DNA of 64,000 bases from an uncultured Gemmatimonadaceae bacterium (lineage in GTDB: Bacteria; Gemmatimonadota; Gemmatimonadetes; Gemmatimonadales; Gemmatimonadaceae), in assembly GCA_963817955.1 (NCBI GenBank), contig CAWFQK010000004.1, forward strand, positions 1,504,001 through 1,568,000, written 5' to 3'. Each line of letters opens with the position of its first letter. The stretch's first letter is position 1. The notes beneath the pieces were generated by a model. It did no database searches. It was not told the DNA's origin and saw only the letters and a program-made list of their open reading frames with translations. Below are positions 1 through 64,000 of the stretch, piece after piece. Both the position numbers and the translations under genes were made by a program.

Positions 1-146
1 TGCGGCGCGCGAGCTGAGGCAGGAGATCACCTGGCCGCCCCAGTACGAGCGGGCGAAGACCGGTCCATAGAAGACCGGTCCACAAGAAGAAACGAAACGC
101 ACTGGCGGTCGTAAACCCTTACGGGACTCAGCGGGTCAAATGACCG

Positions 147-3100
147 GTGCGTTCACTGTATGTCCCCCCCACCACATCCCCTACCTCGGGTCGTCACGTG
201 AGTCCACGGCGTTTGTTCGTCCTCTTCGCGACGTTCGGCTTTGTCGCGGCGAGCCTCCCGTCCGCGCTCTCCGCGCAACAATCCGACGTCATCCGGGGCC
301 GCATCGTCGGCCCCGATAGCCTACCGGTCGAGCGGGCGACGATCACGGTCACGTCACTCGATGGCAACATCACGCGTACGGCGCGGACGGACAAAGGCGG
401 CCGGTACACGATTGCCTTTCCCGGCGAGGAAGGCGATTACATCGTCAACATTGCGGCATTCGGCTTCGCGGCCAAGCGCTTTGAGATCAAGCGCACGGGA
501 GATCAGGAGATTCTCGTGGCCGACGCCCGGCTCTCCCGCTCCGCCGCACAACTCGACGCGGTGAAGGTCCGCGCGTCGCGCGACAAGCCGGCGCGCGACG
601 ACCTGCGGCCCGACATCAGCGGCAGCGAGCGCCAGGTGAATGGCAGTGGCCTTTCACCCGATCAGATGGGCGATCTCGCCGCGCTGGCCGCTTCGCTCCC
701 CGGCGTTCAGCTCATTCCCGGCGCGGACGGCAGTCCTTCCAGCTTTTCGGTGCTGGGACTGACCGCCGACCAGAACGCGACGACCCTGAACGGGATGAAC
801 TTCGGCGGCAGCAGCGTCCCCCGCGACGCGAACGTCTCCACCTCAGTGGTGACGACGCCCTATGACGTCTCGCGCGGCAACTTCAGCGGCGGCCTGCTCT
901 CCATGCGCACCGGCCGGCCGTCGAACTTCATCATTCGCACGACGAGCGCCAACGTCGACGCTCCGCAGATGCAGTGGACCGATCCGGCGGCACGGTCGCT
1001 CGGGCAGCAGTACACGAACGTGTCCGTCGGCGGCCTGATCGCCGCCCCCATCCAGTCGGACAAGTCGTTCTTCAACATCGCATACCAATTCGGCCGGCGG
1101 CAGAGCGATCTTCAGAGCTTGCTGAACACCGACGCGCTGGGCTTGCAGACTGCCGGCCTGGCACCGGACTCCGTGAAGCATCTACTGTCGACCCTCGGTC
1201 GCTGGCCGGCGCTGACGTCGACCTCGGGTTTGCCGGGCGCACGCATGAACGATCAGGCGCTGGTCCTCGGCACGTTCGACTTCACACCTCCGTCGTCCAC
1301 CACCGGCCAGGCATTCAACCTGACGTACAACGCGCAGTGGAATCGCAGCACCGCCGCCACCGCATCGCCCACCGAGCTGCCTGCGCACAGCGGCGACCGC
1401 ACCACCTGGAACGCCGGTCTTCAGGGACGGCACACGAACTACTTCGGATTTGGCGTCCTGAGCGAAACATCGGTGGGTGTCAGCCAGAACCGAAACTACG
1501 GTACGCCGTATCTCGACCTGCCGAACGCCAGCGTGCGGGTGACTTCCTCATTTGCCGACGGCACATCGAGCGTGCAGAATGTGTCGTTCGGCGGCAACGC
1601 GTTCCTCAACACGAACGTCACGACGACCACCGGTCAGTTGTCCAACCAACTCTCCTGGTTCAGCGAGGACAATAAGCACCGCCTGAAGCTGACGACGGAG
1701 TTGCGACGCGATCAGTACGCGCAGGATCTCACGACGAATCGCCTGGGCACCTTCACCTACAATTCCCTGTCGGATCTCGACGCCGGAACGCCATCGGCGT
1801 TCACACGCCAACTGTCGCCGAGCAAGCGGAGCGAGAGTGAGTACATCGGCGGCCTGTCGCTCGGTGACTCGTATCGCCCCAGCAGCGACCTGCAGGTGCA
1901 GTACGGCGTGCGCGTGGACGGCAACCAGTTCAACGCGGGCCCCACGTTCAATCCCGACGTGCAGCGCGTGTTCGGGCTCGATAACGCGCGCGTGCCGAAC
2001 CGTGCGTATGTCAGCCCGCGCGTCGGCTTCTCGTGGACGTATGGCTCCGCGCCGCAGATCCCCGGGTTCGAGGGTGCCGTGCGCGGGCCGCGCGCGGTCG
2101 TGCGCGGGGGCGTCGGCGTCTTTCAGAGCACGCCGAGCGCATCGATGATCGGCAGCGCGATGGACAACACGGGGTTGGCAAGCGCCGTGCAGCAAATCGC
2201 CTGCGTCGGTGCCGGCGTGCCGACCCCCGATTGGGCGTCATACCTGGCGAACATCGGAGCAATTCCGTCCGCGTGCGCCAATGGGGCGACGGGGACGGTG
2301 TTCTCGAATAGCGCACCGAACGTGACGCTCTTCGCCAACGACTACTCGGCGCCACGTGCGCTCCGCTCCAATCTCCAGTGGAACGGACCGGTGCTCAGCA
2401 ACCGGTTCTCGGCGTCGGTCGATGCCACGTATTCGCTCAACATGAACCAGGCGAGCACGTTCGACCTGAACTTCTCGCCGGTGGAGCGGTTCTCGCTCGC
2501 GAACGAGGGCGGCCGCCCGGTGTACGCACAGCCGTCGAGCATTGTCCCGAGTACGGGTTCGATCGCGGCGGGTGAGGCGCGCATCACCCCGCTGTATTCG
2601 CATGTCAGCGAGTTGCGCTCGGACATGGAATCGGAGGCGCGCCAGCTCACCATCAGCCTTCAGCCAACCACCTTCAACACGAGCTTCACCTGGGGCTTGT
2701 CCTACGTGTACTCCAACACGCGCGAGCGCTTCCGCGGATTCACCAGCACGGCGGGCAATCCGCTCGATGTTGCGTGGGGCCGCTCGAGCTTCGACTCGCG
2801 CCATCAGGTGGTGTACCGCCTCAACTACAACGCGTTCGATTGGGTGCGTCTGGGGTGGAGCGGATCTGTGCGCTCGGGCACGCCGTACTCGCCACTCGTG
2901 GCGGGCGACATCAATGGCGACGGCTATGCGAACGACCGCGCGTTCATCTTCAACCCGGCGGTGACGAGCGATACGGCCGTGGCCAACGGGATGCGTTCGC
3001 TGTTGGCCAACGGTTCGTCGTCCGCAAAGGCGTGTCTCAATAGCCAGCTCGGACAGATCGGCGCGCGCAACAGCTGTCAAAGCCCGTGGTTCACCACGGC

Positions 3101-3944
3101 GAACCTGAGCTTTTCATTCAATCCGATCAAGGTGCGCATGCCGCAGCGCACGAGCCTGTCGTTCAATGTGTCCAACCCGATCGGCGCGGCGGACCTGGTG
3201 ATGCACGGCGAGAACAGGCTGCACGGGTGGGGACAGTCGGCGTTCCCGTCCAGCCAACTGCTGTACGTGCGTGGGTTTGACGCCTCGACAGACCAGTACA
3301 AGTACCAAGTCAATCAGCGCTTCGGCGCCACCTCCGTCTCGCAGACGATGTCGCGCACGCCGGTGACACTCACCGCCATGCTCCGCGTGGACGTCGGCCC
3401 ACCGCGAGAGCGGCAGGTGCTCACCCAGATGCTCGATCGTGGACGTACGTTGTCGGGCCAGAAGGCGCCGGAGCTGTTGCTCAAGATGTACGGCTCCATG
3501 GGCATCTCGAATCCCATGGCGGTGATCCTGACACAGGCGGATACGTTGGGACTCACGTCGCAACAGGCCGACAGCATTGCGGTGCTCAATCGCTGGTATA
3601 CGATGAAGCTGGATTCCATCTCGACCCCGCTGGCGAAATATCTGGCGGCACTGCCCGATCGCTATGACCAGGGGGAGGCCTATGGTCGCTACCGGATGGC
3701 GCGCGAGGCATCGATCGACGCGCTCGTCAAACTGGCCCCGACGATCAAGTCACTCCTCACGGCCGATCAACTCCGGAAACTGCCAACCTACGTTTCGCCA
3801 TTCCTCGACACGCGCTATCTCGCTTCCGTACGCTCCGGCACCGCCGGAACAGGTCTCGGTATGATCATGATGGGCGGCGGCGGTTCGGCGTCCATGGGCG
3901 GAATGAGCGGCGACAAAGTCACCATTCGCATCGGTTCGCCGTGA
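147..3944 (+). CDS. TonB-dependent/Oar-like outer membrane receptor with N-terminal carboxypeptidase regulatory-like domain
   Basis: 1265-aa ORF; signal peptide, 'IRGRIVGPDSLPVERATITV' domain, plug-like region, beta-barrel pattern ('SPRVGFSWT', 'GDINGDGYAND'), extra helical C-terminal domain. Confidence 0.8.
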   Translation: MRSLYVPPTTSPTSGRHVSPRRLFVLFATFGFVAASLPSALSAQQSDVIRGRIVGPDSLPVERATITVTSLDGNITRTARTDKGGRYTIAFPGEEGDYIVNIAAFGFAAKRFEIKRTGDQEILVADARLSRSAAQLDAVKVRASRDKPARDDLRPDISGSERQVNGSGLSPDQMGDLAALAASLPGVQLIPGADGSPSSFSVLGLTADQNATTLNGMNFGGSSVPRDANVSTSVVTTPYDVSRGNFSGGLLSMRTGRPSNFIIRTTSANVDAPQMQWTDPAARSLGQQYTNVSVGGLIAAPIQSDKSFFNIAYQFGRRQSDLQSLLNTDALGLQTAGLAPDSVKHLLSTLGRWPALTSTSGLPGARMNDQALVLGTFDFTPPSSTTGQAFNLTYNAQWNRSTAATASPTELPAHSGDRTTWNAGLQGRHTNYFGFGVLSETSVGVSQNRNYGTPYLDLPNASVRVTSSFADGTSSVQNVSFGGNAFLNTNVTTTTGQLSNQLSWFSEDNKHRLKLTTELRRDQYAQDLTTNRLGTFTYNSLSDLDAGTPSAFTRQLSPSKRSESEYIGGLSLGDSYRPSSDLQVQYGVRVDGNQFNAGPTFNPDVQRVFGLDNARVPNRAYVSPRVGFSWTYGSAPQIPGFEGAVRGPRAVVRGGVGVFQSTPSASMIGSAMDNTGLASAVQQIACVGAGVPTPDWASYLANIGAIPSACANGATGTVFSNSAPNVTLFANDYSAPRALRSNLQWNGPVLSNRFSASVDATYSLNMNQASTFDLNFSPVERFSLANEGGRPVYAQPSSIVPSTGSIAAGEARITPLYSHVSELRSDMESEARQLTISLQPTTFNTSFTWGLSYVYSNTRERFRGFTSTAGNPLDVAWGRSSFDSRHQVVYRLNYNAFDWVRLGWSGSVRSGTPYSPLVAGDINGDGYANDRAFIFNPAVTSDTAVANGMRSLLANGSSSAKACLNSQLGQIGARNSCQSPWFTTANLSFSFNPIKVRMPQRTSLSFNVSNPIGAADLVMHGENRLHGWGQSAFPSSQLLYVRGFDASTDQYKYQVNQRFGATSVSQTMSRTPVTLTAMLRVDVGPPRERQVLTQMLDRGRTLSGQKAPELLLKMYGSMGISNPMAVILTQADTLGLTSQQADSIAVLNRWYTMKLDSISTPLAKYLAALPDRYDQGEAYGRYRMAREASIDALVKLAPTIKSLLTADQLRKLPTYVSPFLDTRYLASVRSGTAGTGLGMIMMGGGGSASMGGMSGDKVTIRIGSP

Positions 3945-3997
3945 GTCACACGAGCATGTGGCGACAACGAGAGTCACACGAACATTTGCCGATAACT

Positions 3998-5281
3998 ATG
4001 ATTAAACACTCATTGTTCCTGATTGCCGCCGCGTCCAGCCTCGCGGCGCAGACGCCGACCGTGCACCTCATCCGCGCGCCGGAGGCGGCGTCCAAGCAGG
4101 TGCTGACCAACGTGACGGCCGTCCGGCAACTGCCCGGCGGTCGTGTGCTGGTGAACGACATCGGCCGGCGACAGCTTCTGTCGTTCGACGCCGCACTGAC
4201 AACCGTGACCGTCGTGGCCGACTCGGCGAGCGGAGGCGCGAATGCCTACGGCCCCGGGCCCGGTGGGCTCATCGCCTATGCCGGTGACTCCTCACTCTTC
4301 GTCGACCCGCGGGACCTTTCGATGTTCGTCATCGACCCAACGGGCGCGATCGCCCGCGTGGCCGCCGTGCCGCGCTCGCAAGACGCCTCGACGATCGGCT
4401 CCAACACGTTCGGCAGTCCGGCCTTCGACCCGAAGGGACGTCTGGTCTATCGCGGCGGTATGAGCCGGATCATGCCAAAGGTGGACGCCAAGGGCAACTT
4501 CAGCATGCCCGAACTGCCCGACTCGTCGGCCATCGTGCGTGTCGATCTCGTTTCTCGCAAGCTCGATACGGCGGGGTTCATCAAGATTGCCCAAACGAAG
4601 ATGACCGTGAACCGGACCGAGCGCGGCATCTCGATGACGTCGGAGATCAACCCCATGCAGATCGTCGACGACTGGGCCGTGTTGTCCAATGGTACCATCG
4701 CCCTGATTCGCGGGCGCGATTATCACATCGATCTCATCGACGCCGACAATAAGACCACCTCGGCAGCGAAGGTTCCGTTCGACTGGGCGCGCTTGAGCGA
4801 TGAGGAGAAGGTAGCGGTCATCGATTCGGCAAAGACGGCCATGGATAGGGCGCGCACATCACCCAGCGCGAACAACGGAATGTATGTTGGAGCGGGCAGT
4901 GGCGGCGCCCAGAGGATGCAGATCATGACGATGGACGTCGGTGGCGGTGGCAGCCCCACCCAGGGCAAGGCCGATGGTGCCGCAGCCGGTCTGCCGCCAC
5001 TCGACTTCGTGAGTCCGAGCGAGCTCCCCGACTATCGCCCGGTGTTCACTGCAGGAGCAGCCAGACCTGATCTCGATGGTAATTTGTGGATCCGCACGTC
5101 AGCCACGCGTGCCGGCGTTTCCGCCGGACCGATCTACGATGTCGTCAACTCCAAGGGCGAGCTCGTGGATCGCGTGCAGGTGAGCGCCGGACGCCAGATT
5201 GTGGGATTCGGCACGGGTGGCGTGGTCTACCTTGTGGCCCGCGACGACAAGGGCGCCTGGCTCGAGAAAACCCACCGATAG
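3998..5281 (+). CDS. Secreted hypothetical protein, probable beta-propeller
   Basis: ORF 3941-5281; ATG at 3998 gives signal peptide MIKHSLFLIAAASSLAAQ; 'DLDGNLWIR...YDVVNSKGELVDRV' propeller-like motifs. Confidence 0.65.
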   Translation: MIKHSLFLIAAASSLAAQTPTVHLIRAPEAASKQVLTNVTAVRQLPGGRVLVNDIGRRQLLSFDAALTTVTVVADSASGGANAYGPGPGGLIAYAGDSSLFVDPRDLSMFVIDPTGAIARVAAVPRSQDASTIGSNTFGSPAFDPKGRLVYRGGMSRIMPKVDAKGNFSMPELPDSSAIVRVDLVSRKLDTAGFIKIAQTKMTVNRTERGISMTSEINPMQIVDDWAVLSNGTIALIRGRDYHIDLIDADNKTTSAAKVPFDWARLSDEEKVAVIDSAKTAMDRARTSPSANNGMYVGAGSGGAQRMQIMTMDVGGGGSPTQGKADGAAAGLPPLDFVSPSELPDYRPVFTAGAARPDLDGNLWIRTSATRAGVSAGPIYDVVNSKGELVDRVQVSAGRQIVGFGTGGVVYLVARDDKGAWLEKTHR

Positions 5282-5328
5282 CTCAACTGCCGGTTCTCCG
5301 GTGCAGCCATTGCACCTAGCGTTCAGCA

Positions 5329-6459
5329 ATGTCGAATCCGCACCGTTTAGCCGTTCTTGCGTTCGTCCTCGCCACCGCCTGTGGTGGCAACAGCAAATCC
5401 GTGCCGGCCGCGCAAACATCGCGCGCGCCGGCACGCAGTACATCGGCCACCGCTGGCCCCGTTTCGACGGCTCGCGACCTTGCCGGCGGCAAGGCTGACA
5501 TCGACAGGAAAGGCGCCAAACGCATCAGTGCCGATTCGGCGATCATGATCGGCGTCGCCACGCAGCCGAAGTCGCGAACGCAAGCGGATAGCATCTCGCT
5601 CGTCGCGTCCATTCGCGCGGGTCTGAAGAACCCCGGCTGGCCGGTACGAACACCACCACCACTGCCCGGATCGATTCTGCCGTACAAGCGGATCGTCGCA
5701 TTCTATGGCAATCCGCTGTCGAAAAAAATGGGCATCCTTGGCGAGATCCCGTACGACCAGATGCTCGCGAAGCTCGACCAGGTTGCCGCCGAATGGAAGG
5801 CGGCCGATCCAGCGACACCAGTGCAGGAAGCACTGCATCTCGTCGCGTCGGTGGCGCAAGGGCAACCCGGCAAGGACAGCATGTACCGCCAACGCTCCGA
5901 TCCGGACCTCATCGAGAAGATCTATGGGATGGCGCACGCGCGCGGCGCGATCACCATCCTGGACGTGCAGGCCGGCAAGAGCACGTTGGACCAGGAGATT
6001 CCAGTGCTGCTGCCCTTTCTACAGCGGCCGGACGTGCACCTGGGCATGGATCCCGAGTTCTACATGCACTACAACCGCGCCGGCCGCGCACCCGGATCGA
6101 AGATCGGCGCGATGGACGCGAACGACGTCAACTACGCCATCGACCAGCTCGCGCAGATCGTGACGAAGTACCATCTGCCGCCCAAGGTGCTCATCGTCCA
6201 TCGCTTCACACAGAACATGCTACAGCACGCAGACCGGATCAAACTCGATCCACGCGTGCAGGTCGTGATCAACATGGACGGCTGGGGCCAACCGTGGCTC
6301 AAGTTCGACACGTACAAGACGTGCGAGGTGGATGAGCCGGTGGAGTTCACGGGATTCAAGCTCTTCTTCCACAACGACACCCGCAAAGGCGACGCGCTGC
6401 TGTCGCCGACGGAAGTGCTCGCCCTGCGGCCGCGGCCGATCTACATCCAGTACCAATGA
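5329..6459 (+). CDS. Conserved hypothetical lipoprotein
   Basis: Lipobox LATAC; globular C-terminal region 'RIVAFYGNP...LDVQAG...HLGMDPEF...MDGWG...FTGFKLF'. Confidence 0.75.
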   Translation: MSNPHRLAVLAFVLATACGGNSKSVPAAQTSRAPARSTSATAGPVSTARDLAGGKADIDRKGAKRISADSAIMIGVATQPKSRTQADSISLVASIRAGLKNPGWPVRTPPPLPGSILPYKRIVAFYGNPLSKKMGILGEIPYDQMLAKLDQVAAEWKAADPATPVQEALHLVASVAQGQPGKDSMYRQRSDPDLIEKIYGMAHARGAITILDVQAGKSTLDQEIPVLLPFLQRPDVHLGMDPEFYMHYNRAGRAPGSKIGAMDANDVNYAIDQLAQIVTKYHLPPKVLIVHRFTQNMLQHADRIKLDPRVQVVINMDGWGQPWLKFDTYKTCEVDEPVEFTGFKLFFHNDTRKGDALLSPTEVLALRPRPIYIQYQ

Positions 6460-6466
6460 CGGACGC

Positions 6467-6883
6467 CTACCCCCTACGAACCAGGTCCAACTCGCACGAC
6501 CCGCGATCGACTGACATGAACGACCCGGTAATCCGGTCGTTCGATTGCAAGGTGCCGCTGTACGGGGGTGTCCACAATGTGTCGCTAAATACCATGTGCC
6601 CGTGGAGTGCCACGCCAGATCGCGCGGCGGACAACGTGACCTGCCCTGTTCCCGTCAAGTTTTCACCACCACATCCAAGCGTATTCACTGGGCCAACGGA
6701 GTAGCCGCCGGTGCCCGTCACCGAATCGGCCGTCCAGGTGAGCTGAAGCGAGACGGAGACCCCGCCCGCCGCGCCCGACCATGTGCCAGCCAAGTTGGTG
6801 TCGGGCGGTGGCGTGCCGCCGATCGCGGAGATGCACGTCGCGAGAATAGCGGCCACCCCGAGGTTCCATACCCGCGCAGTCAT
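6467..6883 (-). CDS. Small secreted hypothetical protein
   Basis: Hydrophobic N-terminus, 'LAGTWSG' beta-rich domain; start uncertain. Confidence 0.55.
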   Translation of the reverse strand: MTARVWNLGVAAILATCISAIGGTPPPDTNLAGTWSGAAGGVSVSLQLTWTADSVTGTGGYSVGPVNTLGCGGENLTGTGQVTLSAARSGVALHGHMVFSDTLWTPPYSGTLQSNDRITGSFMSVDRGSCELDLVRRG

Positions 6884-6911
6884 GACCGCCTGAACGCCTG
6901 CTCTCGCGCAA

Positions 6912-7469
6912 TCACCGGAACTCATAGTAGAGATTGATCAACGCCCCGATCGCCAGAGACGTCGTGCCGTTCACGAGCGCGATGCGAGTGCGATCGGTGC
7001 CATGCGCTGGGCGCCACGACGCTTGAGCGAAACTGCCGGCGTAGGCGCCAACGATGCGCGGGATGGCCAGAGGGAGCGTGCCGTTGGGTAGCTGGTCAGT
7101 GAAGGCTCGGCGAATGGCCCAGGCGGTCCGGTCGCCAACACCGCGGCATACGCAACGCTTGTATCCCAAGGGGCGATTCATGGCCGCGGCCAGTCCTTCG
7201 TTGACGAGCTCCTGGATGTAGAATTCGCCGACATTCGACGCAGCGCGCTTCTCGTAGCCGACCCATCCGGTCCCCCATTCGGGTGGCTGCTTCTGCGTCT
7301 GATCGTATCCGGCGAATGCTAGTCCTTCGACCGTGCCATACACGAGGTCGCGTCCCAAGTGGACCAGACGCGTCGCCGAGTCGGAGCCTACCCGGCTCTG
7401 CGCACTTGCACTGGAAAAGCCGAACATCGCCGCAACAAGGGCAACGACAAGCATTCTGAGTCCACGCAT
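6912..7469 (-). CDS. Hypothetical exported/membrane protein
   Basis: Signal peptide from ATG 7469 (MRGLRMLVVALVAAMFGFSSASA); ends 'LINLYYEFR'. Confidence 0.65.
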   Translation of the reverse strand: MRGLRMLVVALVAAMFGFSSASAQSRVGSDSATRLVHLGRDLVYGTVEGLAFAGYDQTQKQPPEWGTGWVGYEKRAASNVGEFYIQELVNEGLAAAMNRPLGYKRCVCRGVGDRTAWAIRRAFTDQLPNGTLPLAIPRIVGAYAGSFAQASWRPAHGTDRTRIALVNGTTSLAIGALINLYYEFR

Positions 7470-7613
7470 GTGACCGTTGGCTGAATGTCGAGCGCCATGC
7501 GGGCAAGCGGTGGGCCAGAAGCCACTTCGGTCCGACAGCAATCGCGGGTTTTTCCCTACTGACACCCGCTCCGGTTGAATGCAGCGTGGTAGCGAAGCCG
7601 ACAGGGGATTCCC

Positions 7614-8018
7614 ATGTTCCGAGGCATGATCGTAGTCAGCGCCTGTCTTGCGCTCGGCGTCGTCGCGCCGCAGCGGACTCGCGCCCAATTGCCATCCTCC
7701 GGACCGGAGGTGACGTCATCGAATCTGGCAGTTCAACTGGGCGTGAAGACGGCGCCCGATGCACCGGTCGAGGTTGATCTCGGCCGCTCGATCACCTGCA
7801 CACTCGACGATCCGGACAAGCTGGCGAAGCACGGCATCAAGGGAATGCACGAGGGTGCACGCGTAACGATTACGCGCGTTGCGCCCGATCGCATTCGTAT
7901 CGAGGCCGATGAGCTGGATCCGGCACCGTTCAGCGGCGCCGTGACGCTAAAGGTCGGCGTCGACGGCTCGTTGACCACCGCGCCGGAGCGCGCACCGGCC
8001 AAGCCACCGGGCGCGTGA
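7614..8018 (+). CDS. Secreted hypothetical protein
   Basis: 134-aa ORF with signal peptide and normal composition. Confidence 0.55.
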   Translation: MFRGMIVVSACLALGVVAPQRTRAQLPSSGPEVTSSNLAVQLGVKTAPDAPVEVDLGRSITCTLDDPDKLAKHGIKGMHEGARVTITRVAPDRIRIEADELDPAPFSGAVTLKVGVDGSLTTAPERAPAKPPGA

Positions 8019-8035
8019 CGCGGCCAGCCGCCTGA

Positions 8036-10253
8036 TCAAAAGCGAAAACGACGGTAGACAATGGTCGCATCGCCATCCTGAACGGACACGACGTTCGGCG
8101 GACGCGGCGGAATGGACAGGCCAGGTATCGCCGGCAGTCCAGGCATTCGCGCTGCCAATGCGAGATCGAGCGCCGCGCCCGCCGGGATCGATAGCCTCAC
8201 GATGGTACCGGTATCCGGCACGGCCCAGTACTGCATGAGCCACTCGGGTGACCGGTACCGGTATCTGGTGGGATCCACCACGCGCCCGTCGATCGCCGAT
8301 GCCAGAACATGCACACGCGGAGCGTGCATGACGACTACCGTGTTGCCGCGCGGCACTGTCACACGCACTGTCACGCTCCGCACTCCGCTCACGAGGCTGT
8401 CGCCGATCATCACCGCATTCGGCCCCGGAAGCGGCACCACCGGCACCCTCCGGCCGAAAAAAGTCGCCGAGCGCTCGGTCACCTGCCTCATCCATCCGGA
8501 TGTTGGCCCGATAGGCCCAACCGCGTTGCGCATCCAGTCGCTGCGCACGCCTGACGCTGGGGCGAGCCAGGCTTCGCCGGAGTCGGCATTCTCGGCGTAG
8601 ATCAACGACGCGGGAGTTGGGTGCGCCGGACTGTCGTGCACCACGAACACGCCGATCGCGGCCAGAACGACCGCGCCCAGCGCGACCCACGGCGCGCCAA
8701 ACCAGCGCGCGTCGCCCGCGATCAACGCCATCAGGGGCGCGAGCAGCAGAACGATGAGCGACACGATCAATGCGAGCGCAATCGCGCCGGTGGCGAAGAC
8801 ACCGAGCATCACGACGCTTACGCCGTACGAAAGTCCAGCGAGGATGAGCACCGTCACCGCAGCCGCGATCCACGCCAGAATTCTGCTCGGCCTCAGTGCA
8901 GCGGCCGCGGCGAACAGCAATGGCCACACAAAGAGGTAGCTCGCTCCGGGAGCGCGCGCGCTCACGGCGAGCGCGAGCACCAACCACATCACGAGCGCCC
9001 CGGCGTGCAGGCCACGCAAATTGGACCATCGCCGGCCAATCGAAAGACCGCCCAAGGTGATCGCAATGACGAGTAGCACCAACGCCAGAGCATAGATCCC
9101 GCTCCATCGCGCCGGACCCACGGATCGCAGGGTAACGGCCGCTGCGACAGCGGTCGATATCACGACGGAGCCAACGGAGACGAGCACTCCGGTGAGCACA
9201 CCGCGCCGCACGCGGTATACGACGCCGCCCACGAGCACGAACGCGAGGAACGCGAGTGGCAGTGCGGCGCCCACCGGGTAGTAGACGAGTCCGATGACGG
9301 GAAGATCGAAGAACACGGCATCGCCAGTCACGGGCCGAGGCAGCGCGCCGTTCGCCAAGGTCGTTCGCCACGGCGAGCATCTGGAGTCCGTGGTGCTGCA
9401 CACTGCCGGGATTGAGATACGCGACCGCGTCGTTGCTGGTGTGGTAGCGCTCCACTCCACTGGCGAACGCGAAGTTGAGCGCAGGTAGCCCGAGTTGCGC
9501 GAACTCGGAGAGGTCGGTGTCGTTCGGCAGTACGCGGTAGACGGTGGTGAACACCGATCCGGCCGTGACGTCGCCCGCTGTGCGCAGTGCGCGTGCGGCG
9601 TCGAGATTACCAGGACCGGTCTCGAACATGAACGATCGGCCGCTCGTGCCCCTGGCCTCGAAGTTGAGGACGACCGCGACATCCTTCGCCCACGGATGCT
9701 CGCGCACGAATGCCGCGGCTCCGAGCAATCCCGCCTCTTCACCGTCGGTGAAGAGCGCGATTACGTTGTGCTCGAGCGGTTCCTTGCGTGCTCGGAGTGC
9801 GCGCAGCGTCTCGAGCAGCGCACCGACACCGGCGCCGTCGTCTGCCGCCGCCGGACTGGCGCCGACGCCGTCATAGTGCACCATCAGGAGCACGGCCTTG
9901 CCTGCCTCCTTTCCCGGCAGCAGCGCGACGATGTTCTGCACGCGTCCCGCCTCCGGATATCGGGTGCCGATGCCCGTCGCCACCTGCAGCTTTGGCGCGA
10001 GCCCGAGCGCCGTCAACTGGCCCATGATGTAGTCGCGCACCCGATCGTGATCGGCCATACCCATCGCATGCGGGCGTACCGCGATCTGGTCCACGTGGCG
10101 CATCGCGCGTTCGGCCGAAAAGACATTGTCCGGCGCGCTCGCGGGAACCGGGGCAGGCGGTCTGGCGACACGGAGCACCGAGAGGATGCAAAGAACGATC
10201 AGCGCGGCGGCACTGCTGAGGCGAGAGAGCATGGGTAGCGGGACACGGGACAC
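8036..10253 (-). pseudogene. M28 family membrane metallopeptidase, frameshifted near 9360 (pseudogene or sequencing error)
   Basis: N-half has 'HYDGV...AADDGAGV...FTDGEEAGLLGA...LNFEARG...YHTSND'; multi-TM C-half continues in another frame ('TLANGALPRPVTGDAVFFDLP'). Confidence 0.8.
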
Positions 10254-10268
10254 GGGACGACGACGCCC

Positions 10269-11627
10269 CTACTTGTGCCTGAAGTCCGCCGTCCCAATCC
10301 GCACGACCGTTCCGACCATAGACGTTGGGCGGCCGCTGGCTGCCGACATTTCCGCTGGCGCAGTCTCCGCCCAGATCCCGTACACTCGGCCGTCGTACGC
10401 GGTGAGCCAGGTGTAGTCGCCGAGGAACGCGTTGCGTCCCTCGAACGCGGCATCGTTCCATGCGTAGTTCGCAAAGCTCCGGCCGCCGTCGGTGGAGCGC
10501 GCGAGGGTGAATGACGTGAGCCGATTGTTCGGATCGTCGCGCCGGTCGTAGAACTGCACGTACACGTCGCCGTTCACCGGATCCACCGCGAGGAACTGGA
10601 AGAACTGGTCCCGTCCGCTATGCAGCGAATCGGTAGTGGCGCGAACGGGTTTCGACCAGGTACGTCCCTTGTCACGAGATGCGGCGACAAATGCGTCGAT
10701 GTCGCCGTTGCGGAAGTCCGTCCAGCTCAGGTAGACGTTGCTGCCATACACGCCAACCTGCGGGAAACCAAACACACGGCCCAGTCCCGGCACCGCGCCG
10801 GTGCCGCCGAAGTACGGCGGTCCCACCTGCTGCACCACACGCGATGGCGTGAAGCTCTTGCCACCATCGCTCGATGTCGCCATGACGATGGTGAGCCCCC
10901 AGTTCCAGATGGCGTAGATCGTCCCGTCGGCCGCGACGACGCCATGGAATCCGACGACGTCGCCGTTGTCGTCGCGCGGCATGCCCGCCTGTGTGCTGAT
11001 GCGAAGCGGCGCCGACCAACTCTTGCCGTGGTCGAGCGAGCGCGAGAAGAGCATGATCGACTTGTCGAGGTGCCACTCGATCCAGCCGACGTAGAGATTG
11101 CCGCTGTGAGCACTCTTTGAACCATTATCGGCAAAGATCCGTGGCATGTCCTCGTACTCCATGCCAGGCTCCTTGCCCGTGTACCAGGCGCGCACCGGCA
11201 CCGCGGCCGTGTCCCACGTCTTTCCGCCGTCGGGAGAGCGGCGCACGTAAATGCCGTTGCGGCCCGCGCCATGCCGCCAATACGAGTTCGTTCCCAGCCG
11301 GTCGAAGACGAGATAGGACAGATACGCCGCGCCGGCATTGTCGAACGCGACGGTCACATCGCCCGCTGAACGCCAGTCGGTGGGTGCGGTGCCGGTGGCC
11401 GTGGCAAAGGTGCGCCCCGAATCCGTCGAGAACACGGCGTGCGCCGGCCCCTGATACACGCCCACGATCTGCGCCGGGTTCCGTGGATTCACCGCGATAC
11501 CCGGCTCGTTGCCGCGCGCTTCAGGCGCCGAAACGTTGACGACGTATGCGCCGGGTGGATGCGGCAGCGATAGTTGCGCAGCCGCGGCGACCTGCGCGAA
11601 AAGGAGGATGAGCATAGGGGCGAACAT
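10269..11627 (-). CDS. Sialidase-family / BNR (Asp-box) repeat protein
   Basis: Several S-x-D-x-G-x-T/S-W/F Asp boxes; C-terminal 'FLGDY' motif; start uncertain (11627 or 11615). Confidence 0.8.
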   Translation of the reverse strand: MFAPMLILLFAQVAAAAQLSLPHPPGAYVVNVSAPEARGNEPGIAVNPRNPAQIVGVYQGPAHAVFSTDSGRTFATATGTAPTDWRSAGDVTVAFDNAGAAYLSYLVFDRLGTNSYWRHGAGRNGIYVRRSPDGGKTWDTAAVPVRAWYTGKEPGMEYEDMPRIFADNGSKSAHSGNLYVGWIEWHLDKSIMLFSRSLDHGKSWSAPLRISTQAGMPRDDNGDVVGFHGVVAADGTIYAIWNWGLTIVMATSSDGGKSFTPSRVVQQVGPPYFGGTGAVPGLGRVFGFPQVGVYGSNVYLSWTDFRNGDIDAFVAASRDKGRTWSKPVRATTDSLHSGRDQFFQFLAVDPVNGDVYVQFYDRRDDPNNRLTSFTLARSTDGGRSFANYAWNDAAFEGRNAFLGDYTWLTAYDGRVYGIWAETAPAEMSAASGRPTSMVGTVVRIGTADFRHK

Positions 11628-11668
11628 AACGCCCCCAGCCCGCGGCAACCAGCAATCAACAATCAGAA

Positions 11669-11700
11669 ACGGGCCGGGCTGACGAATCAGCCCGGCCCGT
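11669..11700 (-). terminator. Hairpin terminator
   Basis: 14-bp stem acgggccgggctga/tcagcccggcccgt just downstream of the 11723-12208 gene, T-rich tail on minus strand. Confidence 0.65.
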
Positions 11701-11722
11701 CTCATTGCCCGTACGCGGACGC

Positions 11723-12208
11723 TTACTGCTTCACAAACGCCATCTTCATGTTCATCGATTGCCCCGCGACACTCACGTTGCGCTCGAGGCGCATCGTCTT
11801 GCCGTCCTTGTCGAGGCTCCAATGATCCACCTGCTCGAGCGCTTGACCGCCACCAAGGTCAGCCTTGGTCGTCACGACGAGCGCCGCGCCATCCCACGCG
11901 CTCGTGGACACCAGATCGAGCGATCCGTTCGGCGCCGACACGCTGCTCTTCGCTGGCGATCCGTCGAGGTTGAACGTCTGCGATACGGTCTGGTCGCCCA
12001 TGGGCGTGGCCGCCGCGGTTTCCACCTTCATGGTCTTGGCGTCTTGCGTGACGTTCATCGTCATGGATGTCGGAACCATGCCGGTGCCACCCTCGACGGT
12101 CTTGGTGTCGAGCGACCACTTACCCGAGAAATCGGGGTGCGACGCCTGCGCGGCGACAGGCGAGGCGAGGACTGCAAACGCAAAAACGGTAGATACTAAG
12201 CGGCGCAT
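11723..12208 (-). CDS. Secreted hypothetical protein (lipocalin-like beta barrel)
   Basis: Signal peptide; 'PDFSGKWSLD' and 'WSLDKDGKTM' motifs. Confidence 0.75.
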   Translation of the reverse strand: MRRLVSTVFAFAVLASPVAAQASHPDFSGKWSLDTKTVEGGTGMVPTSMTMNVTQDAKTMKVETAAATPMGDQTVSQTFNLDGSPAKSSVSAPNGSLDLVSTSAWDGAALVVTTKADLGGGQALEQVDHWSLDKDGKTMRLERNVSVAGQSMNMKMAFVKQ

Positions 12209-12256
12209 CAGCTCTCCATTCAGTGTATGTGCTCTTACTTGTCAGTGGATGTGCTC

Positions 12257-13597
12257 TTACTTGGACTTGCCTGCGGGCTTGGCCGGCTTGGCCGGCTTGG
12301 CCGGCTTGGCCGCCGCCTTCGTGGCGGGTTTGGCCGTGCCTGTCGCATCGATGAATACCTTGTTCTCGCCCTCCCACACAAACTTCACATTTGCGCTCTT
12401 CTCCACTTCGTTGATCGCCTGGCGCGAGGAGTCGAGTGATGCCTGAACCGATGCGTCACGATCGAGCAGCTTCGAATCGGGAACCTTGATGTCGAGGTTA
12501 TACCAGCGGGCGAGCTGGGCCATCACGTCCCGCAACTGCTTGTGCGAGACGGTGACGTTCCCGTCTACCCAGCCGAACCCTTCCGCCACTTGCTCGGGCG
12601 TCGGCGCCTTCATACTAGTAGGGTCCACGAGCAGCGATTGATTGGCCGGTACGACATTGGTCTGTTTTCCCGCCTTCACCGTCACCGACCCCTCGCGCAC
12701 CTGCACCATCACGCCGCTGTCGTTTGGATACGCCGAGATGTTAAAGCTGGTTCCCGTCGCAATGAAATGCATGTGCTTGGCGACGACATGGAACGGCAGT
12801 TTCTGGCCCGGTGCAACCTGGAAGCTCGCTGACCCTTCCACCCGTAGCGCGCGAATCTTTGTCGGGAACCCGTCCGCAATGGAGATCTTCGTTTCGGGCC
12901 CAATACGCATCTTCGTGCCGTCGGCGAGCGTCACGCTGCCGATCTGCCCATAGCTCGACGAAATCGGCTGAATTCCAGACGCACTCACCGCGGAGAGTAT
13001 GGCGTCGTCTTCGCCCAGCCGATCCACATACCAGACGACAGCCACCGACAACGCGATTGCCAGGACGGCCATGGTAATAGGCAGCGCCCACGACTTTTTC
13101 TTTGCGATGGACTTCATGTGCGCGGCAGCCTCATGCCGCCCGGTCGCTGCCACGGCAGCGTGCGTCTCCGATGCGGCCTTGCCGTCGTCATGAATCGCCT
13201 GCGACACCTGCGACCACGACCGGGCAGCATCCTCTCCTGTCGATGCCCCTTCGCGTCCGGCTTGACCGGTTTCCCGGCCGCCCTTCGTTCCGAAGCGCTG
13301 TGCCGCTGCGCGGCGGCTAACGGCGCGTACGGACCCACTATGGATCTGATCGGCTAGAAAGGACTTGAGTTGTTCGGGTGTGCCAATGGTCGCGCGCTGA
13401 CGCCAGGCATTGATGAACGCTGCCTCGACGACACGGGACGCATGCGAATCCGCATCGCCGAGCTGGCTTCGCGCGCTGGCAACGTAAGCGATGTACTCGG
13501 CGTCGAACACGCGCTTGAGCGCCTGTTCATCACTGAGCAGCGGGGTGAGAGGAGATCCAGCCAGGGCACCGCCGCGTGGGGGAACACTCGTCGACAT
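12257..13597 (-). CDS. FecR-domain anti-sigma/sensor with N-terminal ECF sigma region-2-like domain
   Basis: FecR motifs 'GQIGSVTLADGTKMRIGPET', 'ATGTSFNISAY', 'VREGSV', C-terminal 'GWVDG...LRDVMAQLARWYN'; one TM helix; N-terminal sigma2-like pattern. Confidence 0.8.
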   Translation of the reverse strand: MSTSVPPRGGALAGSPLTPLLSDEQALKRVFDAEYIAYVASARSQLGDADSHASRVVEAAFINAWRQRATIGTPEQLKSFLADQIHSGSVRAVSRRAAAQRFGTKGGRETGQAGREGASTGEDAARSWSQVSQAIHDDGKAASETHAAVAATGRHEAAAHMKSIAKKKSWALPITMAVLAIALSVAVVWYVDRLGEDDAILSAVSASGIQPISSSYGQIGSVTLADGTKMRIGPETKISIADGFPTKIRALRVEGSASFQVAPGQKLPFHVVAKHMHFIATGTSFNISAYPNDSGVMVQVREGSVTVKAGKQTNVVPANQSLLVDPTSMKAPTPEQVAEGFGWVDGNVTVSHKQLRDVMAQLARWYNLDIKVPDSKLLDRDASVQASLDSSRQAINEVEKSANVKFVWEGENKVFIDATGTAKPATKAAAKPAKPAKPAKPAGKSK

Positions 13598-13873
13598 GCA
13601 GCCTCCAAGGCTCTCAAATGTTGTCCTTATGATGGCACGAAACCCGACGACTGCAAGGGCGGAATTCCCGCAGGTGCGTCGGGAACAGCCGGAAACGCCG
13701 GTGAGGGCCGTCCGGGACTAGGCAGGCGAACCCCGGGACTTCGAGGAATTCTGCCGTTTTGGTGGACGGCCAATCCGCTTTCCTACGCGTGTGGCACTCT
13801 GCCACTTGCTCACCAGGACGGTGTTGCCGGTTTCCAAGACCAGATGGCCATCTTTTGCCAGATGGCCTCTTAT

Positions 13874-13925
13874 TTAACGCAGAGAACTGCAGTTCTCTTG
13901 CAGTTCTCTGCGACCTTTGCGTTAA
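13874..13925. repeat. Nested palindrome
   Basis: Perfect 18-bp palindrome agagaactgcagttctct (13881-13898); cgcagagaactgca/tgcagttctctgcg; outer ttaacgca/tgcgttaa. Confidence 0.8.
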
Positions 13926-13944
13926 AAGCTGTTCTATCGGCCAC

Positions 13945-13973
13945 AGAGATCCTTCGCTTCGCTCAGGATGACA
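13945..13973 (+). repeat. REP-like palindromic repeat (AGAGATCCTTCGCTTCGCTCAGGATGACA)
   Basis: Identical copy at 28194-28222; reverse-complement copy at 55632-55660 with 1 mismatch. Confidence 0.85.
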
Positions 13974-14210
13974 GGCCTTCGCTCAGGTGATTGTCATGGA
14001 ACGCTGGGAGGAGTACGCGTGTGCCGCAGCACCGGCTACAAGACTGATGTAGACTCACGGGTTCCGCGAGCGGGTGGCTCGGGTGACGCGCCGCATGCGG
14101 GACGCGCAAGCCTCGGTCTTTCGATTGCGCACCGCCTCGCCAGATTGCAGCGAGTAGCGTGACGCAGCCCAACCTGGGCACTCTTCCGCCGGCCAACCGA
14201 GGCTCGGACC

Positions 14211-14573
14211 ATGATCTACGAACATCGCCGGCAACCACCCATTTCCCGCGCGCGGTTTCTCAGGCGTCTCCTCCGGCACGGAGGGTATGCCGGCGCACTC
14301 ATTCTGGGATCGGTCTGCATCGGCACGCTGGGATATCACGCGCTGGCGTCGCAGTCCTGGATTGACAGTTTCCTCAACGCGTGCATGCTGCTCGGGGGCA
14401 TGGGGCCGGTCGGCGACATTGCGACGAATGCGGGGAAGATCTTCGCCGCGCTGTTCGCGCTGTATTCCGGACTCGTGTTCCTGATCGCTGCCGCCGTCCT
14501 GTTCACGCCAGTGTTGCACCGGGTGCTGCACCGGTTCCATTGGGAGGCGGACCGGGAGAGCGGGGAGAAGTAA
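14211..14573 (+). CDS. Small two-TM membrane protein (ion-channel-like family)
   Basis: 'SWIDSFLNACMLLGGMGPV...GKIFAALFALYSG' pore-like pattern, 120 aa. Confidence 0.75.
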   Translation: MIYEHRRQPPISRARFLRRLLRHGGYAGALILGSVCIGTLGYHALASQSWIDSFLNACMLLGGMGPVGDIATNAGKIFAALFALYSGLVFLIAAAVLFTPVLHRVLHRFHWEADRESGEK

Positions 14574-14584
14574 TCGTTATCTCC

Positions 14585-14691
14585 TTGGGTTCCGGGGTGT
14601 TGACTGGCTGGTTGTCGCTGGCTGCTCCGTACCGGTCGGCCCACCGGTCGGAGAGTTTCGAGTTTCCAGTTGTGCGTTGTGCGTTGTGCGT
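14585..14691 (+). repeat. Solo copy of the four-helix-bundle-element terminal repeat
   Basis: Aligns with 49040-49146, including ctggctgctccgt..cggtcggcccaccggtcgg.gagtttcgagtttccagttgtgcgttgtgcg; lies between convergent genes. Confidence 0.85.
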
Positions 14692-14697
14692 TTTTGA

Positions 14698-15138
14698 CTA
14701 AGGCTTCTTCGGCGTCATCTTCATCTTCATCATCATTTCGTGATTGCCGCACGCGGCCATGGCGTCTTTGCCCTGGGCATTCATCTTGGCCATTTCCGCC
14801 TTGTGATCGGCGACGGATTTGTCGAACGTCGCCTGCTGTGCCGGCGTCAGCACGAGACGCATGGCCGTGAACGTCTTGTTCATCGATGCTTCCATTTCGC
14901 GCATGCGTACACTGTCCAGCGCCTTCATCTCCGCCATGTGCTCGGCGCGCAGCTTGGCGAACGCGCTGTCCTGTTTGGCCGTGAGATGCAGATTCGTGGG
15001 TTCCATGGGGCACGACATGGCCGACATTCCCTTCATGTCGTGGCTCATCATGGGCTTTGTGGACTTGCCGGGCATCTGCGCCGAGGCGCTGGCGGCGCTG
15101 CAGACGAGCAAGGCGGAAACAATTGAGAGACGTAGCAT
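14698..15138 (-). CDS. Periplasmic Met-rich helical protein (Spy/CpxP-like)
   Basis: Signal peptide; 'LHLTAKQ' and 'VLTPAQQ' LTxxQ motifs. Confidence 0.65.
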   Translation of the reverse strand: MLRLSIVSALLVCSAASASAQMPGKSTKPMMSHDMKGMSAMSCPMEPTNLHLTAKQDSAFAKLRAEHMAEMKALDSVRMREMEASMNKTFTAMRLVLTPAQQATFDKSVADHKAEMAKMNAQGKDAMAACGNHEMMMKMKMTPKKP

Positions 15139-15170
15139 GCCTACTCCGTGTTGGACGATTTGGAAGCAGG

Positions 15171-15743
15171 CTACCTTGGGCCGCCATTCAACACAATCGG
15201 GGTTTGCACCACCTTGATCGTGAGATACCGGAGCGAATCGCCGGTCGCGATGCGGAACTGATGCGGCACTCCGGCCGGCACGACAAATAGGTCGCCGGTC
15301 GCCAAGGGCTGCGTCGCACCGCCGACGATCGTGCCTCCGCGGTGCTCTCCGCCTGGTTCGACACGGGCGCCGTCCAGGCGTCCACCCACCAGGATCGATC
15401 CTGTACCGGCTTGCACGATCGCCACGTCGATCCAGTGATCGTGCATCTCGGGTTCGCCGGTCGTGATGCGACGCACCACCGTCGGCCGAAACGTCGGATG
15501 TGCCCGCAACACGTGCGCGGAGGTGCTGCCGCGTGCGAGTGAGTCAGCGACGTGCGCGAGAAACGCCGCCGAATAGAACTCGATGCTCCCGGCGACAGGC
15601 GGATCGACGGGAGACACCTTGCTTGGCTGCGACGCCGCCGCGACACCGCCTTGCTGCGCCGGAGTCCGCTCGTCGTGTTGCGTCCTGCCGCACGCTGCCG
15701 TGGCGACCACCATCAACAGAAACGCTCTCGTGTGCACAGTCAT
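15171..15743 (-). CDS. Cupin-domain lipoprotein
   Basis: Lipobox TAAC; 'PEMHDHWID...GDLFVVPAGVPHQF'. Confidence 0.75.
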   Translation of the reverse strand: MTVHTRAFLLMVVATAACGRTQHDERTPAQQGGVAAASQPSKVSPVDPPVAGSIEFYSAAFLAHVADSLARGSTSAHVLRAHPTFRPTVVRRITTGEPEMHDHWIDVAIVQAGTGSILVGGRLDGARVEPGGEHRGGTIVGGATQPLATGDLFVVPAGVPHQFRIATGDSLRYLTIKVVQTPIVLNGGPR

Positions 15744-15756
15744 GAGTCTCCGCGTC

Positions 15757-16944
15757 CTACCGCATGTTCCCCGTGTGTCCGAGCGAGAATCGCCCTGGCT
15801 GCGGCCACACACAGAGGCCGTGGGGCTCGACGCCCACCTTGATGCGATCGATCAGTTGGCCGGTCTCGGTATCCAGTACATAGACCTCCTGATCGTATCG
15901 GCCCGACAGCCAGAGCTGCTTGCCGTCGGCGCTCACGTTCCCCATGTCAGGGCTGCCGCCATGCGGGATAGGCCACGTCGCAACGATACGTTGTGTGTTT
16001 GGATCGAGCACGGTAACGGACCCTGGCCCGCGTTTGCCGCCCAAGACGTTGTTCCAGCCGCGGTTGGTAATATAGATCGGCTTGCCGCTGCGTCCGGTCA
16101 CGATACCGTGGGTGCCCTTTCCAGTCTTGATGAAACCGATCTGTTTGAACGCGTACGGGTCAATGAGATGCACGCCGTCCGCTTTCATGTCGGCCACGTA
16201 GAACACGCGACCATCGGGCGAGGAGCGAACGTCCTGCGGCATCGCACGGCTTCCAATCTCCGATGCCAGGCGCAGATAGGCAACGGGCGCGCGCGATGCG
16301 AGATCGAACTTCACCACCTGGCCCGAGAACTCGCAACTCGCAATTGCGTACTTGTTGTCCGCGGTGAAGTCCAGGTGGTTGAGTCCGCCGCATTCGACGT
16401 GGACGGACTGGATGAGCTTCATCGTTTTGGGATCGCGAAAGTCGAAGCGGTCGCGCTTCTCGGCGATCACCATCGCCATGCTCCCGTCAGGCGTGAAGTA
16501 CATGTTGTACGGATCATCCACTGGCACGGGCGCGCCGAACTGTGCCGTGATCGGATCGATGGGGATGACGGTATTGCCGTCGTTGTCGAGCACCCACAGC
16601 GTGGACAGGTCGTACGATGGCACGACGTGCTGTGGCAGCTTCCCCACTGGCACGGTGCGCAGGATCTTGCGCGTCGCCTCGTCGATGATCGTGACGCTCT
16701 TCGAGCGCGAGTTGGGAACGTAGACGAGCGATCGCGCGCGCGCCGCAATTGGGGCGATGTCTCCCGCCGCGGTCGCTGCATAGATATTGGGCACTGCCGT
16801 ACCCGATGCGGAATCGAGCGCCGGCGCCCGCGAGAGATCGTACGTCGAGTTGTACGACACGGCGGTTGAATCCTTGCGACATGCGGAGACCGCCAGAGTC
16901 GCACAACCAAGCGCTACGGCCTTGAGACACGAGACACGAGACAC
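15757..16944 (-). CDS. YVTN/YncE-family beta-propeller lipoprotein
   Basis: Lipobox VSAC; repeats 'VYVPNS..SVTIID', 'VGKLPQHV', 'VGVEPHG'; GTG start lies within a heptamer array. Confidence 0.8.
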   Translation of the reverse strand: MSRVSCLKAVALGCATLAVSACRKDSTAVSYNSTYDLSRAPALDSASGTAVPNIYAATAAGDIAPIAARARSLVYVPNSRSKSVTIIDEATRKILRTVPVGKLPQHVVPSYDLSTLWVLDNDGNTVIPIDPITAQFGAPVPVDDPYNMYFTPDGSMAMVIAEKRDRFDFRDPKTMKLIQSVHVECGGLNHLDFTADNKYAIASCEFSGQVVKFDLASRAPVAYLRLASEIGSRAMPQDVRSSPDGRVFYVADMKADGVHLIDPYAFKQIGFIKTGKGTHGIVTGRSGKPIYITNRGWNNVLGGKRGPGSVTVLDPNTQRIVATWPIPHGGSPDMGNVSADGKQLWLSGRYDQEVYVLDTETGQLIDRIKVGVEPHGLCVWPQPGRFSLGHTGNMR

Positions 16945-16956
16945 GGGACACGGGAC
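16922..16956 (-). repeat. 7-bp tandem array (GTGTCYC)n, about 5 units
   Basis: gagacac/gggacac units read directly. Confidence 0.9.
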
Positions 16957-17026
16957 TTGAGACGCGGATCAACGGACACGGGACGGTCAGGTTGTCAGCA
17001 AATGCTAAACCGGATCAGCACTGGTA

Positions 17027-17087
17027 TCTCGTGTCTCGTGTCTCGTGTCCCGTGTCCCGTGTCCCGTGTCCCGTGTCCCGTGTCTCA
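17027..17087 (+). repeat. 7-bp tandem array (GTGTCYC)n, about 8-9 units, inverted relative to 16922-16956
   Basis: (tctcgtg)3(tcccgtg)5. Confidence 0.9.
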
Positions 17088-17117
17088 GGTACGACTCTCG
17101 CAGTACTCATCACCCGC

Positions 17118-18422
17118 ATGCAAAACGCCGTCTTCAACATCGTTTCGTTCGAAGGTACAGATCCGTACTCACAGGCCGGCGGGCTCGGCGTTCGTGTCTC
17201 CGGGTTGGCCCGAACGCTCGCCGAGCTCCACCACGAGACGCACTTGTTCTTCATCGGCGACCCACGCCGGCCCGGGGAAGAACGCGGGATGGACGGCTAC
17301 TTGACGCTGCACCGTTGGGGCCAATGGATCAGCGCCAACTGCCCGCGCGGCGTCTACGACGGCGAAGAAGCAAAAGTGTCCGACATCACGCGATCCTTGC
17401 CGCCGTACATAATTGACCGCGTGATTCGGCCGGCGTTGGCCGCGGGACGGATTCCCGTTGTGCTGCTCGAGGAATGGCAGACGGCCGCGTGCGCGTGTGC
17501 CCTGTCCGATCTCCTGGCGGCAGAAGGAGTGCGCGACCGTGTCGTGCTCTTCTGGACGGCGAACAATTCGTACGGCTTTCATCGGATCGACTGGCCTCGT
17601 CTGGCAAGCTGCACCACCATCGCGACGATCAGCCGGTACATGCGGAGCATCATCCGCTCGAATGGCGTCGATGCACAGGTGATTCCCAACGGGATTCCAG
17701 CCGAGCTGCTGCAGCCAATGCCGCGTGGTGCGGCCGGATCGGTGCGCAGTCTGCTCGCCCAGCGGCCGCCGGTAACGTTGTTCTTCAAGATGGCGCGTTG
17801 GGAGCGCGAGAAGGGATGGTCGCAGGCACTCGGCGCGGTTGCCGCCATGCGCGATGACGGTCGGCAGCCGTTGCTCGTGGCGCGCAGCGGCGGTCCCTCC
17901 TCGGGCAGCGGGGGCATTCTCGAGGAAGCCATGGCGCGCGGTCTCCGGATCGCCGAAGTCGTGAATGAGAATGCTCTCATGGCTCAGCTCGTGGCGGCGC
18001 CGCGCGACGGCGTGGACGTCATCAACCTGCGTTTCGGCGTCAACACCCTGCTGGCGCGCCGGCTGTTTGCGGCGTCCGATGCCGTGCTCGCGAACTCGGT
18101 CTACGAACCGTTCGGACTCGTGGGCCTGGAGGCAATGGCGGCCGGCGGCGTGATCTATACCGGCGGCACGGGCGAGGATTACGCGGTCGATGGCCGGAAC
18201 GCCGTCGTCCTCGAGACGCTCGCGCCCGAGGAGATCGTGACACGATGGCAGCAGTTCGCGTCCGATCCGGCGCGCACGGCCAGAATGCGGCGCGCGGCAC
18301 GCCGCACCGCACGTGACTATAGTTGGCAGCGCATCGCCGCCGTGCTCCTGGAGCGAGTGGCGGCGCAGGCCGCGCGCCAAGGCGTGATGCGAGCACACAG
18401 GCAACGCATCGGCGTCGCCTGA
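17118..18422 (+). CDS. Glycosyltransferase family 4 (GT-B)
   Basis: 'SFEGTDPYSQAGGLG', 'VIPNGI', 'ARWEREKGW', 'YEPFGLVGLEAMAAG'. Confidence 0.85.
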   Translation: MQNAVFNIVSFEGTDPYSQAGGLGVRVSGLARTLAELHHETHLFFIGDPRRPGEERGMDGYLTLHRWGQWISANCPRGVYDGEEAKVSDITRSLPPYIIDRVIRPALAAGRIPVVLLEEWQTAACACALSDLLAAEGVRDRVVLFWTANNSYGFHRIDWPRLASCTTIATISRYMRSIIRSNGVDAQVIPNGIPAELLQPMPRGAAGSVRSLLAQRPPVTLFFKMARWEREKGWSQALGAVAAMRDDGRQPLLVARSGGPSSGSGGILEEAMARGLRIAEVVNENALMAQLVAAPRDGVDVINLRFGVNTLLARRLFAASDAVLANSVYEPFGLVGLEAMAAGGVIYTGGTGEDYAVDGRNAVVLETLAPEEIVTRWQQFASDPARTARMRRAARRTARDYSWQRIAAVLLERVAAQAARQGVMRAHRQRIGVA

Positions 18423-18497
18423 TCAGCCGACCGGATCCATCGCCCTCCCATCGGCACGCGACGTGCTGCGCTCCTCCGGACTCACACGGAGAGGCGC

Positions 18498-19547
18498 ATG
18501 GGCACATCATTCGAACGTGAAGTGGACGTATCTGTCGAGCACGGACGCGTCGATCGCGGCAGCGCATTTGCGCAGCGGCCGCCAGCAGCAACCGTAGAAC
18601 CGTATCAACGAATCGCGGATGCCGACCGCGCCACGCGCGGCGAGAATCTCGCGAGTTTCCTCGGCCTGTTCAGTCTCGGTCTCGGACTGGCCGAAGTCCT
18701 CGCGCCGAGCGGCATGACGAAGCTCATCGGCGTGACGGACGACGAGGAGACACGGCGGGCCTTGCGAGTCATGGGTCTACGCGGCATTGGATCCGGAGTC
18801 GCGATGCTCTCGCAACAGCAGCCGGACAAGGCCGCGTGGTCGCGAGTGGCCGGCGACGCGATCGATCTCGCCTTCCTCGGCAAGGCGTTGGCGAATCCGG
18901 AGAACGACCGCCGCCGTACGCTGTTCGCCACAGCCAACGTGCTCGCCGTCACGGCGCTCGACGTGATCTGCGCCAGGGCACTGTCGCAGCAGCCAGAGGC
19001 CGCGACTGACGGTGCCAGCCTGGGCCTCCTGCACACACACCGGAGCATCACCGTCAACAAGCCGGTGGAAGAGGTGTATGCGTTCTGGCATGACGTCCGG
19101 AATTTTCCGCGCTTCATGACGAACATCGACGCGGTGACAATCACCGGGGACCGTCGATCACACTGGCAAGCAACGGCGCCCACCGGCCAAACGATGGAGT
19201 GGGACGCGGAGTTGACGGACGATCGGCCCAACGAGCTCATCGCGTGGCGATCACTTGGCCACGCCGACGCCAACAATACGGGCACGGTGAGCTTCCGGCC
19301 CGCGCCTGGCAACCGCGGAACGGAAGTCCGCGTGGATATCGAGTACAAGCCGCCGTTTGGAACGATCGGGTCCAGGTTCGCCATGCTGTTCCGCAAGGAA
19401 CCCGGCCAACAGCTCGCCGACGACCTCCGCCATTTCAAGCAGATGATGGAGATTGGCGAGCTCGTCGTGTCTGACGCGGCCATGGTGCGCCATTCCCACG
19501 CGGCACGTCCGGACAACGCCGAAGTCGGCGGGAGGGCACAACCATGA
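18498..19547 (+). CDS. SRPBCC (cyclase/dehydrase) family protein with N-terminal membrane domain
   Basis: 'SITVNKPVEEVYAFWHDVRNFPRFM...EWDAELTDDRPNELIAWRSL...DLRHFKQMMEIGE'. Confidence 0.85.
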   Translation: MGTSFEREVDVSVEHGRVDRGSAFAQRPPAATVEPYQRIADADRATRGENLASFLGLFSLGLGLAEVLAPSGMTKLIGVTDDEETRRALRVMGLRGIGSGVAMLSQQQPDKAAWSRVAGDAIDLAFLGKALANPENDRRRTLFATANVLAVTALDVICARALSQQPEAATDGASLGLLHTHRSITVNKPVEEVYAFWHDVRNFPRFMTNIDAVTITGDRRSHWQATAPTGQTMEWDAELTDDRPNELIAWRSLGHADANNTGTVSFRPAPGNRGTEVRVDIEYKPPFGTIGSRFAMLFRKEPGQQLADDLRHFKQMMEIGELVVSDAAMVRHSHAARPDNAEVGGRAQP

Positions 19548-20716
19548 AAGCCACGTGCTGGATGGGCCCGAAGAACTTGGAAGTCGTGAACGTGCCGGAT
19601 CCGAAAATCCTCAGCCAGAGCGATTGCATCGTTCGGGTCACGTCGACGGCGATCTGCGGCTCGGACCTGCATCTCTACAACGCGTTCATGCCGGGGCTCG
19701 AGCGGGGCGACATCCTCGGCCATGAGTTCATGGGCGAGGTCGTCGAGGTGGGTCGGACCGTCCGGAAACTGCATGTGGGCGACCGCGTGGTCGTGCCATT
19801 CCCGATTGCGTGCGGCCACTGCGCCGCATGCCTGGCGGGACTGACATCCATATGCGAGAATTCCAATCCGAACGCCTACATGACCGAAGAGCTGATGGGC
19901 GCGTCACCCGCCGGCATGTTCGGCTATACGCATCTGCTCGGCGGCTACGCCGGTGGCCAGGCTGAGCTCGCGCGGGTGCCCTTCGCCGACGTCGGACCCC
20001 TCAAAGTGCCGGACGGCCTCACCGACGACCAGGTGCTCTTTCTCTCGGACATCTTGCCGACGGGGTACATGGGCGCGGAGATGTGCAACATCAAGGGCGG
20101 CGACACGATCGCGGTATGGGGGTGCGGCCCCGTCGGCCTGTTCGCCATCGCCAGCGCGTATCTGCTCGGTGCCGAGCGCGTCATTGCCATCGACCGGTTC
20201 CCGTATCGATTGCAGATGGCGCGCGAGCAGCTCGGTGCCGTCACCATCAACTACGAAGAAATCGACAGCGTTCAGGACGTGCTCAAGGATCTCACCGCGG
20301 GCCGCGGACCGGACGCCTGCATCGATGCCGTCGGGATGGAGGGCCATTCGCACGGCCTGGCGTACATGCCGGACCGCGTCAAGCAGATGGTTCGCATGCA
20401 GTCCGATCGCCCGCTTGCGCTCCGCGAAGCAATTCTGTCGTGCGCGAACGGCGGGACCGTGTCGGTGATCGGCGTGTACGGCGGCGCGATCGACAAATTC
20501 CCGATGAACGCCCTGATGAACCGATCGCTCAGTATCCGCACGGGACAGTGCCACGTGCACCGGTACATGCAGCCACTCCTCGACCGAATCGAGAAGGGGG
20601 AGATCGACCCGACCTTCGTCATCACGCATCACATGAAGCTCGACGACGCGGCGCGCGGGTACGCCATTTTCAACGACAAGAAAGACAACTGCGAGAAGGT
20701 CGTCCTGCAGGCATGA
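19544..20716 (+). CDS. Zinc-dependent alcohol dehydrogenase (formaldehyde dehydrogenase-like)
   Basis: 'ICGSDLH', 'GHEFMGEV', structural CxxCxxC, 'GCGPVG'; ATGA overlap with the upstream gene. Confidence 0.9.
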   Translation: MKATCWMGPKNLEVVNVPDPKILSQSDCIVRVTSTAICGSDLHLYNAFMPGLERGDILGHEFMGEVVEVGRTVRKLHVGDRVVVPFPIACGHCAACLAGLTSICENSNPNAYMTEELMGASPAGMFGYTHLLGGYAGGQAELARVPFADVGPLKVPDGLTDDQVLFLSDILPTGYMGAEMCNIKGGDTIAVWGCGPVGLFAIASAYLLGAERVIAIDRFPYRLQMAREQLGAVTINYEEIDSVQDVLKDLTAGRGPDACIDAVGMEGHSHGLAYMPDRVKQMVRMQSDRPLALREAILSCANGGTVSVIGVYGGAIDKFPMNALMNRSLSIRTGQCHVHRYMQPLLDRIEKGEIDPTFVITHHMKLDDAARGYAIFNDKKDNCEKVVLQA

Positions 20717-20764
20717 ACACCGGGCGACTCGACGGCCATGTGGGGACCGCGTTAGTATCCCCAC

Positions 20765-21157
20765 ATGGCCATCCCATCCGTCGTCCGACGCCACCCGCTG
20801 GCGCTCTCGCTCTCCGCGGTGATTCTCCTCCCGATCATCGTCTTCACCCTCTGGGCGTTCGTCACCCTGCACTACACCTATTCGAGTGGCGACCGCGCCG
20901 GGTACCTGCTGAAGATCTCAAAGCGGGGATGGCTCTGCAAAACCTGGGAAGGCGAGTTGCAGACGACGGCAATCCCCGGTGCGGCGCCGGAGAAGTTCAT
21001 CTTCACCACGCGCGACGATCAGGTGGCCGCGGAGCTCAACCGATTGATCGGCCAGCAGGTGGTGCTGAACTACGCGCAGCACAAGGGCGTGCCCAGCACC
21101 TGTTTCGGCGACACAGAGTATTTCATTACTGCCGCCCGTGTAGTCCCAAGCCGGTAA
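20765..21157 (+). CDS. Conserved hypothetical membrane-anchored protein
   Basis: TM helix then 'YSSGDRAGYLLKISKRGWLCKTWEGEL...GDTEYF'. Confidence 0.75.
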   Translation: MAIPSVVRRHPLALSLSAVILLPIIVFTLWAFVTLHYTYSSGDRAGYLLKISKRGWLCKTWEGELQTTAIPGAAPEKFIFTTRDDQVAAELNRLIGQQVVLNYAQHKGVPSTCFGDTEYFITAARVVPSR

Positions 21158-21164
21158 CGCGCCT

Positions 21165-22265
21165 TCAGCCGTGGTCGCCGTCGCGTAACTGCTCGAACCG
21201 CTCGTTCACGCTGGCGGGGATCGTGAGGTTGTCGGCGATGCCGGCGATCTCCTCCGCGTCGCGCCACGCCGCCTCGAGTTGCGCCAGCTCGCCCTGCATC
21301 GCGGCGCGCTCGGTCTCCTCATGAAGCGCCATTTCCAGGGCCAAGCGCTGCACCGAATTCAGCGCGAACAGGCCGGTGGTCCAGTCATGGTTCTGGAACC
21401 CGGTCCTGCGGCCGATTTGGACTCCTCCCCACCCCAGGAACCCGACCCCCGACATGCCACGTGACCGCTTTTCGCGCGGTCTGGTCGTGACCGCCGCGAC
21501 GTGCGAGAGTCGCTCGAGGTAGGCCTCCGGGCTGCCTGCTTGTTCGATCGCGCCGACCGCGCTCGCGATGTCCTGCTTCGACCCGCCAAAACGATTTGCG
21601 GCCGGTATGACGCGCGACGCGACGTACAGCGCCTGCGGTCCTTCGAACAGCGCACTGCCGTTCTTGTATCGAAGGCGAATGGCTAGCGGGGCACCGGCGG
21701 CGGATTCGATGGACGTTTCCAGGAGATGCCGGCGACGAACGGCGAGCATCTCACCATTCGGACTCTTGATTGTGGCGACCACGGATTCTGGACTGCCGCG
21801 GATGATGCTCTTGCCGGCACGCTTAATGAGCCAGGCAATGCTGCCGATTCCCACGCCCGCCGTCGCCCCGCCAATGAGCACGGCGCCGAGCGCGCCGAGG
21901 CCGGCACCGGCAATGAGTATCTGCCGCTTGCGGCGACGACCAAACTGGTCGCCGTAGCGCCATGCAGCGAATTCCGGCCGCATGGGCTCGCCAATGCGGA
22001 CGATCGTCGTTCCGTCGCGCAGCTTGGCGAGCCCGATGTTATCGGTGGCAACGCGCCGCCTGGTGTCGCGGTACAGGCGCTCCGCATGCTCAATGGCTTC
22101 CCAGCGTTCGTCGAGCGGCGAGAGGTTCCATCGCTCGCAATGCGGGCACACGACCCACAACCGGCCCTTCGCGGCATCGAACGCCAAGCGCCGTCCCACC
22201 GAAAACGTCTCGAAGGTCTCGTTCCGGCCAAGATCCTTGTTGCAGAACAGACAACGGGAATACAT
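21165..22265 (-). CDS. Hypothetical protein with N-terminal Zn-ribbon and membrane hairpin
   Basis: CLFC...CPHC; hydrophobic Gly-rich segment; helical C-terminus. Confidence 0.75.
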   Translation of the reverse strand: MYSRCLFCNKDLGRNETFETFSVGRRLAFDAAKGRLWVVCPHCERWNLSPLDERWEAIEHAERLYRDTRRRVATDNIGLAKLRDGTTIVRIGEPMRPEFAAWRYGDQFGRRRKRQILIAGAGLGALGAVLIGGATAGVGIGSIAWLIKRAGKSIIRGSPESVVATIKSPNGEMLAVRRRHLLETSIESAAGAPLAIRLRYKNGSALFEGPQALYVASRVIPAANRFGGSKQDIASAVGAIEQAGSPEAYLERLSHVAAVTTRPREKRSRGMSGVGFLGWGGVQIGRRTGFQNHDWTTGLFALNSVQRLALEMALHEETERAAMQGELAQLEAAWRDAEEIAGIADNLTIPASVNERFEQLRDGDHG

Positions 22266-22336
22266 CAGCGCTCGAACGGGTCAGGGTGCGTCCATTCGAA
22301 GCTAGCGAGTGTTCATCCCGAAACACCGTAGTTGCG

Positions 22337-22372
22337 AGAAGCCGCCCCGGAGCGCAATCCGAGGCGGCTTCT
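22337..22372 (-). terminator. Hairpin terminator
   Basis: agaagccgcc.cgga/tccg.ggcggcttct stem downstream of the TonB receptor. Confidence 0.6.
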
Positions 22373-22462
22373 GAAAGACATTATCGGGCGCGGGCCGCCC
22401 TGTCGGCGATTGGCGAGTCTTTCCCTCGCACGATTCCTCCGGAGTCGCCCGATCGCACCAGC

Positions 22463-24817
22463 TCACATGATCGCCACCGACACGTTCGCGCTCACGTAGT
22501 ACCGCGCCTTGTACGTGCCGGGAAGAATGTATCCATCACCCGTCCCGCCATCGGGCCCTTGCGCCAGGCCTTTGTAGTTCGGCCCGACGAACAAGAAGGT
22601 GTAGTACGTCGCGTTCGTGAGATTGTCGCCGCCGGCCGCGAGATCGAGACGATAGCGGCGGTCGACGGTCGTGCGATAGCCGAGCTTCGCGCTCAACAGG
22701 CTGTAGGAGTGCATGAAGGTCGAATTGTCGAATGTCACGGGCACGCGACCGACGAACTGATACGTACTCGCGAGATACAGCCCGGCACTCGTCGACGCGT
22801 CGATGCCCGCCGCCGTTATGGTGCGCGGCACACGCGCCGCCTGGTTGCCCGAGAAGTCCACCGTCGCCGCGGTGTTGTTGTTGTCACTCTTGAACACCAC
22901 GTACTTGGCGTCGGTGTACGTGTACGACAGCCACGGTCGCACGAGCGAAATCATGCTCGTGGGGCTCGAGACCAACGCGTAACTCGCTGAAACCTCGGCG
23001 CCCTTGTTCCGCTGCTCGCCGATGTTCGTCGTCGACGTGATCGTGGCGACCGTCTGCGTCGTCAACTTGTTCTTGTTGTCGAGATCGAACAGCGCGATCT
23101 GCCCGCTCAGGCGCTGATCGAGCGCGCTGCCCTGGACGCCAGCCTCGTACTGCACCGCCCGCTCGGGCTTGAGCCCGAAGTTGATCGAGTTGTCGCTCGC
23201 GATGACGTTCGCGAGGAGGGGCGGCGTATAGCCAGTGCTCGCCGACGCGTACACCGAGCCATGCGAGCCGAACCCCTTCTCGATCTGAATGCGCGGCGCG
23301 AGCACCGTCGGAAACGTCCGCGTCTGCGTCGCGGTCGTGTCGAAGAGCTGGCCGCTCTTGAGCATGTTGTGCACCGAGAACGTGTTGCGAATGAGATCGG
23401 CGCCGGCCGTGATGGTGACGCTCGCCGGCAGCGTGACATCCCACTCGGTGAACAGGTAGCTGTTGACCGCGTAGTTCTGCGTGGCACTCGGCCGCTCCGG
23501 GAACGGCGGCGCGGGGACGATGAACACTCCGTTGCTCGTCACCTGCGAGCGCTGCGTTTGCGCGCCGAGCCGCCCGGCCACATCGAATCCGCCAAGCTGG
23601 CCCGAATAGGCGAACGAAGTGCGCGCGCCGAGGTTGAACTGCGTGGCATCGGTGAACCCGTGCGCGAACGGCTGGTTGCTGAACCGGCCACTGCCGAACA
23701 CCGACGTCTGGTTCGTGAACCGGTCGCTGATGTGATAGGTGTCGGTCACGCCCGTGAAGAAACTGGTGAGCTGGATGTGTGAGTCGTTCGCCAGATAGTT
23801 CGCGTCACTGACCGGCCGCCGCGCATAGAAGTCGACGCTGTCGATCTCACCCGCGAGTTCTTCGTACGAGCGGTTGTAGGTGAAGAACGCGCCAATCGCC
23901 TGATCAGCGCCGACCGCAAAGTCACCATTTGCGCGAACGTAGTCCTTGCGCGAGTTGCTGTGCGGGCGGAACGAATTGTCGCGCTGGTTGCCGTAGTTGA
24001 CGATGAAATTCGACGTGGCACTGGCACGCTGAACGCTCGTGTTGCTGCGGAACAGCCCGTCGCCGCCGCCGAGTACTTCCTGGCGCACGCTCGTCTGGTT
24101 CGGCGTGGGGCGGGCCAGCGTGAAGTTCACGGTGCCGCCGATGGGACTTCCGTACATGCTCGACGCGGGCCCCTTGATAATGTCGGTGGTTCCGAGGCTC
24201 GAGTAGTCGACATCATCGAGCGTAGTCACGCCGCTCGCGTCGGTGATCGGGATGTGATTGAGGAAGACGGTGTAGCCCTGGCCGTTCGAGTTCGGGCTAT
24301 TGCCGCCCGTCGTTGGGTAGTAGCCGCGGATGGTGATGTGCGCGCCGCCGAACGGCGTACGCGATTGCATGAAGACGCCTGGCACCGTGTTGATCGCACT
24401 CTGGAGGTCGAGACCGTTAAAGCGATCGAGATCCGAGCGCGTGACTTTCGCGGTCGAGGGCGCGGGCGTTTGAGCGACGACTTGCAGGCCCGGCAGCTCG
24501 ACGGTCGATGGCGTGAGCGAAATGCGAAGCGGTGCGCCACCTGGCGGCACGGCGACGCTCAGCGGCACGTACCCAACGCGGCTCACGGTGAGCGTCGTGA
24601 TCGGCCGCGCGGAAGTGAGCGAGAACGTGCCGGAATCGGACGTCGTGGCCGCAAGCGCGCCCGCGGGGACGCGCACGATCGCGCCGGCGACGGGCGTCCC
24701 GGACTGTTGATCGACGACGGTGCCGCGCACGACGACTTGCGCGTGAAGCGAGAGCGGCGCCAGGGGAAGGAGGAGGAGGAGGAGGACGAACCAACGAAGG
24801 CGTCTCAGATGGGCCAT
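22463..24817 (-). CDS. TonB-dependent receptor
   Basis: Signal peptide, N-terminal carboxypeptidase-like domain, plug ('IIKGPASSMYG'), 'LKPERAVQYEAG', 'DNLTNATY'. Confidence 0.9.
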   Translation of the reverse strand: MAHLRRLRWFVLLLLLLPLAPLSLHAQVVVRGTVVDQQSGTPVAGAIVRVPAGALAATTSDSGTFSLTSARPITTLTVSRVGYVPLSVAVPPGGAPLRISLTPSTVELPGLQVVAQTPAPSTAKVTRSDLDRFNGLDLQSAINTVPGVFMQSRTPFGGAHITIRGYYPTTGGNSPNSNGQGYTVFLNHIPITDASGVTTLDDVDYSSLGTTDIIKGPASSMYGSPIGGTVNFTLARPTPNQTSVRQEVLGGGDGLFRSNTSVQRASATSNFIVNYGNQRDNSFRPHSNSRKDYVRANGDFAVGADQAIGAFFTYNRSYEELAGEIDSVDFYARRPVSDANYLANDSHIQLTSFFTGVTDTYHISDRFTNQTSVFGSGRFSNQPFAHGFTDATQFNLGARTSFAYSGQLGGFDVAGRLGAQTQRSQVTSNGVFIVPAPPFPERPSATQNYAVNSYLFTEWDVTLPASVTITAGADLIRNTFSVHNMLKSGQLFDTTATQTRTFPTVLAPRIQIEKGFGSHGSVYASASTGYTPPLLANVIASDNSINFGLKPERAVQYEAGVQGSALDQRLSGQIALFDLDNKNKLTTQTVATITSTTNIGEQRNKGAEVSASYALVSSPTSMISLVRPWLSYTYTDAKYVVFKSDNNNTAATVDFSGNQAARVPRTITAAGIDASTSAGLYLASTYQFVGRVPVTFDNSTFMHSYSLLSAKLGYRTTVDRRYRLDLAAGGDNLTNATYYTFLFVGPNYKGLAQGPDGGTGDGYILPGTYKARYYVSANVSVAIM

Positions 24818-24854
24818 AAGGACGGAATCCTGCGGGAAGTGGGGCGCGACCGAA

Positions 24855-24871
24855 TCATGAATTTTTCATGA
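24855..24871. promoter_or_regulatory. Palindromic putative operator TCATGAA-N3-TTCATGA
   Basis: Perfect AT-rich 7-3-7 palindrome about 40 bp upstream of the TonB receptor start, next to a two-component pair. Confidence 0.5.
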
Positions 24872-24952
24872 ACTAGGCGAAGCTACCGGACGGTAGCGGT
24901 GGCGGCAAGGGGCGCCAATGTTCGGGGACCGTTGCCCCGGCACGACCGCCGG

Positions 24953-26401
24953 CTACGCAATCGGCAGCGTCAGCCGAAACTCGGTGTGCCCGGCTCGCGA
25001 GTTGACCACCGTGAGCGATCCGCCGTGCGCCTCGGCGATGCGACGCGCGATCGCGAGCCCCAGGCCGACGCCGGTTCCTCGGGCGTCCGTCTGCTCCGGC
25101 TGCGTCGGGGCGTCGCCGGTGAGACGCACGAAACGGTCGAAGATGCGCTCGCGCTCTTCCTCGGGAATTCCCTGCCCGTGGTCGACGATGCCGACGTCGA
25201 CGAACGCATCTCGCCGGCGCATGCCAACTTCTACGACACCACCGTCGGGCGAGTGCTTGATCGCGTTGTCGAGCAGGTTGACCAGCAGCCGGCCGAGGAG
25301 ATCGGCGTCGCCATCCACCGGCGCTTCGACTGCTTCGTACACGTCGACGCGAACGCCGCGCGCATCCGCCAGCGGGCGAACCATGCGCATCGCGTCGTCC
25401 ACCAGCTCCTCGACGTAGACGCGCTCACGCCGTGTCGCGAGGTTCTCGGCGTCCACCCGCGCAAGGGCGAACAGATCGTCGACGATGCGGGTCAGGCGGC
25501 CGGCGGCGTCGCGGATCACCGTGAGCGATGCACGGTATTCGTCCTCGGTCCGATGATGCTGCGCGAGCGTGACGTCGGCCTCGGTGCGGAGAATCGCGGT
25601 CGGCGTGCGCAGCTCGTGCGAAGCATCGGTCATGAATCGCCGCTGCTGCGCGAACGAGTCATCGAGACGCGCGAGCAACTCATTCACGACGCGCGCGAGA
25701 CCGGCCAACTCCTCATCGCCGGAGACGGGGAGCCGCTCGCGCAGATTCGTCGAGGTGATCTCCGCCGCACGCTCCGCCATCGCGGAGACAGGCGCGAGAC
25801 TTCGCGTCGCCATGAAGTATCCGCCGCCGGCGGCCCCGACGACGAGCAACGGGATGACGATCGCCAGCGTGCCGCGAATGCGTCCGAGAATGTCGTCGAT
25901 GTCGGCAACCGAGTACGCGGCGGTCACCTCGAAGGCGTCGCCGGCGAGGGTCACCCGATGCGCGAGGACGCGAAAGGAGCCGCCATGGTCGCGAACGGTG
26001 ATGGCGCTCGTCGCATCCCCGCGCCGCTCGAGCGCGCGACCGATCCACGCGTCGAAGTTGCTTTGCGGGCTGGCGCCGGCCAGATCTTCGCCGGGCGGGA
26101 GCGGCGTCATCGCGACGAGGCGATGCGCGCTATCCAGCACGGCAATATGGAGGTCACGAAAGCGCACCTCCTCGACGGTGGTCCGAATGGCGCGATCGGG
26201 GCGCAGCGTGGCACGGCGCTCGGCGGCCAGCTCGCGCGAAAACGCCGTGAGCGCCTCGTCGATGAACTGGTCCGTGCGCTGCGAGAGCGTGCGCGCGAAC
26301 AGCGCGTAAAAGCCGAATGCAAGCGCGACGAGCGGGATGGAGAGCAGCGCCGTGTACCACGACGTGAGCCGCCAGCGGAGCGTCGATGGCCAGTGAAGCA
26401 C
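24953..26401 (-). CDS. Sensor histidine kinase (HAMP-HisKA-HATPase)
   Basis: 'DASHELRTP', 'NLLDNAIKH', 'DHGQGI', 'GVGLGLAI'; two TM helices. Confidence 0.92.
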   Translation of the reverse strand: MLHWPSTLRWRLTSWYTALLSIPLVALAFGFYALFARTLSQRTDQFIDEALTAFSRELAAERRATLRPDRAIRTTVEEVRFRDLHIAVLDSAHRLVAMTPLPPGEDLAGASPQSNFDAWIGRALERRGDATSAITVRDHGGSFRVLAHRVTLAGDAFEVTAAYSVADIDDILGRIRGTLAIVIPLLVVGAAGGGYFMATRSLAPVSAMAERAAEITSTNLRERLPVSGDEELAGLARVVNELLARLDDSFAQQRRFMTDASHELRTPTAILRTEADVTLAQHHRTEDEYRASLTVIRDAAGRLTRIVDDLFALARVDAENLATRRERVYVEELVDDAMRMVRPLADARGVRVDVYEAVEAPVDGDADLLGRLLVNLLDNAIKHSPDGGVVEVGMRRRDAFVDVGIVDHGQGIPEEERERIFDRFVRLTGDAPTQPEQTDARGTGVGLGLAIARRIAEAHGGSLTVVNSRAGHTEFRLTLPIA

Positions 26402-26410
26402 GAGCGCGAA

Positions 26411-27136
26411 CTACCGGCGGCCGCGCGCCGCGCGTTGGCGCGATGGACGGCCCGGCATTGGGGCCGGCGCCTCGAGCATGAAGCCCATTCCCCGCACCGT
26501 CCGAAACAGCGGTGGCGTGCGGTCGTCTTCATCGATCTTGCGGCGCAGGCGGCCCGCGTACACATCAATGATATTCGAGTACGAGTTCTGGGGATCGTCC
26601 CAGACATGCTGGAGCAGCTCGGCACGGCTGACCACGCGTCCGGCGTTGCGCGCGAGATAGACGAGCAACGCGAATTCCTTGGCGGTCAGCTCGATCTCGC
26701 GGCCACTTCGATGCGCCGCGCGCCGTGCCGTGTCGATCGTGAGATCGCCGACCGTGAGCGTCTCCGGCAATCCATCCAGGCGACGCCGGCTGAGTGCGCG
26801 GAGACGCGCCAACAACTCGCCAAAATCGAACGGCTTGGTGAGGTAATCGTCGGCACCCGCGTCGAGGCCAACGATGCGTTGCTCGACGCCGTCGAGCGCG
26901 GTCAGCATGAGAATCGGCACGCGGTTGCCGGCCGCGCGCACGGCGCGGCAAACGGCCAGCCCGTCGATGTCCGGCAGGCGGAGGTCGAGAATCATCACGT
27001 CGAACGTGCTCGACTTGGCGAGCACAATCGCCTGCTCGCCGTTGGCCGCCTGCTCGACCACATGTGAGGCTTCCCGTAGCCCGCGCGTCATGGACGTGCG
27101 GAGCTGCCGGTCGTCCTCGACAATCAGAATGCGCAT
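26411..27136 (-). CDS. OmpR-family response regulator
   Basis: 'MRILIVEDD', 'LDLRLPDIDG', 'GADDYLTKPF', winged helix 'LTAKEFALL...TVRGMGF'. Confidence 0.93.
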   Translation of the reverse strand: MRILIVEDDRQLRTSMTRGLREASHVVEQAANGEQAIVLAKSSTFDVMILDLRLPDIDGLAVCRAVRAAGNRVPILMLTALDGVEQRIVGLDAGADDYLTKPFDFGELLARLRALSRRRLDGLPETLTVGDLTIDTARRAAHRSGREIELTAKEFALLVYLARNAGRVVSRAELLQHVWDDPQNSYSNIIDVYAGRLRRKIDEDDRTPPLFRTVRGMGFMLEAPAPMPGRPSRQRAARGRR

Positions 27137-27323
27137 GGCGTAAGGATGGCGGGTCGGGATCGGCAGCGCTACCAAGTCCCCGCGAACGTCTCGAAGGACT
27201 TGGTGGACCCTCGGTGGACCCTGCAACATTGTAGTCGAAGTACTGGTCCCAATCCAACTCTGCCGCGAAGAAAGGGGGTTGGGGCCTTTCCGGTGGCGCG
27301 CGGGAACGGCTGTTGCGCTTGGC

Positions 27324-28031
27324 ATGCGCGTCATGCCACCTCCGAAACGCCATCGCCCCGAGCGCACGACCCCGTCCGATTGGCTCCGGCTTGCGATTCC
27401 GTTCATCGGGATCACCGCGTTGCTGCTGCTGGCGTGGCATCTCGGCTACTTCAATCTCGAAAACCCCAACCGGTTGACGGCGGCGGCCGCCGAGGAACGC
27501 CGCACGCCCTGGATCGGGCCGATCTTCGTGGCCGTCCTCGCCGTGAGTGCCGCGCTCGCCGTGCCGATCACACCGCTCGCGTATATCGGTGGTGCGTTGT
27601 TCGGACTGGCGCGCGGCGAGCTATTCGTATGGATCGGTTGCATGCTCGGCGGGACGTCCGGATATTGGCTCGCCCGCAGCGTCTGGGCGTCGCCCGCTCG
27701 AAAGCTCCTCGCGCGGTACCAGGAGACATTCCAAGCCCTGCGCGAGGGCAAGCCGTTTCTGACGACGTTGCGCACGCAACTGACGCCGTTCATGCCCTTT
27801 GGCGCCTTCAACTACGCCGCCGCGGTCACTCGTCTGCCGTTCATCCCGTTCATCATCGGCAGCGCACTCGGCATCATCCCAAACACCACCGCCATCGTCT
27901 TCGTGGGTGATCGCATCATGGCTGGCCTTCACGGCGCCGACAAGACGCCGCTCTGGATCGGCGCCGGCGTCGCAGTTGGGTTGGTCGCGTTGACGTTCGT
28001 GCCGACGGTAATCAAGCGGTTGCGGCGGTAG
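27324..28031 (+). CDS. TVP38/TMEM64 (VTT/DedA) membrane protein
   Basis: 'GGALFG...G.GYWLAR', 'LTPFMPFGAFNYAAA...LGIIP'. Confidence 0.85.
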   Translation: MRVMPPPKRHRPERTTPSDWLRLAIPFIGITALLLLAWHLGYFNLENPNRLTAAAAEERRTPWIGPIFVAVLAVSAALAVPITPLAYIGGALFGLARGELFVWIGCMLGGTSGYWLARSVWASPARKLLARYQETFQALREGKPFLTTLRTQLTPFMPFGAFNYAAAVTRLPFIPFIIGSALGIIPNTTAIVFVGDRIMAGLHGADKTPLWIGAGVAVGLVALTFVPTVIKRLRR

Positions 28032-28032
28032 G

Positions 28033-28250
28033 AGAGACACGGGACACGAGACACGGGACACGGGACACGGGGGTGGGACACGAGACACGGGACACGGGAA
28101 ACTCACAACGCACAACTCACAACTGGAAACTCGAAACTCGCCGACCGGTGGGCCGACCGGTACGGAGCAGCCAGCGACAACCAGCCGGTCGATAGAGATC
28201 CTTCGCTTCGCTCAGGATGACACGCCCTCGCTCAGGATGACAGGCATCGC
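28033..28250 (-). repeat. Composite repeat: (GTGTCYC)n array + terminal-repeat core + REP-like palindrome(s)
   Basis: Reverse complement of 55624-55841 in module order and sequence, including the gggggtgggacac interruption and the caggcatcgc tail. Confidence 0.9.
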
Positions 28251-28255
28251 AGGTG

Positions 28256-28310
28256 GTCAGTTGTCAGTTGTCAGTTGTCAGTTGTCAGTTGTCAGTTGTC
28301 AGTTGTCAGT
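28256..28310 (+). repeat. 7-bp tandem array (GTCAGTT), 7 perfect units plus 1 partial
   Basis: Read directly. Confidence 0.95.
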
Positions 28311-28336
28311 GTACGGGTCATGCGCACCAGGGTGCC

Positions 28337-28405
28337 TGGCTCGCTGGCCACTATCGCCGGTCGGCGAGGTTCGGGTGTCCAGTTGTGAGTTGTGAGTTGT
28401 GAGTT
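28337..28405 (+). repeat. Degenerate copy of the terminal-repeat core with (GTTGTGA)3
   Basis: tcgctggc...ccggtcggcgaggttcgggtgtccagttgtgagttgtgagttgtgag. Confidence 0.65.
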
Positions 28406-28480
28406 TCTAACAACGCACAACGCGTCACTCATCACACACAACCCATCACCATCCACCCTCCCCTCGCCGACGTTCACGCC

Positions 28481-29557
28481 TCACCGAATGCTCGCGCCCA
28501 GAATGATCGGCACGTAGTTCGTCCGCTCAGTCGATGTGAAGATCCGCACGTACCGGGACTCGAGGAAGAGCTCCGTCGAGCCAAAGCCGAATGACACGCC
28601 ACCGCCGGCGTTGGCGCCGAACCGCCAGAGCGATCCGTTGCTCCCGACCGAAGCAACCGGCAACCCATCTGCGTTGAGATTGGTGAAGGGATTCGTCAGA
28701 CCGAACGTCTGCGCGTAGTTGCGCAGGTAGTGCGCATCGACGCCGCCCAACACATAGATCCCTGTCGTCGCGCCGTTGGCGAAGCGGCCCGTGAAGGGCA
28801 GCCGGAGCTTCAGGTCGCCGAGCGCCGACCAGATCTGCGGGTTCTCACTCGTCAACGCCACCACGTTCCCCGTCGGCGTTCCATTTCGGAACGATGAGCG
28901 TGCACTGAAGTTGTTGTATGTCAGATCGAGTCGCAGGCCGAATATGGATGTCGGAGAATCCCAGCCGAGCGGCACGCCGATGTTGACCCCGGTGTTGTAC
29001 GCATCACGAATGGATGACGTAGGCACGGCTGCACCCGCACCGATTCCCACGTAGAAGTTGCCATAGTGCCGTATGACCATCGGCATCGGAGGCGGAGGCG
29101 TCGTCGTCGTTTCCGGCATGACCAGCGCCGTCGTGTCCGGCGCGGGCGCGACAATGGTCGTTTCCGGCCTCGTGATGATCGTGTCCACGATACCGCTCGC
29201 GGTGCCGGTCGTCACGGCCTCCTTGGTGATCGGAATACGCGTGGTGGATGTGGCGTTCAGCTGAGTCGCGTTCATGTGCTTCGTGCTCAGGCGCGTCCTA
29301 CGCGCGTGACGAACGTGATGCTTGGTGGTTCGAGCCTTCGCACAACTCGCCTTCAGTTTGGCCCTATCGCCCGCGCCCATCTTGGCCATGTCGCCCGCGC
29401 TCATCCCGCGCCGGGAGAGGCACGTGGTGTCCCTCATCTGACTCGTCTGTCGGCTAGCCATCTGGCCGCTGGTCTGCTGCGCGCGGGCCAGACTGACGGT
29501 GCAGATCAGCGCGACGACCGTCCCGCTCAGCTGTAGCCCTGTCACTCGCAAATTCAT
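28481..29557 (-). CDS. Outer membrane beta-barrel protein with long low-complexity N-terminal region
   Basis: Signal peptide; basic and Thr/Pro-rich linker; 8-strand barrel pattern 'FYVGIGAGAAVP...FLESRYV...VPIILG'. Confidence 0.75.
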   Translation of the reverse strand: MNLRVTGLQLSGTVVALICTVSLARAQQTSGQMASRQTSQMRDTTCLSRRGMSAGDMAKMGAGDRAKLKASCAKARTTKHHVRHARRTRLSTKHMNATQLNATSTTRIPITKEAVTTGTASGIVDTIITRPETTIVAPAPDTTALVMPETTTTPPPPMPMVIRHYGNFYVGIGAGAAVPTSSIRDAYNTGVNIGVPLGWDSPTSIFGLRLDLTYNNFSARSSFRNGTPTGNVVALTSENPQIWSALGDLKLRLPFTGRFANGATTGIYVLGGVDAHYLRNYAQTFGLTNPFTNLNADGLPVASVGSNGSLWRFGANAGGGVSFGFGSTELFLESRYVRIFTSTERTNYVPIILGASIR

Positions 29558-29728
29558 GATCTCTCCTCTCGCTGCTGTGCTCCAGAATACCGCACGACTA
29601 TCGTGCGCCACGAACACAGCGGAGGAGGCAGGTGACATGCCACACGTTGGCGCGGCGGCGCAAAGGCCGGCGCTAAGAACAATCAGAGCTTACTGATGAG
29701 CCACGCGCGTGCGACCGAGTCCAGTCCG

Positions 29729-31741
29729 CTATGTGGCGAGCGGAATCTGCACCGTGAACGTCGAGCCCTTGCCGACTTCGCTCGCCACCGTGATGTCCCC
29801 GCCCATCGCTCGCGCGAAATCGCGGCTGATCGCGAGCCCAAGGCCCGTACCAGGCTGCGTGCGCGTCAAGGCGTCGTCCACCTGCACAAAAGGCTCGAAG
29901 ATCGCCTGCAGCCGACTGCCCGGAATGCCGGTTCCAGTATCGACCACCGCAATGGCCGCGCGATCCCCATCGAGCGCTGCGCGAACCCGGATCGCGCCAT
30001 GACTCGGCGTGAACTTGATCGCGTTGCCGACCAGGTTCACGAGAATCTGCTTCAAGCGATGACGATCGGCGATCACGCGCAACGACTGCGGCGCCGGCGA
30101 AACGGACAGTTCGATGTGCTTTGCCGCGGCCTGTGGCTCGACGAACGGCGTCAACTCGGCCATCACGTCCTGCACCGCCACCACCGCCATGTCGAGCCGC
30201 GTGCGACCGGCCTCGAGCCGCGCGAAGTCGAGCACGTCGTCGATCAGTTGCGCGAGATGCGTCTGACTGCGCTCGATGCGGCCGAGCACCTCGGCCTGCT
30301 GGTCGGTGATCGGGCCGTAGATGCCCGACCGAATGAGTTGCGCGAAGCCGAGGGCCGCCTGCAACGGCGTTCGCAACTCGTGGCTCATCGACGCGAGAAA
30401 CGCCGCCTTGGCGCGATTCGCCGCTTCGGCCTCGGCGCGCGCGAGACGCTCGGCGTCAAAGAGACGCCCGCGCTCGAAGGCGTCGGCGGCGATACGCGAC
30501 AGCGCGGTGATGAACGATGCTTCCGTCGCACTCGCCGAGTGTGGATGATTCCATCGAACCACCACGGCCCCAAGCACGCGGCCGTTGCTCTCCATCGGGA
30601 TTGCGGCCACCGCTTGCACGCCTTCCGTGACGTGTATGAGCGCGAGGTCGGGAAACCTCTTGCGAATCTCCTCTGCAGTTCCCAGAATGATCGGCCGTCC
30701 GGTTCGAATCGCGACGCGCAACGGCGTTTCTTGATCCAGCGACAGCGTGGCTCCGACATGCATGGTGGGCATGCCGCGTGTCGCAAGCGTGCGGATCGTG
30801 TCTCCCGATGGCTCGACCGCGGAGAGCACGCCGGAATCCGCGTCGAGCGCCTGGATAGCCTGATCGAGGATGAGTCGCGCGGCCGCATCGAGCGACAGCG
30901 CACTACTCAAGCCTTCCGTTGCGGCCTGCAAACGTTCCGCGCGGCGTTCGGACTCCTCAGCGGTGAGCCGCGCTGCTTCGGCGTGTTCCTTCGCGCGGTG
31001 CGCTTCCGTCGCGGACTCTTGCACAGATTCCATCTGAGCTTCGAGCTCGATCGCCTGCTCCTGCAATCGCTCGTTGGCCACACTGACCTCGTCGAGCGCG
31101 GCATGGCGGTCGGCCAACGCGGCATCGAAATTCCGGTTGACGAGCAATGCCGACATTCCGGAGACCAGGGCTCCAACGACAATGATGACGAACACGGCTC
31201 CGGTGTCTCGGTCCTCGTCTTTCCGGCCGACGGCAAGACGCCGCTCGTCTTGGTCCTCAATGGCAGTCACGAGCCGCCGCACTTCCGACATCAGCTGTCT
31301 GCCCTCACCGGACGAGACCATGCTCTGCGCGGCGTCTGCACGCCCTGCGACCACGTCCGCCAGAACCCTTTCGATGGACCCCAGCCGCTCGCGCGCCACG
31401 ATGGCGAGCGTATCGACGCGCGCCGACTGCGCGGCATCGGTGTGCGTCTGTGCCTTCAGGATCGCAATCAAGCTGTCGACGCGAGCGGGCGCGCGGTAAT
31501 ACGGAAGGAGAAAAGCCGAATCCCGGGCAATGATCCACCCCCGCTCCGCGGTCTCCGCGTCGAGCAGGGCGTCCAGCACCAACGTGGACGATGCTATGAC
31601 ATCGCGGGTATTCGCCACGTTCCGGCGCGTCACCATCATTCGCTCCAGCGCGACGACCGACAGCACGCCGACGAGCAGCACGATGAGCGCTGGTCCGAAG
31701 ACCAGCGCGTGTCGTATCAGACGATGCCGGCGGTCAGGCAT
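29729..31741 (-). CDS. CHASE3-GAF sensor histidine kinase
   Basis: 'LLDAETAERGWII...FLLPY' (CHASE3), GAF, 'MSHELRTPL', 'NLVGNAIKFT', 'GTGLGLAIS'. Confidence 0.92.
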   Translation of the reverse strand: MPDRRHRLIRHALVFGPALIVLLVGVLSVVALERMMVTRRNVANTRDVIASSTLVLDALLDAETAERGWIIARDSAFLLPYYRAPARVDSLIAILKAQTHTDAAQSARVDTLAIVARERLGSIERVLADVVAGRADAAQSMVSSGEGRQLMSEVRRLVTAIEDQDERRLAVGRKDEDRDTGAVFVIIVVGALVSGMSALLVNRNFDAALADRHAALDEVSVANERLQEQAIELEAQMESVQESATEAHRAKEHAEAARLTAEESERRAERLQAATEGLSSALSLDAAARLILDQAIQALDADSGVLSAVEPSGDTIRTLATRGMPTMHVGATLSLDQETPLRVAIRTGRPIILGTAEEIRKRFPDLALIHVTEGVQAVAAIPMESNGRVLGAVVVRWNHPHSASATEASFITALSRIAADAFERGRLFDAERLARAEAEAANRAKAAFLASMSHELRTPLQAALGFAQLIRSGIYGPITDQQAEVLGRIERSQTHLAQLIDDVLDFARLEAGRTRLDMAVVAVQDVMAELTPFVEPQAAAKHIELSVSPAPQSLRVIADRHRLKQILVNLVGNAIKFTPSHGAIRVRAALDGDRAAIAVVDTGTGIPGSRLQAIFEPFVQVDDALTRTQPGTGLGLAISRDFARAMGGDITVASEVGKGSTFTVQIPLAT

Positions 31742-31765
31742 GCGCGGGCGAGACGCTCGGTTCGG

Positions 31766-31954
31766 TTAGCGTGGCTTTCCGCCGATGAAACGCGAATAGA
31801 CTTCCGGGCCCATGGTCCCCCCGCCGACCACAATCACCGTACCGCGCAGCGGACCGACCGTCGGAACGGCCGATCCCTTCGTCGCGGTCTGCGCGACAAG
31901 GCTGAGTGGCAGGACGAATGTGGCGACGACGCACGCACGACGCGCGACTGACAT
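31766..31954 (-). pseudogene. Truncated cyanophycinase/peptidase S51-like N-terminal fragment
   Basis: Signal peptide plus 'VGPLRGTVIVVGGGTMGPEVYSRFI', then a stop after 62 aa. Confidence 0.55.
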
Positions 31955-32148
31955 GGCGATTCCTCGGCTGCGGGGAGACCATTGAGAAGTTATAGGGAGG
32001 CGAACGGAAGATCGAGCGTTGCGGTCGAGCAAGCGGGCCTTGAGCCCTGAGCGCGGCGACGCGGCCTTCTGGACCGGCTCGACCATATGGCATCCCATGA
32101 CGCATGGACGAACGTTGTCCTGATCCGCTGTCAATCACAGATTCCGTC

Positions 32149-33210
32149 ATGTCCCGCTATCTTATTTTCTCAGAATCCCAACTTGGAACGCCCGCGGGCA
32201 AGACGGGGCATTCCGTTATTCGATATTCCGCCGGCCAGGTCGCAGCGGTGCTCGACAGCACCCGCGCGGGCCAACGGGTCCAGGACGTCCTCGGTTACGG
32301 CGGCGACATTCCCGTCGTGGCAACGATCGACGAGGGCGTCGCACTCGGTGTCGACGCACTGCTGGTAGGCGTCGCCATGCACGGTGGCGGGTTCACTCAG
32401 GAGGTGCGCACCGCCATCCATGCCGCGATCGACGGTGGTCTCGACATCTGGAACGGCCTGCACGGCTTCGTGAGCGACGATCCCTCGCTGTCTGCACTCG
32501 CCCGGATGCGTGGCGTAGAACTGCACGACGTCCGTCGTCCTCCCGACGCGCTGCCGATCGCCACTGGCCGGGTGCGCGAAGTCGATGCGACGGTCCTGCT
32601 CGCAGTGGGAAGCGACGCCAACATCGGGAAGATGACCGTGATGCTGCAACTGCACGCGGCGCTCACGGCGCGCGGCAGTCGGTCAGCCTTTGCACCCACA
32701 GGACAGACGGGCATCTTCATTCAGGGATGGGGGATCTGTGTCGACGCCGTCGTCGCCGACTTCATTGCCGGCGCGGCGGAATCTGTTACCCTACAGGCGG
32801 CACGGAACGCCGACATCGTGCTCGTCGAAGGACAGGGGTCCATCCTACACCCGGGATATTCCGGCGTGTCGCTCGGATTACTGCACGGCAGCCTGCCACA
32901 CGGGCTCATCGTCTGTCATCAACCATCGCGGAAGACCTTCCGCCACAATGCCTGGCTCAAGATTCCACCCCTGCGCGACGTGATCGCCCTACACGAAGCC
33001 ATGGCGGGCGCGCTGCGCCCCGCGCCGGCCATCGCTGTTTCCCTGAATACGGTGGATATGTCGGATCGGGATGCGCGGGCGGTGATCGACCGCACAGCCG
33101 ACGAGACTGGATTGCCGACGACCGATCCGGTGCGCTACGACGTGGCGCCGCTCGCGGATGCCGTACTCGCCTTCGACTCCGGTCGCCGTGGGGCGACCGC
33201 CCCTTTATGA
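32149..33210 (+). CDS. DUF1611 family P-loop protein
   Basis: 'KTGHSVIRY', 'WNGLH', 'VGSDANIGKMT', 'TGQTGI', 'DAVVADFIAGAAE', 'VEGQGSILHPGYSGV'. Confidence 0.88.
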   Translation: MSRYLIFSESQLGTPAGKTGHSVIRYSAGQVAAVLDSTRAGQRVQDVLGYGGDIPVVATIDEGVALGVDALLVGVAMHGGGFTQEVRTAIHAAIDGGLDIWNGLHGFVSDDPSLSALARMRGVELHDVRRPPDALPIATGRVREVDATVLLAVGSDANIGKMTVMLQLHAALTARGSRSAFAPTGQTGIFIQGWGICVDAVVADFIAGAAESVTLQAARNADIVLVEGQGSILHPGYSGVSLGLLHGSLPHGLIVCHQPSRKTFRHNAWLKIPPLRDVIALHEAMAGALRPAPAIAVSLNTVDMSDRDARAVIDRTADETGLPTTDPVRYDVAPLADAVLAFDSGRRGATAPL

Positions 33211-33833
33211 GCCATTTCATCCGCATGGCGGCATTCGCCACGGTCCTGCTCGCGCCACTCGCTTGCACGGACGGGCGTGCTCGTGCGCTCCAAGAGATCC
33301 GCGGCGTGCAGCTCTCGCCCGTGCGCGCAAAGCCGGACTTCACACTTCTGGATACGGACGGGAAGCCCTTTCACTTCGTGGCCGACACGCGCGGCACGGC
33401 CACGCTGCTGTACTTCGGCTACACCAACTGCCCTGACGTCTGCCCCACGCACCTCACGAACATCGCGGCCGCCATGAAACGGCTCTCGCCGCAGGACCAG
33501 GCAAAGGTCCGAGTCGTGTTCGTAACGACCGATCCGGCGCGCGACACGCCGACGGTGTTGCGTGGCTGGCTCAACAACTTCGATCCGCGGTTCATTGGCC
33601 TACGCGGCGATATTGCCGACGTGAACCGGATTCAGGCGGCGCTCGGCTTGCCGCCCGCCACCATCGAAGCCCTTCCGGGCACAGCCACCGGCGCCCACGC
33701 CGCCTACGGCGTGGGCCACAGCGCGCAGGTGCTGGGCTTTACTCCAGACGACAGCTTGCGGGTGGAGTACCCAAGCGGGTTCACGCCTGCCGATTGGCAG
33801 AATGACTTGCCGAGATTGCTGCGGGTGAAGTGA
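33207..33833 (+). CDS. SCO1/SenC family copper-binding lipoprotein
   Basis: 'YFGYTNCPDVCP', 'TTDPARDT', 'VGHS'; lipobox PLAC; ATGA overlap. Confidence 0.92.
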   Translation: MSHFIRMAAFATVLLAPLACTDGRARALQEIRGVQLSPVRAKPDFTLLDTDGKPFHFVADTRGTATLLYFGYTNCPDVCPTHLTNIAAAMKRLSPQDQAKVRVVFVTTDPARDTPTVLRGWLNNFDPRFIGLRGDIADVNRIQAALGLPPATIEALPGTATGAHAAYGVGHSAQVLGFTPDDSLRVEYPSGFTPADWQNDLPRLLRVK

Positions 33834-33908
33834 GGTTGATTAGTACTGCTTTGTCAGTTTTACCGCGAACTGCCGCGCAGTCGGCGGATGATCGAGCGGG
33901 GGCTGGCG

Positions 33909-34150
33909 CAAGCGATCGGGACGACGGGTGACTGTGATCAGTCATCAGTGCGTGGGTTGTCAGTCATCAGTGACTGAGGACCCCGACAGCCGTCGATCGG
34001 GCGAACAGACCCGCGAACATCCACCACCAAAAAAGACGCGCGGCCGCGAAAGCCGGCCCGAGAGAGAACCCGTCGCGTTGCCGCGCGACTGATGACTGAC
34101 AACCGTTTTACTGATGACTGAAGACAGTCACCCGCTGTCCCGATCGCTTG
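33909..34150. repeat. Long imperfect inverted repeat (63-bp arms, 116-bp spacer); MITE-like or structured RNA
   Basis: 33909-33971 matches the reverse complement of 34088-34150 at 54/63 positions; each arm has two cagtcatcagt modules. Confidence 0.8.
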
Positions 34151-34313
34151 ACCTGGCGTAACGCGCCGGACCCAGCCGCGGTCGTTCGCGCCGTTACCGC
34201 CGCCAGCGCTGAACCTCGGACAGAGCAGTATTAGGCCGCGTGCTCGTCCCGGAATACGTCAAGGACTACGTGTCCTTGAACCAGTTTGCGGCGTAGGCGG
34301 CACAGGAGGATTC

Positions 34314-34729
34314 ATGAGCAAGAGCAACAAGACCATGATTGAAGTCCAGGGCACCTCCGTCGCTGTGCTTTCGCAGAATCAGCAAGACATCATATGCCTG
34401 ACGGACATTGCCAAGTTCAAGAACCCGGATCACCCGGACGATGTGATCCGCAACTGGCTGCGCGGCCGCAACACGGTGGAGTTTCTCGGGGTCTGGGAAC
34501 GGCTCAACAACCCGAGTTTTAATCCCGTCGAATTCGACGGGATTAAAATGCAGACGGGTCTGAACAGCTTTGTCCTCACGCCGAAGCAGTGGATCGAGAG
34601 GACCGGAGCGGTGGGCATCACATCAAAGGCCGGTCGCTACGGCGGCACGTACGCCCATAAGGACATCGCCTTCGAGTTCGCCGCCTGGGTCTCGGTAGAG
34701 TTCAAACTCTACCTCATCAAGGAATTCCA
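34314..34729 (+). pseudogene. KilA-N domain protein, 5' part (interrupted)
   Basis: SD aggagg; 'ICLTDIAK...IRNWLR.RNTVEFLGVWE..NNP.F...GRYGGTYAHKDIAFEFAAWVSVEFKLYLIKEF'. Confidence 0.9.
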
Positions 34730-36323
34730 TCTCGGGTGACATCTGGGCCGGATCGCGGAGTTCGCGAAACACTTCGGTGCTGATTCACACACGTCACTCG
34801 GCGGGGCGGTGTGCCGAGAGATTCGGATCACTTCGGAGCGACCGGAGCCGGCCTGCGAGTCGTGTGCACCGGCACACCAGCTGGCGGCCCTGATTCCACC
34901 TGGTGCGTGTCCACGGGGGGCATCCTGGAACGGAGGCTCCACGGGAGGATATAGGACGCCAGCAAAATGCTGTCTCGGTGTTGACTGAGTACGTAGAGCC
35001 GTTCCCGGTTGCCTGCTACCCGAAGCGCAGATCGCGGGAGCACCATCGTCTGGAGATACGCTCCACTATCAGAATAGAGATCGACCATACGACCCGCGCC
35101 CGCTGAGCGACCGGAGAACAGGAGAGCAACCCCTCCAGGAAAGCTCGTTGCGTCGAGCGTGTAGACCGACGCTGACCGCGTCAGGCGGTCCCAGAGCCGC
35201 TGATACCAAGAATCAGTTGACACTGGCTCGATGTACGGTCCGAGCGGACGCACCGCGGTATCAGCAACGACCACAACGCTTCGCATGCGCGAGGCCCATA
35301 GGACACACGCGCCGCCCAGCGAGCCGCCGAATCGTAAGTCCTGCCACTTGACGGAGCGGCCGTCCACGTACCCCGCGGGGAACGACAACGAGCGAGTTGC
35401 GAACGGCCGTTTCAGATCATGGATGAAGACAGTGCCCGCCTACGTGTCATCGAGGAATGCGATGCTACCGCTGTCGACTACGCAAGCCGTGCGTACGGTT
35501 CCCCGGTCGCTGAGAGTCGCGATGACCTTGATGTAACCTGAGACGTCTCTACTGACGATGCTGCCCGTTTCAGGCACGAGATACCAAGTGACCCCGCCAC
35601 GGGTAACGCCGGCAATGTCAGAGGGAATGCCGAGCGCTGGATTGACACCGGCGGCCACGATCGGGACACGTCCACCGAGCGCTGACATGTTACTGCCCGA
35701 GAGGGGCTTCTCAAGAATGACCTGAAATGCGGCGGGCGGCGACGCTTGTAGAAGAGCCGTCACACCGCCCCCAGACCGAAACGCGACGACGCTCATGCGT
35801 TGCAGATGTGGGACGAAGCGCTCCACGTAGGGCAGACGGTATTCCCACTCCATGTCCCCGAGTCCGCCGACCCGCAGCGGGCCGGAACCCCCGGTATTTG
35901 CCGTGGAGCGCGAATCATGCGTCGCTGAGCATGCGCCGAGCGCCGCCGCGACCGCGAGGACCCCTAGGATCCTGGTGACCGTGGTTGCTATCGATCTGTC
36001 CTCCGTTCTCGCCGAAGGGCCACATTGGAGGAGGCGTGAACGCCGTTTTGCCGCCTGCGACTCAGAAACGATCAATCTCGCTGTCACGGAACCGTCACCA
36101 TTGAGAAGGCGTCTAAACATGCACGGCTGATTCCAACCCTTGGGGCCGGTCTACAGGCGGCGGCCAAACAGCTCAGTGATTGGGCTACACGCCGTGCGCC
36201 AGGCTTCTGTACGCACGGCATGCACACTGGCCGCAGAGAGCTTGTTAGCCCTGAGGGCTACATATCAGTGCCACGGGGTGAAGCAAATAGTTCCTCCGAT
36301 AGAACAGTTAAACTCGAATTCCA
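34722..36323. mobile_element. 1594-bp insertion in the KilA-N gene bounded by direct repeat GAATTCCA
   Basis: GAATTCCA at 34722-34729 and 36316-36323; excision restores ...LIKEFQRLKEEE... in frame (277 aa); no transposase and no terminal inverted repeats. Confidence 0.8.
34828..36120 (-). pseudogene. Hypothetical lipoprotein (possible beta-propeller) with one internal TAG at 35440-35442
   Basis: ORFs 35440-36120 and 34828-35388 are in the same frame; lipobox LGAC; 'VDLYSDSGAYLQTMVLP' propeller-like motif. Confidence 0.55.
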
Positions 36324-36741
36324 GCGCCTCAAGGAAGAGGAAAACCGCCACCTGTCGCTCGCCTGGAACCTTAACCGCACCCTTTCCAAGCTCAACTACC
36401 GAATCCACACCGACGCCATTCAGGCGCACCTGATTCCGGCGGCAGTAACGCCGGCACAGGCTGCCCTCACCTACGCCAGCGAGGCCGACCTGCTCAATGT
36501 CGCCCCGTTTGGCCAGACGGCAAAACAGTGGCGCGAGGAGAACCCAAAGCTGGAAGGCAACATGCGCGATTATGCCACGATCGAGCAGCTGTTGGTACTG
36601 GCCAATATCGAGGGCATGAACGCCGAGTTCATCCACATGACACGGCCACAAAGGGAACGTCTCAAGCGCCTCAATGAAATCGCCATCCGCCAGATGCAGG
36701 TGTTGACATCAACGTCTGCGATCAAACAACTCAAAGGATAA
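36316..36741 (+). pseudogene. KilA-N domain protein, 3' part
   Basis: 'EFQRLKEEE...WNLNRTLSKLNYRIHTDAI..HLIP...YASEADLLNVA.FG.TAKQWR..NP...GNMRDYA..EQLLVLAN'. Confidence 0.9.
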
Positions 36742-36914
36742 TAGTCTGCTCGCCACCGACACCAAACGCCGCATCGACACCGCCCGCGACATCCATACTT
36801 CGCGATTGCTTCTCTTGTCTCGCTGACTGGGCGCTCGCCATGGCCAGACGGCTCGTATCGGCGGCGCAGACGAGAGTCAAAAGCGAGTGCATCAAACAGC
36901 ATATGAGGGTAGGA

Positions 36915-36948
36915 ACGCGAACGGCCGCCCGAGGGCGGCCGTTCGCGT
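36915..36948. terminator. Perfect 16-bp-stem hairpin between convergent genes
   Basis: acgcgaacggccgccc-ga-gggcggccgttcgcgt. Confidence 0.7.
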
Positions 36949-36981
36949 GTACTGCGGGGTGTGACCTACGGGTGCGGCGTG

Positions 36982-37740
36982 TTACACCGCCGGCAACTGC
37001 GATGCCGGAGGTGTGGATGCTGCCGGCGGCGTTGCTGGCGCCGCCATACTGCCCTGCGTGGTGGCGTCCGCTTGTGCCGCGCTCGCGCGAGCGCCGATCT
37101 TGACGCCCGGCTTGTGAGCGACGCGCTTCGCTGTGGTCCATGCCGCCTGCAGGCCGGCATCGGCGCCGATCAACGGCAGCAGCAAGCCGTTGAGCACCGT
37201 GATGATGGTGCGACCACGCCGCTCCTCAGCCGCCAGGGATGCCGTCGCCCCGCTTCGGACCACGGCTTGCCCCGATCGACCATCAATGGCGTCCTGGAGC
37301 CCCTGCGCGGACGCCTGCAACCGCGCGATGAAATCCGCCGGGAGCCCGTTAGCCGTGAACACCGCCGCGTGGCGCGCCGCGGCCTCGCCCATCGCCGCCG
37401 CCGCCGCGAGCAGTCGCTCCGTCGAGACGGTCGAGCGCGGCGTGGTGAGCGAGCTAAAATCGGGAACAGCCGGTAGCCGAAGCTTCGCGATCGCCGCGAT
37501 GGGATCCATCTGGTGGATCCGCAACGCAAGGCGCAGCGCGCCCAGCTTCGACGTCTCCCCTCGGCTCGCGCGGCCACCGACCTCCTGAGCGGTGGCGGAT
37601 GCGCTGAGTTGGGTGATAGTGTCGGTCAGCTCCTGCCGAGCGGCAGAACCCAGGAGCGAGGCGAACGCCGTGGGTTGGGCATCGAGAAAGGTGTCGATGC
37701 GGCGGAGCGCTTCGAGCATACTGCCTTCGTGGTATTTCAT
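36982..37740 (-). CDS. Alpha-helical hypothetical protein (252 aa)
   Basis: SD ggagg before ATG 37740; 'LEALRRIDTFLD...MDPIAAIAK...LLAAAAAM...F...GLPADFI..L...AAW..AKRV'. Confidence 0.75.
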   Translation of the reverse strand: MKYHEGSMLEALRRIDTFLDAQPTAFASLLGSAARQELTDTITQLSASATAQEVGGRASRGETSKLGALRLALRIHQMDPIAAIAKLRLPAVPDFSSLTTPRSTVSTERLLAAAAAMGEAAARHAAVFTANGLPADFIARLQASAQGLQDAIDGRSGQAVVRSGATASLAAEERRGRTIITVLNGLLLPLIGADAGLQAAWTTAKRVAHKPGVKIGARASAAQADATTQGSMAAPATPPAASTPPASQLPAV

Positions 37741-37822
37741 GTGGCCTCCCGGCCGATGGGGCGCCGAAATGGACCTGCACCCCGACGGGCGCCCGATGCG
37801 CCGGGGTCGAAAAATGAGAGCA

Positions 37823-38730
37823 ACCGCCTCGAGCGGTTGCGGTGTGGTCTTGGGGAGTTGCGCTGTGGTCTTGAGGAGTTGCGATATCGTCTCGGAGAGC
37901 TGGGGTGTCGCCTCAGCAAGTTGCGCTGTCATCTCGGAGAGTCGGGGTGTCGCCTCAGCGAGTTGGGGTGTCGCCTCAGCGAGTTGGAGTGGCGTCTCGG
38001 AGCGTTGGAGTGCCGTCTCGCCGAGTTGGAGTCCCATGTCGACGCGTCAGGGTTCCATCTCAACGCGTTGGGATCCCGTCTCAACGCGTTGGAGTGCCAT
38101 CGCAAGGCGTTCCGATTGCGTCTCGATGAGTTAGGATTCCAGCTCGACGCGCTGGGGTGCCGCCTCTGCGAGTTGGAGTGCCGTCTCGCCGCGCTCAGCT
38201 TGTGCCTTGGCGCGTTGGAGTGCTCTCTCGCCGCACTCCGATTGTGTCTTGGGGAGTTGGAGTGCCGTCTCGATGCGTTGCGATCTCAGCTCGAGGCGCT
38301 CCGATTGCATCTCGGCAGCGGGCACTGCCGTCTCTGCACGGGCGGGTGTCGTCTCGCGGCGATGCGATGCCTGCTCTGCGCGCGAGGATCCTGGCTCAAC
38401 CCGCAGGGATCCTCGCTCGCCACGTTGCGATTCCGTCTACATCCGCAACGATCCTTGCTCGGTCCGTTGGGATTCCGTCTCGGCTCGCAACGATCCTTGC
38501 TCGGCCCGTTGGGATTCCGTCTCGGCTCGCAACGATCCTTGCTCGATCCGTTGCGATCCTATCTGGGCACGCGACGATCCCTGCTTGGCGCGTTGCAATA
38601 CCATCTCGCGGCATTGCGATGCTCGCTCGGCCCGATCGAATTCCATCTCGGCACGATCGAATTCCATCTCGGCACGATCGAATCCCGTCTCGGCCCGATC
38701 GAATTCCATCTCGACACGATCGATCCCGTC
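37823..38730. repeat. Degenerate 21-bp tandem array, about 43 units
   Basis: Phase kept throughout; approximate consensus (g/t)ccgtctcggcgcgttgcgat; + frame reads as LxxLxxx heptads. Confidence 0.9.
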
Positions 38731-38957
38731 TCGGCCCCTTCGCATTCGATCATGCCACGATCGATCCCGTCTCGATCCATTCGCATTCGATGCGTGGCAC
38801 GATCGATCCCGTCTCGCCGCCCGATCGTCCCGCGATGATCGTAGTCCTATATATTAGTTCCGAAATTGGGGGGTCAGCGCAAGGGCCAATATGACCGATT
38901 GACCAATACCGCCATGTTTTGAGCGTTTCAGCGTTAGTACTATTAGAGCGGTACGTC

Positions 38958-39001
38958 GGTCCCGTGTCCGGTGTCCCGTGTCCCGTGTCCCGTGTCCCGT
39001 G
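38958..39001 (+). repeat. 7-bp tandem array (GTGTCCC)n, about 6 units
   Basis: Read directly. Confidence 0.85.
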
Positions 39002-39281
39002 GTACCGGACGAGTCACGAGCTGGCCTGCGCGTGCGTGGAGCGGCCGGCCACGAGATCGCGGCGACCGGCAACACCGATCCGCGGAAGAGCGTCACCGAT
39101 CTGACGCTCCTGTTGAGTGGCATCGATCCGCCGCCGTCGCGCGTGCGCCGCTGGTGGCGGCCCGTCGAGGGACCCGGCGCCAAGACACTCTAGAACTTGC
39201 TCATAATCGCCCAGCGTCGTAGGTTGCGGCGCGATGGCGCTTGCGGAAGGACCGCCCTGGAACGACAACCGGGTTGACGAG

Positions 39282-40099
39282 ATGACTCAGTCACAGTTGA
39301 CAACTCGACGGACGCCTGCCGGCCGATACTCGCTCATCACGCTGATCTTGCTGGCGGGCATACTGACCCGTCCCGAGGTGGCACGGGCTCAAGGTACGTC
39401 AGGCGCCCCCGCACCGCCGACGAAGGCGAGCGTGTTGGCAGGTCGCGTGCGGGATCAGTTAGGTCACCCGATAGGACTCGCTGCAGTGAGTGCAGAACAG
39501 GGCGCGAGTGCCGTGTCCGGCGATTCGGGCATTTTCAGGTTGGTGGGCCTATTGCCCGGGCAGGCGGAAATCACCGTAGCGCGGATCGGCTACGCGCCTG
39601 TCAGGTTTGCCGTGACCATGCCAGCCGACTCGACGGTATTCGTTGAGGTACATATGGAATCGGTCACCTCCTTGGCTGCTGTCGAAATTAGCGGCCGCCC
39701 CGCCAACTCCATGCTTACAGGCCAAGGGTTTTACGAACGCAAGCGGTTGGACTCGGCATGTTCCTAGATCCCGACCAAATCGCGGCACGGCCGTTTTCCT
39801 ACGTTTCGCAGCAGCTTATGGATGTGCCGAGCGCTTCGATCAAAAAAAAGAACATGGGCATAGGCTACTCGGTATTGTTTTTCTCGCACGCTACCGGAGG
39901 CTTTTGCGCACCTACCGTATTCGTCGACGGCGTATACCTAACAATCCCCATTGACGAGTTCCTAAGCGGATCCGAGGTCTACGCAATTGAAGTCTACCCC
40001 CACGCAACACAGGTTCCCCTCAAGTTTCAGCCGCCGATGCAGGACGTCCCCTGTGGGGCAATCGCCATCTGGACAAAGTCAGGGATGCATACGAAATAA
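39282..40099 (+). pseudogene. Carboxypeptidase-regulatory-like plus plug-domain protein, frameshifted at about 39750
   Basis: 'GFYERKRL' then a frame change to 'MFLDPDQI...C.PTVFVDG...AIEVY...CGAIAIWTK'; one added G gives RLGLGMFL. Confidence 0.75.
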
Positions 40100-40152
40100 C
40101 CGACGCTGTCGCGGGTGTAATGCCTCAGCTGGAACTGGAGTGTTCGTCCACC

Positions 40153-40638
40153 ATGAAAGTTATCGCGTTCGTTTCAGCAACCGTCTGCACACTTGCCCTT
40201 TCGCTTCATGCGCAGCAACCGAGCGAGCTGCAGGCTGTTGAGCGTGCCATGGTATCGTACGCTGGAGCTCATCTAGCCACCACCGAGGTCATCGTCTTCG
40301 ACGGAGTTCCTACGAGTGCGAAGCAAGCCACCCGGCCGCCAGCGCACGTAGCTTCACTCGCCAGCGCGTTGCACGCGCAACGGATCGGCCGTACGGACGA
40401 CTTCTATAAATGCGCGTCGAGCAAGCCGTCGACCTGCTCCATTAGTGGCGCCGATGCAATCATTTCGCTCAGCGAACCTACGATACAAGGCGATACGGCC
40501 TTGATCACCGTTCGAGTCTTGCGTGCAACACGCAGCCAGCGCGCGCCCGTCGCGCGAAGCGAGGATCGCTATCGTCTCGTGCGGCATGGCGATGGTTCGT
40601 GGACTGTTGACGGGTGGGTTGCTGGGAGTATCACCTAG
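40153..40638 (+). CDS. Secreted hypothetical protein
   Basis: Signal peptide MKVIAFVSATVCTLALSLHA; upstream ggag. Confidence 0.6.
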   Translation: MKVIAFVSATVCTLALSLHAQQPSELQAVERAMVSYAGAHLATTEVIVFDGVPTSAKQATRPPAHVASLASALHAQRIGRTDDFYKCASSKPSTCSISGADAIISLSEPTIQGDTALITVRVLRATRSQRAPVARSEDRYRLVRHGDGSWTVDGWVAGSIT

Positions 40639-40704
40639 GGTGACGCCCTGCCCAGCTTCGTGCTGGCCATGCGGCGATTGGCGCGCTTCCTGGGCGCGTT
40701 GATA

Positions 40705-41712
40705 TCACCCCAACAACGCAAGCAACGCGAACGTTGCAAGCCAATGCTCCCCGGCATACTCGCCCGCCACGTGCGGCAGGCTCGCCGCGAGGTGCGCGTC
40801 GGCCGTAGACAGCGCACGAATGCGTCGCGGGTCTGCCTCCTCCCAACTCGAGGCAATTGATCGCCAACACCACGCGCGGCTGAGATTCAGGCCGTCGAGG
40901 TGCGCGATCTTGCCATCGCTGCGATCGCTGACCGTTACTGGAGTGAACAGCGTAGCCGGCTCCTGCTTCCCGAGTCGCGGCAGAAACCGATCCATCCACG
41001 CTCGCCATTCTGCCGCCCCCAAGACTCGCCTCATGCACTCCGCTTCGATCAAGGCTGACGACAGAAAATCGTCACCACCTGGCTCCCAGGCCTGACAGTC
41101 GGCGTCGGTGCCGTACCAGGCACGTGCCTTGTCGCGCAGCATTCCCCAGAGTGCATCGTCCCTGGCCACCTCGGCATACTCCAGCGCCAGTGTCAGGGCG
41201 AACGCCGTGTTGAAGTGTGTTCCGACGCGGATGGGATAGGTGGCTTTGGGAAGCCAGGCGCGGAAGCGATTCGCGAAGACCACCGCCAGGGGCCGCAGTG
41301 TCTCTGACCATCGGCGGCCCTCGTCGTTGTCCCACCGCGCCAGTTCGGCGCTCAGCATCAGGAGCCATGCCCAGCCATACGGTCGCTCGAATCCGCCACG
41401 CGATGGCTGCTCGAGATAGGCGATTTCGCCGGCGATGTTGCGTGCCGTGAGTTGCGTGTCGAACAGCTCGCGGATTTGCGTGCGCTGAACCTGGGGCAGG
41501 TCACGCACACCGCGATGGATCGTCGCCAGCATCCAGTATGCGTGGACGTTCGAGTGCCAGTCGAAGCTCCCATAGAACACCGGGTGCAACTCGTGCGGCG
41601 CGCGGAGATCGTCCGGCCCATTGAGCACGTGATCGAGCTTGTTCGGGTACTCCCGCCGAGCGTGGTCGAGCGCCAATGCGGCGAACCGGCTCGCGGTCGT
41701 CTGGTCAATCAC
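40705..41712 (-). CDS. DUF2891 family protein
   Basis: 'REYPNK', 'LHPVFYGSFDWHS.VH', 'FERPYGWAWLL', 'HLDGLNLSRAW', 'YAGEHWLATFA'. Confidence 0.9.
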   Translation of the reverse strand: MIDQTTASRFAALALDHARREYPNKLDHVLNGPDDLRAPHELHPVFYGSFDWHSNVHAYWMLATIHRGVRDLPQVQRTQIRELFDTQLTARNIAGEIAYLEQPSRGGFERPYGWAWLLMLSAELARWDNDEGRRWSETLRPLAVVFANRFRAWLPKATYPIRVGTHFNTAFALTLALEYAEVARDDALWGMLRDKARAWYGTDADCQAWEPGGDDFLSSALIEAECMRRVLGAAEWRAWMDRFLPRLGKQEPATLFTPVTVSDRSDGKIAHLDGLNLSRAWCWRSIASSWEEADPRRIRALSTADAHLAASLPHVAGEYAGEHWLATFALLALLG

Positions 41713-42668
41713 GTGTGCACCCGGAAGACAAAGAAATACATGATCGCCGTGTTGGCGGCGAGCAGCAGCAGCGCGGTGGGAAGCTGAACCTTGATCACGG
41801 CGTTCTCATTCGGAAGCTCGAGCAGCGCGGCCGGAACGATGTTGAAGTTCGCGGCCATGGGCGTCATGAGTGTGCCGCAGAAGCCGGAGACCATCCCCAC
41901 CGCCGCCATGACGACCACGTCCCCGCCAAAGCGATGGACGATGAGCGGTAGCCCGATCGCGGCAGTCATGACCGGGAACGCGGCAAATGCATTCCCCATG
42001 ATGGCGGTGAACAGCGCCATGCCAATCGTGTACGTGGCGACGACCACGAATGGCGTGTCCAGCGGAATCCAGCGCTGGAGAATGTTCGCCACGATCGGTC
42101 CGACACCAGCCAGTGCGAACATCGCGCCGAGTGCAGCAAGCATCTGTGGCAACACGGCGGCCCAGCCGACCGCGTCCATGAGGCGGCGCGCCTCGACGAT
42201 TGGAGCGGTGAGGGGCGGCCGAAGCATCACGACCCCGACGATCAGCGCCGCGATGATTGCCAGCCCGAGCGCGATGAGCGTCACCTGCTTCGGATCGATC
42301 AGCGCCACGCCGCCGAGGTGTGCGCTCTTGAGCGTGAGCGTGCCAATCACCGTCACCACGGGAATCGTCAGCGCCGGCACGAACAACCAGTTTCCCCATC
42401 GCTTCGCGCTCGTCTCACGCTCGCCGCGCGTCGACGATTCGGCCGGCGCACCGCCAAGCTTGCCCGCCGCGATCACCACCATGGCAATGACGAGGATGCC
42501 ATTCACCACGTCCGGCAGCCGCGAGCCGGCAATGAAGGTGACGGCGTAGATCCCCCAGAACGCCGCATTCACGTAGCGCTTGGCACTCGTGCGGTCGCGG
42601 AGATTCACGATCGCGACGCCAGCGAACATCAGGCCCATCAAGACGTAGACGAATTCGAGCTTGATCAT
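41709..42668 (-). CDS. DUF979 family membrane protein (putative 5-oxoproline transporter subunit)
   Basis: 'LPQMLAALG', 'GMALFT.IMGNAFAAF', 'GFCGTLMTPMAANFNIVPAALLEL'. Confidence 0.9.
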   Translation of the reverse strand: MIKLEFVYVLMGLMFAGVAIVNLRDRTSAKRYVNAAFWGIYAVTFIAGSRLPDVVNGILVIAMVVIAAGKLGGAPAESSTRGERETSAKRWGNWLFVPALTIPVVTVIGTLTLKSAHLGGVALIDPKQVTLIALGLAIIAALIVGVVMLRPPLTAPIVEARRLMDAVGWAAVLPQMLAALGAMFALAGVGPIVANILQRWIPLDTPFVVVATYTIGMALFTAIMGNAFAAFPVMTAAIGLPLIVHRFGGDVVVMAAVGMVSGFCGTLMTPMAANFNIVPAALLELPNENAVIKVQLPTALLLLAANTAIMYFFVFRVHT

Positions 42669-43417
42669 GGCTGTCCCTCGCCCTGAGGGACGGGAGCAGC
42701 CGAGCGATCACCTCGCGTGGACAGCGGCGCTTCGGTTTGCTCGGCGTGATCATTCGCGATTTCGGCGCGAAGTGACCGGTCGAGCAGGAGCAGCCGAATC
42801 CCATGGATGACGAAGGCGCAGATCGCCGTGGGAATGGCCCAGAAGGCGAGCTTGGTCGGTTCGGTGTGCACCCCGCTCTGCTCGAGGAAGCCGCGAATCA
42901 AGAGAATGGAGCCGATCGCAATGAAGATGTCTTCACCGAAAAACAGACCGATGTTGTCGGTGGCAGCTGCATGGGCACGAATGCGGTGCCGCGTCTTTTC
43001 ACTCAGGGCACCCCACTTGTTCTCGGCGGCCGCTTCTGCCATTGGCGCAATGAGCGGCCGCACCATCTGCGGATGGCCACCGAGCGATGTGAGCCCCAAC
43101 GCCGACGTGATCTGGCGAACGGCGAGATACGCGAGGAGGAGTCGTCCCGTGGTGGCAGCCTGAATGCGCGAGATCACGGTGCGCGCCCGCTCGCGCAGAC
43201 CGGTGCGCTCGAGCAGGCCGATCACCGGGAGCGCGAGCCAGACCACGGCCACGGAGCGGCTATCGATGAATGCCTTTCCGAAAGCGGCAACGACGCTCCC
43301 GAGCGCGTGCCCTGCCGCCAACCCCGTTGCCACGGCGGCTGCCGCGACAACGAGCAACGGGTTGATGCGGAGCGCGAATCCAACGACGACGATGAGAATG
43401 CCGATGAGCGGGAGCAT
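42665..43417 (-). CDS. DUF969 family membrane protein (putative 5-oxoproline transporter subunit)
   Basis: 'LPVIGLLER.GLRERA', 'LGGHPQMVRPLIAPMAE', 'DNIGLFFGEDIF'. Confidence 0.9.
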   Translation of the reverse strand: MLPLIGILIVVVGFALRINPLLVVAAAAVATGLAAGHALGSVVAAFGKAFIDSRSVAVVWLALPVIGLLERTGLRERARTVISRIQAATTGRLLLAYLAVRQITSALGLTSLGGHPQMVRPLIAPMAEAAAENKWGALSEKTRHRIRAHAAATDNIGLFFGEDIFIAIGSILLIRGFLEQSGVHTEPTKLAFWAIPTAICAFVIHGIRLLLLDRSLRAEIANDHAEQTEAPLSTRGDRSAAPVPQGEGQP

Positions 43418-43475
43418 GCTCGGACTAGGCTCCGTTGCTGGTGACGTCGCGGGCGGCTCGCGGCGACGACGCGGG

Positions 43476-45179
43476 CTATTTGTCTTTCATTTTCGCCCAG
43501 GAATCGCGCAATGTCACGATCCTGTTGAACACGAGCGCTCCGGCCTTTGATTCCACGGGGTCGCTGATGAAGTATCCGGTCCGCTCGAATTGATACCGGG
43601 TTCCGAGCGCGTCGCCGGCGACGCTCGGCTCGGCCTTGGCGCCGCGGATCACGACGAGCGAATCCGGGTTGATCACGCTCAGGAAGTCCTTGCCATCCTC
43701 GACGGCATCTGGATCCGGGATGGTGAAGAGCTTGTCGTACAACCGAAGCTCGCAATCGAGCGCCTGCGCGGCCGACACCCAGTGAATGGTCCCCTGCACC
43801 TTGCGGCCATCGGGCGAGTCGCCGCCGCGCGTCGCCGGATCGTACGTGCACCGCAATTCTACGATTTGTCCCGCCGCGTCCTTCACGACGTCGGTACACG
43901 TGATGAAGTAGCCGTAGCGCAGACGCACTTCACGCCCCGGCGCCAGCCGATAGAACTTCTTTGGCGGGGCTTCCATGAAGTCATCACGCTCGATGTACAG
44001 CTCGCGTGAGAAGGGCACTTTGCGCGATCCGGTCAGCGGCACGTCGTGCGGATAGTACGACGCATCGAGCTCCTCGGCTTGCCCGTCCGGATAATTCGTG
44101 ATCACTACCTTGAGTGGGTTGATCACGCACATGACGCGCGGCACCCGCATGTTGAGATCATTACGCACTGCATGGTCGAACGTGGCCAACTCGGCACGGG
44201 CTGGTTTCCGAGCGACGCCCACGGCTTCGGCGAACGCACGCAGGCCCTCCGGCGTCACACCGCGGCGGCGCATGCCGGAAATCGTCGGCATGCGCGGATC
44301 GTCCCACCCGCTCACCCGTCCCTCGTTCACGAGCCGCAGCAGTTTGCGTTTGCTCAACACCGTGTAATCCAGCTCGAGACGCGCAAACTCTGTCTGCTCC
44401 GGCGGGTTCACGAAGCCGGCCTCCCGCACGAGCCACTTGTAGATGTCGTTGTTGTCCTTGAACTCGAGCGTGCACAGCGAGTGCGTGATCCCCTCAATGG
44501 CATCGGACAAGGGGTGGGCGAAATCATACAGCGGGTAGAGACACCACGCGTCGCCCTGCCGGTAGTGATGCGCATGCCGGATCCGCAGCAGGAGCGGATC
44601 GCGCATGATCATGTTCGGGTGCGCCATGTCGATCTTGGCGCGGAGCACATGCGCCCCGTCGGGAAACTCGCCTGCTTTCATGCGGCGCAGCAGATCGAGA
44701 TTCTCGTCGGTGCTGCGGTCGCGGAACGGACTGTTCGTTCCAGCCACGGTCACCGTGCCGCGGTGCTCCCGGATCTCCTCGTCGCTCTCGGAATCGATGT
44801 ACGCCTTTCCCTTGGTCACGAGCAGCTCGGCCAGGTCGTACAGCTTGCCGAAGTAGTCGCTCGCGTACAGCTCGGCATCCCACTTGAAACCGAGCCATTC
44901 GATGTCCTTCTTGATCGCCTCGACGTACCGGATGTCTTCCGTGAACGGGTTGGTGTCGTCGAAGCGCAGGTTGCAGCGACCGTTGAACTCGGCGGCAATG
45001 CCGAAATTCAGGCAGATCGACTTGACGTGCCCAATGTGCGGAAAGCCATTCGGCTCGGGCGGGAAGCGCGTCGTGATCTGGCGGCCGAAACGGTTGGTCG
45101 CCACGTCATCGGCGACCATGTCGCGAATGAAGTCACGGTGGACTGCCGACGGCGCGGCATCGTTCGAAGGTTGGGACAC
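43476..45179 (-). CDS. glnS: Glutamine--tRNA ligase
   Basis: 'TRFPPEPNG.PHIGH', 'LRFDDTNP', 'THSLCTLEF', 'LSKRKL', 'GWDDPRMPT', 'QFERTGYF'. Confidence 0.97.
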   Translation of the reverse strand: MSQPSNDAAPSAVHRDFIRDMVADDVATNRFGRQITTRFPPEPNGFPHIGHVKSICLNFGIAAEFNGRCNLRFDDTNPFTEDIRYVEAIKKDIEWLGFKWDAELYASDYFGKLYDLAELLVTKGKAYIDSESDEEIREHRGTVTVAGTNSPFRDRSTDENLDLLRRMKAGEFPDGAHVLRAKIDMAHPNMIMRDPLLLRIRHAHHYRQGDAWCLYPLYDFAHPLSDAIEGITHSLCTLEFKDNNDIYKWLVREAGFVNPPEQTEFARLELDYTVLSKRKLLRLVNEGRVSGWDDPRMPTISGMRRRGVTPEGLRAFAEAVGVARKPARAELATFDHAVRNDLNMRVPRVMCVINPLKVVITNYPDGQAEELDASYYPHDVPLTGSRKVPFSRELYIERDDFMEAPPKKFYRLAPGREVRLRYGYFITCTDVVKDAAGQIVELRCTYDPATRGGDSPDGRKVQGTIHWVSAAQALDCELRLYDKLFTIPDPDAVEDGKDFLSVINPDSLVVIRGAKAEPSVAGDALGTRYQFERTGYFISDPVESKAGALVFNRIVTLRDSWAKMKDK

Positions 45180-45245
45180 GGGCAGAGTGACCTGGGCGGG
45201 TGGCGGTATAGATTAAAGATATACGACCCTTCACCCCCGGTGCGC

Positions 45246-45746
45246 ATGTCCTTCGCCGATACGTTGCTCCCCGAATTCGATCAGGAAATGAAGACCACCC
45301 GGGCGTTGCTCGAGCGCGTGCCGCTCGACCGGGCCGACTGGAAGCCGCATCCGAGATCCACCGCGCTCGGCGCACTCGCCTCCCATCTGGCGACGCTCGC
45401 GGGCTTTGGCGTGATGATCTCCAACAAGACCGAAGTGAATGTGGCCCCGGCCGGCGCACCGCCCCGCACGCCGGCCGTGTACAAGAATACGCAGGAACTG
45501 CTCGACGCCTTCGACGCGAACGTCACGGCGAGCCGCGAGGCTATCCGGCAACTACCCGAGAGCGACCTCACGACTATGTGGACGCTTCGCGCCGGCGAAC
45601 GCGTGGTCTTCAGCCTGCCGCGAGCCGTGGTCTTTCGCACCATGCTGATGAATCACACGGTGCACCATCGCGGCCAACTCAGCGTCTACCTACGCCTGAA
45701 CGACGTACCGCTGCCGTCGATCTACGGCCCGACCGCCGACACCTGA
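45246..45746 (+). CDS. DinB family protein
   Basis: 'EFDQEMKTTRALLERVP', 'WKPH..S..LG.LA.H', 'NHTVHHRGQLSVYLRL...PSIYGP'. Confidence 0.9.
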   Translation: MSFADTLLPEFDQEMKTTRALLERVPLDRADWKPHPRSTALGALASHLATLAGFGVMISNKTEVNVAPAGAPPRTPAVYKNTQELLDAFDANVTASREAIRQLPESDLTTMWTLRAGERVVFSLPRAVVFRTMLMNHTVHHRGQLSVYLRLNDVPLPSIYGPTADT

Positions 45747-45755
45747 GCGGCGGAG

Positions 45756-47546
45756 CTATTCGTCCGTTGGTGCTTCGGGTCCAAGGTCGCCGGTCTCCAG
45801 CGACAGTTCGGCGATTGCCTTGAGGCGTGCGTCCTGGTTGCGGCGCAGTCCGCGAATGTTGCGACGTGCGCGGCGGTAGGCCATGGGGATGAAGACGCGG
45901 GCGCAGTCCAGGTGAGGCTTCGCTGCCTCGAGGCTGGGTGCCCGCTCGATCTCCCATGTTGTGCGCGACAGCACCGCGGTCGCCATGAAGATGTCGATGG
46001 CGGCGTTGGCCATGCGCTCCTGCAGGAATTGCTTTTCAATGATCGTCTTGCCGTGCGTCATCACGGCTGCTTCCACCGCGAGCGCGAGATCGTGGACGAG
46101 CGTGGCGACGAGATCCGCCTCGCGTTCGAGCGCTGGGTGCACCTTGGTGAAGCTTGGCTTGGTGATCGTTCGCTTGGCGCGTCCCGCCAGGTAGTGCCCA
46201 ATGGCGCCGAAGGAGCGGATGGGGTCCTTGAATGCCTTGCCGATTGCCTTGAGGCGCTCGCCAGGCTGCTGCATGCCCATCAACGCGATGAGTGCGCGCA
46301 GGATCTCGTTGGTGCCCTCGAAGATCAGGTTGATCCGGGAATCGCGTACGGCCTGTTCGTAGGGATATTCCTTGGAGTAGCCGATGCCTCCGGCTATCTG
46401 CATGGCGTCGTTCGACGCGCGGAATGCGAGCTCCGACCCGAACACCTTGCACGCAGCCGTCTCCAGCGAGAAATCGATCCCGCCGCGATCCACCATGCCC
46501 GCGGCGACCATCACGGCTGCATCAGCGGCATAACACTCCACAGCCGTGAGGGCGAACTTGCGCTGGATCATCTCGAACGAGCCGATCGGCCGACCAAATT
46601 GCTCGCGCTGCTTGGCGTACGCGAGCGCCTCACGCATGATGCGTCGCGTGCCACGCGCCGACCCGGCCGCGAGGCCAAGACGTCCCGAGTTCAACACCTC
46701 GAGCGCGATGTGGAACCCCTGGCCAACGTCGCCGAGCTGGTCCTCCACGGGCACCTTCACGCGATCGAAGGCCACGGCGCGCGTGTCGGAGGCCTTGATC
46801 CCCATCTTCTCTTCGAGCTTGCCAAGTGACACGCCAGCGGCGTGGGCGTCGACGATGAAGGCGGTCACCCGTTCTTTTTGAACGCCATCGACCGTTACGG
46901 GCACCTTGGCGAACACCGTGAACAGGTCGGCGTAACCGGCGTTGGAAATCCAGATCTTCGTGCCGCTGAGCAGGTAGTGCGTGCCATCATCGCTCTTGAC
47001 CGCGCGCGTCTTCATGGCTTGCGCGTCGGAGCCAGAGCCCGGCTCGGTGAGACAGAAGGCGGCAACGAGATCTCCGCTCGCGCACCGCGGCAGATACTTC
47101 TGCTTCTGCTCCTCCGTGCCGAACAGCACGATGCCCTTGCAGCCGATCGACTGATGTGCGCCAAAGTAGACCGTGAGCGCCGGATCGGTGGCGCCGATCT
47201 CGCCGAAGACACGGTTGTAGACCTTGGCCGACGCGCCGAATCCACCGTACGCCTCGGGGATGCTAAGCCCCATCACACCAAGCTCGTGCAGTCCCTGGCG
47301 CACGCCGTCCGGGAACCGGCCATCGTGATCGAACTTGGCGCTGTCGACCCGTTCCGCCGCGAAGGCGCGAACCGACCCCAGGATCAGTTCGAGCGATTCC
47401 TTTTCCTCCGGCGAGAGCGTCGGAAAAGGAAAGACGAGCTCTTCACGAATCTCACCGAGAAACACACTCTTCGTGAACGACGGATTGACGTCGGGCGAGG
47501 CGAGGTGCGGCGGCGAAGCGTGCGGGGCGGCAGTGGAAGCGGTCAT
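45756..47546 (-). CDS. Acyl-CoA dehydrogenase (ACAD9/VLCAD-like)
   Basis: 'AHQSIG', 'FCLTEPGSGSDA', 'GTKIWISN', 'KMGIKAS', 'RDSRINLIFEGTNEI'. Confidence 0.93.
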   Translation of the reverse strand: MTASTAAPHASPPHLASPDVNPSFTKSVFLGEIREELVFPFPTLSPEEKESLELILGSVRAFAAERVDSAKFDHDGRFPDGVRQGLHELGVMGLSIPEAYGGFGASAKVYNRVFGEIGATDPALTVYFGAHQSIGCKGIVLFGTEEQKQKYLPRCASGDLVAAFCLTEPGSGSDAQAMKTRAVKSDDGTHYLLSGTKIWISNAGYADLFTVFAKVPVTVDGVQKERVTAFIVDAHAAGVSLGKLEEKMGIKASDTRAVAFDRVKVPVEDQLGDVGQGFHIALEVLNSGRLGLAAGSARGTRRIMREALAYAKQREQFGRPIGSFEMIQRKFALTAVECYAADAAVMVAAGMVDRGGIDFSLETAACKVFGSELAFRASNDAMQIAGGIGYSKEYPYEQAVRDSRINLIFEGTNEILRALIALMGMQQPGERLKAIGKAFKDPIRSFGAIGHYLAGRAKRTITKPSFTKVHPALEREADLVATLVHDLALAVEAAVMTHGKTIIEKQFLQERMANAAIDIFMATAVLSRTTWEIERAPSLEAAKPHLDCARVFIPMAYRRARRNIRGLRRNQDARLKAIAELSLETGDLGPEAPTDE

Positions 47547-47685
47547 GGCAGTCCGGGTTGGTCGCACACAGGCGACGACGGAAAACACATCACTGAATTC
47601 TATTGTATGACCGCCCATCGGGAATCAGGTCTTCTCCGCATAGGGCCAACTCCATGGGCCAACTCCGCCGCGCCAGCGTGACGGC

Positions 47686-48978
47686 CTATGCCACGCCGTT
47701 CTTTATCGCCCCCATGACCCGGTCCGCGAACAGATCGATCTCATCCACGGTCGTGTAAACGTTCGGCGTGATGCGCATACCCTTGAACTCGTCGTTGACC
47801 ATGGGCGTGGTGACGATGTTGTGCTTGGACAGTAGCCAACCGCCGAGCTTTCCCATGTCCATGCCGTCGATCCCGAACACGCCGATGGCGCCGCTTGCGT
47901 TTGGCCCGATTGGCGTGATCATGTGCACACGGCTGCTCGCGGCGAGCAGGCGGTTTGCCCACCGGTCGCGCAGGTACCGCAATCGCGCGATCTTCCGCGC
48001 GGGGCCGATCCCGCGATTGAACGCGACGGCAACGGACACGGCGTTGTGATTCGCCGCTGGATGCGTGCCGATCTCCTCGTACTTGCGGATGTTGTCTTCC
48101 TCCTCCACCGACCCGGCCATCATCGGCCACAGCGTCTTGATCCGGTCACGGCGCACGTAGAGGAACCCGGTCCCGATGGGCGCGTGCATCCATTTGTGAA
48201 GACTCGTGCCGTAGTAATCGGCGCCCAAGTCGTCGCGCGTGAACGGGAAGTGTGCGAAGGCGTGCGCGCCGTCGACGAACACCCGAATGCCCTTCGGCTT
48301 GGCGAGCTCCACGATCTCGCGGACGGGGGCGATGTAGCCCGTCATGAAGCTGATGTGCATGACCTCGATGACGCGCGTGCGCGGCGTGATGGCGTCGGCG
48401 ATGTGCTGGAGGTACGACGCCGTGCTCTCCACCGGTGTCTCGATCTTGATGGGTTTGAGCACGATGCCGTCGCGGCGTTCGCGCTGGCGCCAGGCGTTCT
48501 GCATGCGCGGGTAGTTCTGCGTCGTGAAGATCACCTCGTCGCCGCGGGCGAGGTCGGTGCCGAAGATCATCGTCTCGTTCGCTTCCGACGCATTGCGCGT
48601 GATGGCCAGCTCCTCGGGATCACACCCGAAGTCGTGCGCCAGGTCGCGCCGCACCGATTCGATGCGCGGCTCGAGCACGCGCCACATATGCTCGGTCGGC
48701 AGCTCGTTCGAGAATCTGAGATCTCGAATCATCTGCTCCAGCACGTGCGACGGCGCGGGACTGCACCCGCCGTTATTCAGGTTGATCATCGTCCGGTCGA
48801 GATCGAACGCGCGCTGGATCTCCCCCCAGTACGTCTCGTCGTCGGCGACGGATGCGGCGGTCCGCGCGCCGGCGATCGGCTCGGCCGCGAGCAGGTGACG
48901 GAAGGCGGTGTGGCGCATCACGGGGAGGGAGACCCCGGCGCCGAGCACGGATGAGACGAAGGAGCGGCGAGTAGGCAT
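47686..48978 (-). CDS. Class V aminotransferase / isopenicillin N epimerase-like PLP enzyme with Tat signal
   Basis: 'TRRSFV' Tat motif; 'NLNNGG', 'VDGAH', 'SLHKW'. Confidence 0.88.
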   Translation of the reverse strand: MPTRRSFVSSVLGAGVSLPVMRHTAFRHLLAAEPIAGARTAASVADDETYWGEIQRAFDLDRTMINLNNGGCSPAPSHVLEQMIRDLRFSNELPTEHMWRVLEPRIESVRRDLAHDFGCDPEELAITRNASEANETMIFGTDLARGDEVIFTTQNYPRMQNAWRQRERRDGIVLKPIKIETPVESTASYLQHIADAITPRTRVIEVMHISFMTGYIAPVREIVELAKPKGIRVFVDGAHAFAHFPFTRDDLGADYYGTSLHKWMHAPIGTGFLYVRRDRIKTLWPMMAGSVEEEDNIRKYEEIGTHPAANHNAVSVAVAFNRGIGPARKIARLRYLRDRWANRLLAASSRVHMITPIGPNASGAIGVFGIDGMDMGKLGGWLLSKHNIVTTPMVNDEFKGMRITPNVYTTVDEIDLFADRVMGAIKNGVA

Positions 48979-49036
48979 ACCGCGAACATACGACGAGGGG
49001 GAGGGAGAGCGGTAGAGCGCGACCCGACGTTAACGC

Positions 49037-49741
49037 GGATTGGGCTCCGGGCTCTATTCTGGCTGGATGTCGCTGGCTGCTCCGTCGCGGTCGGCCCACC
49101 GGTCGGCGAGTTTCGAGTTTCCAGTTGTGCGTTGTGCGTTGTGAGTGTTAACGGGCTGGGGTCTCACCGGTGGTGCTCAGCACCTTGTTCCGCAGACCGC
49201 AGAGCATTCGGCGCGTCTCGACTGTCATTGCGCCAAGGGCGCGCCAGTCACGTTCCTGCAGCACGTCGTACCGGTAGGCCAGCTCCAGTTCGCCCTCGAG
49301 CTCCATCGCGGACTTCACGGACATTTCCAGAAAGCGCGCGAGTTCTTTCTGCGTGCTCGCGCCGCAACCCTCGACGATGTTATTCCCCACCGATTCGGCC
49401 GCCGAGACCAGCTGCGCTTTCAGTTCCGAATAGCCCTGCTTTGGAAACCGCGTCGTAGCCCTTCGGACTTCGAGGGCCAGAGCGACAGCCTTGTTCCAAA
49501 CTCTGAGCCGGCGAAAGTCCTGCATGCGCGAAAGCTGCGCGGCCGCAGCCAAGGGCGCAGCATCGTACCGTTTCCAGCCGGTCCACGCTGTCTCGCCAAG
49601 CTCACCCATCAGACCGGTTTGTACCGTTAACACTCACAACGCACAACTCACAACTGGAAACTCGAACCTCGCCGACCGGTGGGCCGACCGCTACGGAGCA
49701 GCCAGCGACATCCAGCCAGAATAGAGCCCGGAGTCCAATCC
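49037..49741. mobile_element. Putative element: four-helix-bundle gene between 118-bp inverted repeats
   Basis: 49037-49154 matches the reverse complement of 49624-49741 with 4 mismatches; ACGC directly flanks both ends. Confidence 0.7.
49148..49525 (-). CDS. Four helix bundle protein (S23/23S-IVS/Avd-like family)
   Basis: 'MQDFRRLRVWNKA..L...FP......L..QL..AA.SV..NIVEGCG.....E..RFL..S..S..EL'. Confidence 0.92.
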   Translation of the reverse strand: MQDFRRLRVWNKAVALALEVRRATTRFPKQGYSELKAQLVSAAESVGNNIVEGCGASTQKELARFLEMSVKSAMELEGELELAYRYDVLQERDWRALGAMTVETRRMLCGLRNKVLSTTGETPAR

Positions 49742-49818
49742 ACGCCCTCGCTCTCGCCGCTTCAGTCGGCGCACCTCGAGTGGCCAGTTGCGCGTTGTGC
49801 GCTGTGTGTTGACGTCGA

Positions 49819-50703
49819 TTACCGCTCGCCCGTCCGCCCATCCCGCGTCAGTAACGCCGCGTACTTCGCGAATACCGAGAACGCGCTGGTCACCGATACG
49901 ATGAATCCAGCCACCCCGTCACGCCAACCGCTCATGATCAGGTAATCGCGCATGAAACGCCACGCGGGACGGACCAGCAGGTCGCTCATGCGTGCCCGCC
50001 GGCCGCGGGCGTGCATGTCTTCCGCTGCCCAACGCGCGTACGTGCCGATCTTGATGACCTGGTGCGCCATATCACGATAGGGGCGGTGCAGTAGCGCACC
50101 TTCGAGGCTACCGACGTCGTCGAGCGCCTCCAGGTGTTCGTGGACCCGAACATTGGCGAATCGGCGCTCGCGCGTGAATACGCGTACCTTCCAGTCCGAG
50201 CCCCAAGGGCCGTGGAGCAATTCCCGGCCGAGATGCCAGTTCCGTGAACGAACGCGGAATGCCGTCTGCAACGGCGACGCGGCGCAGAGCCGCGTCAACG
50301 ACCATCGCAACTCCGGCGTCACTTGCTCGTCGGCGTCGAGCGCCAGCACCCAGCGATTGCGGGCCGCCGCGCTCCCCGCGTTGCGCTGCGCCGCAATGGT
50401 CTTTCCGGCCACGATCAATACGCGAGCGCCGGCGGCTCGTGCGAGCGCGGGCGTGTCGTCCGTCGAACCGCCGTCAACGACGATCACCTCGTCCGCCCAA
50501 TCGAGCGCACCGATCGCACGAGATACCTGCGGCGCTTCGTTGAGCGTCGGCATGACCACGGTGATCGGAATGCATTCGCGAGGACGAGCGATCGGGACTG
50601 CAGGGTATGGCGTCCAATCCAGAACGCGCGCGGGTTGTGTCACGGGGTATCGAACCTCTCGTTCGGGAAACCGTTCTAGAGGGAGACACCCCACACTGAG
50701 CAT
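49819..50703 (-). CDS. Glycosyltransferase family 2 (beta-1,4-glucosyltransferase-like)
   Basis: 'PTLNE', 'VVDGGSTD', 'QRN', 'LALDADE', 'VHE', 'GWRDG..G'; start uncertain. Confidence 0.88.
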   Translation of the reverse strand: MLSVGCLPLERFPEREVRYPVTQPARVLDWTPYPAVPIARPRECIPITVVMPTLNEAPQVSRAIGALDWADEVIVVDGGSTDDTPALARAAGARVLIVAGKTIAAQRNAGSAAARNRWVLALDADEQVTPELRWSLTRLCAASPLQTAFRVRSRNWHLGRELLHGPWGSDWKVRVFTRERRFANVRVHEHLEALDDVGSLEGALLHRPYRDMAHQVIKIGTYARWAAEDMHARGRRARMSDLLVRPAWRFMRDYLIMSGWRDGVAGFIVSVTSAFSVFAKYAALLTRDGRTGER

Positions 50704-50756
50704 CCCCTACGCGCGTTGGACGCTCGAACCGCTTCAATGTGAAGAAGGAAAAGAAA

Positions 50757-53018
50757 TCAGGAACGGAAACGCATTCCGTTCGGGGCGATGGTGCCGGGCT
50801 TGGGGATGGCCGGCGTGGTCGGAGCGGCCGGCACGACGGATGGCCGCGTCCCGCGCCGCGGTGGCGTACGCGGACGTTCGCCGGTCTGCGTGCGCATGCT
50901 GAGCGCGATGCGGTTGCGCTCGAGATCCACCGACAACACGCGGACCGTCACCTTTTGTCCGACACTGAGCACCGCGTTCGGATCGCTGACAAATCGATCC
51001 GCGACCTGTGACACGTGCACCAGTCCGTCCTGATGTACGCCGATGTCGACGAATGCGCCAAATGCGACGATGTTCGTCACTATGCCCTCGAGTTCCATGC
51101 CTTCGCTCAGATGCTTCGGCTCCGTAATATCGGCGCGGAATGCCGGCGGCTCGAACGCCTCGCGCGGGTCGCGCCCCGGCTTCTTCAACTCCGACAGAAT
51201 GTCCCGCAGCGTCGGCAACCCTACGTCGTCCGTCACGTAGCGATCGAGCGTCACGCGATCGAGGTGGCGCTGATTACCGACGAGATCGGCGATCTGCACG
51301 CCAAGATCGGTCGCCATGCGCTCGACCAGCGGGTATCGCTCCGGATGCACCGCCGAGGCATCGAGCGGATGGGCGCCGCCTCGGACGCGGAGAAAGCCAG
51401 CGGCCTGTTGGAATGCCTTAGCGCCAAGTCGTGGCACGTCGCCGAGGTCGGCACGACCCCGGAAGCCGCCGCGGCTGTCGCGCGCCTTCACGATGTTCGC
51501 GGCGAGCGTCGGCCCAATACCGGCGACGTACGAGAGCAGCGGCACCGATGCCGTATTCACCTCCACGCCGACGCGGTTCACACAGCTCTCAACGACATCG
51601 TCGAGACGCTCCTTGAGGCGAGTCTGCGAAACATCGTGCTGGTACTGCCCGACACCGATCGACTTGGGATCGATCTTCACCAGCTCCGCCAGCGGATCCT
51701 GGAGGCGTCGCGCAATCGAGACCGCGCCGCGCAACGAAACGTCGAGATCGGGCAACTCCTCCCGCGCGACATCAGATGCCGAATAGACGGATGCACCAGA
51801 CTCGTTCACGACCACCACTTGTGGCCGCACCAGTTTGTGCTCGGCGAGCGTATCGCGCACCAGCGTTTCCGTCTCGCGCGATGCGGTGCCGTTCCCAATT
51901 GAAATGAGGTCGGGATCGAGCCGAGTGATGTACGCGAGCAGTGACTGCGCGAACCGATCCGGCTGATGCAGGAACAACGCATCCGTCGCGACGACGGCGC
52001 CGGTACGCGAGACCGCGGCCACTTTCACGCCGGTGCGGAAGCCGGGATCGAGTCCGATCACCACGCGCTCCCCTGCTGGGGGTGCAAGCAGCAGTTGCTC
52101 GAGGTTGCGGCCGAAGATGGTGATCGCCTCTTCGTCGGCGCGTGTCTTCAGTTCCATGCGGAGGTCCACTTCCACAGCCGGTGCCATGAGCCGCTTGTAC
52201 CCGTCCTGCACGACGAGCCGCATCTGGTCCGCCGCGGCATGGTGATGCGTGAATGCACCTTCCAGCTCGGCAACGATCCGCTCCGCCGGCGGCACGATCT
52301 GCCAGAGGAGAAATCCTTCCGCTTCGCCCCGCCGGATGGCGAGCATCCGGTGCGACGGCAACTGCGCGAGCGGCTGCGAGAAGTCGTTATAGTCCCGGAA
52401 CTTCGAGACTTCCTTCTCCTTGGCCAGCGTGACGCGCGACCGTACGATGCCTTCGGCGCGCGTGATATCGCGCACGCGGCCGCGCAGCGTCGCATCCTCG
52501 GCGATGCGCTCGGCGAGAATGTCGCGCGCGCCCGCGAGCGCGTGCTCGATGTCCGGCACTTCCTTGGCGGCATCGACGAATTGCGCCGCCTCGCGCTCCA
52601 ATGCACTCACGGAATGTGCGCCGGCCCACAACAACTCCGCGAGCGGCTCGAGGCCGCGCTCGCGCGCGATCATGGCGCGTGTGCGCCGCTTCGGCTTGAA
52701 CGGAAGATACAGATCCTCGAGCGCCTGCTTCGTCTCGGCGACGTCGATGCGCGCCTTCAGCGCGTCGTCGAGCTTGCCCTGCTCCTCGATGCTCACGAGG
52801 ATGGCGGCGCGGCGTTCGGCGAGCTCGCGCAGGTACGCGGCGCGATCGCGCACGTCACGAAGCTGGACTTCGTCGAGGCCGCCCGTGGCCTCCTTGCGAT
52901 ATCGGGCGATGAACGGGAGCGTGTTTCCTTCGTCGAAGAGCGCGAGCGCTCCGGACACCTGCAGAGGGGTGAGCGACAGTTCACGAGCGATCGTGGAAAC
53001 GACAGTGTGCAGCGACAT
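50757..53018 (-). CDS. tex: Tex family RNA-binding transcriptional accessory protein
   Basis: 'TLPFIARYRKEATG', 'GLDPGFRTG', 'NESGASVYSAS', 'SIGVGQYQHD', C-terminal S1 domain. Confidence 0.95.
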   Translation of the reverse strand: MSLHTVVSTIARELSLTPLQVSGALALFDEGNTLPFIARYRKEATGGLDEVQLRDVRDRAAYLRELAERRAAILVSIEEQGKLDDALKARIDVAETKQALEDLYLPFKPKRRTRAMIARERGLEPLAELLWAGAHSVSALEREAAQFVDAAKEVPDIEHALAGARDILAERIAEDATLRGRVRDITRAEGIVRSRVTLAKEKEVSKFRDYNDFSQPLAQLPSHRMLAIRRGEAEGFLLWQIVPPAERIVAELEGAFTHHHAAADQMRLVVQDGYKRLMAPAVEVDLRMELKTRADEEAITIFGRNLEQLLLAPPAGERVVIGLDPGFRTGVKVAAVSRTGAVVATDALFLHQPDRFAQSLLAYITRLDPDLISIGNGTASRETETLVRDTLAEHKLVRPQVVVVNESGASVYSASDVAREELPDLDVSLRGAVSIARRLQDPLAELVKIDPKSIGVGQYQHDVSQTRLKERLDDVVESCVNRVGVEVNTASVPLLSYVAGIGPTLAANIVKARDSRGGFRGRADLGDVPRLGAKAFQQAAGFLRVRGGAHPLDASAVHPERYPLVERMATDLGVQIADLVGNQRHLDRVTLDRYVTDDVGLPTLRDILSELKKPGRDPREAFEPPAFRADITEPKHLSEGMELEGIVTNIVAFGAFVDIGVHQDGLVHVSQVADRFVSDPNAVLSVGQKVTVRVLSVDLERNRIALSMRTQTGERPRTPPRRGTRPSVVPAAPTTPAIPKPGTIAPNGMRFRS

Positions 53019-53075
53019 CCGTCCGGCAGCAAGAGAGAGGCGAGAGACGACGATCAGTCTTGAGGAGGATCGAAG

Positions 53076-54473
53076 TTAGCGAGTCGCGGCGTACCGTGTC
53101 TGTACCGCCATCGATCCGCGCACCGTCGCGCCACGATCGACCAACGCCTGCAAGTCGCCCAGTGTCGCCGGGACCGTAAACACCACCCCGCGATCGTAAC
53201 TGGCCTTGACAAGCGATTGCAGGAACCACTCGCTGATGCGGACGTGGATGCCTCCGTCCACGCGGCGCCAGACCCGCCCCCAGATACGCGGCACGTGGAT
53301 GAGGAGCAACCGGAGCAGGCGGTGCCCGGGAAGCGGGGCGAGCCCGACCCGCGCACAGCCCTCCTCGCCGATGAGTGTTTCGATATAGATCTGCGCCACG
53401 TGCTCGAGCGCGAGGAATCGGCTCTCCCCTTGCGGCAGCACCGTAGCGAGCATCTGGAGATGTCGCTGCGCGATCGCCACGCCGTCGGGGTTCTGCGTTT
53501 CCGATTGCGTGAGCCAATCGCCCGCCCAATGCGTTGCCCCAACGAAGTGGCGCCGCCGGAAGGCCTCATAGAACGCCGCCGCCTCCGCCAGGTCCTTTGG
53601 GAGATGGCAGTCGTTGTCGGGTTCATCCGGCGGGTGAATTCCCATGAGGTGCGCGAACACCCGCCACACATAGTAGTAGTCCTCTGCCTCCTGGCGCGTG
53701 ACAGGAATGCCCAACCGGCGCCAACCGCGCACGACGAGCAGCGAGAAGGCCATGATCGTCGCGAGCATGTCCTCCTGGTTGATCGGCACCCCATACCGCG
53801 CGAGATAGGCGGCATAGCCGCCCCGCCGCTCGAGCACGCGGGGAGCGACTTTGGAGCGCACCCCCGCGTGCAGCAACCGCATCTGCTGGCCATTGAGCAG
53901 CGCCGTGCCGGCTCGCTCGAAGCTCTGCGGGCTGGAAACGTCGATGAGGAGTTGCAGCGTTCCCATCAAACGATGGTACGTGTGCGTCAACAGTTCGCCG
54001 GAAATATTGAGAACCTTCGTCGCACCGGCCGTCGCGTACGATTCGGGCAGGCTCTTGCAGAGGAGCACGAGCACGGACGGCATCATGCGCTCCATGAACA
54101 CCTTCTGACCGCGGACGATGCGATCCCGGTCCACCCACGCAGGGAGCGACGGCTGCCGGCAATGGTCGCACCACGCATACGTCTGGGCGAAGAACTCCCG
54201 CAACTGCGCCGGCGTGTCGGACGGCAGCGGCGAATCATTGCGCGGCATCTTGGCAAAGACCGCCCGGGCACGCATCGCACTGTCCGGCAGCTTGGCGAGC
54301 TCGACGACACACCGGTCGCCGGCAGCATCGCCGAACTGTCGCAGCCCGTCCAGAAAGCTGTCGTCCGACCAGCGGGCCGCACCGAGGCTCGCGGCCAGCA
54401 TGCTCGATGCTGATCGTCGCGGCTGCGAGAGATCAGGTGACGCCGCGACGCCGGCGCTCGTGGAACGATCCAT
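53076..54473 (-). CDS. MpaB/DUF2236 (rubber oxygenase catalytic-like) protein
   Basis: 'SLPESY', 'RLLHAGVR', 'GVPINQEDM..T', 'WRVFAHLMGI'; start uncertain. Confidence 0.8.
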   Translation of the reverse strand: MDRSTSAGVAASPDLSQPRRSASSMLAASLGAARWSDDSFLDGLRQFGDAAGDRCVVELAKLPDSAMRARAVFAKMPRNDSPLPSDTPAQLREFFAQTYAWCDHCRQPSLPAWVDRDRIVRGQKVFMERMMPSVLVLLCKSLPESYATAGATKVLNISGELLTHTYHRLMGTLQLLIDVSSPQSFERAGTALLNGQQMRLLHAGVRSKVAPRVLERRGGYAAYLARYGVPINQEDMLATIMAFSLLVVRGWRRLGIPVTRQEAEDYYYVWRVFAHLMGIHPPDEPDNDCHLPKDLAEAAAFYEAFRRRHFVGATHWAGDWLTQSETQNPDGVAIAQRHLQMLATVLPQGESRFLALEHVAQIYIETLIGEEGCARVGLAPLPGHRLLRLLLIHVPRIWGRVWRRVDGGIHVRISEWFLQSLVKASYDRGVVFTVPATLGDLQALVDRGATVRGSMAVQTRYAATR

Positions 54474-54542
54474 GATCCCCGCGGGAGAAGGGTGCAAAAT
54501 CCAACCTAGCATTGGGGCCGCGATGCCGCCATTCTCCGCCAC

Positions 54543-55607
54543 ATGAGCCTCCGCATCATTGGAGGTGGACCCTCGGGCCTCGCCGCGGCGATCACCCTCG
54601 CACGCGCAGGCCGCGACGTCGAAGTCTTCGAACGCCGCGCTCGCTGTGGTGCCCGCTTTGGCGGCGACATCCAGGGTATTGAAAGCTGGAGCGATGACCG
54701 CGACGCAATCGACGAGCTCGCGTCTGCCGGCATCCCGATCGATTTCCATTGTGCACCCGTTTCGAGCGGTATCGAGACGAACGGCAGGCGTGACAAGCGC
54801 CTCGCATTCGGGCGGCGCCCGGGCGTGTACCTCGTGAAACGCGGCGCTGGCCACGACACGCTCGACCAGGGTCTGGCGCGCACCGCGCTCGCCGTGGGCG
54901 TTCGCATTCATTTTCGGCAGACTATTCCTGTGGAACACGCGGACATCGTCGCCACCGGACCTCGAGGACGCGCCCCGTTTGCGGTCAACGCGGGCATCGC
55001 CTTCGACACCGATGCCCCTGACACTGCCGTGGTGATGTTCGACGATAGCGCGGCACCCAAAGGCTACAGCTACTTGCTGGTGACCAAGGGTTATGGGTGC
55101 ATCTGCACGATGGGTTTCGAGGATTTCCCGAGCATTCACACGCGCCTCGCCCGCGCTCGCGACGTGCTCGCGTCACGATACGGCATTCGCATAGAGAACG
55201 AGCGGCGCGTCGGCGGACTGGGCCATTTCGCGCTGGCACCCTCCTACAGCACCGCCGGCGTGATTCAGGTTGGCGAGGCCGCGGGACTACAGGACTTTTT
55301 GTGGGGCTTCGGTATTCGTACCGCGATTCAGTCGGGGATCCTCGCCGCGAACTGCCTGCTCGACGGCACCGATTGGGAGCAGGCGGCGCATGCGCGCTTC
55401 GACAACCGGCAGCACGCCGGCGTGGTGAACCGCTTCTTGTGGGAATCGCTGCGCATTGGCCGCTATCGCGCGGTCATGCTCGCGCTGTCGCTCGGTGGGC
55501 CGGCAGCGCTGCTCCGTTGGCTGAGCCGGTACAATCCCGTCCAGCGCGCGCTGTTTCCGATCGCGAAGATGCACGCGCGAAAGTGGTACGGGCAGTTGGA
55601 GTTTTAG
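54543..55607 (+). CDS. FAD-dependent oxidoreductase (geranylgeranyl reductase-like)
   Basis: 'IIGGGPSGL.AA', 'APKGYSY', 'VGEAAGLQD...GFGIR.A..SG'. Confidence 0.85.
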   Translation: MSLRIIGGGPSGLAAAITLARAGRDVEVFERRARCGARFGGDIQGIESWSDDRDAIDELASAGIPIDFHCAPVSSGIETNGRRDKRLAFGRRPGVYLVKRGAGHDTLDQGLARTALAVGVRIHFRQTIPVEHADIVATGPRGRAPFAVNAGIAFDTDAPDTAVVMFDDSAAPKGYSYLLVTKGYGCICTMGFEDFPSIHTRLARARDVLASRYGIRIENERRVGGLGHFALAPSYSTAGVIQVGEAAGLQDFLWGFGIRTAIQSGILAANCLLDGTDWEQAAHARFDNRQHAGVVNRFLWESLRIGRYRAVMLALSLGGPAALLRWLSRYNPVQRALFPIAKMHARKWYGQLEF

Positions 55608-55623
55608 GGGGGACACGGGACAC

Positions 55624-55841
55624 GCGATGCCTGTCATCCTGAGCGGAGCGAAGGATCTCTGTAGGCCAGCTGGATGTCGCTGGCTGCTCCGTAGCGGTCG
55701 GCCCACCGGTCGGCGAGTTTCGAGTTTCCAGTTGTGAGTTGTGCGTTGTGAGTGTCCCGTGTCTCGTGTCTCGTGTCCCGTGTCTCGTGTCTCGTGTCTC
55801 GTGTCCCGTGTCCCGTGTCCCGTGTCCCACCCCCGTGTCTC
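55624..55841 (+). repeat. Composite repeat: REP-like palindrome + terminal-repeat core + (GTGTCYC)11
   Basis: Palindrome 55632-55660, core 55669-55751, heptamers 55752-55828. Confidence 0.9.
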
Positions 55842-55932
55842 TTCCCTGACCAGCATCATCGGCTTGCCCGATAGGGCATTGGGGTGGTCACCAATAGCGT
55901 CGGTGGCACGCGCCGATCTGGCGCGGCGCTAG

Positions 55933-57402
<1,470 letters not shown>

Positions 57403-57432
57403 GACATTCGCATGGTCAGGTGAGACTCCGCC

Positions 57433-57633
57433 GGATTGGACTCCGGGTCGTCGACCGGCCGCTCCTGGACCACCTTCCAGGTGCACCGCCGGCTGGATGT
57501 CGCTGGCTGCTCCGTCGCGGTCGGCCCACCGGTCGGCGAGTTTCGAGTTTCCAGTTGTGAGTTGTGCGTTGTGAGTGTCCCGTGTCTCGTGTCCCCGTGT
57601 CTCGTGTCTCATGTCTCATGTCTCATGTCTCAT
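57433..57633 (+). repeat. Solo terminal-repeat copy plus heptamer array
   Basis: ggattggactccggg at 57433, core from 57492, then gtgtcyc/atgtctc units. Confidence 0.88.
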
Positions 57634-57734
57634 AACGCACGGGATTAGTCCTCACACACGCAAGGCTCTTTGCGGACGTCATCGCGTGATGGCCCGTCGC
57701 AATGTAGGGTACTTCCCTTCGGGCGACGGGTCAC

Positions 57735-58706
57735 ATGTCACGTTCACTCCCGCGGCAACCTAGTACGGCGCGCCTCGCTGCGCTCCTCGGCGTCTATGCC
57801 GCGTTGCTGGTGGTATTCCTCACCGTTGCCCGGCCCTGGTACCGAAGTTGGAATATCACAGAAGACGAACGCGGCATGGCGTTGCCGGGCGACTCGATGT
57901 TGACGGCCGCCGCAGTGCAGGAAACGCGAGCCATTACGATCTACTCACCGATCGACCGAGTCTGGCCGTGGGTCGCGCAAATCGGTCAGGATCGCGGCGG
58001 GTTCTACAGCTTCGATCTGCTCGAGAATATCGTCGGCAGCCAAATGCCGACCCGCGACTATCTGCGCCCGGACAAACAAGACTGGCAAGTCGGGGACAGA
58101 CTGTGGATGCATCCGCCGTTGGGCGGACGCGGCGTGGGATCCGCCACTTTGCGCAGCTACGTCCCGGGACGCGCGCTTGCGTTCGTAACGCAAAACCCGG
58201 GTTCGCCAGAGGCTCTGCCCGAAAGCGGCAGTTGGACAGTTGCCGTGCAACCGATCGATGAGGCAGCAACGCGCCTGATCGTCCGCGGTCGCGCCGTGGA
58301 GCCGCCCTCGACCGGCTGGCTCACGCTCAATGTTCTGGTCTTCGAGCCGATGCACTTCGTCATGGAGCGACGGATGATGCTCGGCATCAAGGAGCTTGCC
58401 GAGCGTGGCGTTCGGACACGCACGTGGAACCACATTCAGGTGGTAATCTGGACAGTCGCCTTCGGCCTGTTGGTCGCCGCGGTCGTGATGGCGATGCGCT
58501 GCGAGGAGTGGGAGCGGCCCATGCTCGGCGTCTTCATCGCCGGCGTGATGTTCATGGTCCTGACGTTCGTTCAGCCGGCGATCATCGTCGCCGTCACGGG
58601 ACTTCTCCTCGTGGAAATGACTTTATGGGGAAAGCCTCACATTCGGCTTCCGCGGCTGGCTCGGGTGAACTCCTTCAGGCCGTGGGCGGCCACCTCACAA
58701 CGATGA
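57735..58706 (+). CDS. Membrane-anchored SRPBCC-like protein
   Basis: 'LPGD...TRAITI.....VWPWVAQIGQDRGGFYS.D.LEN...HFVMERRM.LGIK'; C-terminal TM helices. Confidence 0.75.
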   Translation: MSRSLPRQPSTARLAALLGVYAALLVVFLTVARPWYRSWNITEDERGMALPGDSMLTAAAVQETRAITIYSPIDRVWPWVAQIGQDRGGFYSFDLLENIVGSQMPTRDYLRPDKQDWQVGDRLWMHPPLGGRGVGSATLRSYVPGRALAFVTQNPGSPEALPESGSWTVAVQPIDEAATRLIVRGRAVEPPSTGWLTLNVLVFEPMHFVMERRMMLGIKELAERGVRTRTWNHIQVVIWTVAFGLLVAAVVMAMRCEEWERPMLGVFIAGVMFMVLTFVQPAIIVAVTGLLLVEMTLWGKPHIRLPRLARVNSFRPWAATSQR

Positions 58707-58810
58707 GGCTGGTTTCCTGACTGCATTCAGTATTGCGACAGACTGGCGGTAAAGCTCGCCATATACTCGGAGTCTCTTCTCCGAAATTCAAGCCTGCAAC
58801 AGAGGTTGTA

Positions 58811-58847
58811 AGTGCGTAACTTTATGAATGTCAAAAAGTTACGCACT
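58811..58847. promoter_or_regulatory. Perfect 13-bp inverted repeat at the 5' end of the transglycosylase gene
   Basis: agtgcgtaacttt-N11-aaagttacgcact. Confidence 0.55.
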
Positions 58848-59646
58848 GGCAGCTCCCAAGCTTTACCAAGCAGTGAAGCGGGGGGTTGCGCGATACGGCA
58901 TCAAGGGAGGGCTCATGATCGCTGGCGGCATAGTCGCTGCCGGAACGATGGGCCATCCCGCCAGCAATTTGCCTCAGCCCCCGCTTATACAACGCGTCGT
59001 GGCCGTCGCTCCGGCAGTCTCGCGCCCGCTCAGCCCTCCGGCTGAGCCGGCCGGACCCGCGCTGAATATCGCCATGCAGCACGCGAGCATCGATCACTGG
59101 GTCACGCGGCTCTCGTCGTCCAGCTCCGGCTTCGGCCAGGCCCTGGGCCGCATGGCGCAGTATGCCGACATGATCAAGGCCAAGCTCGACGCCAAGAATA
59201 TGCCCGCCGACCTCATCTATCTCGCGGCGATCGAATCGGAATTCAATCCGAACGCCCGGTCGCACGCGGCTGCCGTAGGCCTCTGGCAGTTCATGAGGGG
59301 AACGGCGCGCTCCTTTGGACTGAAGGTTGGGCACGGTCTGGACGAGCGAAAGGACCCTGCGCGGGAGACAGACGCAGCCCTATCGTACCTGTCCAGCCTG
59401 CATGGACGCCTCGGATCGTGGTACTTGGCTGCCGCCGCCTTCAATTCAGGGGCGGGCACTGTGCTGCGCGCACTCAGGCGGACGACCGGCAAGACCAGTG
59501 GGACGGACGAGGACTTCTTCAGGATTCTTCCTGCCTTGCCTCGAGAGACGCAGAGCTATGTGCCGAAACTGATCGCGGCCGCCCGCGTGGGCAACGCGCC
59601 CGAGCAGTACGGTGTCACGGTACCGGCTGTGTCACCGCGGCGATAA
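58828..59646 (+). CDS. Lytic transglycosylase (MltD-like SLT domain)
   Basis: 'LAAIESEFNPNARS..AVGLWQFM..TA', 'AAAAFNSG', 'LPRETQSYVPK'; start uncertain. Confidence 0.88.
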   Translation: MSKSYALAAPKLYQAVKRGVARYGIKGGLMIAGGIVAAGTMGHPASNLPQPPLIQRVVAVAPAVSRPLSPPAEPAGPALNIAMQHASIDHWVTRLSSSSSGFGQALGRMAQYADMIKAKLDAKNMPADLIYLAAIESEFNPNARSHAAAVGLWQFMRGTARSFGLKVGHGLDERKDPARETDAALSYLSSLHGRLGSWYLAAAAFNSGAGTVLRALRRTTGKTSGTDEDFFRILPALPRETQSYVPKLIAAARVGNAPEQYGVTVPAVSPRR

Positions 59647-59759
59647 TCGATTGCAGAATCGGCATGACGATGCGATAGGGAAGTATAGACCTGGCGCACA
59701 CGCGCGGAGGAGAGAGAGAGAGAGGAGAGATCGTCGAACTTCCACGGGCCGCGAATCAG

Positions 59760-60224
59760 CTATTCCAACTCACAGAGCTGCAGGTAGTGCTCGCAGTACC
59801 AGTTCTGAAGCTCGGTGATCACGTCTCCGAGACTGGGCCAAATGGCTTCGGTTGTCGTCCCATCCTGGTCCCCCGCGAACACATCGTACCGGTGGACGTG
59901 GTGGTATTCGTTGTGGTCGTTGTGGGGCGAGTCGTACCGGAGCACATTCCCGAGACTGATCGACGCGTTGTAATTGTACGTCGTCGTTTGGACCATGGCA
60001 TTCGCTCCGTCGCCTTCAACAACTTTGAGCACCTTTTCTACATCCAAGCGGATGCCACCCAAGCAACGAATACTTCCTTTTATCAGGATGAGGCCCGCGC
60101 CAATCGACGACACAACAAGCGTGTCCTCTAGAATAAAGCCGCTATCGACAAAGCGACCCATGATTGTCTCATGGGTCGCGATGTAGTTCGAAAACCGATT
60201 GGGGCCGTGCGGATCATCCGCCAC
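59760..60224 (-). CDS. Putative toxin, TumE/DUF6516-like
   Basis: 'YNYNA...VLRYDSPH...HHVH' His-rich motif; lower GC; overlaps the upstream small gene. Confidence 0.6.
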   Translation of the reverse strand: MADDPHGPNRFSNYIATHETIMGRFVDSGFILEDTLVVSSIGAGLILIKGSIRCLGGIRLDVEKVLKVVEGDGANAMVQTTTYNYNASISLGNVLRYDSPHNDHNEYHHVHRYDVFAGDQDGTTTEAIWPSLGDVITELQNWYCEHYLQLCELE

Positions 60225-60480
60225 TAAGTTCCCTCACGCGGATCCAAAACAGCCAATTGCTCACCTCGGCTGTCTCGCAAAACGTCTTATTCTTCAGGCG
60301 CACGGGTAGCTGGTCCGAGGTCATTTTGTACCGCAACTCGTAGCTCTGAATCTTTTCTTTGATGATCACAGCTTGGCCATTAACCGGCCTGAGGGCTTCG
60401 TTCACCAACCCCCCAATGGCCTTTTCGCGCTCGCTTTTCCCGAGGGCGCGAAGATCTCCCATTCGAATGGCGGTCGCCAT
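60214..60480 (-). CDS. Putative antitoxin, TumA-like
   Basis: 88 aa; 'KIQSYELRYKMTSDQL......E...W' pattern; SD-like ggag. Confidence 0.55.
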   Translation of the reverse strand: MATAIRMGDLRALGKSEREKAIGGLVNEALRPVNGQAVIIKEKIQSYELRYKMTSDQLPVRLKNKTFCETAEVSNWLFWIRVRELSGG

Positions 60481-60705
60481 AAACCCCTCTCCTGTGGCTA
60501 TGCGCCTGCGATGGATAATACCCGTAGATTGCGAAAGAGTATGCTTTTTCGCGTAACGCAACTATCGGGACTTACCAGCGGCAGCGCAACCAGAATAGGC
60601 GAAATAGCTGGATAAATAGTTACTTGACCAGTAGGGGCCCGGTAGAAGTCGAAGAACAGCAACTGGTGGTGTGCACAGAACTGTGTGAACACCCGCCAAC
60701 CGTCC

Positions 60706-62121
60706 TCAGCGACCAGTACCCTGATACGTGACGCGCCAGACACGGCCGCCCTTGTCATCGCTGATGTAGAGTGCTCCGTCGGGACCCTGGGCGAGACCCG
60801 ACGGACGATGGGCCGCTTGGTCCGGCTGCATGCGCCCTTGGGCGAACCCATCCGCAAAGATCTCGAACCCGCCGGGTTTGGCCGACGGCTTCCGGCCGGC
60901 AAAGGGCAGGAATACGACATTGTACCCTTGCTGCGGACCCGGCGCGCGGTTCCATGAGCCATGAAACGCGATGAACGCGCCGCCACGGTATTTCTCGGGA
61001 AACTGCGTACCCGTGTAGAACTGCAGCGCGAGGGGCGCCCAGTGCGCCGGAAAAAATGCGATCGGACCTGTCTTCTGCGCACACTGGCCGACCGTCTTGC
61101 CGTCGCCGCCGTACTCCGGCGCGAGCACGAGCTTCTGCTGCTCATTGTCGAAGTAGCAATAGGGCCAGCCATAGTCCGCCCCATGTTTGACGAGCAGCAA
61201 CTCCTCGGCAGGGAGATTCTGTCCCTGGATCGAGGTGTAGAGATTTGGCCAATTCTCGGCGAGCTGGTCGCGGCCATGTTGCATGGCGTACAGGCTGCCA
61301 TCCGGGCCAATGGCAATGCCGTCCGCGTTACGGATTCCGGTCGCATACCGGTTCGCCAGCGACGGCACCTGTTTGGTCTGGTTCGCATCGAAGCGCCAGA
61401 TCCCGCCGCGTGTCTCGAGCTCCGTGCACGGTTTGCGGCCGGGCGACTCGCGCGTGCGATTCCTGACCTGACAGGAATTCGTCGCGCTTCCCATGTTCAC
61501 GTACATCGCCCCCGCCGAGTCGATGGCAAAAGGGTGCATTGGGTGATCGCCGGTCAGCGGCAAGCCGCTCACGACGACCTCGGCTTTCGACGTTGGAGTG
61601 AGCTGGTCGCGCGCCAGGGTGTAGCGCACGATGGTCGCGGCTTCTTCGGCGTACAACGCGCCGTTGTACAGCCCGATGCCAGTGCCACCGTGGCCGCCAC
61701 CCACGCCAGTGGCGCCGAACCGCGCCATGACATTCGCCTTGCCGTCGTGGCTGGTGTCGCGCAGAGCGACGATGAAGCCGCCGGGCAACGGCGATTGGTC
61801 CGGGTAGAAGCTGCCGCTCCACGTATTGACGTACACGTCGCCATTCGGCGCCACGACGAGGTGGCGTGCATGGCCAATGCTGTCGGCGAACACCGTGGCG
61901 CAGAAGCCAGGCGGAAGCGTGATGCCGCCGTTGTCGCCCGGGCACGCGGCAACCGGCCGGTCACGGCGCGTGGCATCGCCGGCATCGCCGGTATCACCGG
62001 TATCGCCGCTTGTCCGTTGCGACTGCCCCTTGCCGCCGCATCCAACCACCAGCGTCGCCGTCACCATGGCGGCGAGCGCGAAAGCGCGCACAGGCTGCGT
62101 CTTGCGGATGGGTTCGACCAT
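60706..62121 (-). CDS. PQQ-dependent sugar/sorbosone dehydrogenase family lipoprotein
   Basis: 'LPPGFCATVFA', 'ATGIRN', 'HGRD', 'DYGWPYCY', 'AHWAPL', 'AFHGSWNR', 'LYISDD'. Confidence 0.88.
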   Translation of the reverse strand: MVEPIRKTQPVRAFALAAMVTATLVVGCGGKGQSQRTSGDTGDTGDAGDATRRDRPVAACPGDNGGITLPPGFCATVFADSIGHARHLVVAPNGDVYVNTWSGSFYPDQSPLPGGFIVALRDTSHDGKANVMARFGATGVGGGHGGTGIGLYNGALYAEEAATIVRYTLARDQLTPTSKAEVVVSGLPLTGDHPMHPFAIDSAGAMYVNMGSATNSCQVRNRTRESPGRKPCTELETRGGIWRFDANQTKQVPSLANRYATGIRNADGIAIGPDGSLYAMQHGRDQLAENWPNLYTSIQGQNLPAEELLLVKHGADYGWPYCYFDNEQQKLVLAPEYGGDGKTVGQCAQKTGPIAFFPAHWAPLALQFYTGTQFPEKYRGGAFIAFHGSWNRAPGPQQGYNVVFLPFAGRKPSAKPGGFEIFADGFAQGRMQPDQAAHRPSGLAQGPDGALYISDDKGGRVWRVTYQGTGR

Positions 62122-62149
62122 GGTGGCTCCTGCGTCCGGTGGATGTGGA

Positions 62150-62719
62150 CTAGGGGTTCCGCAGTGCGACGAGTGCGTTGGACCACTTGAGCAACTCGTC
62201 GAGCATCGCGACTGCGGCCTTGGCCTGGACGTCGCCGGGATCGAACACGCCCGACTCGCCACTCACGTACTGCGCGAAGAACGGAATCGAGACGGCTTCA
62301 AACATCGGCATCATCTTGAGCGCGGTGACGACCTGCTTCGTCATCTGGACGCCGCGCGTACCACCGGACACCCCGCCATAGCTCACGAACGCACACGCTT
62401 TGTACGCCCACTCTTTGACGAGGTATTGCAGCGCGTTGATGAGTGACGCTGGGGCGCTAAAGTCGTACTCCGGCGTCACGAAGACGTAGGCATCGGCGCG
62501 GCTTGCGATCGCGCTCCAACGCTTGGTGTGCTCATGCTCGTACTGGCCGAAGCGCGGATGCTTCGGCTCGTCGAACAGCGGCAGATTCACCTCGGCGAGG
62601 TCGATGAGCTCGACGGTGAACTTGCCATGCCGGCGGGCTTGATCCGCCGCCCACGCACCGACCGCCGTTCCCTGGCGGCCGGTGCGGGTACTGGCGATGA
62701 CAACTTGCAGATTGAGCAT
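62150..62719 (-). CDS. NADPH-dependent FMN reductase
   Basis: 'IASTRTGRQG', 'FVTPEY', 'EWAYK..AFVSYGGVSGG'. Confidence 0.9.
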   Translation of the reverse strand: MLNLQVVIASTRTGRQGTAVGAWAADQARRHGKFTVELIDLAEVNLPLFDEPKHPRFGQYEHEHTKRWSAIASRADAYVFVTPEYDFSAPASLINALQYLVKEWAYKACAFVSYGGVSGGTRGVQMTKQVVTALKMMPMFEAVSIPFFAQYVSGESGVFDPGDVQAKAAVAMLDELLKWSNALVALRNP

Positions 62720-62773
62720 TTTGCGGAAATTGGAGACAATCGCAAACGTGCTCTCGACTGCAAGGTCCCTGCC

Positions 62774-64000
62774 CTACTTATCGGTCGCCGTCGGCCGCTT
62801 GACCACTGTGATCTTGAGTGACGACGGGTACAGCGACGAGTGGTGGACACTGTTGTGGGCCACGAGGCCGGTGGTCTCGTCGTAGTTATTGCCACCGGTG
62901 TTCATGTTGCGGTCGAAACGCGGGAAGTTCGAACTCGAGACCTCGATGCGAACGCGATGGCCGGCGTCGAACAAATTGCTCGTCGTCATTGGCGACAGCG
63001 CCACTTTGTACACCTTGCCTGGCTCCATCCATGTCGGCGGCTTGTCGTAGCCCTCGCGGTAGCGCACCCGCTGAATTGTTTCATCCAGGTTGTAAGCACG
63101 GCCGTCAGGGTAGACGTCAATGAGTTTCACGGTGACGTCCGTATCCTTGCGATCGGACGATATGTACGCCGTGAACTCGACCGGCCCGCTCACCTCCATC
63201 GGCTCCTTGAGCGGATCGCTGGTATAGACGAGGACGTCAGGCCGTGTCTCCATCTTCTGCTGATCCATGCTGCCACCAGTCAGGGCATTCGCCTGGCAGC
63301 ATACGTTGCCGCCATATGACGCCAGCGGGTGCATTGGATCGTAGACGAGGCTGTCCGGGGCATCTTTCGCCGGCGCTTTGGTTCTGAGCACACCATCACC
63401 AGCCGCGGTGTTCGCTTTGCCGGCGCTGCCGAGGAAGAACGTCATCGACTCGGCTCCGCGCGGGGGCCAGCTGTCGGACGTCTGCCATTTGTTCAGGCCC
63501 ATGGTGTAGTAGCGGACCTTCGGCATGGTGTCGAGCAGGTGGTTGTTATCGCCTTTCAGGAAGAGGTCGAACCATCCGTACGTGAGCGCGTCGTAGTCAT
63601 AGCGCGCGTCGCCGACGCTCCGTTCGCCCACGACGGTGTTCGCAGAGGCCCGTTTGTATGAGCAATGCAGCGTCGGTGCGATCACCGCGTACTGTTGGTT
63701 AGCAATGGCCGGATCAGCGGTTTTCCGCACGTGGTTGTACGTCGCGAGGTTCGGCCCAATGGACACGTCGTACCACGACATGAACCAGAGCCCCGGCACG
63801 TTGATCTTCATGCCGTCGTCGAACAGCCCGCCGCGATACCAGGCGGGATCGTTCGGCGTGCGTTGGATCATCGCGCCGCCGGTAGCAATGCCGGGCATGG
63901 AGTCGGCGTAGATGCCGTGCGGACCATCGAGGTGCTTGATCAGGTCCTTCTCGGGCAAATAGGAGAAGTTCTTGGCCCAGTCGGCCGGCGGCTGATGCTG
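62774..64000 (-). CDS. CocE/NonD family hydrolase, 5'-truncated by the window edge
   Basis: 'SWYD', 'RPDVLVYTS', 'KLIDVYPDG', '[22 protein letters not shown]'. Confidence 0.9.

Follow-up and report, generated by a model that had tools for sequence, protein, structure and literature searches.

The window analyzed here is a stretch of 64,000 nucleotides from an uncultured Gemmatimonadaceae bacterium, in which a KilA-N gene lies in two pieces on either side of a 1586-bp insert. The gene is part of an accessory island of 6.9 kb, with SCO1 on one side and DUF2891 on the other. All four congeners compared lack the island, with DUF2891 directly after SCO1; of 30 congeners, the closest shares ~73% identity in the genes on either side. 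The sequence comes from a metagenome-type assembly of nine contigs with 4.3% contamination. The features of the region, by position, are as follows.

33840..34233, no strand: R1, a ~395-bp MITE-like repeat with terminal inverted repeats (G/A)TACTGCT(T/C)TGTC and TA flanks
34234..34297, + strand: 3'-terminal relic of a type I R-subunit gene (...RVLVPEYVKDYVSLNQFAA*), from tblastx
34314..34729, + strand: KilA-N 5' part, residues 1-138 (Pfam PF04383, E 4.5e-19; 87-94% identity to full-length homologues)
34722..34729, no strand: left copy of the 8-bp direct repeat GAATTCCA
34730..36315, no strand: the insert, 1586 bp, single-copy, G+C 0.61-0.65
34828..36120, - strand: lipoprotein-family pseudogene, one 429-codon frame with an in-frame TAG at 35440-35442
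36316..36323, no strand: right copy of the 8-bp direct repeat GAATTCCA
36316..36741, + strand: KilA-N 3' part, residues 137-277 and stop, from the reading frame and homologue alignment
36747..36794, + strand: 5'-terminal relic of a fused HsdM-HsdS gene (..LLATDTKRRIDTARDI), from tblastx to loci L022, L024, and L027
36795..36901, no strand: 107-bp stretch between the operon relic and R2, with no match elsewhere in the genome
36902..38975, - strand: R2, a multi-copy module of a hairpin, a 351-codon ORF, a 21-bp tandem array, and a conserved upstream region

At least 12 full or partial copies of R1 occur in the genome, and an 8-copy alignment shows its ends and TA flanks in the three copies that are complete at both ends. 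R2, present in at least 14 copies, includes a terminator-like hairpin (36915-36948) and the 21-bp tandem array (37836-38827). The idea that the whole of 34234-36900 had been inserted between R1 and R2 was withdrawn: R1 is a MITE flanked by TA, so the adjacency of R1 and R2 at C2:999 kb and C5:100 kb is better read as independent R1 insertion. R1 is context and no part of the insertion. No Rfam family was found in 33000-40000, and a promoter and terminator scan gave no signal above chance.

The split gene and its operon relic

The original prediction was of a KilA-N gene precisely split, with an 8-bp direct repeat at both junctions and a continuous 277-aa protein after rejoining, and all three points were borne out. 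Reading the sequence recovered both GAATTCCA copies in the same places, 1594 bp apart from copy to copy and with 1586 bp between them. The 5' ORF (34314-34739) ends in ...KLYLIKEFHLG*, its stop codon (34737-34739) lying inside the insert, and the 3' part restarts with EFQRLKEEE... in the frame of ORF 36220-36741. The halves abut at ...LIKEF/QRLKE in all 120 full-length homologues (275-309 aa), the N half aligning up to residue 138 and the C half from residue 137, with the duplicated E-F as the sole overlap. Both the KilA-N domain and the conserved C-terminal half of a ~277-aa protein are present, and both halves are collinear with every one of these homologues. The insertion point falls between codons 138 and 139, with no target bases lost and 8 bp on either side; the chance of an exact 8-bp repeat at both junctions of such a precise split is calculated as ~4^-8. 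Both halves match the same homologues (89-94% for the N half and 85-91% for the C half among the top 15), and the genome holds no second KilA-N copy. These are therefore halves of one gene, and the possibility raised at the outset, that they derive from different paralogues, falls away.

Similarity on both sides of the gene shows that KilA-N belongs to a ~1-kb remnant of a type I restriction-modification operon of foreign origin (R tail, KilA-N, M-S head). The segment at 34234..34297 matches, by tblastx, the final part of the gene that precedes KilA-N in L024 and L027; in L024, this gene has HSDR_N and ResIII domains, and the fused HsdM-HsdS gene downstream of KilA-N has N6_Mtase and Methylase_S domains. 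Homology to the fused M-S gene ends at 36794, and metagenome contigs have loose ends behind that position. All that remains of the flanking genes is ~21 codons from the end of R and ~17 from the start of M-S, which makes this an operon fragment, not an operon. The G+C content of KilA-N is 0.56-0.59 against 0.63-0.65 for the contigs, and no KilA-N turned up in any of the 60 relatives searched. None of the literature matches listed had a title or abstract on KilA-N genes inside type I restriction-modification operons.

As a separate observation, the KilA-N family shows extreme conservation across phyla, and the reading frame contains a conserved 32-bp palindrome that is retained via compensatory changes. 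This palindrome may merit more attention than the insertion itself.

The insert and the search for mobility

With a G+C content of 0.61-0.65, the insert resembles the host contigs (0.63-0.65) and not KilA-N (0.56-0.59). It occurs once, accompanied elsewhere in the genome by a 72%-identical 457-bp paralogous gene piece. An antisense lipoprotein-like cargo gene had been predicted; the antisense frame of that family is there, but it is not intact, being interrupted by the in-frame TAG, a codon that is R, H, or D in three homologues. The pseudogene retains a lipobox Cys codon at 35931 and has GGAGGA followed by ATA; from 36075 to the signal peptide no canonical start codon occurs. Locus L010 contains an intact 393-aa homologue, and the genomic paralogue is 62-64% identical. 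The cargo protein was not detected in any of the 24 same-genus genomes searched, and a scan of genome contigs gave no match; metagenome contigs contain two distant cargo loci, at 55% and 40% identity, and none of these searches yielded a donor. Weak BLAST matches piled on the left end of the insert were rejected as G+C-rich background, as control pieces behave alike.

The insert contains no transposase or integrase, and of 56 inverted pairs the 25 longest include none that links its ends; its content and the inverted-pair search thus confirm the earlier view of a segment with neither a recombinase nor terminal inverted repeats. Comparison of the ends with the rest of the genome, which had been proposed as a check by BLAST, gave no second copy of either at up to four mismatches. 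When the ends were compared with four resident repeat families, the best P values, uncorrected for eight tests, were 0.007 (against the IS256 inverted repeat) and 0.017, both for the right end only; P for the left end was at least 0.55, and was 0.55 for IS256. A 13/16 match between the right end and the R1 inverted repeat was picked out post hoc and was ascribed to chance, since in the unbiased test P was 0.017, uncorrected for the eight tests.

Nor does the event recur elsewhere. None of 80 KilA-N loci of other genomes, a survey also proposed with the original prediction, is interrupted at codon 138, and this includes the 43 loci that carry GAATTCCA there. Shortened KilA-N homologues have scattered ends, with 3/120 ending at residue 138. 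The insert has no features of its own able to direct mobility, and the insertion event is unique among the homologues examined.

Public metagenomes yielded three runs of one study (shares 0.13, 0.07, and 0.00). Runs X1 and X2 gave 100%-identical pieces of 151-206 nt inside the insert, and X3 gave KilA-N of other organisms. The 100% identity in two runs indicates that the segment itself is natural. No contig in the three runs spans either junction, and neither a rejoined KilA-N nor a circular form was seen among their pieces. One X2 record (34722-34872) stops exactly at the repeat; its 151 nt are fully aligned, and it is silent on the sequence beyond.

Origin of the insertion

The locus is best read as the product of a single illegitimate insertion into an already dead or dying gene, not of a mobile cassette system. 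Very probably, it is a one-off, functionless scar, involving no dedicated recombinase and no switch. An excision-controlled gene switch, one of the readings first put forward, is not supported, KilA-N being a stranded operon fragment and the cargo a pseudogene. Another, a remnant of a larger element, is unlikely because the repeat abuts both of the present ends.

The likeliest reading, at about even odds, is that the 8 bp is a true target-site duplication, arising from an 8-nt staggered opening through the action of a DDE transposase or of Ku/LigD end-joining. The target would have been opened by nicks staggered 8 nt, the segment joined to the protruding ends, and the gaps then filled in, giving the 8-bp duplication. 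The prime candidates for the agent are a DDE transposase acting once on non-canonical ends, comparable to that of the resident IS256 family, and Ku/LigD end-joining, which would have repaired a staggered break by fill-in and taken up a loose piece of the chromosome. The genome has a Ku gene and two intact IS256-family copies, whose 8-bp duplications, CTCCTTCG and CCGCTTCC, are the same length as the repeat of the insert. Against duplication by a resident IS, the insert ends are unlike those of any resident IS, and we know of no natural source of 8-nt staggered breaks except transposases. The GAATTC palindrome within a random 8-mer is also a ~1-in-20 coincidence (calculated), which counts against duplication, and a 16-mer shared by the circle junction and the 21-bp array is, under true target duplication, a coincidence as well. 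For bacterial non-homologous end-joining (NHEJ), reports on Sinorhizobium meliloti (PMC6379672) and Streptomyces ambofaciens (PMC5869714) describe both the filling in of 5' overhangs and the capture of DNA fragments at chromosomal breaks.

It is unlikely, although worth weighing, that the 8-bp identity pre-existed: the segment would already have borne GAATTCCA and recombined with the copy in KilA-N, through short-homology illegitimate recombination or template switching. A circle might have looped out between repeated units, or a neighboring segment might have been swapped in place, with the nearby 21-bp array (units TCGAATTCCATCTCGG) as its former home or partner. The circle junction, i.e., right end, repeat, and left end, holds an exact 16-mer of an array unit 1.9 kb away; this 16-mer occurs four times in the genome, twice in the R2 array 1.9 kb downstream (38636-38651 and 38657-38672) and twice in its closest paralogue (C4:246 kb). 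The circle junction outscores 300 of 300 shuffles against the array, and the segment is single-copy, as expected after cut-and-paste. Because an insertion within a tandem array automatically has direct-repeat flanks, loop-out would be easy. However, the 16-mer match was noticed post hoc, and beyond 2 + 6 bases the ends are not array-like, with 92/300 and 188/300 shuffles scoring just as well. Furthermore, a fraction of ~0.11-0.13 of GAATTCCA or hybrid contexts, a figure inflated by true repeats, extends by at least 8 somewhere in the genome. No tandem arrays lie beside the cargo paralogue or the L010 homologue, and three events are needed as opposed to one for direct insertion. An improbable extension of this idea is a way of moving DNA not yet described, with neither inverted repeats nor a recombinase of its own, in which segments hop between GAATTCCA-containing array units and leave 8-bp repeats, a host enzyme or the 21-bp arrays themselves serving as donor or landing pads; the 16-nt identity between circle junction and array unit would then be a trace of the hop.

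Also proposed was a cassette that lacks its own recombinase and is mobilized in trans by a site-specific one, the crossover core being GAATTCCA; we now consider this quite improbable. Identity of 8 bp at both junctions fits the overlap region of a tyrosine recombinase, and the genome has seven tyrosine recombinase (Phage_integrase) genes. Nevertheless, none of the seven is in the window, and just one GAATTCCA copy is found 5 kb or less from any of these genes. Junction reading and a repeat search revealed no inverted recombinase-binding arms around GAATTCCA at either junction. An attC was sought in the insert, but a single GTTRRRY (GTTAAAC, 36307-36313) was present, with no inverse core on either strand; the insert boundaries lie in GAATTCCA, not at G/TT, with 8 bp duplicated, and the insert ends form no significant hairpins (z -0.18 and -1.0). 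The uniqueness of the ends in the genome and the 43 unoccupied loci bearing the same 8-mer argue in the same direction.

Very improbable too is the joining of a fragment with GAATTC ends into the GAATTC of KilA-N, whether in the cell, after cleavage by an EcoRI-like enzyme, or in vitro. GAATTC is present at both junctions and nowhere inside the insert, and of the repeat the extra CA alone would need a chance match, at 1 in 16, about the chance of a 6-bp palindrome in an 8-bp duplication (calculated). Yet GAATTC is not avoided in this genome, with 1049 sites against ~490 expected from base composition, so the lineage gives no sign of an EcoRI-like system; ligation in vitro would further need three fragments in the right order and orientation, and the insert pieces were recovered at 100% identity from two metagenome runs. 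Least credible is an artefact of assembly: public contigs from the three runs leave both junctions unbridged, but an 8-bp repeat is far below assembler overlap length, a chimera would not exactly restore the frame while duplicating 8 bp, and the insert agrees with this genome both in G+C content and in having a 62-64% identical paralogue here.

The single illegitimate insertion that we favor is, as it stands, of little importance: a scar left by gene decay, well preserved within an accessory island and made up of a foreign operon fragment and a host segment pasted into it, with a MITE alongside. As this case illustrates, finding a recombinase-free insert between exact direct repeats does not by itself imply a cassette system or a switch. 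If close strains showed the segment moving, or a donor site in a 21-bp array, repeat-guided segment exchange would be indicated.

Comparison with known systems

The skin element in sigK and the nifD element encode their own recombinase, interrupt functional genes, and are developmentally excised. The KilA-N locus shares with them a precise gene split and a frame restored by deleting the insert; unlike them, the split gene is an orphan fragment of an operon, with nothing but a pseudogene in the insert. CIMEs and Xer-dependent IMEXs use a recombinase in trans and have defined att or dif sites, binding arms, and recurrence at the same site. The insert resembles these in its short direct-repeat flanks and lack of a recombinase, but it has no arms, does not recur, and its target is a relic gene. 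IS200/IS605-type elements and PATEs have subterminal hairpins and no target duplication, whereas the insert has no significant end hairpins and does have the 8-bp repeat.

Integron recombination likewise gives no target duplication, and attC is an imperfect palindrome at the 3' end of the gene with an inverse core, RYYYAAC, and a core, GTTRRRY. Compared with integron cassettes, including those at secondary sites and in CALIN arrays, the insert is similarly a promoter-poor, single-gene unit with no recombinase; it differs in having no attC, in not being bounded at G/TT, and in its target duplication.

The remaining parallels are with the two candidate agents. NHEJ capture in Sinorhizobium meliloti (PMC6379672) and Streptomyces ambofaciens (PMC5869714), where 5'-overhang fill-in is documented, likewise involves recombinase-free, partly endogenous fragments with no element features, and Ku is present here; the junctions described there, however, are marked by small deletions or additions rather than by a clean 8-bp duplication. 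DDE insertions with 8-bp duplications (the IS256 family and its non-autonomous derivatives) differ in that the insert has no terminal inverted repeats and no transposase, its ends are not like those of a resident IS, and it occurs as one copy with unique ends, as opposed to the multiple copies of an insertion sequence or MITE. Like such DDE insertions, it has an exact 8-bp repeat, no loss of target sequence, and a disrupted gene.

A single KilA-N gene in two pieces

The original prediction of a KilA-N gene precisely split by an insert with 8-bp direct repeats was confirmed. In window coordinates, GAATTCCA occupies 34722-34729 at the left junction (...ATCAAG GAATTCCA TCTCGG...) and 36316-36323 at the right (...AAACTC GAATTCCA GCGCC...). 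The 5' ORF (34314-34739) terminates in KLYLIKEFHLG and a stop codon, and the KilA-N reading restarts at EFQRLKEEE in the frame of ORF 36220-36741. The 5' part carries the KilA-N domain (Pfam PF04383, E 4.5e-19). Of 8000 candidates scored as longer relatives, every one reached an E-value of 0.001 or better; the best 120 span 275-309 amino acids and share 87-94% identity with the 5' part. When eight of these were aligned with the window pieces, the pieces joined at ...KLYLIKEF/QRLKE.... In all 120, the N half reaches residue 138 and the C half runs from residue 137, the overlap being the duplicated E-F. An exact 8-bp repeat at so precise a split is far beyond chance. The two halves might have matched different paralogues, but they share their high-ranking homologues, and no other KilA-N gene exists in the genome; judged on these grounds, the pieces are one gene and not two paralogues.

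The ~277 amino acid family (window 34314-34729 plus 36316-36741; loci L012-L091 elsewhere) is very widespread and highly conserved. Among species-representative genomes, 592 of 601 pattern matches were confirmed as relatives, and the 80 loci kept come from Verrucomicrobiota, Bacteroidota, Nitrospira, Proteobacteria and archaea (e.g., Methanoperedenaceae and Methanoregula). Within the reading frame, 34517-34548 is a perfect 32-bp palindrome centered on GAATTC, which is maintained through compensatory changes across the 80 loci (72 distinct sequences, many phyla). Arm positions 1-16 except 14 are Watson-Crick pairs in 61-72 of the 72 sequences, position 14 being T-A in 31 and T-G in 38; 2-4 kinds of complementary pair occur at each of positions 6-10, and pairing is lost at positions 17-18 (6/72 and 11/72). 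The palindrome, for which there is no Rfam family, may form a hairpin in mRNA or ssDNA, or may be a protein-binding site kept inside the ORF.

A foreign operon relic in an accessory island

KilA-N is foreign to this genome. A search of 60 relatives, 30 at genus, 6 at family and 24 at order level, did not find it, and its G+C content is 0.56-0.59, versus 0.63-0.65 for the contigs. The locus is, moreover, a mere fragment of the gene's usual setting.

Features of the KilA-N locus
33840-34233: R1, a MITE-like repeat of ~395 bp, present in 12 or more copies, full or partial
64 bp 5' of the KilA-N ribosome-binding region: 3' relic of an R gene, encoding ...RVLVPEYVKDYVSLNQFAA and a stop
36120 to 34831, minus strand: frame of the cargo gene, interrupted by TAG at 35440-35442
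48 bp 3' of the KilA-N stop: 5' relic of an M-S gene, encoding ..LLATDTKRRIDTARDI
36902-38975, minus strand: R2, a ~2.1-kb module with at least 12-14 diverged copies in the genome (68-95% identity)

Both relics match the genes flanking KilA-N in three loci (L024, L027 and L022). In L024, these are type I restriction-modification genes: the upstream gene encodes an 846 amino acid R subunit with HSDR_N and ResIII domains, and the downstream gene a fused methylase-specificity protein of 835 amino acids with N6_Mtase and Methylase_S domains. The window retains ~21 codons of the R gene and ~17 of the M-S gene, whose homology ends at 36794, followed by 107 bases without assignment. The operon is one of several arrangements for the family: among the 80 loci elsewhere, 3 of the 75 with enough downstream DNA have such an M-S gene beginning within 150 nt 3' of KilA-N, and 2 of the 76 with enough upstream DNA have such an R gene ending within 150 nt 5' of it. 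One metagenome contig joins an R-gene end to an M-gene start via 21 other letters, so an operon form without KilA-N exists.

SCO1 is directly followed by DUF2891 in all four congeners fetched (G009, G012, G006 and G021), the tblastn matches lying ~50, 270 and 680 bp apart in three same-strand loci; in the window the two are separated by 6.9 kb (33834-40704). Flanking core genes of the nearest relatives compared are only about 68-74% identical. The island comprises, in order, R1, the operon relic with the insert, the 107-bp filler, R2 and two small genes; tRNA, integrase and phage genes are absent from the neighborhood. R1 has terminal inverted repeats and an internal 63-bp inverted repeat (33909-33971/34088-34150), and its three copies complete at both ends have TA on each side, a pattern typical of IS630/Tc1-type elements. 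R2 consists of a conserved hairpin resembling a terminator, a minus-strand ORF of 351 codons without a Pfam family, a 21-bp tandem array (~47 units, 37836-38827), which a plus-strand ORF of 441 codons also spans, and a conserved AT-rich upstream region. At its right edge lies a six-copy (GTCCCGT)n heptamer array (38959-39001); similar GTGTCCC runs adjoin other R2 copies.

The insert and its target site

The 1586-bp insert is single copy in the genome, with a G+C content of 0.61-0.65. The antisense lipoprotein-like gene predicted as its cargo is present but not intact. The in-frame TAG falls at a position occupied by R, H or D in the three homologues, GGAGGA is followed 7 nt later by ATA, and the closest in-frame canonical start lies 48 codons before the lipobox cysteine; because of these features, the gene is a pseudogene. 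It has no family name in Pfam or NCBIfam, and relatives are rare: a 393 amino acid lipoprotein in a metagenome locus (L010, 55% identity), one good homologue (41%) and one weak match (35%) in the order-level relatives G047 and G040, respectively, and a paralogue truncated at the N terminus (C2:713344-714165; 64% identity across the C part).

A repeat search bore out the lack of terminal inverted repeats in the insert. Its ends have no significant structure (z -0.18 and -1.0) and, with up to 4 mismatches allowed, match no other place in the genome; no attC core was found beyond a lone GTTAAAC. Both defining features tested speak against an integron cassette. A trans-mobilised att-type element, and with it the suggested integration of a cassette by a trans-acting site-specific recombinase, is highly improbable, there being no arms, no recurrence and no recombinase nearby. 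An excision-controlled gene switch, also proposed, would be senseless because KilA-N is an orphan fragment without its operon and the cargo is not intact.

Codon 138 is not a hot spot. The suggested survey of homologues for insertions at the same codon found none: no locus among the 80 from other genomes is interrupted there, and 43 carry GAATTCCA at exactly this place. One full-length match was found in 71, the other nine being contig-end truncations, a frameshift or extra partial copies adjoining the gene. In 120 shorter homologues, homology breaks off at scattered positions between residues 121 and 277; three stop at residue 138, no more than at several other positions.

Arrival of the insert

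A clean 8-bp repeat with no target bases lost implies one of two events: a true duplication, from a filled-in staggered opening, or a single crossover within 8-bp identity already on the incoming DNA. We give roughly even chances to a one-off illegitimate insertion with a true duplication, in which the target would have been opened by a staggered break and fill-in would have generated the duplication. This is a one-step event, although the insert ends are unlike those of any resident element.

The crossover, or an array variant of it, is unlikely. Placed head to tail with one repeat, the insert ends contain TCGAATTCCATCTCGG, a 16-mer present only four times in the genome (two copies lie 1.9 kb downstream, within the R2 array, and two in that array's closest paralogue), and the junction score against the R2 array was above all 300 of 300 shuffles. 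However, the ends are otherwise not array-like, such extensions around GAATTCCA are not very rare (about 0.1 by a calibration that true repeats inflate), the match was found after the fact, and three events are needed. The remaining readings are each highly improbable. Restriction-ligation at the GAATTC palindrome, which needs a 1-in-16 coincidence, is about as improbable as a duplication containing a 6-bp palindrome by chance, but GAATTC is not avoided in the genome. Misassembly is very unlikely, as assemblers do not produce an 8-bp repeat together with an exactly restored frame; the read evidence consists of contigs from three runs of one study.

In favor of a one-off insertion with true duplication is the presence in the genome of two intact elements of the IS256 family, each flanked by 8-bp duplications. 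Separately, a third transposase gene of the IS256 family, which lies outside the window (G000:C4:1379453-1383107), is interrupted by an IS21-family element of 2582 bp, of which a 99.96% identical copy lies at C1:550646-553227. The genome also has a Ku gene, a further point for duplication, and work on bacterial NHEJ has shown that it fills in overhangs and that fragments, whether endogenous or foreign, are captured where the DNA is broken (PMC6379672, PMC5869714).

Follow-up and report, generated by a model that had tools for sequence, protein, structure and literature searches.

A small gene between two long inverted repeats, flanked by an aminotransferase gene on one side and a GT2 glycosyltransferase gene on the other, raises the question whether gene and repeats form one unit and, if so, whether this unit moves, inverts or is removed from RNA. 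The whole stretch of DNA analysed, referred to as the window, has a length of 64 kb. With a probability of about 0.55, we read the locus as an IVS-type cassette outside rRNA, i.e. as an insertable arm-gene-arm unit.

Structure of the unit

The following features, given in gene orientation, make up the unit:

49624 to 49744, minus strand: upstream (5') arm (repeat search, Tandem Repeats Finder and arm alignment)
49526 to 49623, minus strand: leader of 98 nt, separating the upstream arm from the ATG (sequence and positional profile)
49148 to 49525, minus strand: coding sequence of a four-helix-bundle protein, PF05635 / TIGR02436 (profiles, homologue alignment, AlphaFold2 and Foldseek)
49034 to 49154, plus strand: downstream (3') arm (repeat search and Tandem Repeats Finder)

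The repeat search gave both arms as inverted repeats of 121 nt, which are 96% complementary and spaced 469 nt. A sequence-only reading had described arms of 118 nt with 4 mismatches; these are confirmed, and their real extent is 3 nt more at each outer end, where one of the five mismatches is located (CGC versus CGT). Watson-Crick pairs occupy 116 of the 121 arm columns, and the mismatches comprise three transversions, one G-T type and one A-C type. The sense strand is G+T-rich in the upstream arm and A+C-rich in the downstream arm. The inner ~40 nt of the upstream arm are phased heptamers. Such heptamers had been noticed at the inner arm ends before and are borne out by Tandem Repeats Finder (TRF), which reports a period of 7 at 49124-49143 and 49632-49655. 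The outer ~80 nt of the arm are non-heptameric. In total, the unit has 711 bp, composed of a G+T-rich arm, a leader of ~98 nt, a gene for 125 AA and the complementary arm starting at the stop codon. The latter (49148-49150) lies 7 nt within the arm, as had been stated. ACGC is found at both 49033-49036 and 49742-49745.

The sense transcript 49760-49020 was folded in silico. In the predicted structure, the arms form one long stem with an energy of -468.5 kcal/mol and a z-score of -29.65 (20 shuffles), and the earlier prediction of a long stem with the gene in its loop is reproduced to this extent by the folding model. No Rfam family was found above the gathering score in the 64-kb window, an rRNA gene is absent, and no tRNA genes were found in the window.

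The gene and its product

The gene enclosed by the arms had been assigned to the S23/IVS family as the only gene between them, which is confirmed by its match to PF05635 (23S_rRNA_IVP) with an E-value of 1.3e-24 and 86.9 bits versus a cut-off of 33.8; TIGR02436 is matched with 85.4 bits versus a cut-off of 24. The longest ORF on the minus strand spans 49148-49633. According to 43 aligned homologues, the start is the ATG at 49525, resulting in 125 AA. The closest protein is a single orthologue with 95% identity, and near-identical paralogues do not occur. No second PF05635 gene was found in the 64-kb window using tblastn and the family HMM on six-frame ORFs, and a PADLOC search with the window protein returned no defence-system match. 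Codon-position identities in relatives are 83%, 89% and 53%; judged from these alignments, purifying selection acts on the ORF family in the relatives.

The AlphaFold2 model comprises four helices with a pLDDT of 94.2. Using this model, Foldseek retrieved 2gsc (TM 0.88/0.95) and, with its best chain, 2rld (TM 0.76/0.88), and a profile search against the PDB gave 2gsc with an E-value of 6.2e-15. The PDB deposition of the closest solved homologue has five chains, and a title cited in the part of PMC3936711 consulted describes this homologue as five four-helix bundles. A further likeness exists to Avd, the DGR accessory protein, which is also a four-helix bundle (Foldseek 4dwl, TM 0.74/0.85, plus DGR ribonucleoprotein entries), but the sequence identity is only 7% and the Foldseek E-value 0.04. 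By homology, the window protein would be a pentamer-forming relative of the nucleic-acid-binding Avd. In the sections of PMC10053308 used, PF05635 is given as the commonest DGR-neighbour family. Concerning DGR parts at this locus, neither a reverse transcriptase nor a template or variable repeat was found among the 49 window ORFs, and all direct repeats close to the gene are copies of the arm.

At 49537-49532, 6 nt ahead of the ATG, the leader has a box resembling a -10 element (CAGCTT); a Shine-Dalgarno motif is not evident in its sequence. When the leaders of 38 cluster representatives were anchored at the start codon, 71% had T at -7, 47% had A at -11 and 45% had A at -10. A strict σ70 scan of the unit gave no canonical promoter, and the promoter reading has its sole basis in the positional profile of these 38 representatives. 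The gene is probably transcribed from its own promoter within the loop, giving an mRNA that is leaderless or nearly so. According to rough gene calls, 21 of 55 loci have the gene antisense to the neighbours on both sides.

Recurrence in relatives and other phyla

Gemmatimonadaceae loci were sampled using the protein profile (80 loci, 65 of which have full flanks of 450 nt). An inverted repeat of ≥ 40 bits straddles the gene in 54 of the 65 loci, with ≥ 60 bits in 35 and ≥ 100 bits in 18, whereas 0 of 231 control positions taken 2-3 kb away within these loci, which are mostly coding rather than intergenic, reach 40 bits (maximum 34.6). A member with such an inverted repeat is present in 36 of 40 sequence clusters. 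The arm-gene-arm arrangement is, thus, a real recurrent unit and no one-off.

The geometry was determined for 61 units. The leader has a median length of 77 nt (IQR 72-98) and the unit of 629 nt; the stop codon is inside the arm or ≤ 10 nt away from it in 43 of the 61. Arm lengths range from 31 to 230 nt. The autocorrelation of the arms at lag 7 is 0.41 versus 0.27 in controls, 36 of 55 upstream arms have their highest value at this lag, and the G+T fraction of the 5' arm exceeds 0.5 in 45 of 55. The heptamer differs from lineage to lineage, and the window arm had no blastn match at an E-value of 1e-3 or better in the 80 related loci. Gene-less hairpins of the same arms were found in two relatives (L005, 7264-7442, and L043, 2237-2362).

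Inverted repeats were also found at plasmid loci, namely with ≥ 27 bits in 16 of 19 and with ≥ 35 bits in 14 of 19, compared to 2 and 1 of 74 shifted controls, respectively. The carriers belong to Cyanobacteriota, Bacteroidota, Pseudomonadota and Gemmatimonadota. One of these loci, on an Azospirillum plasmid (L093), lies inside an LSU rRNA gene and is a true 23S rRNA IVS with inverted heptamer-like arms (43.7 bits); the link to 23S rRNA intervening sequences drawn in the sequence-only reading was apt, since this locus has the matching architecture. Related units occupy intergenic spacers and operons, including cas6-cas4, cas10-cmr3 and positions between ribonucleotide reductase genes and between an AAA-ATPase gene and parB.

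Dispersed copies of the arm in the window

The arm is a dispersed repeat family, which had been overlooked. Five solo copies with 89-99% identity to the arms of the unit are present in the window, besides a degenerate partial copy next to the unit:

14585 to 14694, plus strand: solo arm copy, 89% over 110 nt (sequence match)
28101 to 28186, minus strand: solo arm copy, 95% over 86 nt; a heptamer array at 28036-28099 comes before it
28357 to 28404, plus strand: partial arm copy, 90% over 48 nt (sequence match)
49745 to 49814, plus strand: a third, partial and degenerate copy of the arm, directly adjoining the upstream arm at its outer end (74% over 65 nt in the repeat search, 78.8% over 52 nt in blastn)
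55669 to 55755, plus strand: solo arm copy, 98% to the left arm and 99% complementary to the right arm
57491 to 57578, plus strand: solo arm copy, 99% over 88 nt (sequence match)

A count of complete units versus solo arms, which had been proposed for the genome and its relatives, yields one unit and five solo copies within the window. The copy at 14585-14694 occupies the spacer of two convergent genes, with no PF05635 gene nearby. Those at 28101-28186 and 28357-28404 form a pair of a polarity opposite to that of the unit, with a heptamer array of 7.9 copies (28256-28310) between them. The copy at 55669-55755 continues into an array of 11 heptamers (55752-55828), and the one at 57491-57578 into an array at 57575-57631; the outer terminus of the latter copy is also found at 57432-57447, split off by an insertion of ~40 nt. 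Overall, the TRF output for the 64-kb window has 15 period-7 rows beside one PF05635 gene. A 22-nt word of the arm occurs eight times in the window at ≤ 3 mismatches (0 expected, 100 shuffles), and an arm pattern of 26 specified bases had no matches in public genome contigs. Single arms fold no better than shuffled sequences (z-scores from -1.11 to +1.05, not significant), and a role of solo arms as independent hairpins or terminators was rejected on these values.

Conservation and pairing of the arms

For 11 orthologous loci, the mean pairwise identity is 76% in the upstream arm and 81% in the downstream arm, compared to 52% in the leader, 53% at third codon positions, 44% in the spacer and 53% in the downstream flank. 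As the alignments show, the arms are conserved among these loci like coding sequence, far above neutral sites. Of the arm cells, 93.8% are paired, versus 25-39% with the partner slid. Six arm pairs changed on both sides, which was matched by 2 of 500 shuffles. The inner arm of this orthologous set pairs only via phased triplets that are conserved and separated by free spacers: columns with a conservation of ≥ 90% are largely AGT in the upstream and ACT in the downstream arm, recurring every 7-8 nt between variable spacers. The window arm shows the AGT/ACT phase as well, and at solo copies this phase carries on into the heptamer arrays. Since AGT is complementary to ACT, triplets conserved in both arms are also compatible with pairing, and the inner-arm pattern fits sequence recognition no less than pairing.

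Arm mismatches on the sense strand are of the G-U type in 138 and of the A-C type in 165 cases (p = 0.135), and transversions (366) outnumber transitions. This absence of a wobble bias is neutral or negative for an RNA stem of the sense strand. If the stem is required on both strands, however, the absence of a G-U bias is expected, too.

Insertion and orientation

Two comparisons of orthologous spacers were informative. In the first, the spacer occupied by a unit in one locus (L030) is a gap of ~30 nt between genes without arms in four others (L017, L022, L034 and L037); this case could reflect deletion instead of insertion. The second comprises syntenic operons (L098 and L099) with flanking proteins 95.9% and 91.7% identical, in which two different units are found in adjacent spacers. 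Their proteins are 36.5% identical and their heptamers differ, and in the plasmid without the respective unit the spacers have 3 nt and are repeat-free. In both comparisons, orthologous spacers either carry the complete arm-gene-arm block or lack it altogether, so that the block behaves as an insertion unit. Insertion of a bare cassette at the apex of a resident palindromic repeat was also considered and dropped as a general mechanism, because the empty sites are repeat-free.

The proposal of a mobile or invertible cassette is, accordingly, upheld for whole-unit presence or absence but not for inversion, which was seen in 0 of 89 syntenic pairs. The unit had also been called transposase-free, and in fact none of the 49 window ORFs was identified as a transposase, integrase or reverse transcriptase. 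ACGC as a target duplication of 4 bp is not supported, since a match of this length is at chance level: direct repeats of ≥ 4 nt near the outer ends occur in 13 of 39 units versus 30% of controls with mismatched flanks, and no direct repeat of the 39 units reaches 6 nt. One orthologous position is common to 12 loci; from this shared position and from the closest protein being a single orthologue of 95% identity it follows that mobility is old or rare here. A tblastn search for an empty counterpart of this very locus, using the four proteins that neighbour the unit, gave no match in any fetched locus.

Proposed mechanism

The reading as an IVS-type cassette would work as follows. The block would be an insertion unit, selfish or domesticated, which is mostly old and vertically inherited. 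Its arms would allow any transcript crossing the unit, in either direction, to form a long stem, and RNase III would cut this stem by analogy to the intervening sequences of rRNA. Removal of the cassette at the RNA level would make it tolerable in tight operon spacers or in rRNA, as the host would not be blocked. The gene's own promoter in the loop would supply the leaderless or near-leaderless mRNA. Such a promoter also implies that the mRNA of the gene lacks the upstream arm, which counts against the RNA stem. In appearance, the unit is unlike a cut-and-paste transposon, which has terminal repeats together with target duplications.

Alternative explanations

A possible though clearly less probable explanation is that the phased repeats are an operator or binding array, i.e. 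sites for the ring-shaped four-helix-bundle protein with one triplet per subunit at a spacing of 7 nt. The gene would then lie between binding sites of its own product, serving autoregulation or packaging, and solo arms and heptamer arrays would be further targets. Consistent with this are the AGT/ACT triplets conserved every 7-8 nt between variable spacers, the triplet phase running on into the heptamer arrays at solo copies, the separate heptamer of each lineage and the arm mismatches lacking a wobble bias, as well as the five chains of the closest solved homologue and the resemblance of the fold to that of Avd, a component of a DGR ribonucleoprotein. However, the complementarity of AGT and ACT makes pairing likewise compatible with conserved triplets, co-inheritance of gene and arms accounts by itself for lineage-specific heptamers, the outer ~80 nt of the window arm are not heptameric, and 15 period-7 rows in 64 kb face only one PF05635 gene.

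It is unlikely that the unit is a non-autonomous transposon, similar to a MITE or a mobile insertion cassette, with a transposase acting in trans on the arms and the gene as passenger. The inverted termini, the missing transposase, the arm copies of 89-99% identity in the window, the gene-less hairpins in L005 and L043 and the cases of presence or absence would suit this explanation. Against it, there is no signal of a target-site duplication (13/39 versus 30% in controls), conservation resides in the supposed passenger, with unrelated arms in different lineages, arms of 31-230 nt with tandem heptamers differ from transposase-binding ends, and the solo copies are single, unpaired arms.

An ordinary small gene lying by coincidence between two copies of a generic REP/BIME-like intergenic repeat is very improbable. 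Five solo copies and heptamer arrays do occur in other intergenic spacers, none of them beside a PF05635 gene, and single arms fold no better than shuffles, but the enrichment across the family (54/65 versus 0/231 and 16/19 versus 2/74) and the fixed geometry of the arms relative to start and stop codons already contradict this reading, and the empty sites are without arms. Hardly credible, finally, is an invertible switch in which recombination between the arms flips the gene, since, although arms of 121 nt at 96% are long enough for homologous inversion, none of the 89 syntenic pairs is inverted relative to the flanks and flipping would leave expression unswitched with the promoter-like box inside the loop.

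Comparison with known systems

Intervening sequences in 23S rRNA have been known for decades. Those of Leptospira, Coxiella and others resemble the IVS-type cassette described here in having the same protein family in the loop, an inverted-repeat stem, heptamers by the ORF and no recombinase. They differ in being located in the 23S rRNA gene (helix 25 or 45), whereas the window unit lies between aminotransferase and glycosyltransferase genes, and, unlike theirs, its arms also exist solo. In the portion of PMC4990558 considered, the Coxiella IVS is described with a terminal stem of 28 bp cut by RNase III, compared to arms of 121 bp in the window, with the family ORF in the loop and tandem heptamers upstream of it; the ORF is reported there to be decaying, in contrast to the purifying selection in the relatives of the window gene. 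The same package of ORF, stem and heptamers outside rRNA, together with empty sites, makes the idea of the IVS as a mobile element testable in carriers that are harmless and can be cultured.

MITEs, mobile insertion cassettes and Correia-type elements are likewise small, transposase-free and intergenic with inverted-repeat ends, and Correia elements are processed by RNase III. The window unit differs from MITE and Correia types by having no target duplication, by its lineage-specific, heptamer-phased arms and by the gene being the conserved part. Genes for 23S_rRNA_IVP in cas loci were earlier read as cas-associated functions (PMC3936711, as far as consulted) and may be insertions instead.

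Speculatively, and with much less confidence than the cassette reading itself, PF05635 proteins and period-7 tandem repeats could constitute a two-part system across phyla, in which a ring protein recognises the phased triplets of the arrays flanking its own gene. If so, gene-bearing units would be autonomous, and gene-less hairpins, solo arms and free arrays would be non-autonomous derivatives or further targets, among which the long-unexplained heptamer repeats of cyanobacteria would belong. Ribosomal IVS and the ‘23S_rRNA_IVP genes in cas operons’ would then be merely the most visible insertions.

Period-7 intergenic arrays are shared with the cyanobacterial STRR, the Xanthomonas GGGAATC and the TAACTGA repeats. 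According to the parts of PMC4692102 and PMC4679880 covered, period-7 intergenic repeats are abundant in bacteria and were noted without explanation; 70-75 pairs of the GGGAATC repeats are convergent in Xanthomonas (PMC4692102), and TAACTGA arrays are found in Cyanobacteria and Bacteroidetes (PMC4679880). A term count in both papers gave no hit for ‘S23’, ‘four helix’ or ‘intervening sequence’, and no paper joining the PF05635 family to period-7 repeats was found in the open-access literature. Unlike the arrays of those papers, the heptamer arrays described here stand as inverted copies on either side of a PF05635 gene. A defined protein family is thereby linked to intergenic repeats of period 7, as a candidate partner for the heptamers.

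Structure of the unit

The unit (49034-49744) had been read from the sequence alone as a pair of inverted arms around a single S23/IVS-family gene, and both elements were borne out:

49034-49154 and 49624-49744, arms, inverted pair, 121 nt each, 96% complementary, 469 nt apart (repeat search)
49148-49633, minus strand, the one long ORF between the arms whose composition is of coding type

Compared column by column, the arms form 116 Watson-Crick pairs with 5 mismatches (3 transversions, 1 of G-T type and 1 of A-C type). The ORF matches PF05635 (23S_rRNA_IVP; E 1.3e-24) and NCBIfam TIGR02436, 'four helix bundle protein'. Since homologues begin at a conserved MQD[YF]RRLRVW, the CDS was set to 49148-49525 (125 AA); the best database match has equal length (125 AA) and 95% identity. 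As noted earlier, the stop codon lies inside the left (downstream) arm, by 7 nt, and the inner ends of both arms are heptameric (period 7 in TRF). For the sense transcript, the computed fold pairs the arms as a single stem with the gene as its loop (-468.5 kcal/mol, z -29.65), in agreement with the proposed structure. The description as transposase-free also held, since no transposase, integrase or reverse transcriptase was matched at E 1e-5 or better among the 49 other ORFs of the window. Rfam and tRNA scans of the window gave no match.

Arm copies and other repeats in the window

The arm is a dispersed repeat with further copies in the window:

14585-14694, plus strand, arm copy, 89% over 110 nt
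28101-28186, minus strand, arm copy, 95% over 86 nt
28357-28404, plus strand, partial arm copy, 90% over 48 nt
49745-49814, plus strand, degenerate arm copy adjoining the unit
55669-55755, plus strand, arm copy, 98% over 87 nt
57491-57578, plus strand, arm copy, 99% over 88 nt

A 22-nt word from the arm is present 8 times, whereas shuffles predict no occurrence. The solo copies are sited in intergenic spacers and mostly continue into tandem heptamer arrays, while PF05635 is represented in the window by one gene only (tblastn, and the family HMM on all six-frame ORFs). Single arms fold no better than shuffles (z -1.11 to +1.05).

A hairpin-forming module of ~43 nt was found on the reverse strand at 13945-13987, 28194-28236 and 55629-55660, two copies being 95% identical. 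At two of these three sites it lies directly outside an arm copy, giving a 151-nt composite repeat (28075-28225 vs 55629-55779, 93%). Pure heptamer arrays without an arm occur at 10239-10258, 16923-16983, 17027-17087 and 38959-39001; one armless pair is inverted (61 nt, 79%, 43 nt apart) and sits between two divergent genes. A long run of 21-nt tandem repeats (37814-38830; also seen as 42, 63 and 84 nt) falls within ORF 37477-38838, which matches the coiled-coil family DUF7310 weakly and under the cut-off. A 63-nt inverted repeat (33909-33971 / 34088-34150; 86%, 116 nt apart) lies immediately 5' of a KilA-N domain gene (34152-34739). This region may be a mobile-element remnant, because the adjoining ORFs have no Pfam match.

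Recurrence in related loci

The arm pattern had no match in a collection of one-genome-per-species contigs, which does not include the source genome. A protein-profile scan yielded 80 loci. Every one comes from a Gemmatimonadaceae or Gemmatimonadota MAG, and 65 had full 450-nt flanks. At each locus, inverted repeats whose two arms lie on opposite sides of the gene were scored in bits, and the best one was kept. The proposed association of arms and gene was confirmed: a straddling repeat of ≥ 40 bits was present in 54/65 loci (≥ 60 bits in 35/65, ≥ 100 bits in 18/65; median 63.5), compared to 0/231 control positions placed 2 or 3 kb away within these loci (median 20.2, maximum 34.6). This contradicts chance juxtaposition; a weak point is that most of the shifted controls are coding, but the effect remains large. 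As many of the loci are mutually orthologous, they were also counted by sequence cluster, and in 36/40 clusters at least one member carries a straddling repeat of this strength. Of the other four, three are cut near the gene by contig ends and the remaining one scores 36 bits. Contig ends lie within 450 nt of the gene in 15/80 loci, and many database homologues are on contigs of 1-2 kb, as would be expected from assembly-breaking repeats.

The geometry is fixed across 61 units. The upstream arm ends a median of 77 nt before the start codon (IQR 72-98) and the stop codon is in the downstream arm or ≤ 10 nt from it in 43/61; median unit length is 629 nt, arm length 67 nt and arm identity 86%. 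The window unit thus ranks among the longest and best matched.

In the 80 loci, blastn gave no match to the window arm at E 1e-3 or better. The arms are lineage-specific in sequence, whereas the gene and its leader are homologous. The arms are nonetheless alike in style: at lag 7 both arms have an autocorrelation of 0.41, vs 0.27 in controls, where the codon period shows up instead, the best lag is 7 in 36/55 upstream arms, and the 5' arm is G+T-rich in 45/55. Some relatives carry extra copies of their unit's arms elsewhere, two as gene-less hairpins with the polarity of the units:

L005 7264-7340/7365-7442, gene-less hairpin
L043 2237-2301/2315-2362, gene-less hairpin

Their sequence is that of the arms of the unit lying at a distance of 3.3 kb or 1.5 kb, and the apex is 14-25 nt.

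Tests for insertion, target duplication and inversion

Two independent presence-or-absence comparisons bear on mobility. In Gemmatimonadaceae, the flanks of the unit in L030 match four other loci (L017, L022, L034, L037), in which the neighbouring genes are ~30 nt apart with neither gene nor arms. The cyanobacterial plasmids pNPUN02 (L098) and pNsp_c (L099) have an operon in common (flanking proteins 95.9% and 91.7% identical), in which their units occupy different spacers; where one plasmid has its unit, the other has just 3 nt and no repeat. The unit proteins are 36.5% identical and the heptamers differ. In both comparisons the arrays are present or absent together with the gene. The idea of a mobile cassette is therefore upheld as far as whole units come and go at orthologous spacers, but most copies are old (12 loci have one position in common, and the gene stays in place in 89 syntenic pairs) and a target-duplication signal is missing. 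Direct repeats of ≥ 4 nt lying no more than 5 nt from the outer ends occur in 13/39 units vs 30% of mismatched-flank controls, none of ≥ 6 nt. The ACGC noted outside either end of the window unit is indeed there and is one of these 4-nt cases, but its interpretation as a target duplication is not supported, and the same counts contradict a conventional transposon derivative. An invertible switch, also suggested earlier, is contradicted by 0/89 syntenic pairs with an inverted gene.

Units on plasmids, in rRNA and in operons

By tblastn, the family was found on plasmids of Cyanobacteriota, Gemmatirosa, Azospirillum and Riemerella. In 19 of the matching regions, analyzed with 200-nt flanks, inverted repeats straddle the gene at ≥ 27 bits in 16/19 and ≥ 35 bits in 14/19 (shifted controls 2/74 and 1/74). 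The arms of most are plain tandem heptamers, inverted and differing per locus; the upstream array is rich in purines or in G, and the downstream array is its complement. The three exceptions, all Nostoc plasmids, retain the downstream array. In L089 and L091 an annotated ISL3-type transposase gene ends just upstream of the family gene, in place of the upstream array; in L090 the same 3' end is visible in the sequence with no feature annotated. Because only the downstream array is left beside this gene, the array may be an insertion-sequence target.

On Azospirillum lipoferum 4B plasmid AZO_p2 (L093), the unit lies within a large-subunit rRNA gene (Rfam RF02541, 2165 bits) and is therefore a classical intervening sequence (IVS), with the architecture of the other units; the suspected kinship to 23S rRNA IVSs is thereby substantiated. 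The 23S rRNA gene with its ORF-bearing insertion (13189-15945 of the record) has no feature in the plasmid gene table. In the Coxiella IVS, RNase III is described as cutting a 28-bp terminal stem whose loop holds the family ORF, and a variable number of tandem heptamers lie upstream of that ORF (PMC4990558).

On three cyanobacterial plasmids (L082, L083, L095), units separate neighbouring cas genes: cas6 from cas4 in two cases and cas10/cmr2 from cmr3 in one. Eighteen such genes in cas loci have been taken as having a cas-associated function (PMC3936711); these sites suggest that the family's presence in cas loci stems from insertion into operon spacers, not from a Cas function. Other units lie antisense between two ribonucleotide reductase subunit genes (L084), or antisense between two secretion-system genes (L081), and that of L086 separates an AAA-family ATPase gene from a gene for a ParB-family partition protein.

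Selection on the arms and interpretation

Eleven orthologous loci from different MAGs were aligned. Mean pairwise identity is 76% in the upstream and 81% in the downstream arm, compared to 52% in the leader, 44% in the spacer after the gene and 53% in the downstream flank; codon positions 1, 2 and 3 give 83%, 89% and 53%. Thus, protein and arms are both under purifying selection. RNAalifold recovered the arm-arm stem, with 93.8% of cells paired over its 44 pairs vs 25-39% with the partner slid. Six pairs changed on both sides (matched by 2/500 shuffles) and the covariation score was 0.120 vs 0.096 (matched by 5/500). This supports pairing modestly, as the tool itself cautions about related sequences.

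The reading with the best support is that of an IVS-type cassette, a single unit made up of gene, leader and arms. It would insert rarely into intergenic spacers, operons or rRNA and be retained thereafter. As the arms are symmetric, a stem could form in transcripts of either strand, and RNase III would cut the cassette out of host transcripts, by analogy with rRNA. Such removal is consistent with the tight insertions into operons in both orientations, and an either-strand stem fits the lack of a strand-specific wobble bias in the arm mismatches of 61 units (sense strand: 138 G-U type vs 165 A-C type, p 0.135; 366 transversions).

Arm columns conserved at ≥ 90% consist mostly of AGT triplets in one arm and ACT in the other, every 7-8 nt with variable spacers, and also include a nearly continuous outer helix of ~18 bp. 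The main rival takes the phased triplets as putative binding sites for the family's presumed ring protein; the data do not discriminate between it and the cassette account, and the two could hold together.

In open-access full text, no report was found connecting inverted heptamer repeats with the PF05635 genes that they flank outside rRNA. The family's names are absent from two heptamer-repeat papers, on Xanthomonas/Nostoc (PMC4692102) and Beggiatoaceae/Cyanobacteria (PMC4679880). According to a preprint, the family ORF occurs in rRNA insertions of CPR bacteria.

Expression and protein structure

Leaders were aligned on the start codon with one representative for each of 38 clusters. Nearest the start, position -7 is T in 71% of representatives and -6 is T in 50%; position -10 is A in 45% and -11 is A in 47%. 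Further upstream, a G (-38), a T (-36), AA (-47/-46) and another G (-58) are also conserved. The window leader has CAGCTT at -12 to -7 and no evident Shine-Dalgarno sequence. The hexamer looks like a -10 box positioned for a leaderless mRNA, which we infer from its position, as a strict sigma-70 scan of the unit gave no promoter. Gene orientation also argues for a promoter of its own: in rough gene calls based on composition, both neighbours run antisense to the gene in 21/55 loci and share its direction in 7/55, including the window.

PADLOC gave no match for the window protein. Its AlphaFold2 model has four helices (mean pLDDT 94.2). In Foldseek, the modelled fold resembles 2gsc (Xanthomonas XCC0516; TM 0.88/0.95), which is also matched in a PDB sequence profile search (E 6.2e-15), and 2rld (0.76/0.88); Avd, the accessory protein of diversity-generating retroelements (4dwl), follows as a predicted likeness at 0.74/0.85 (E 0.04).
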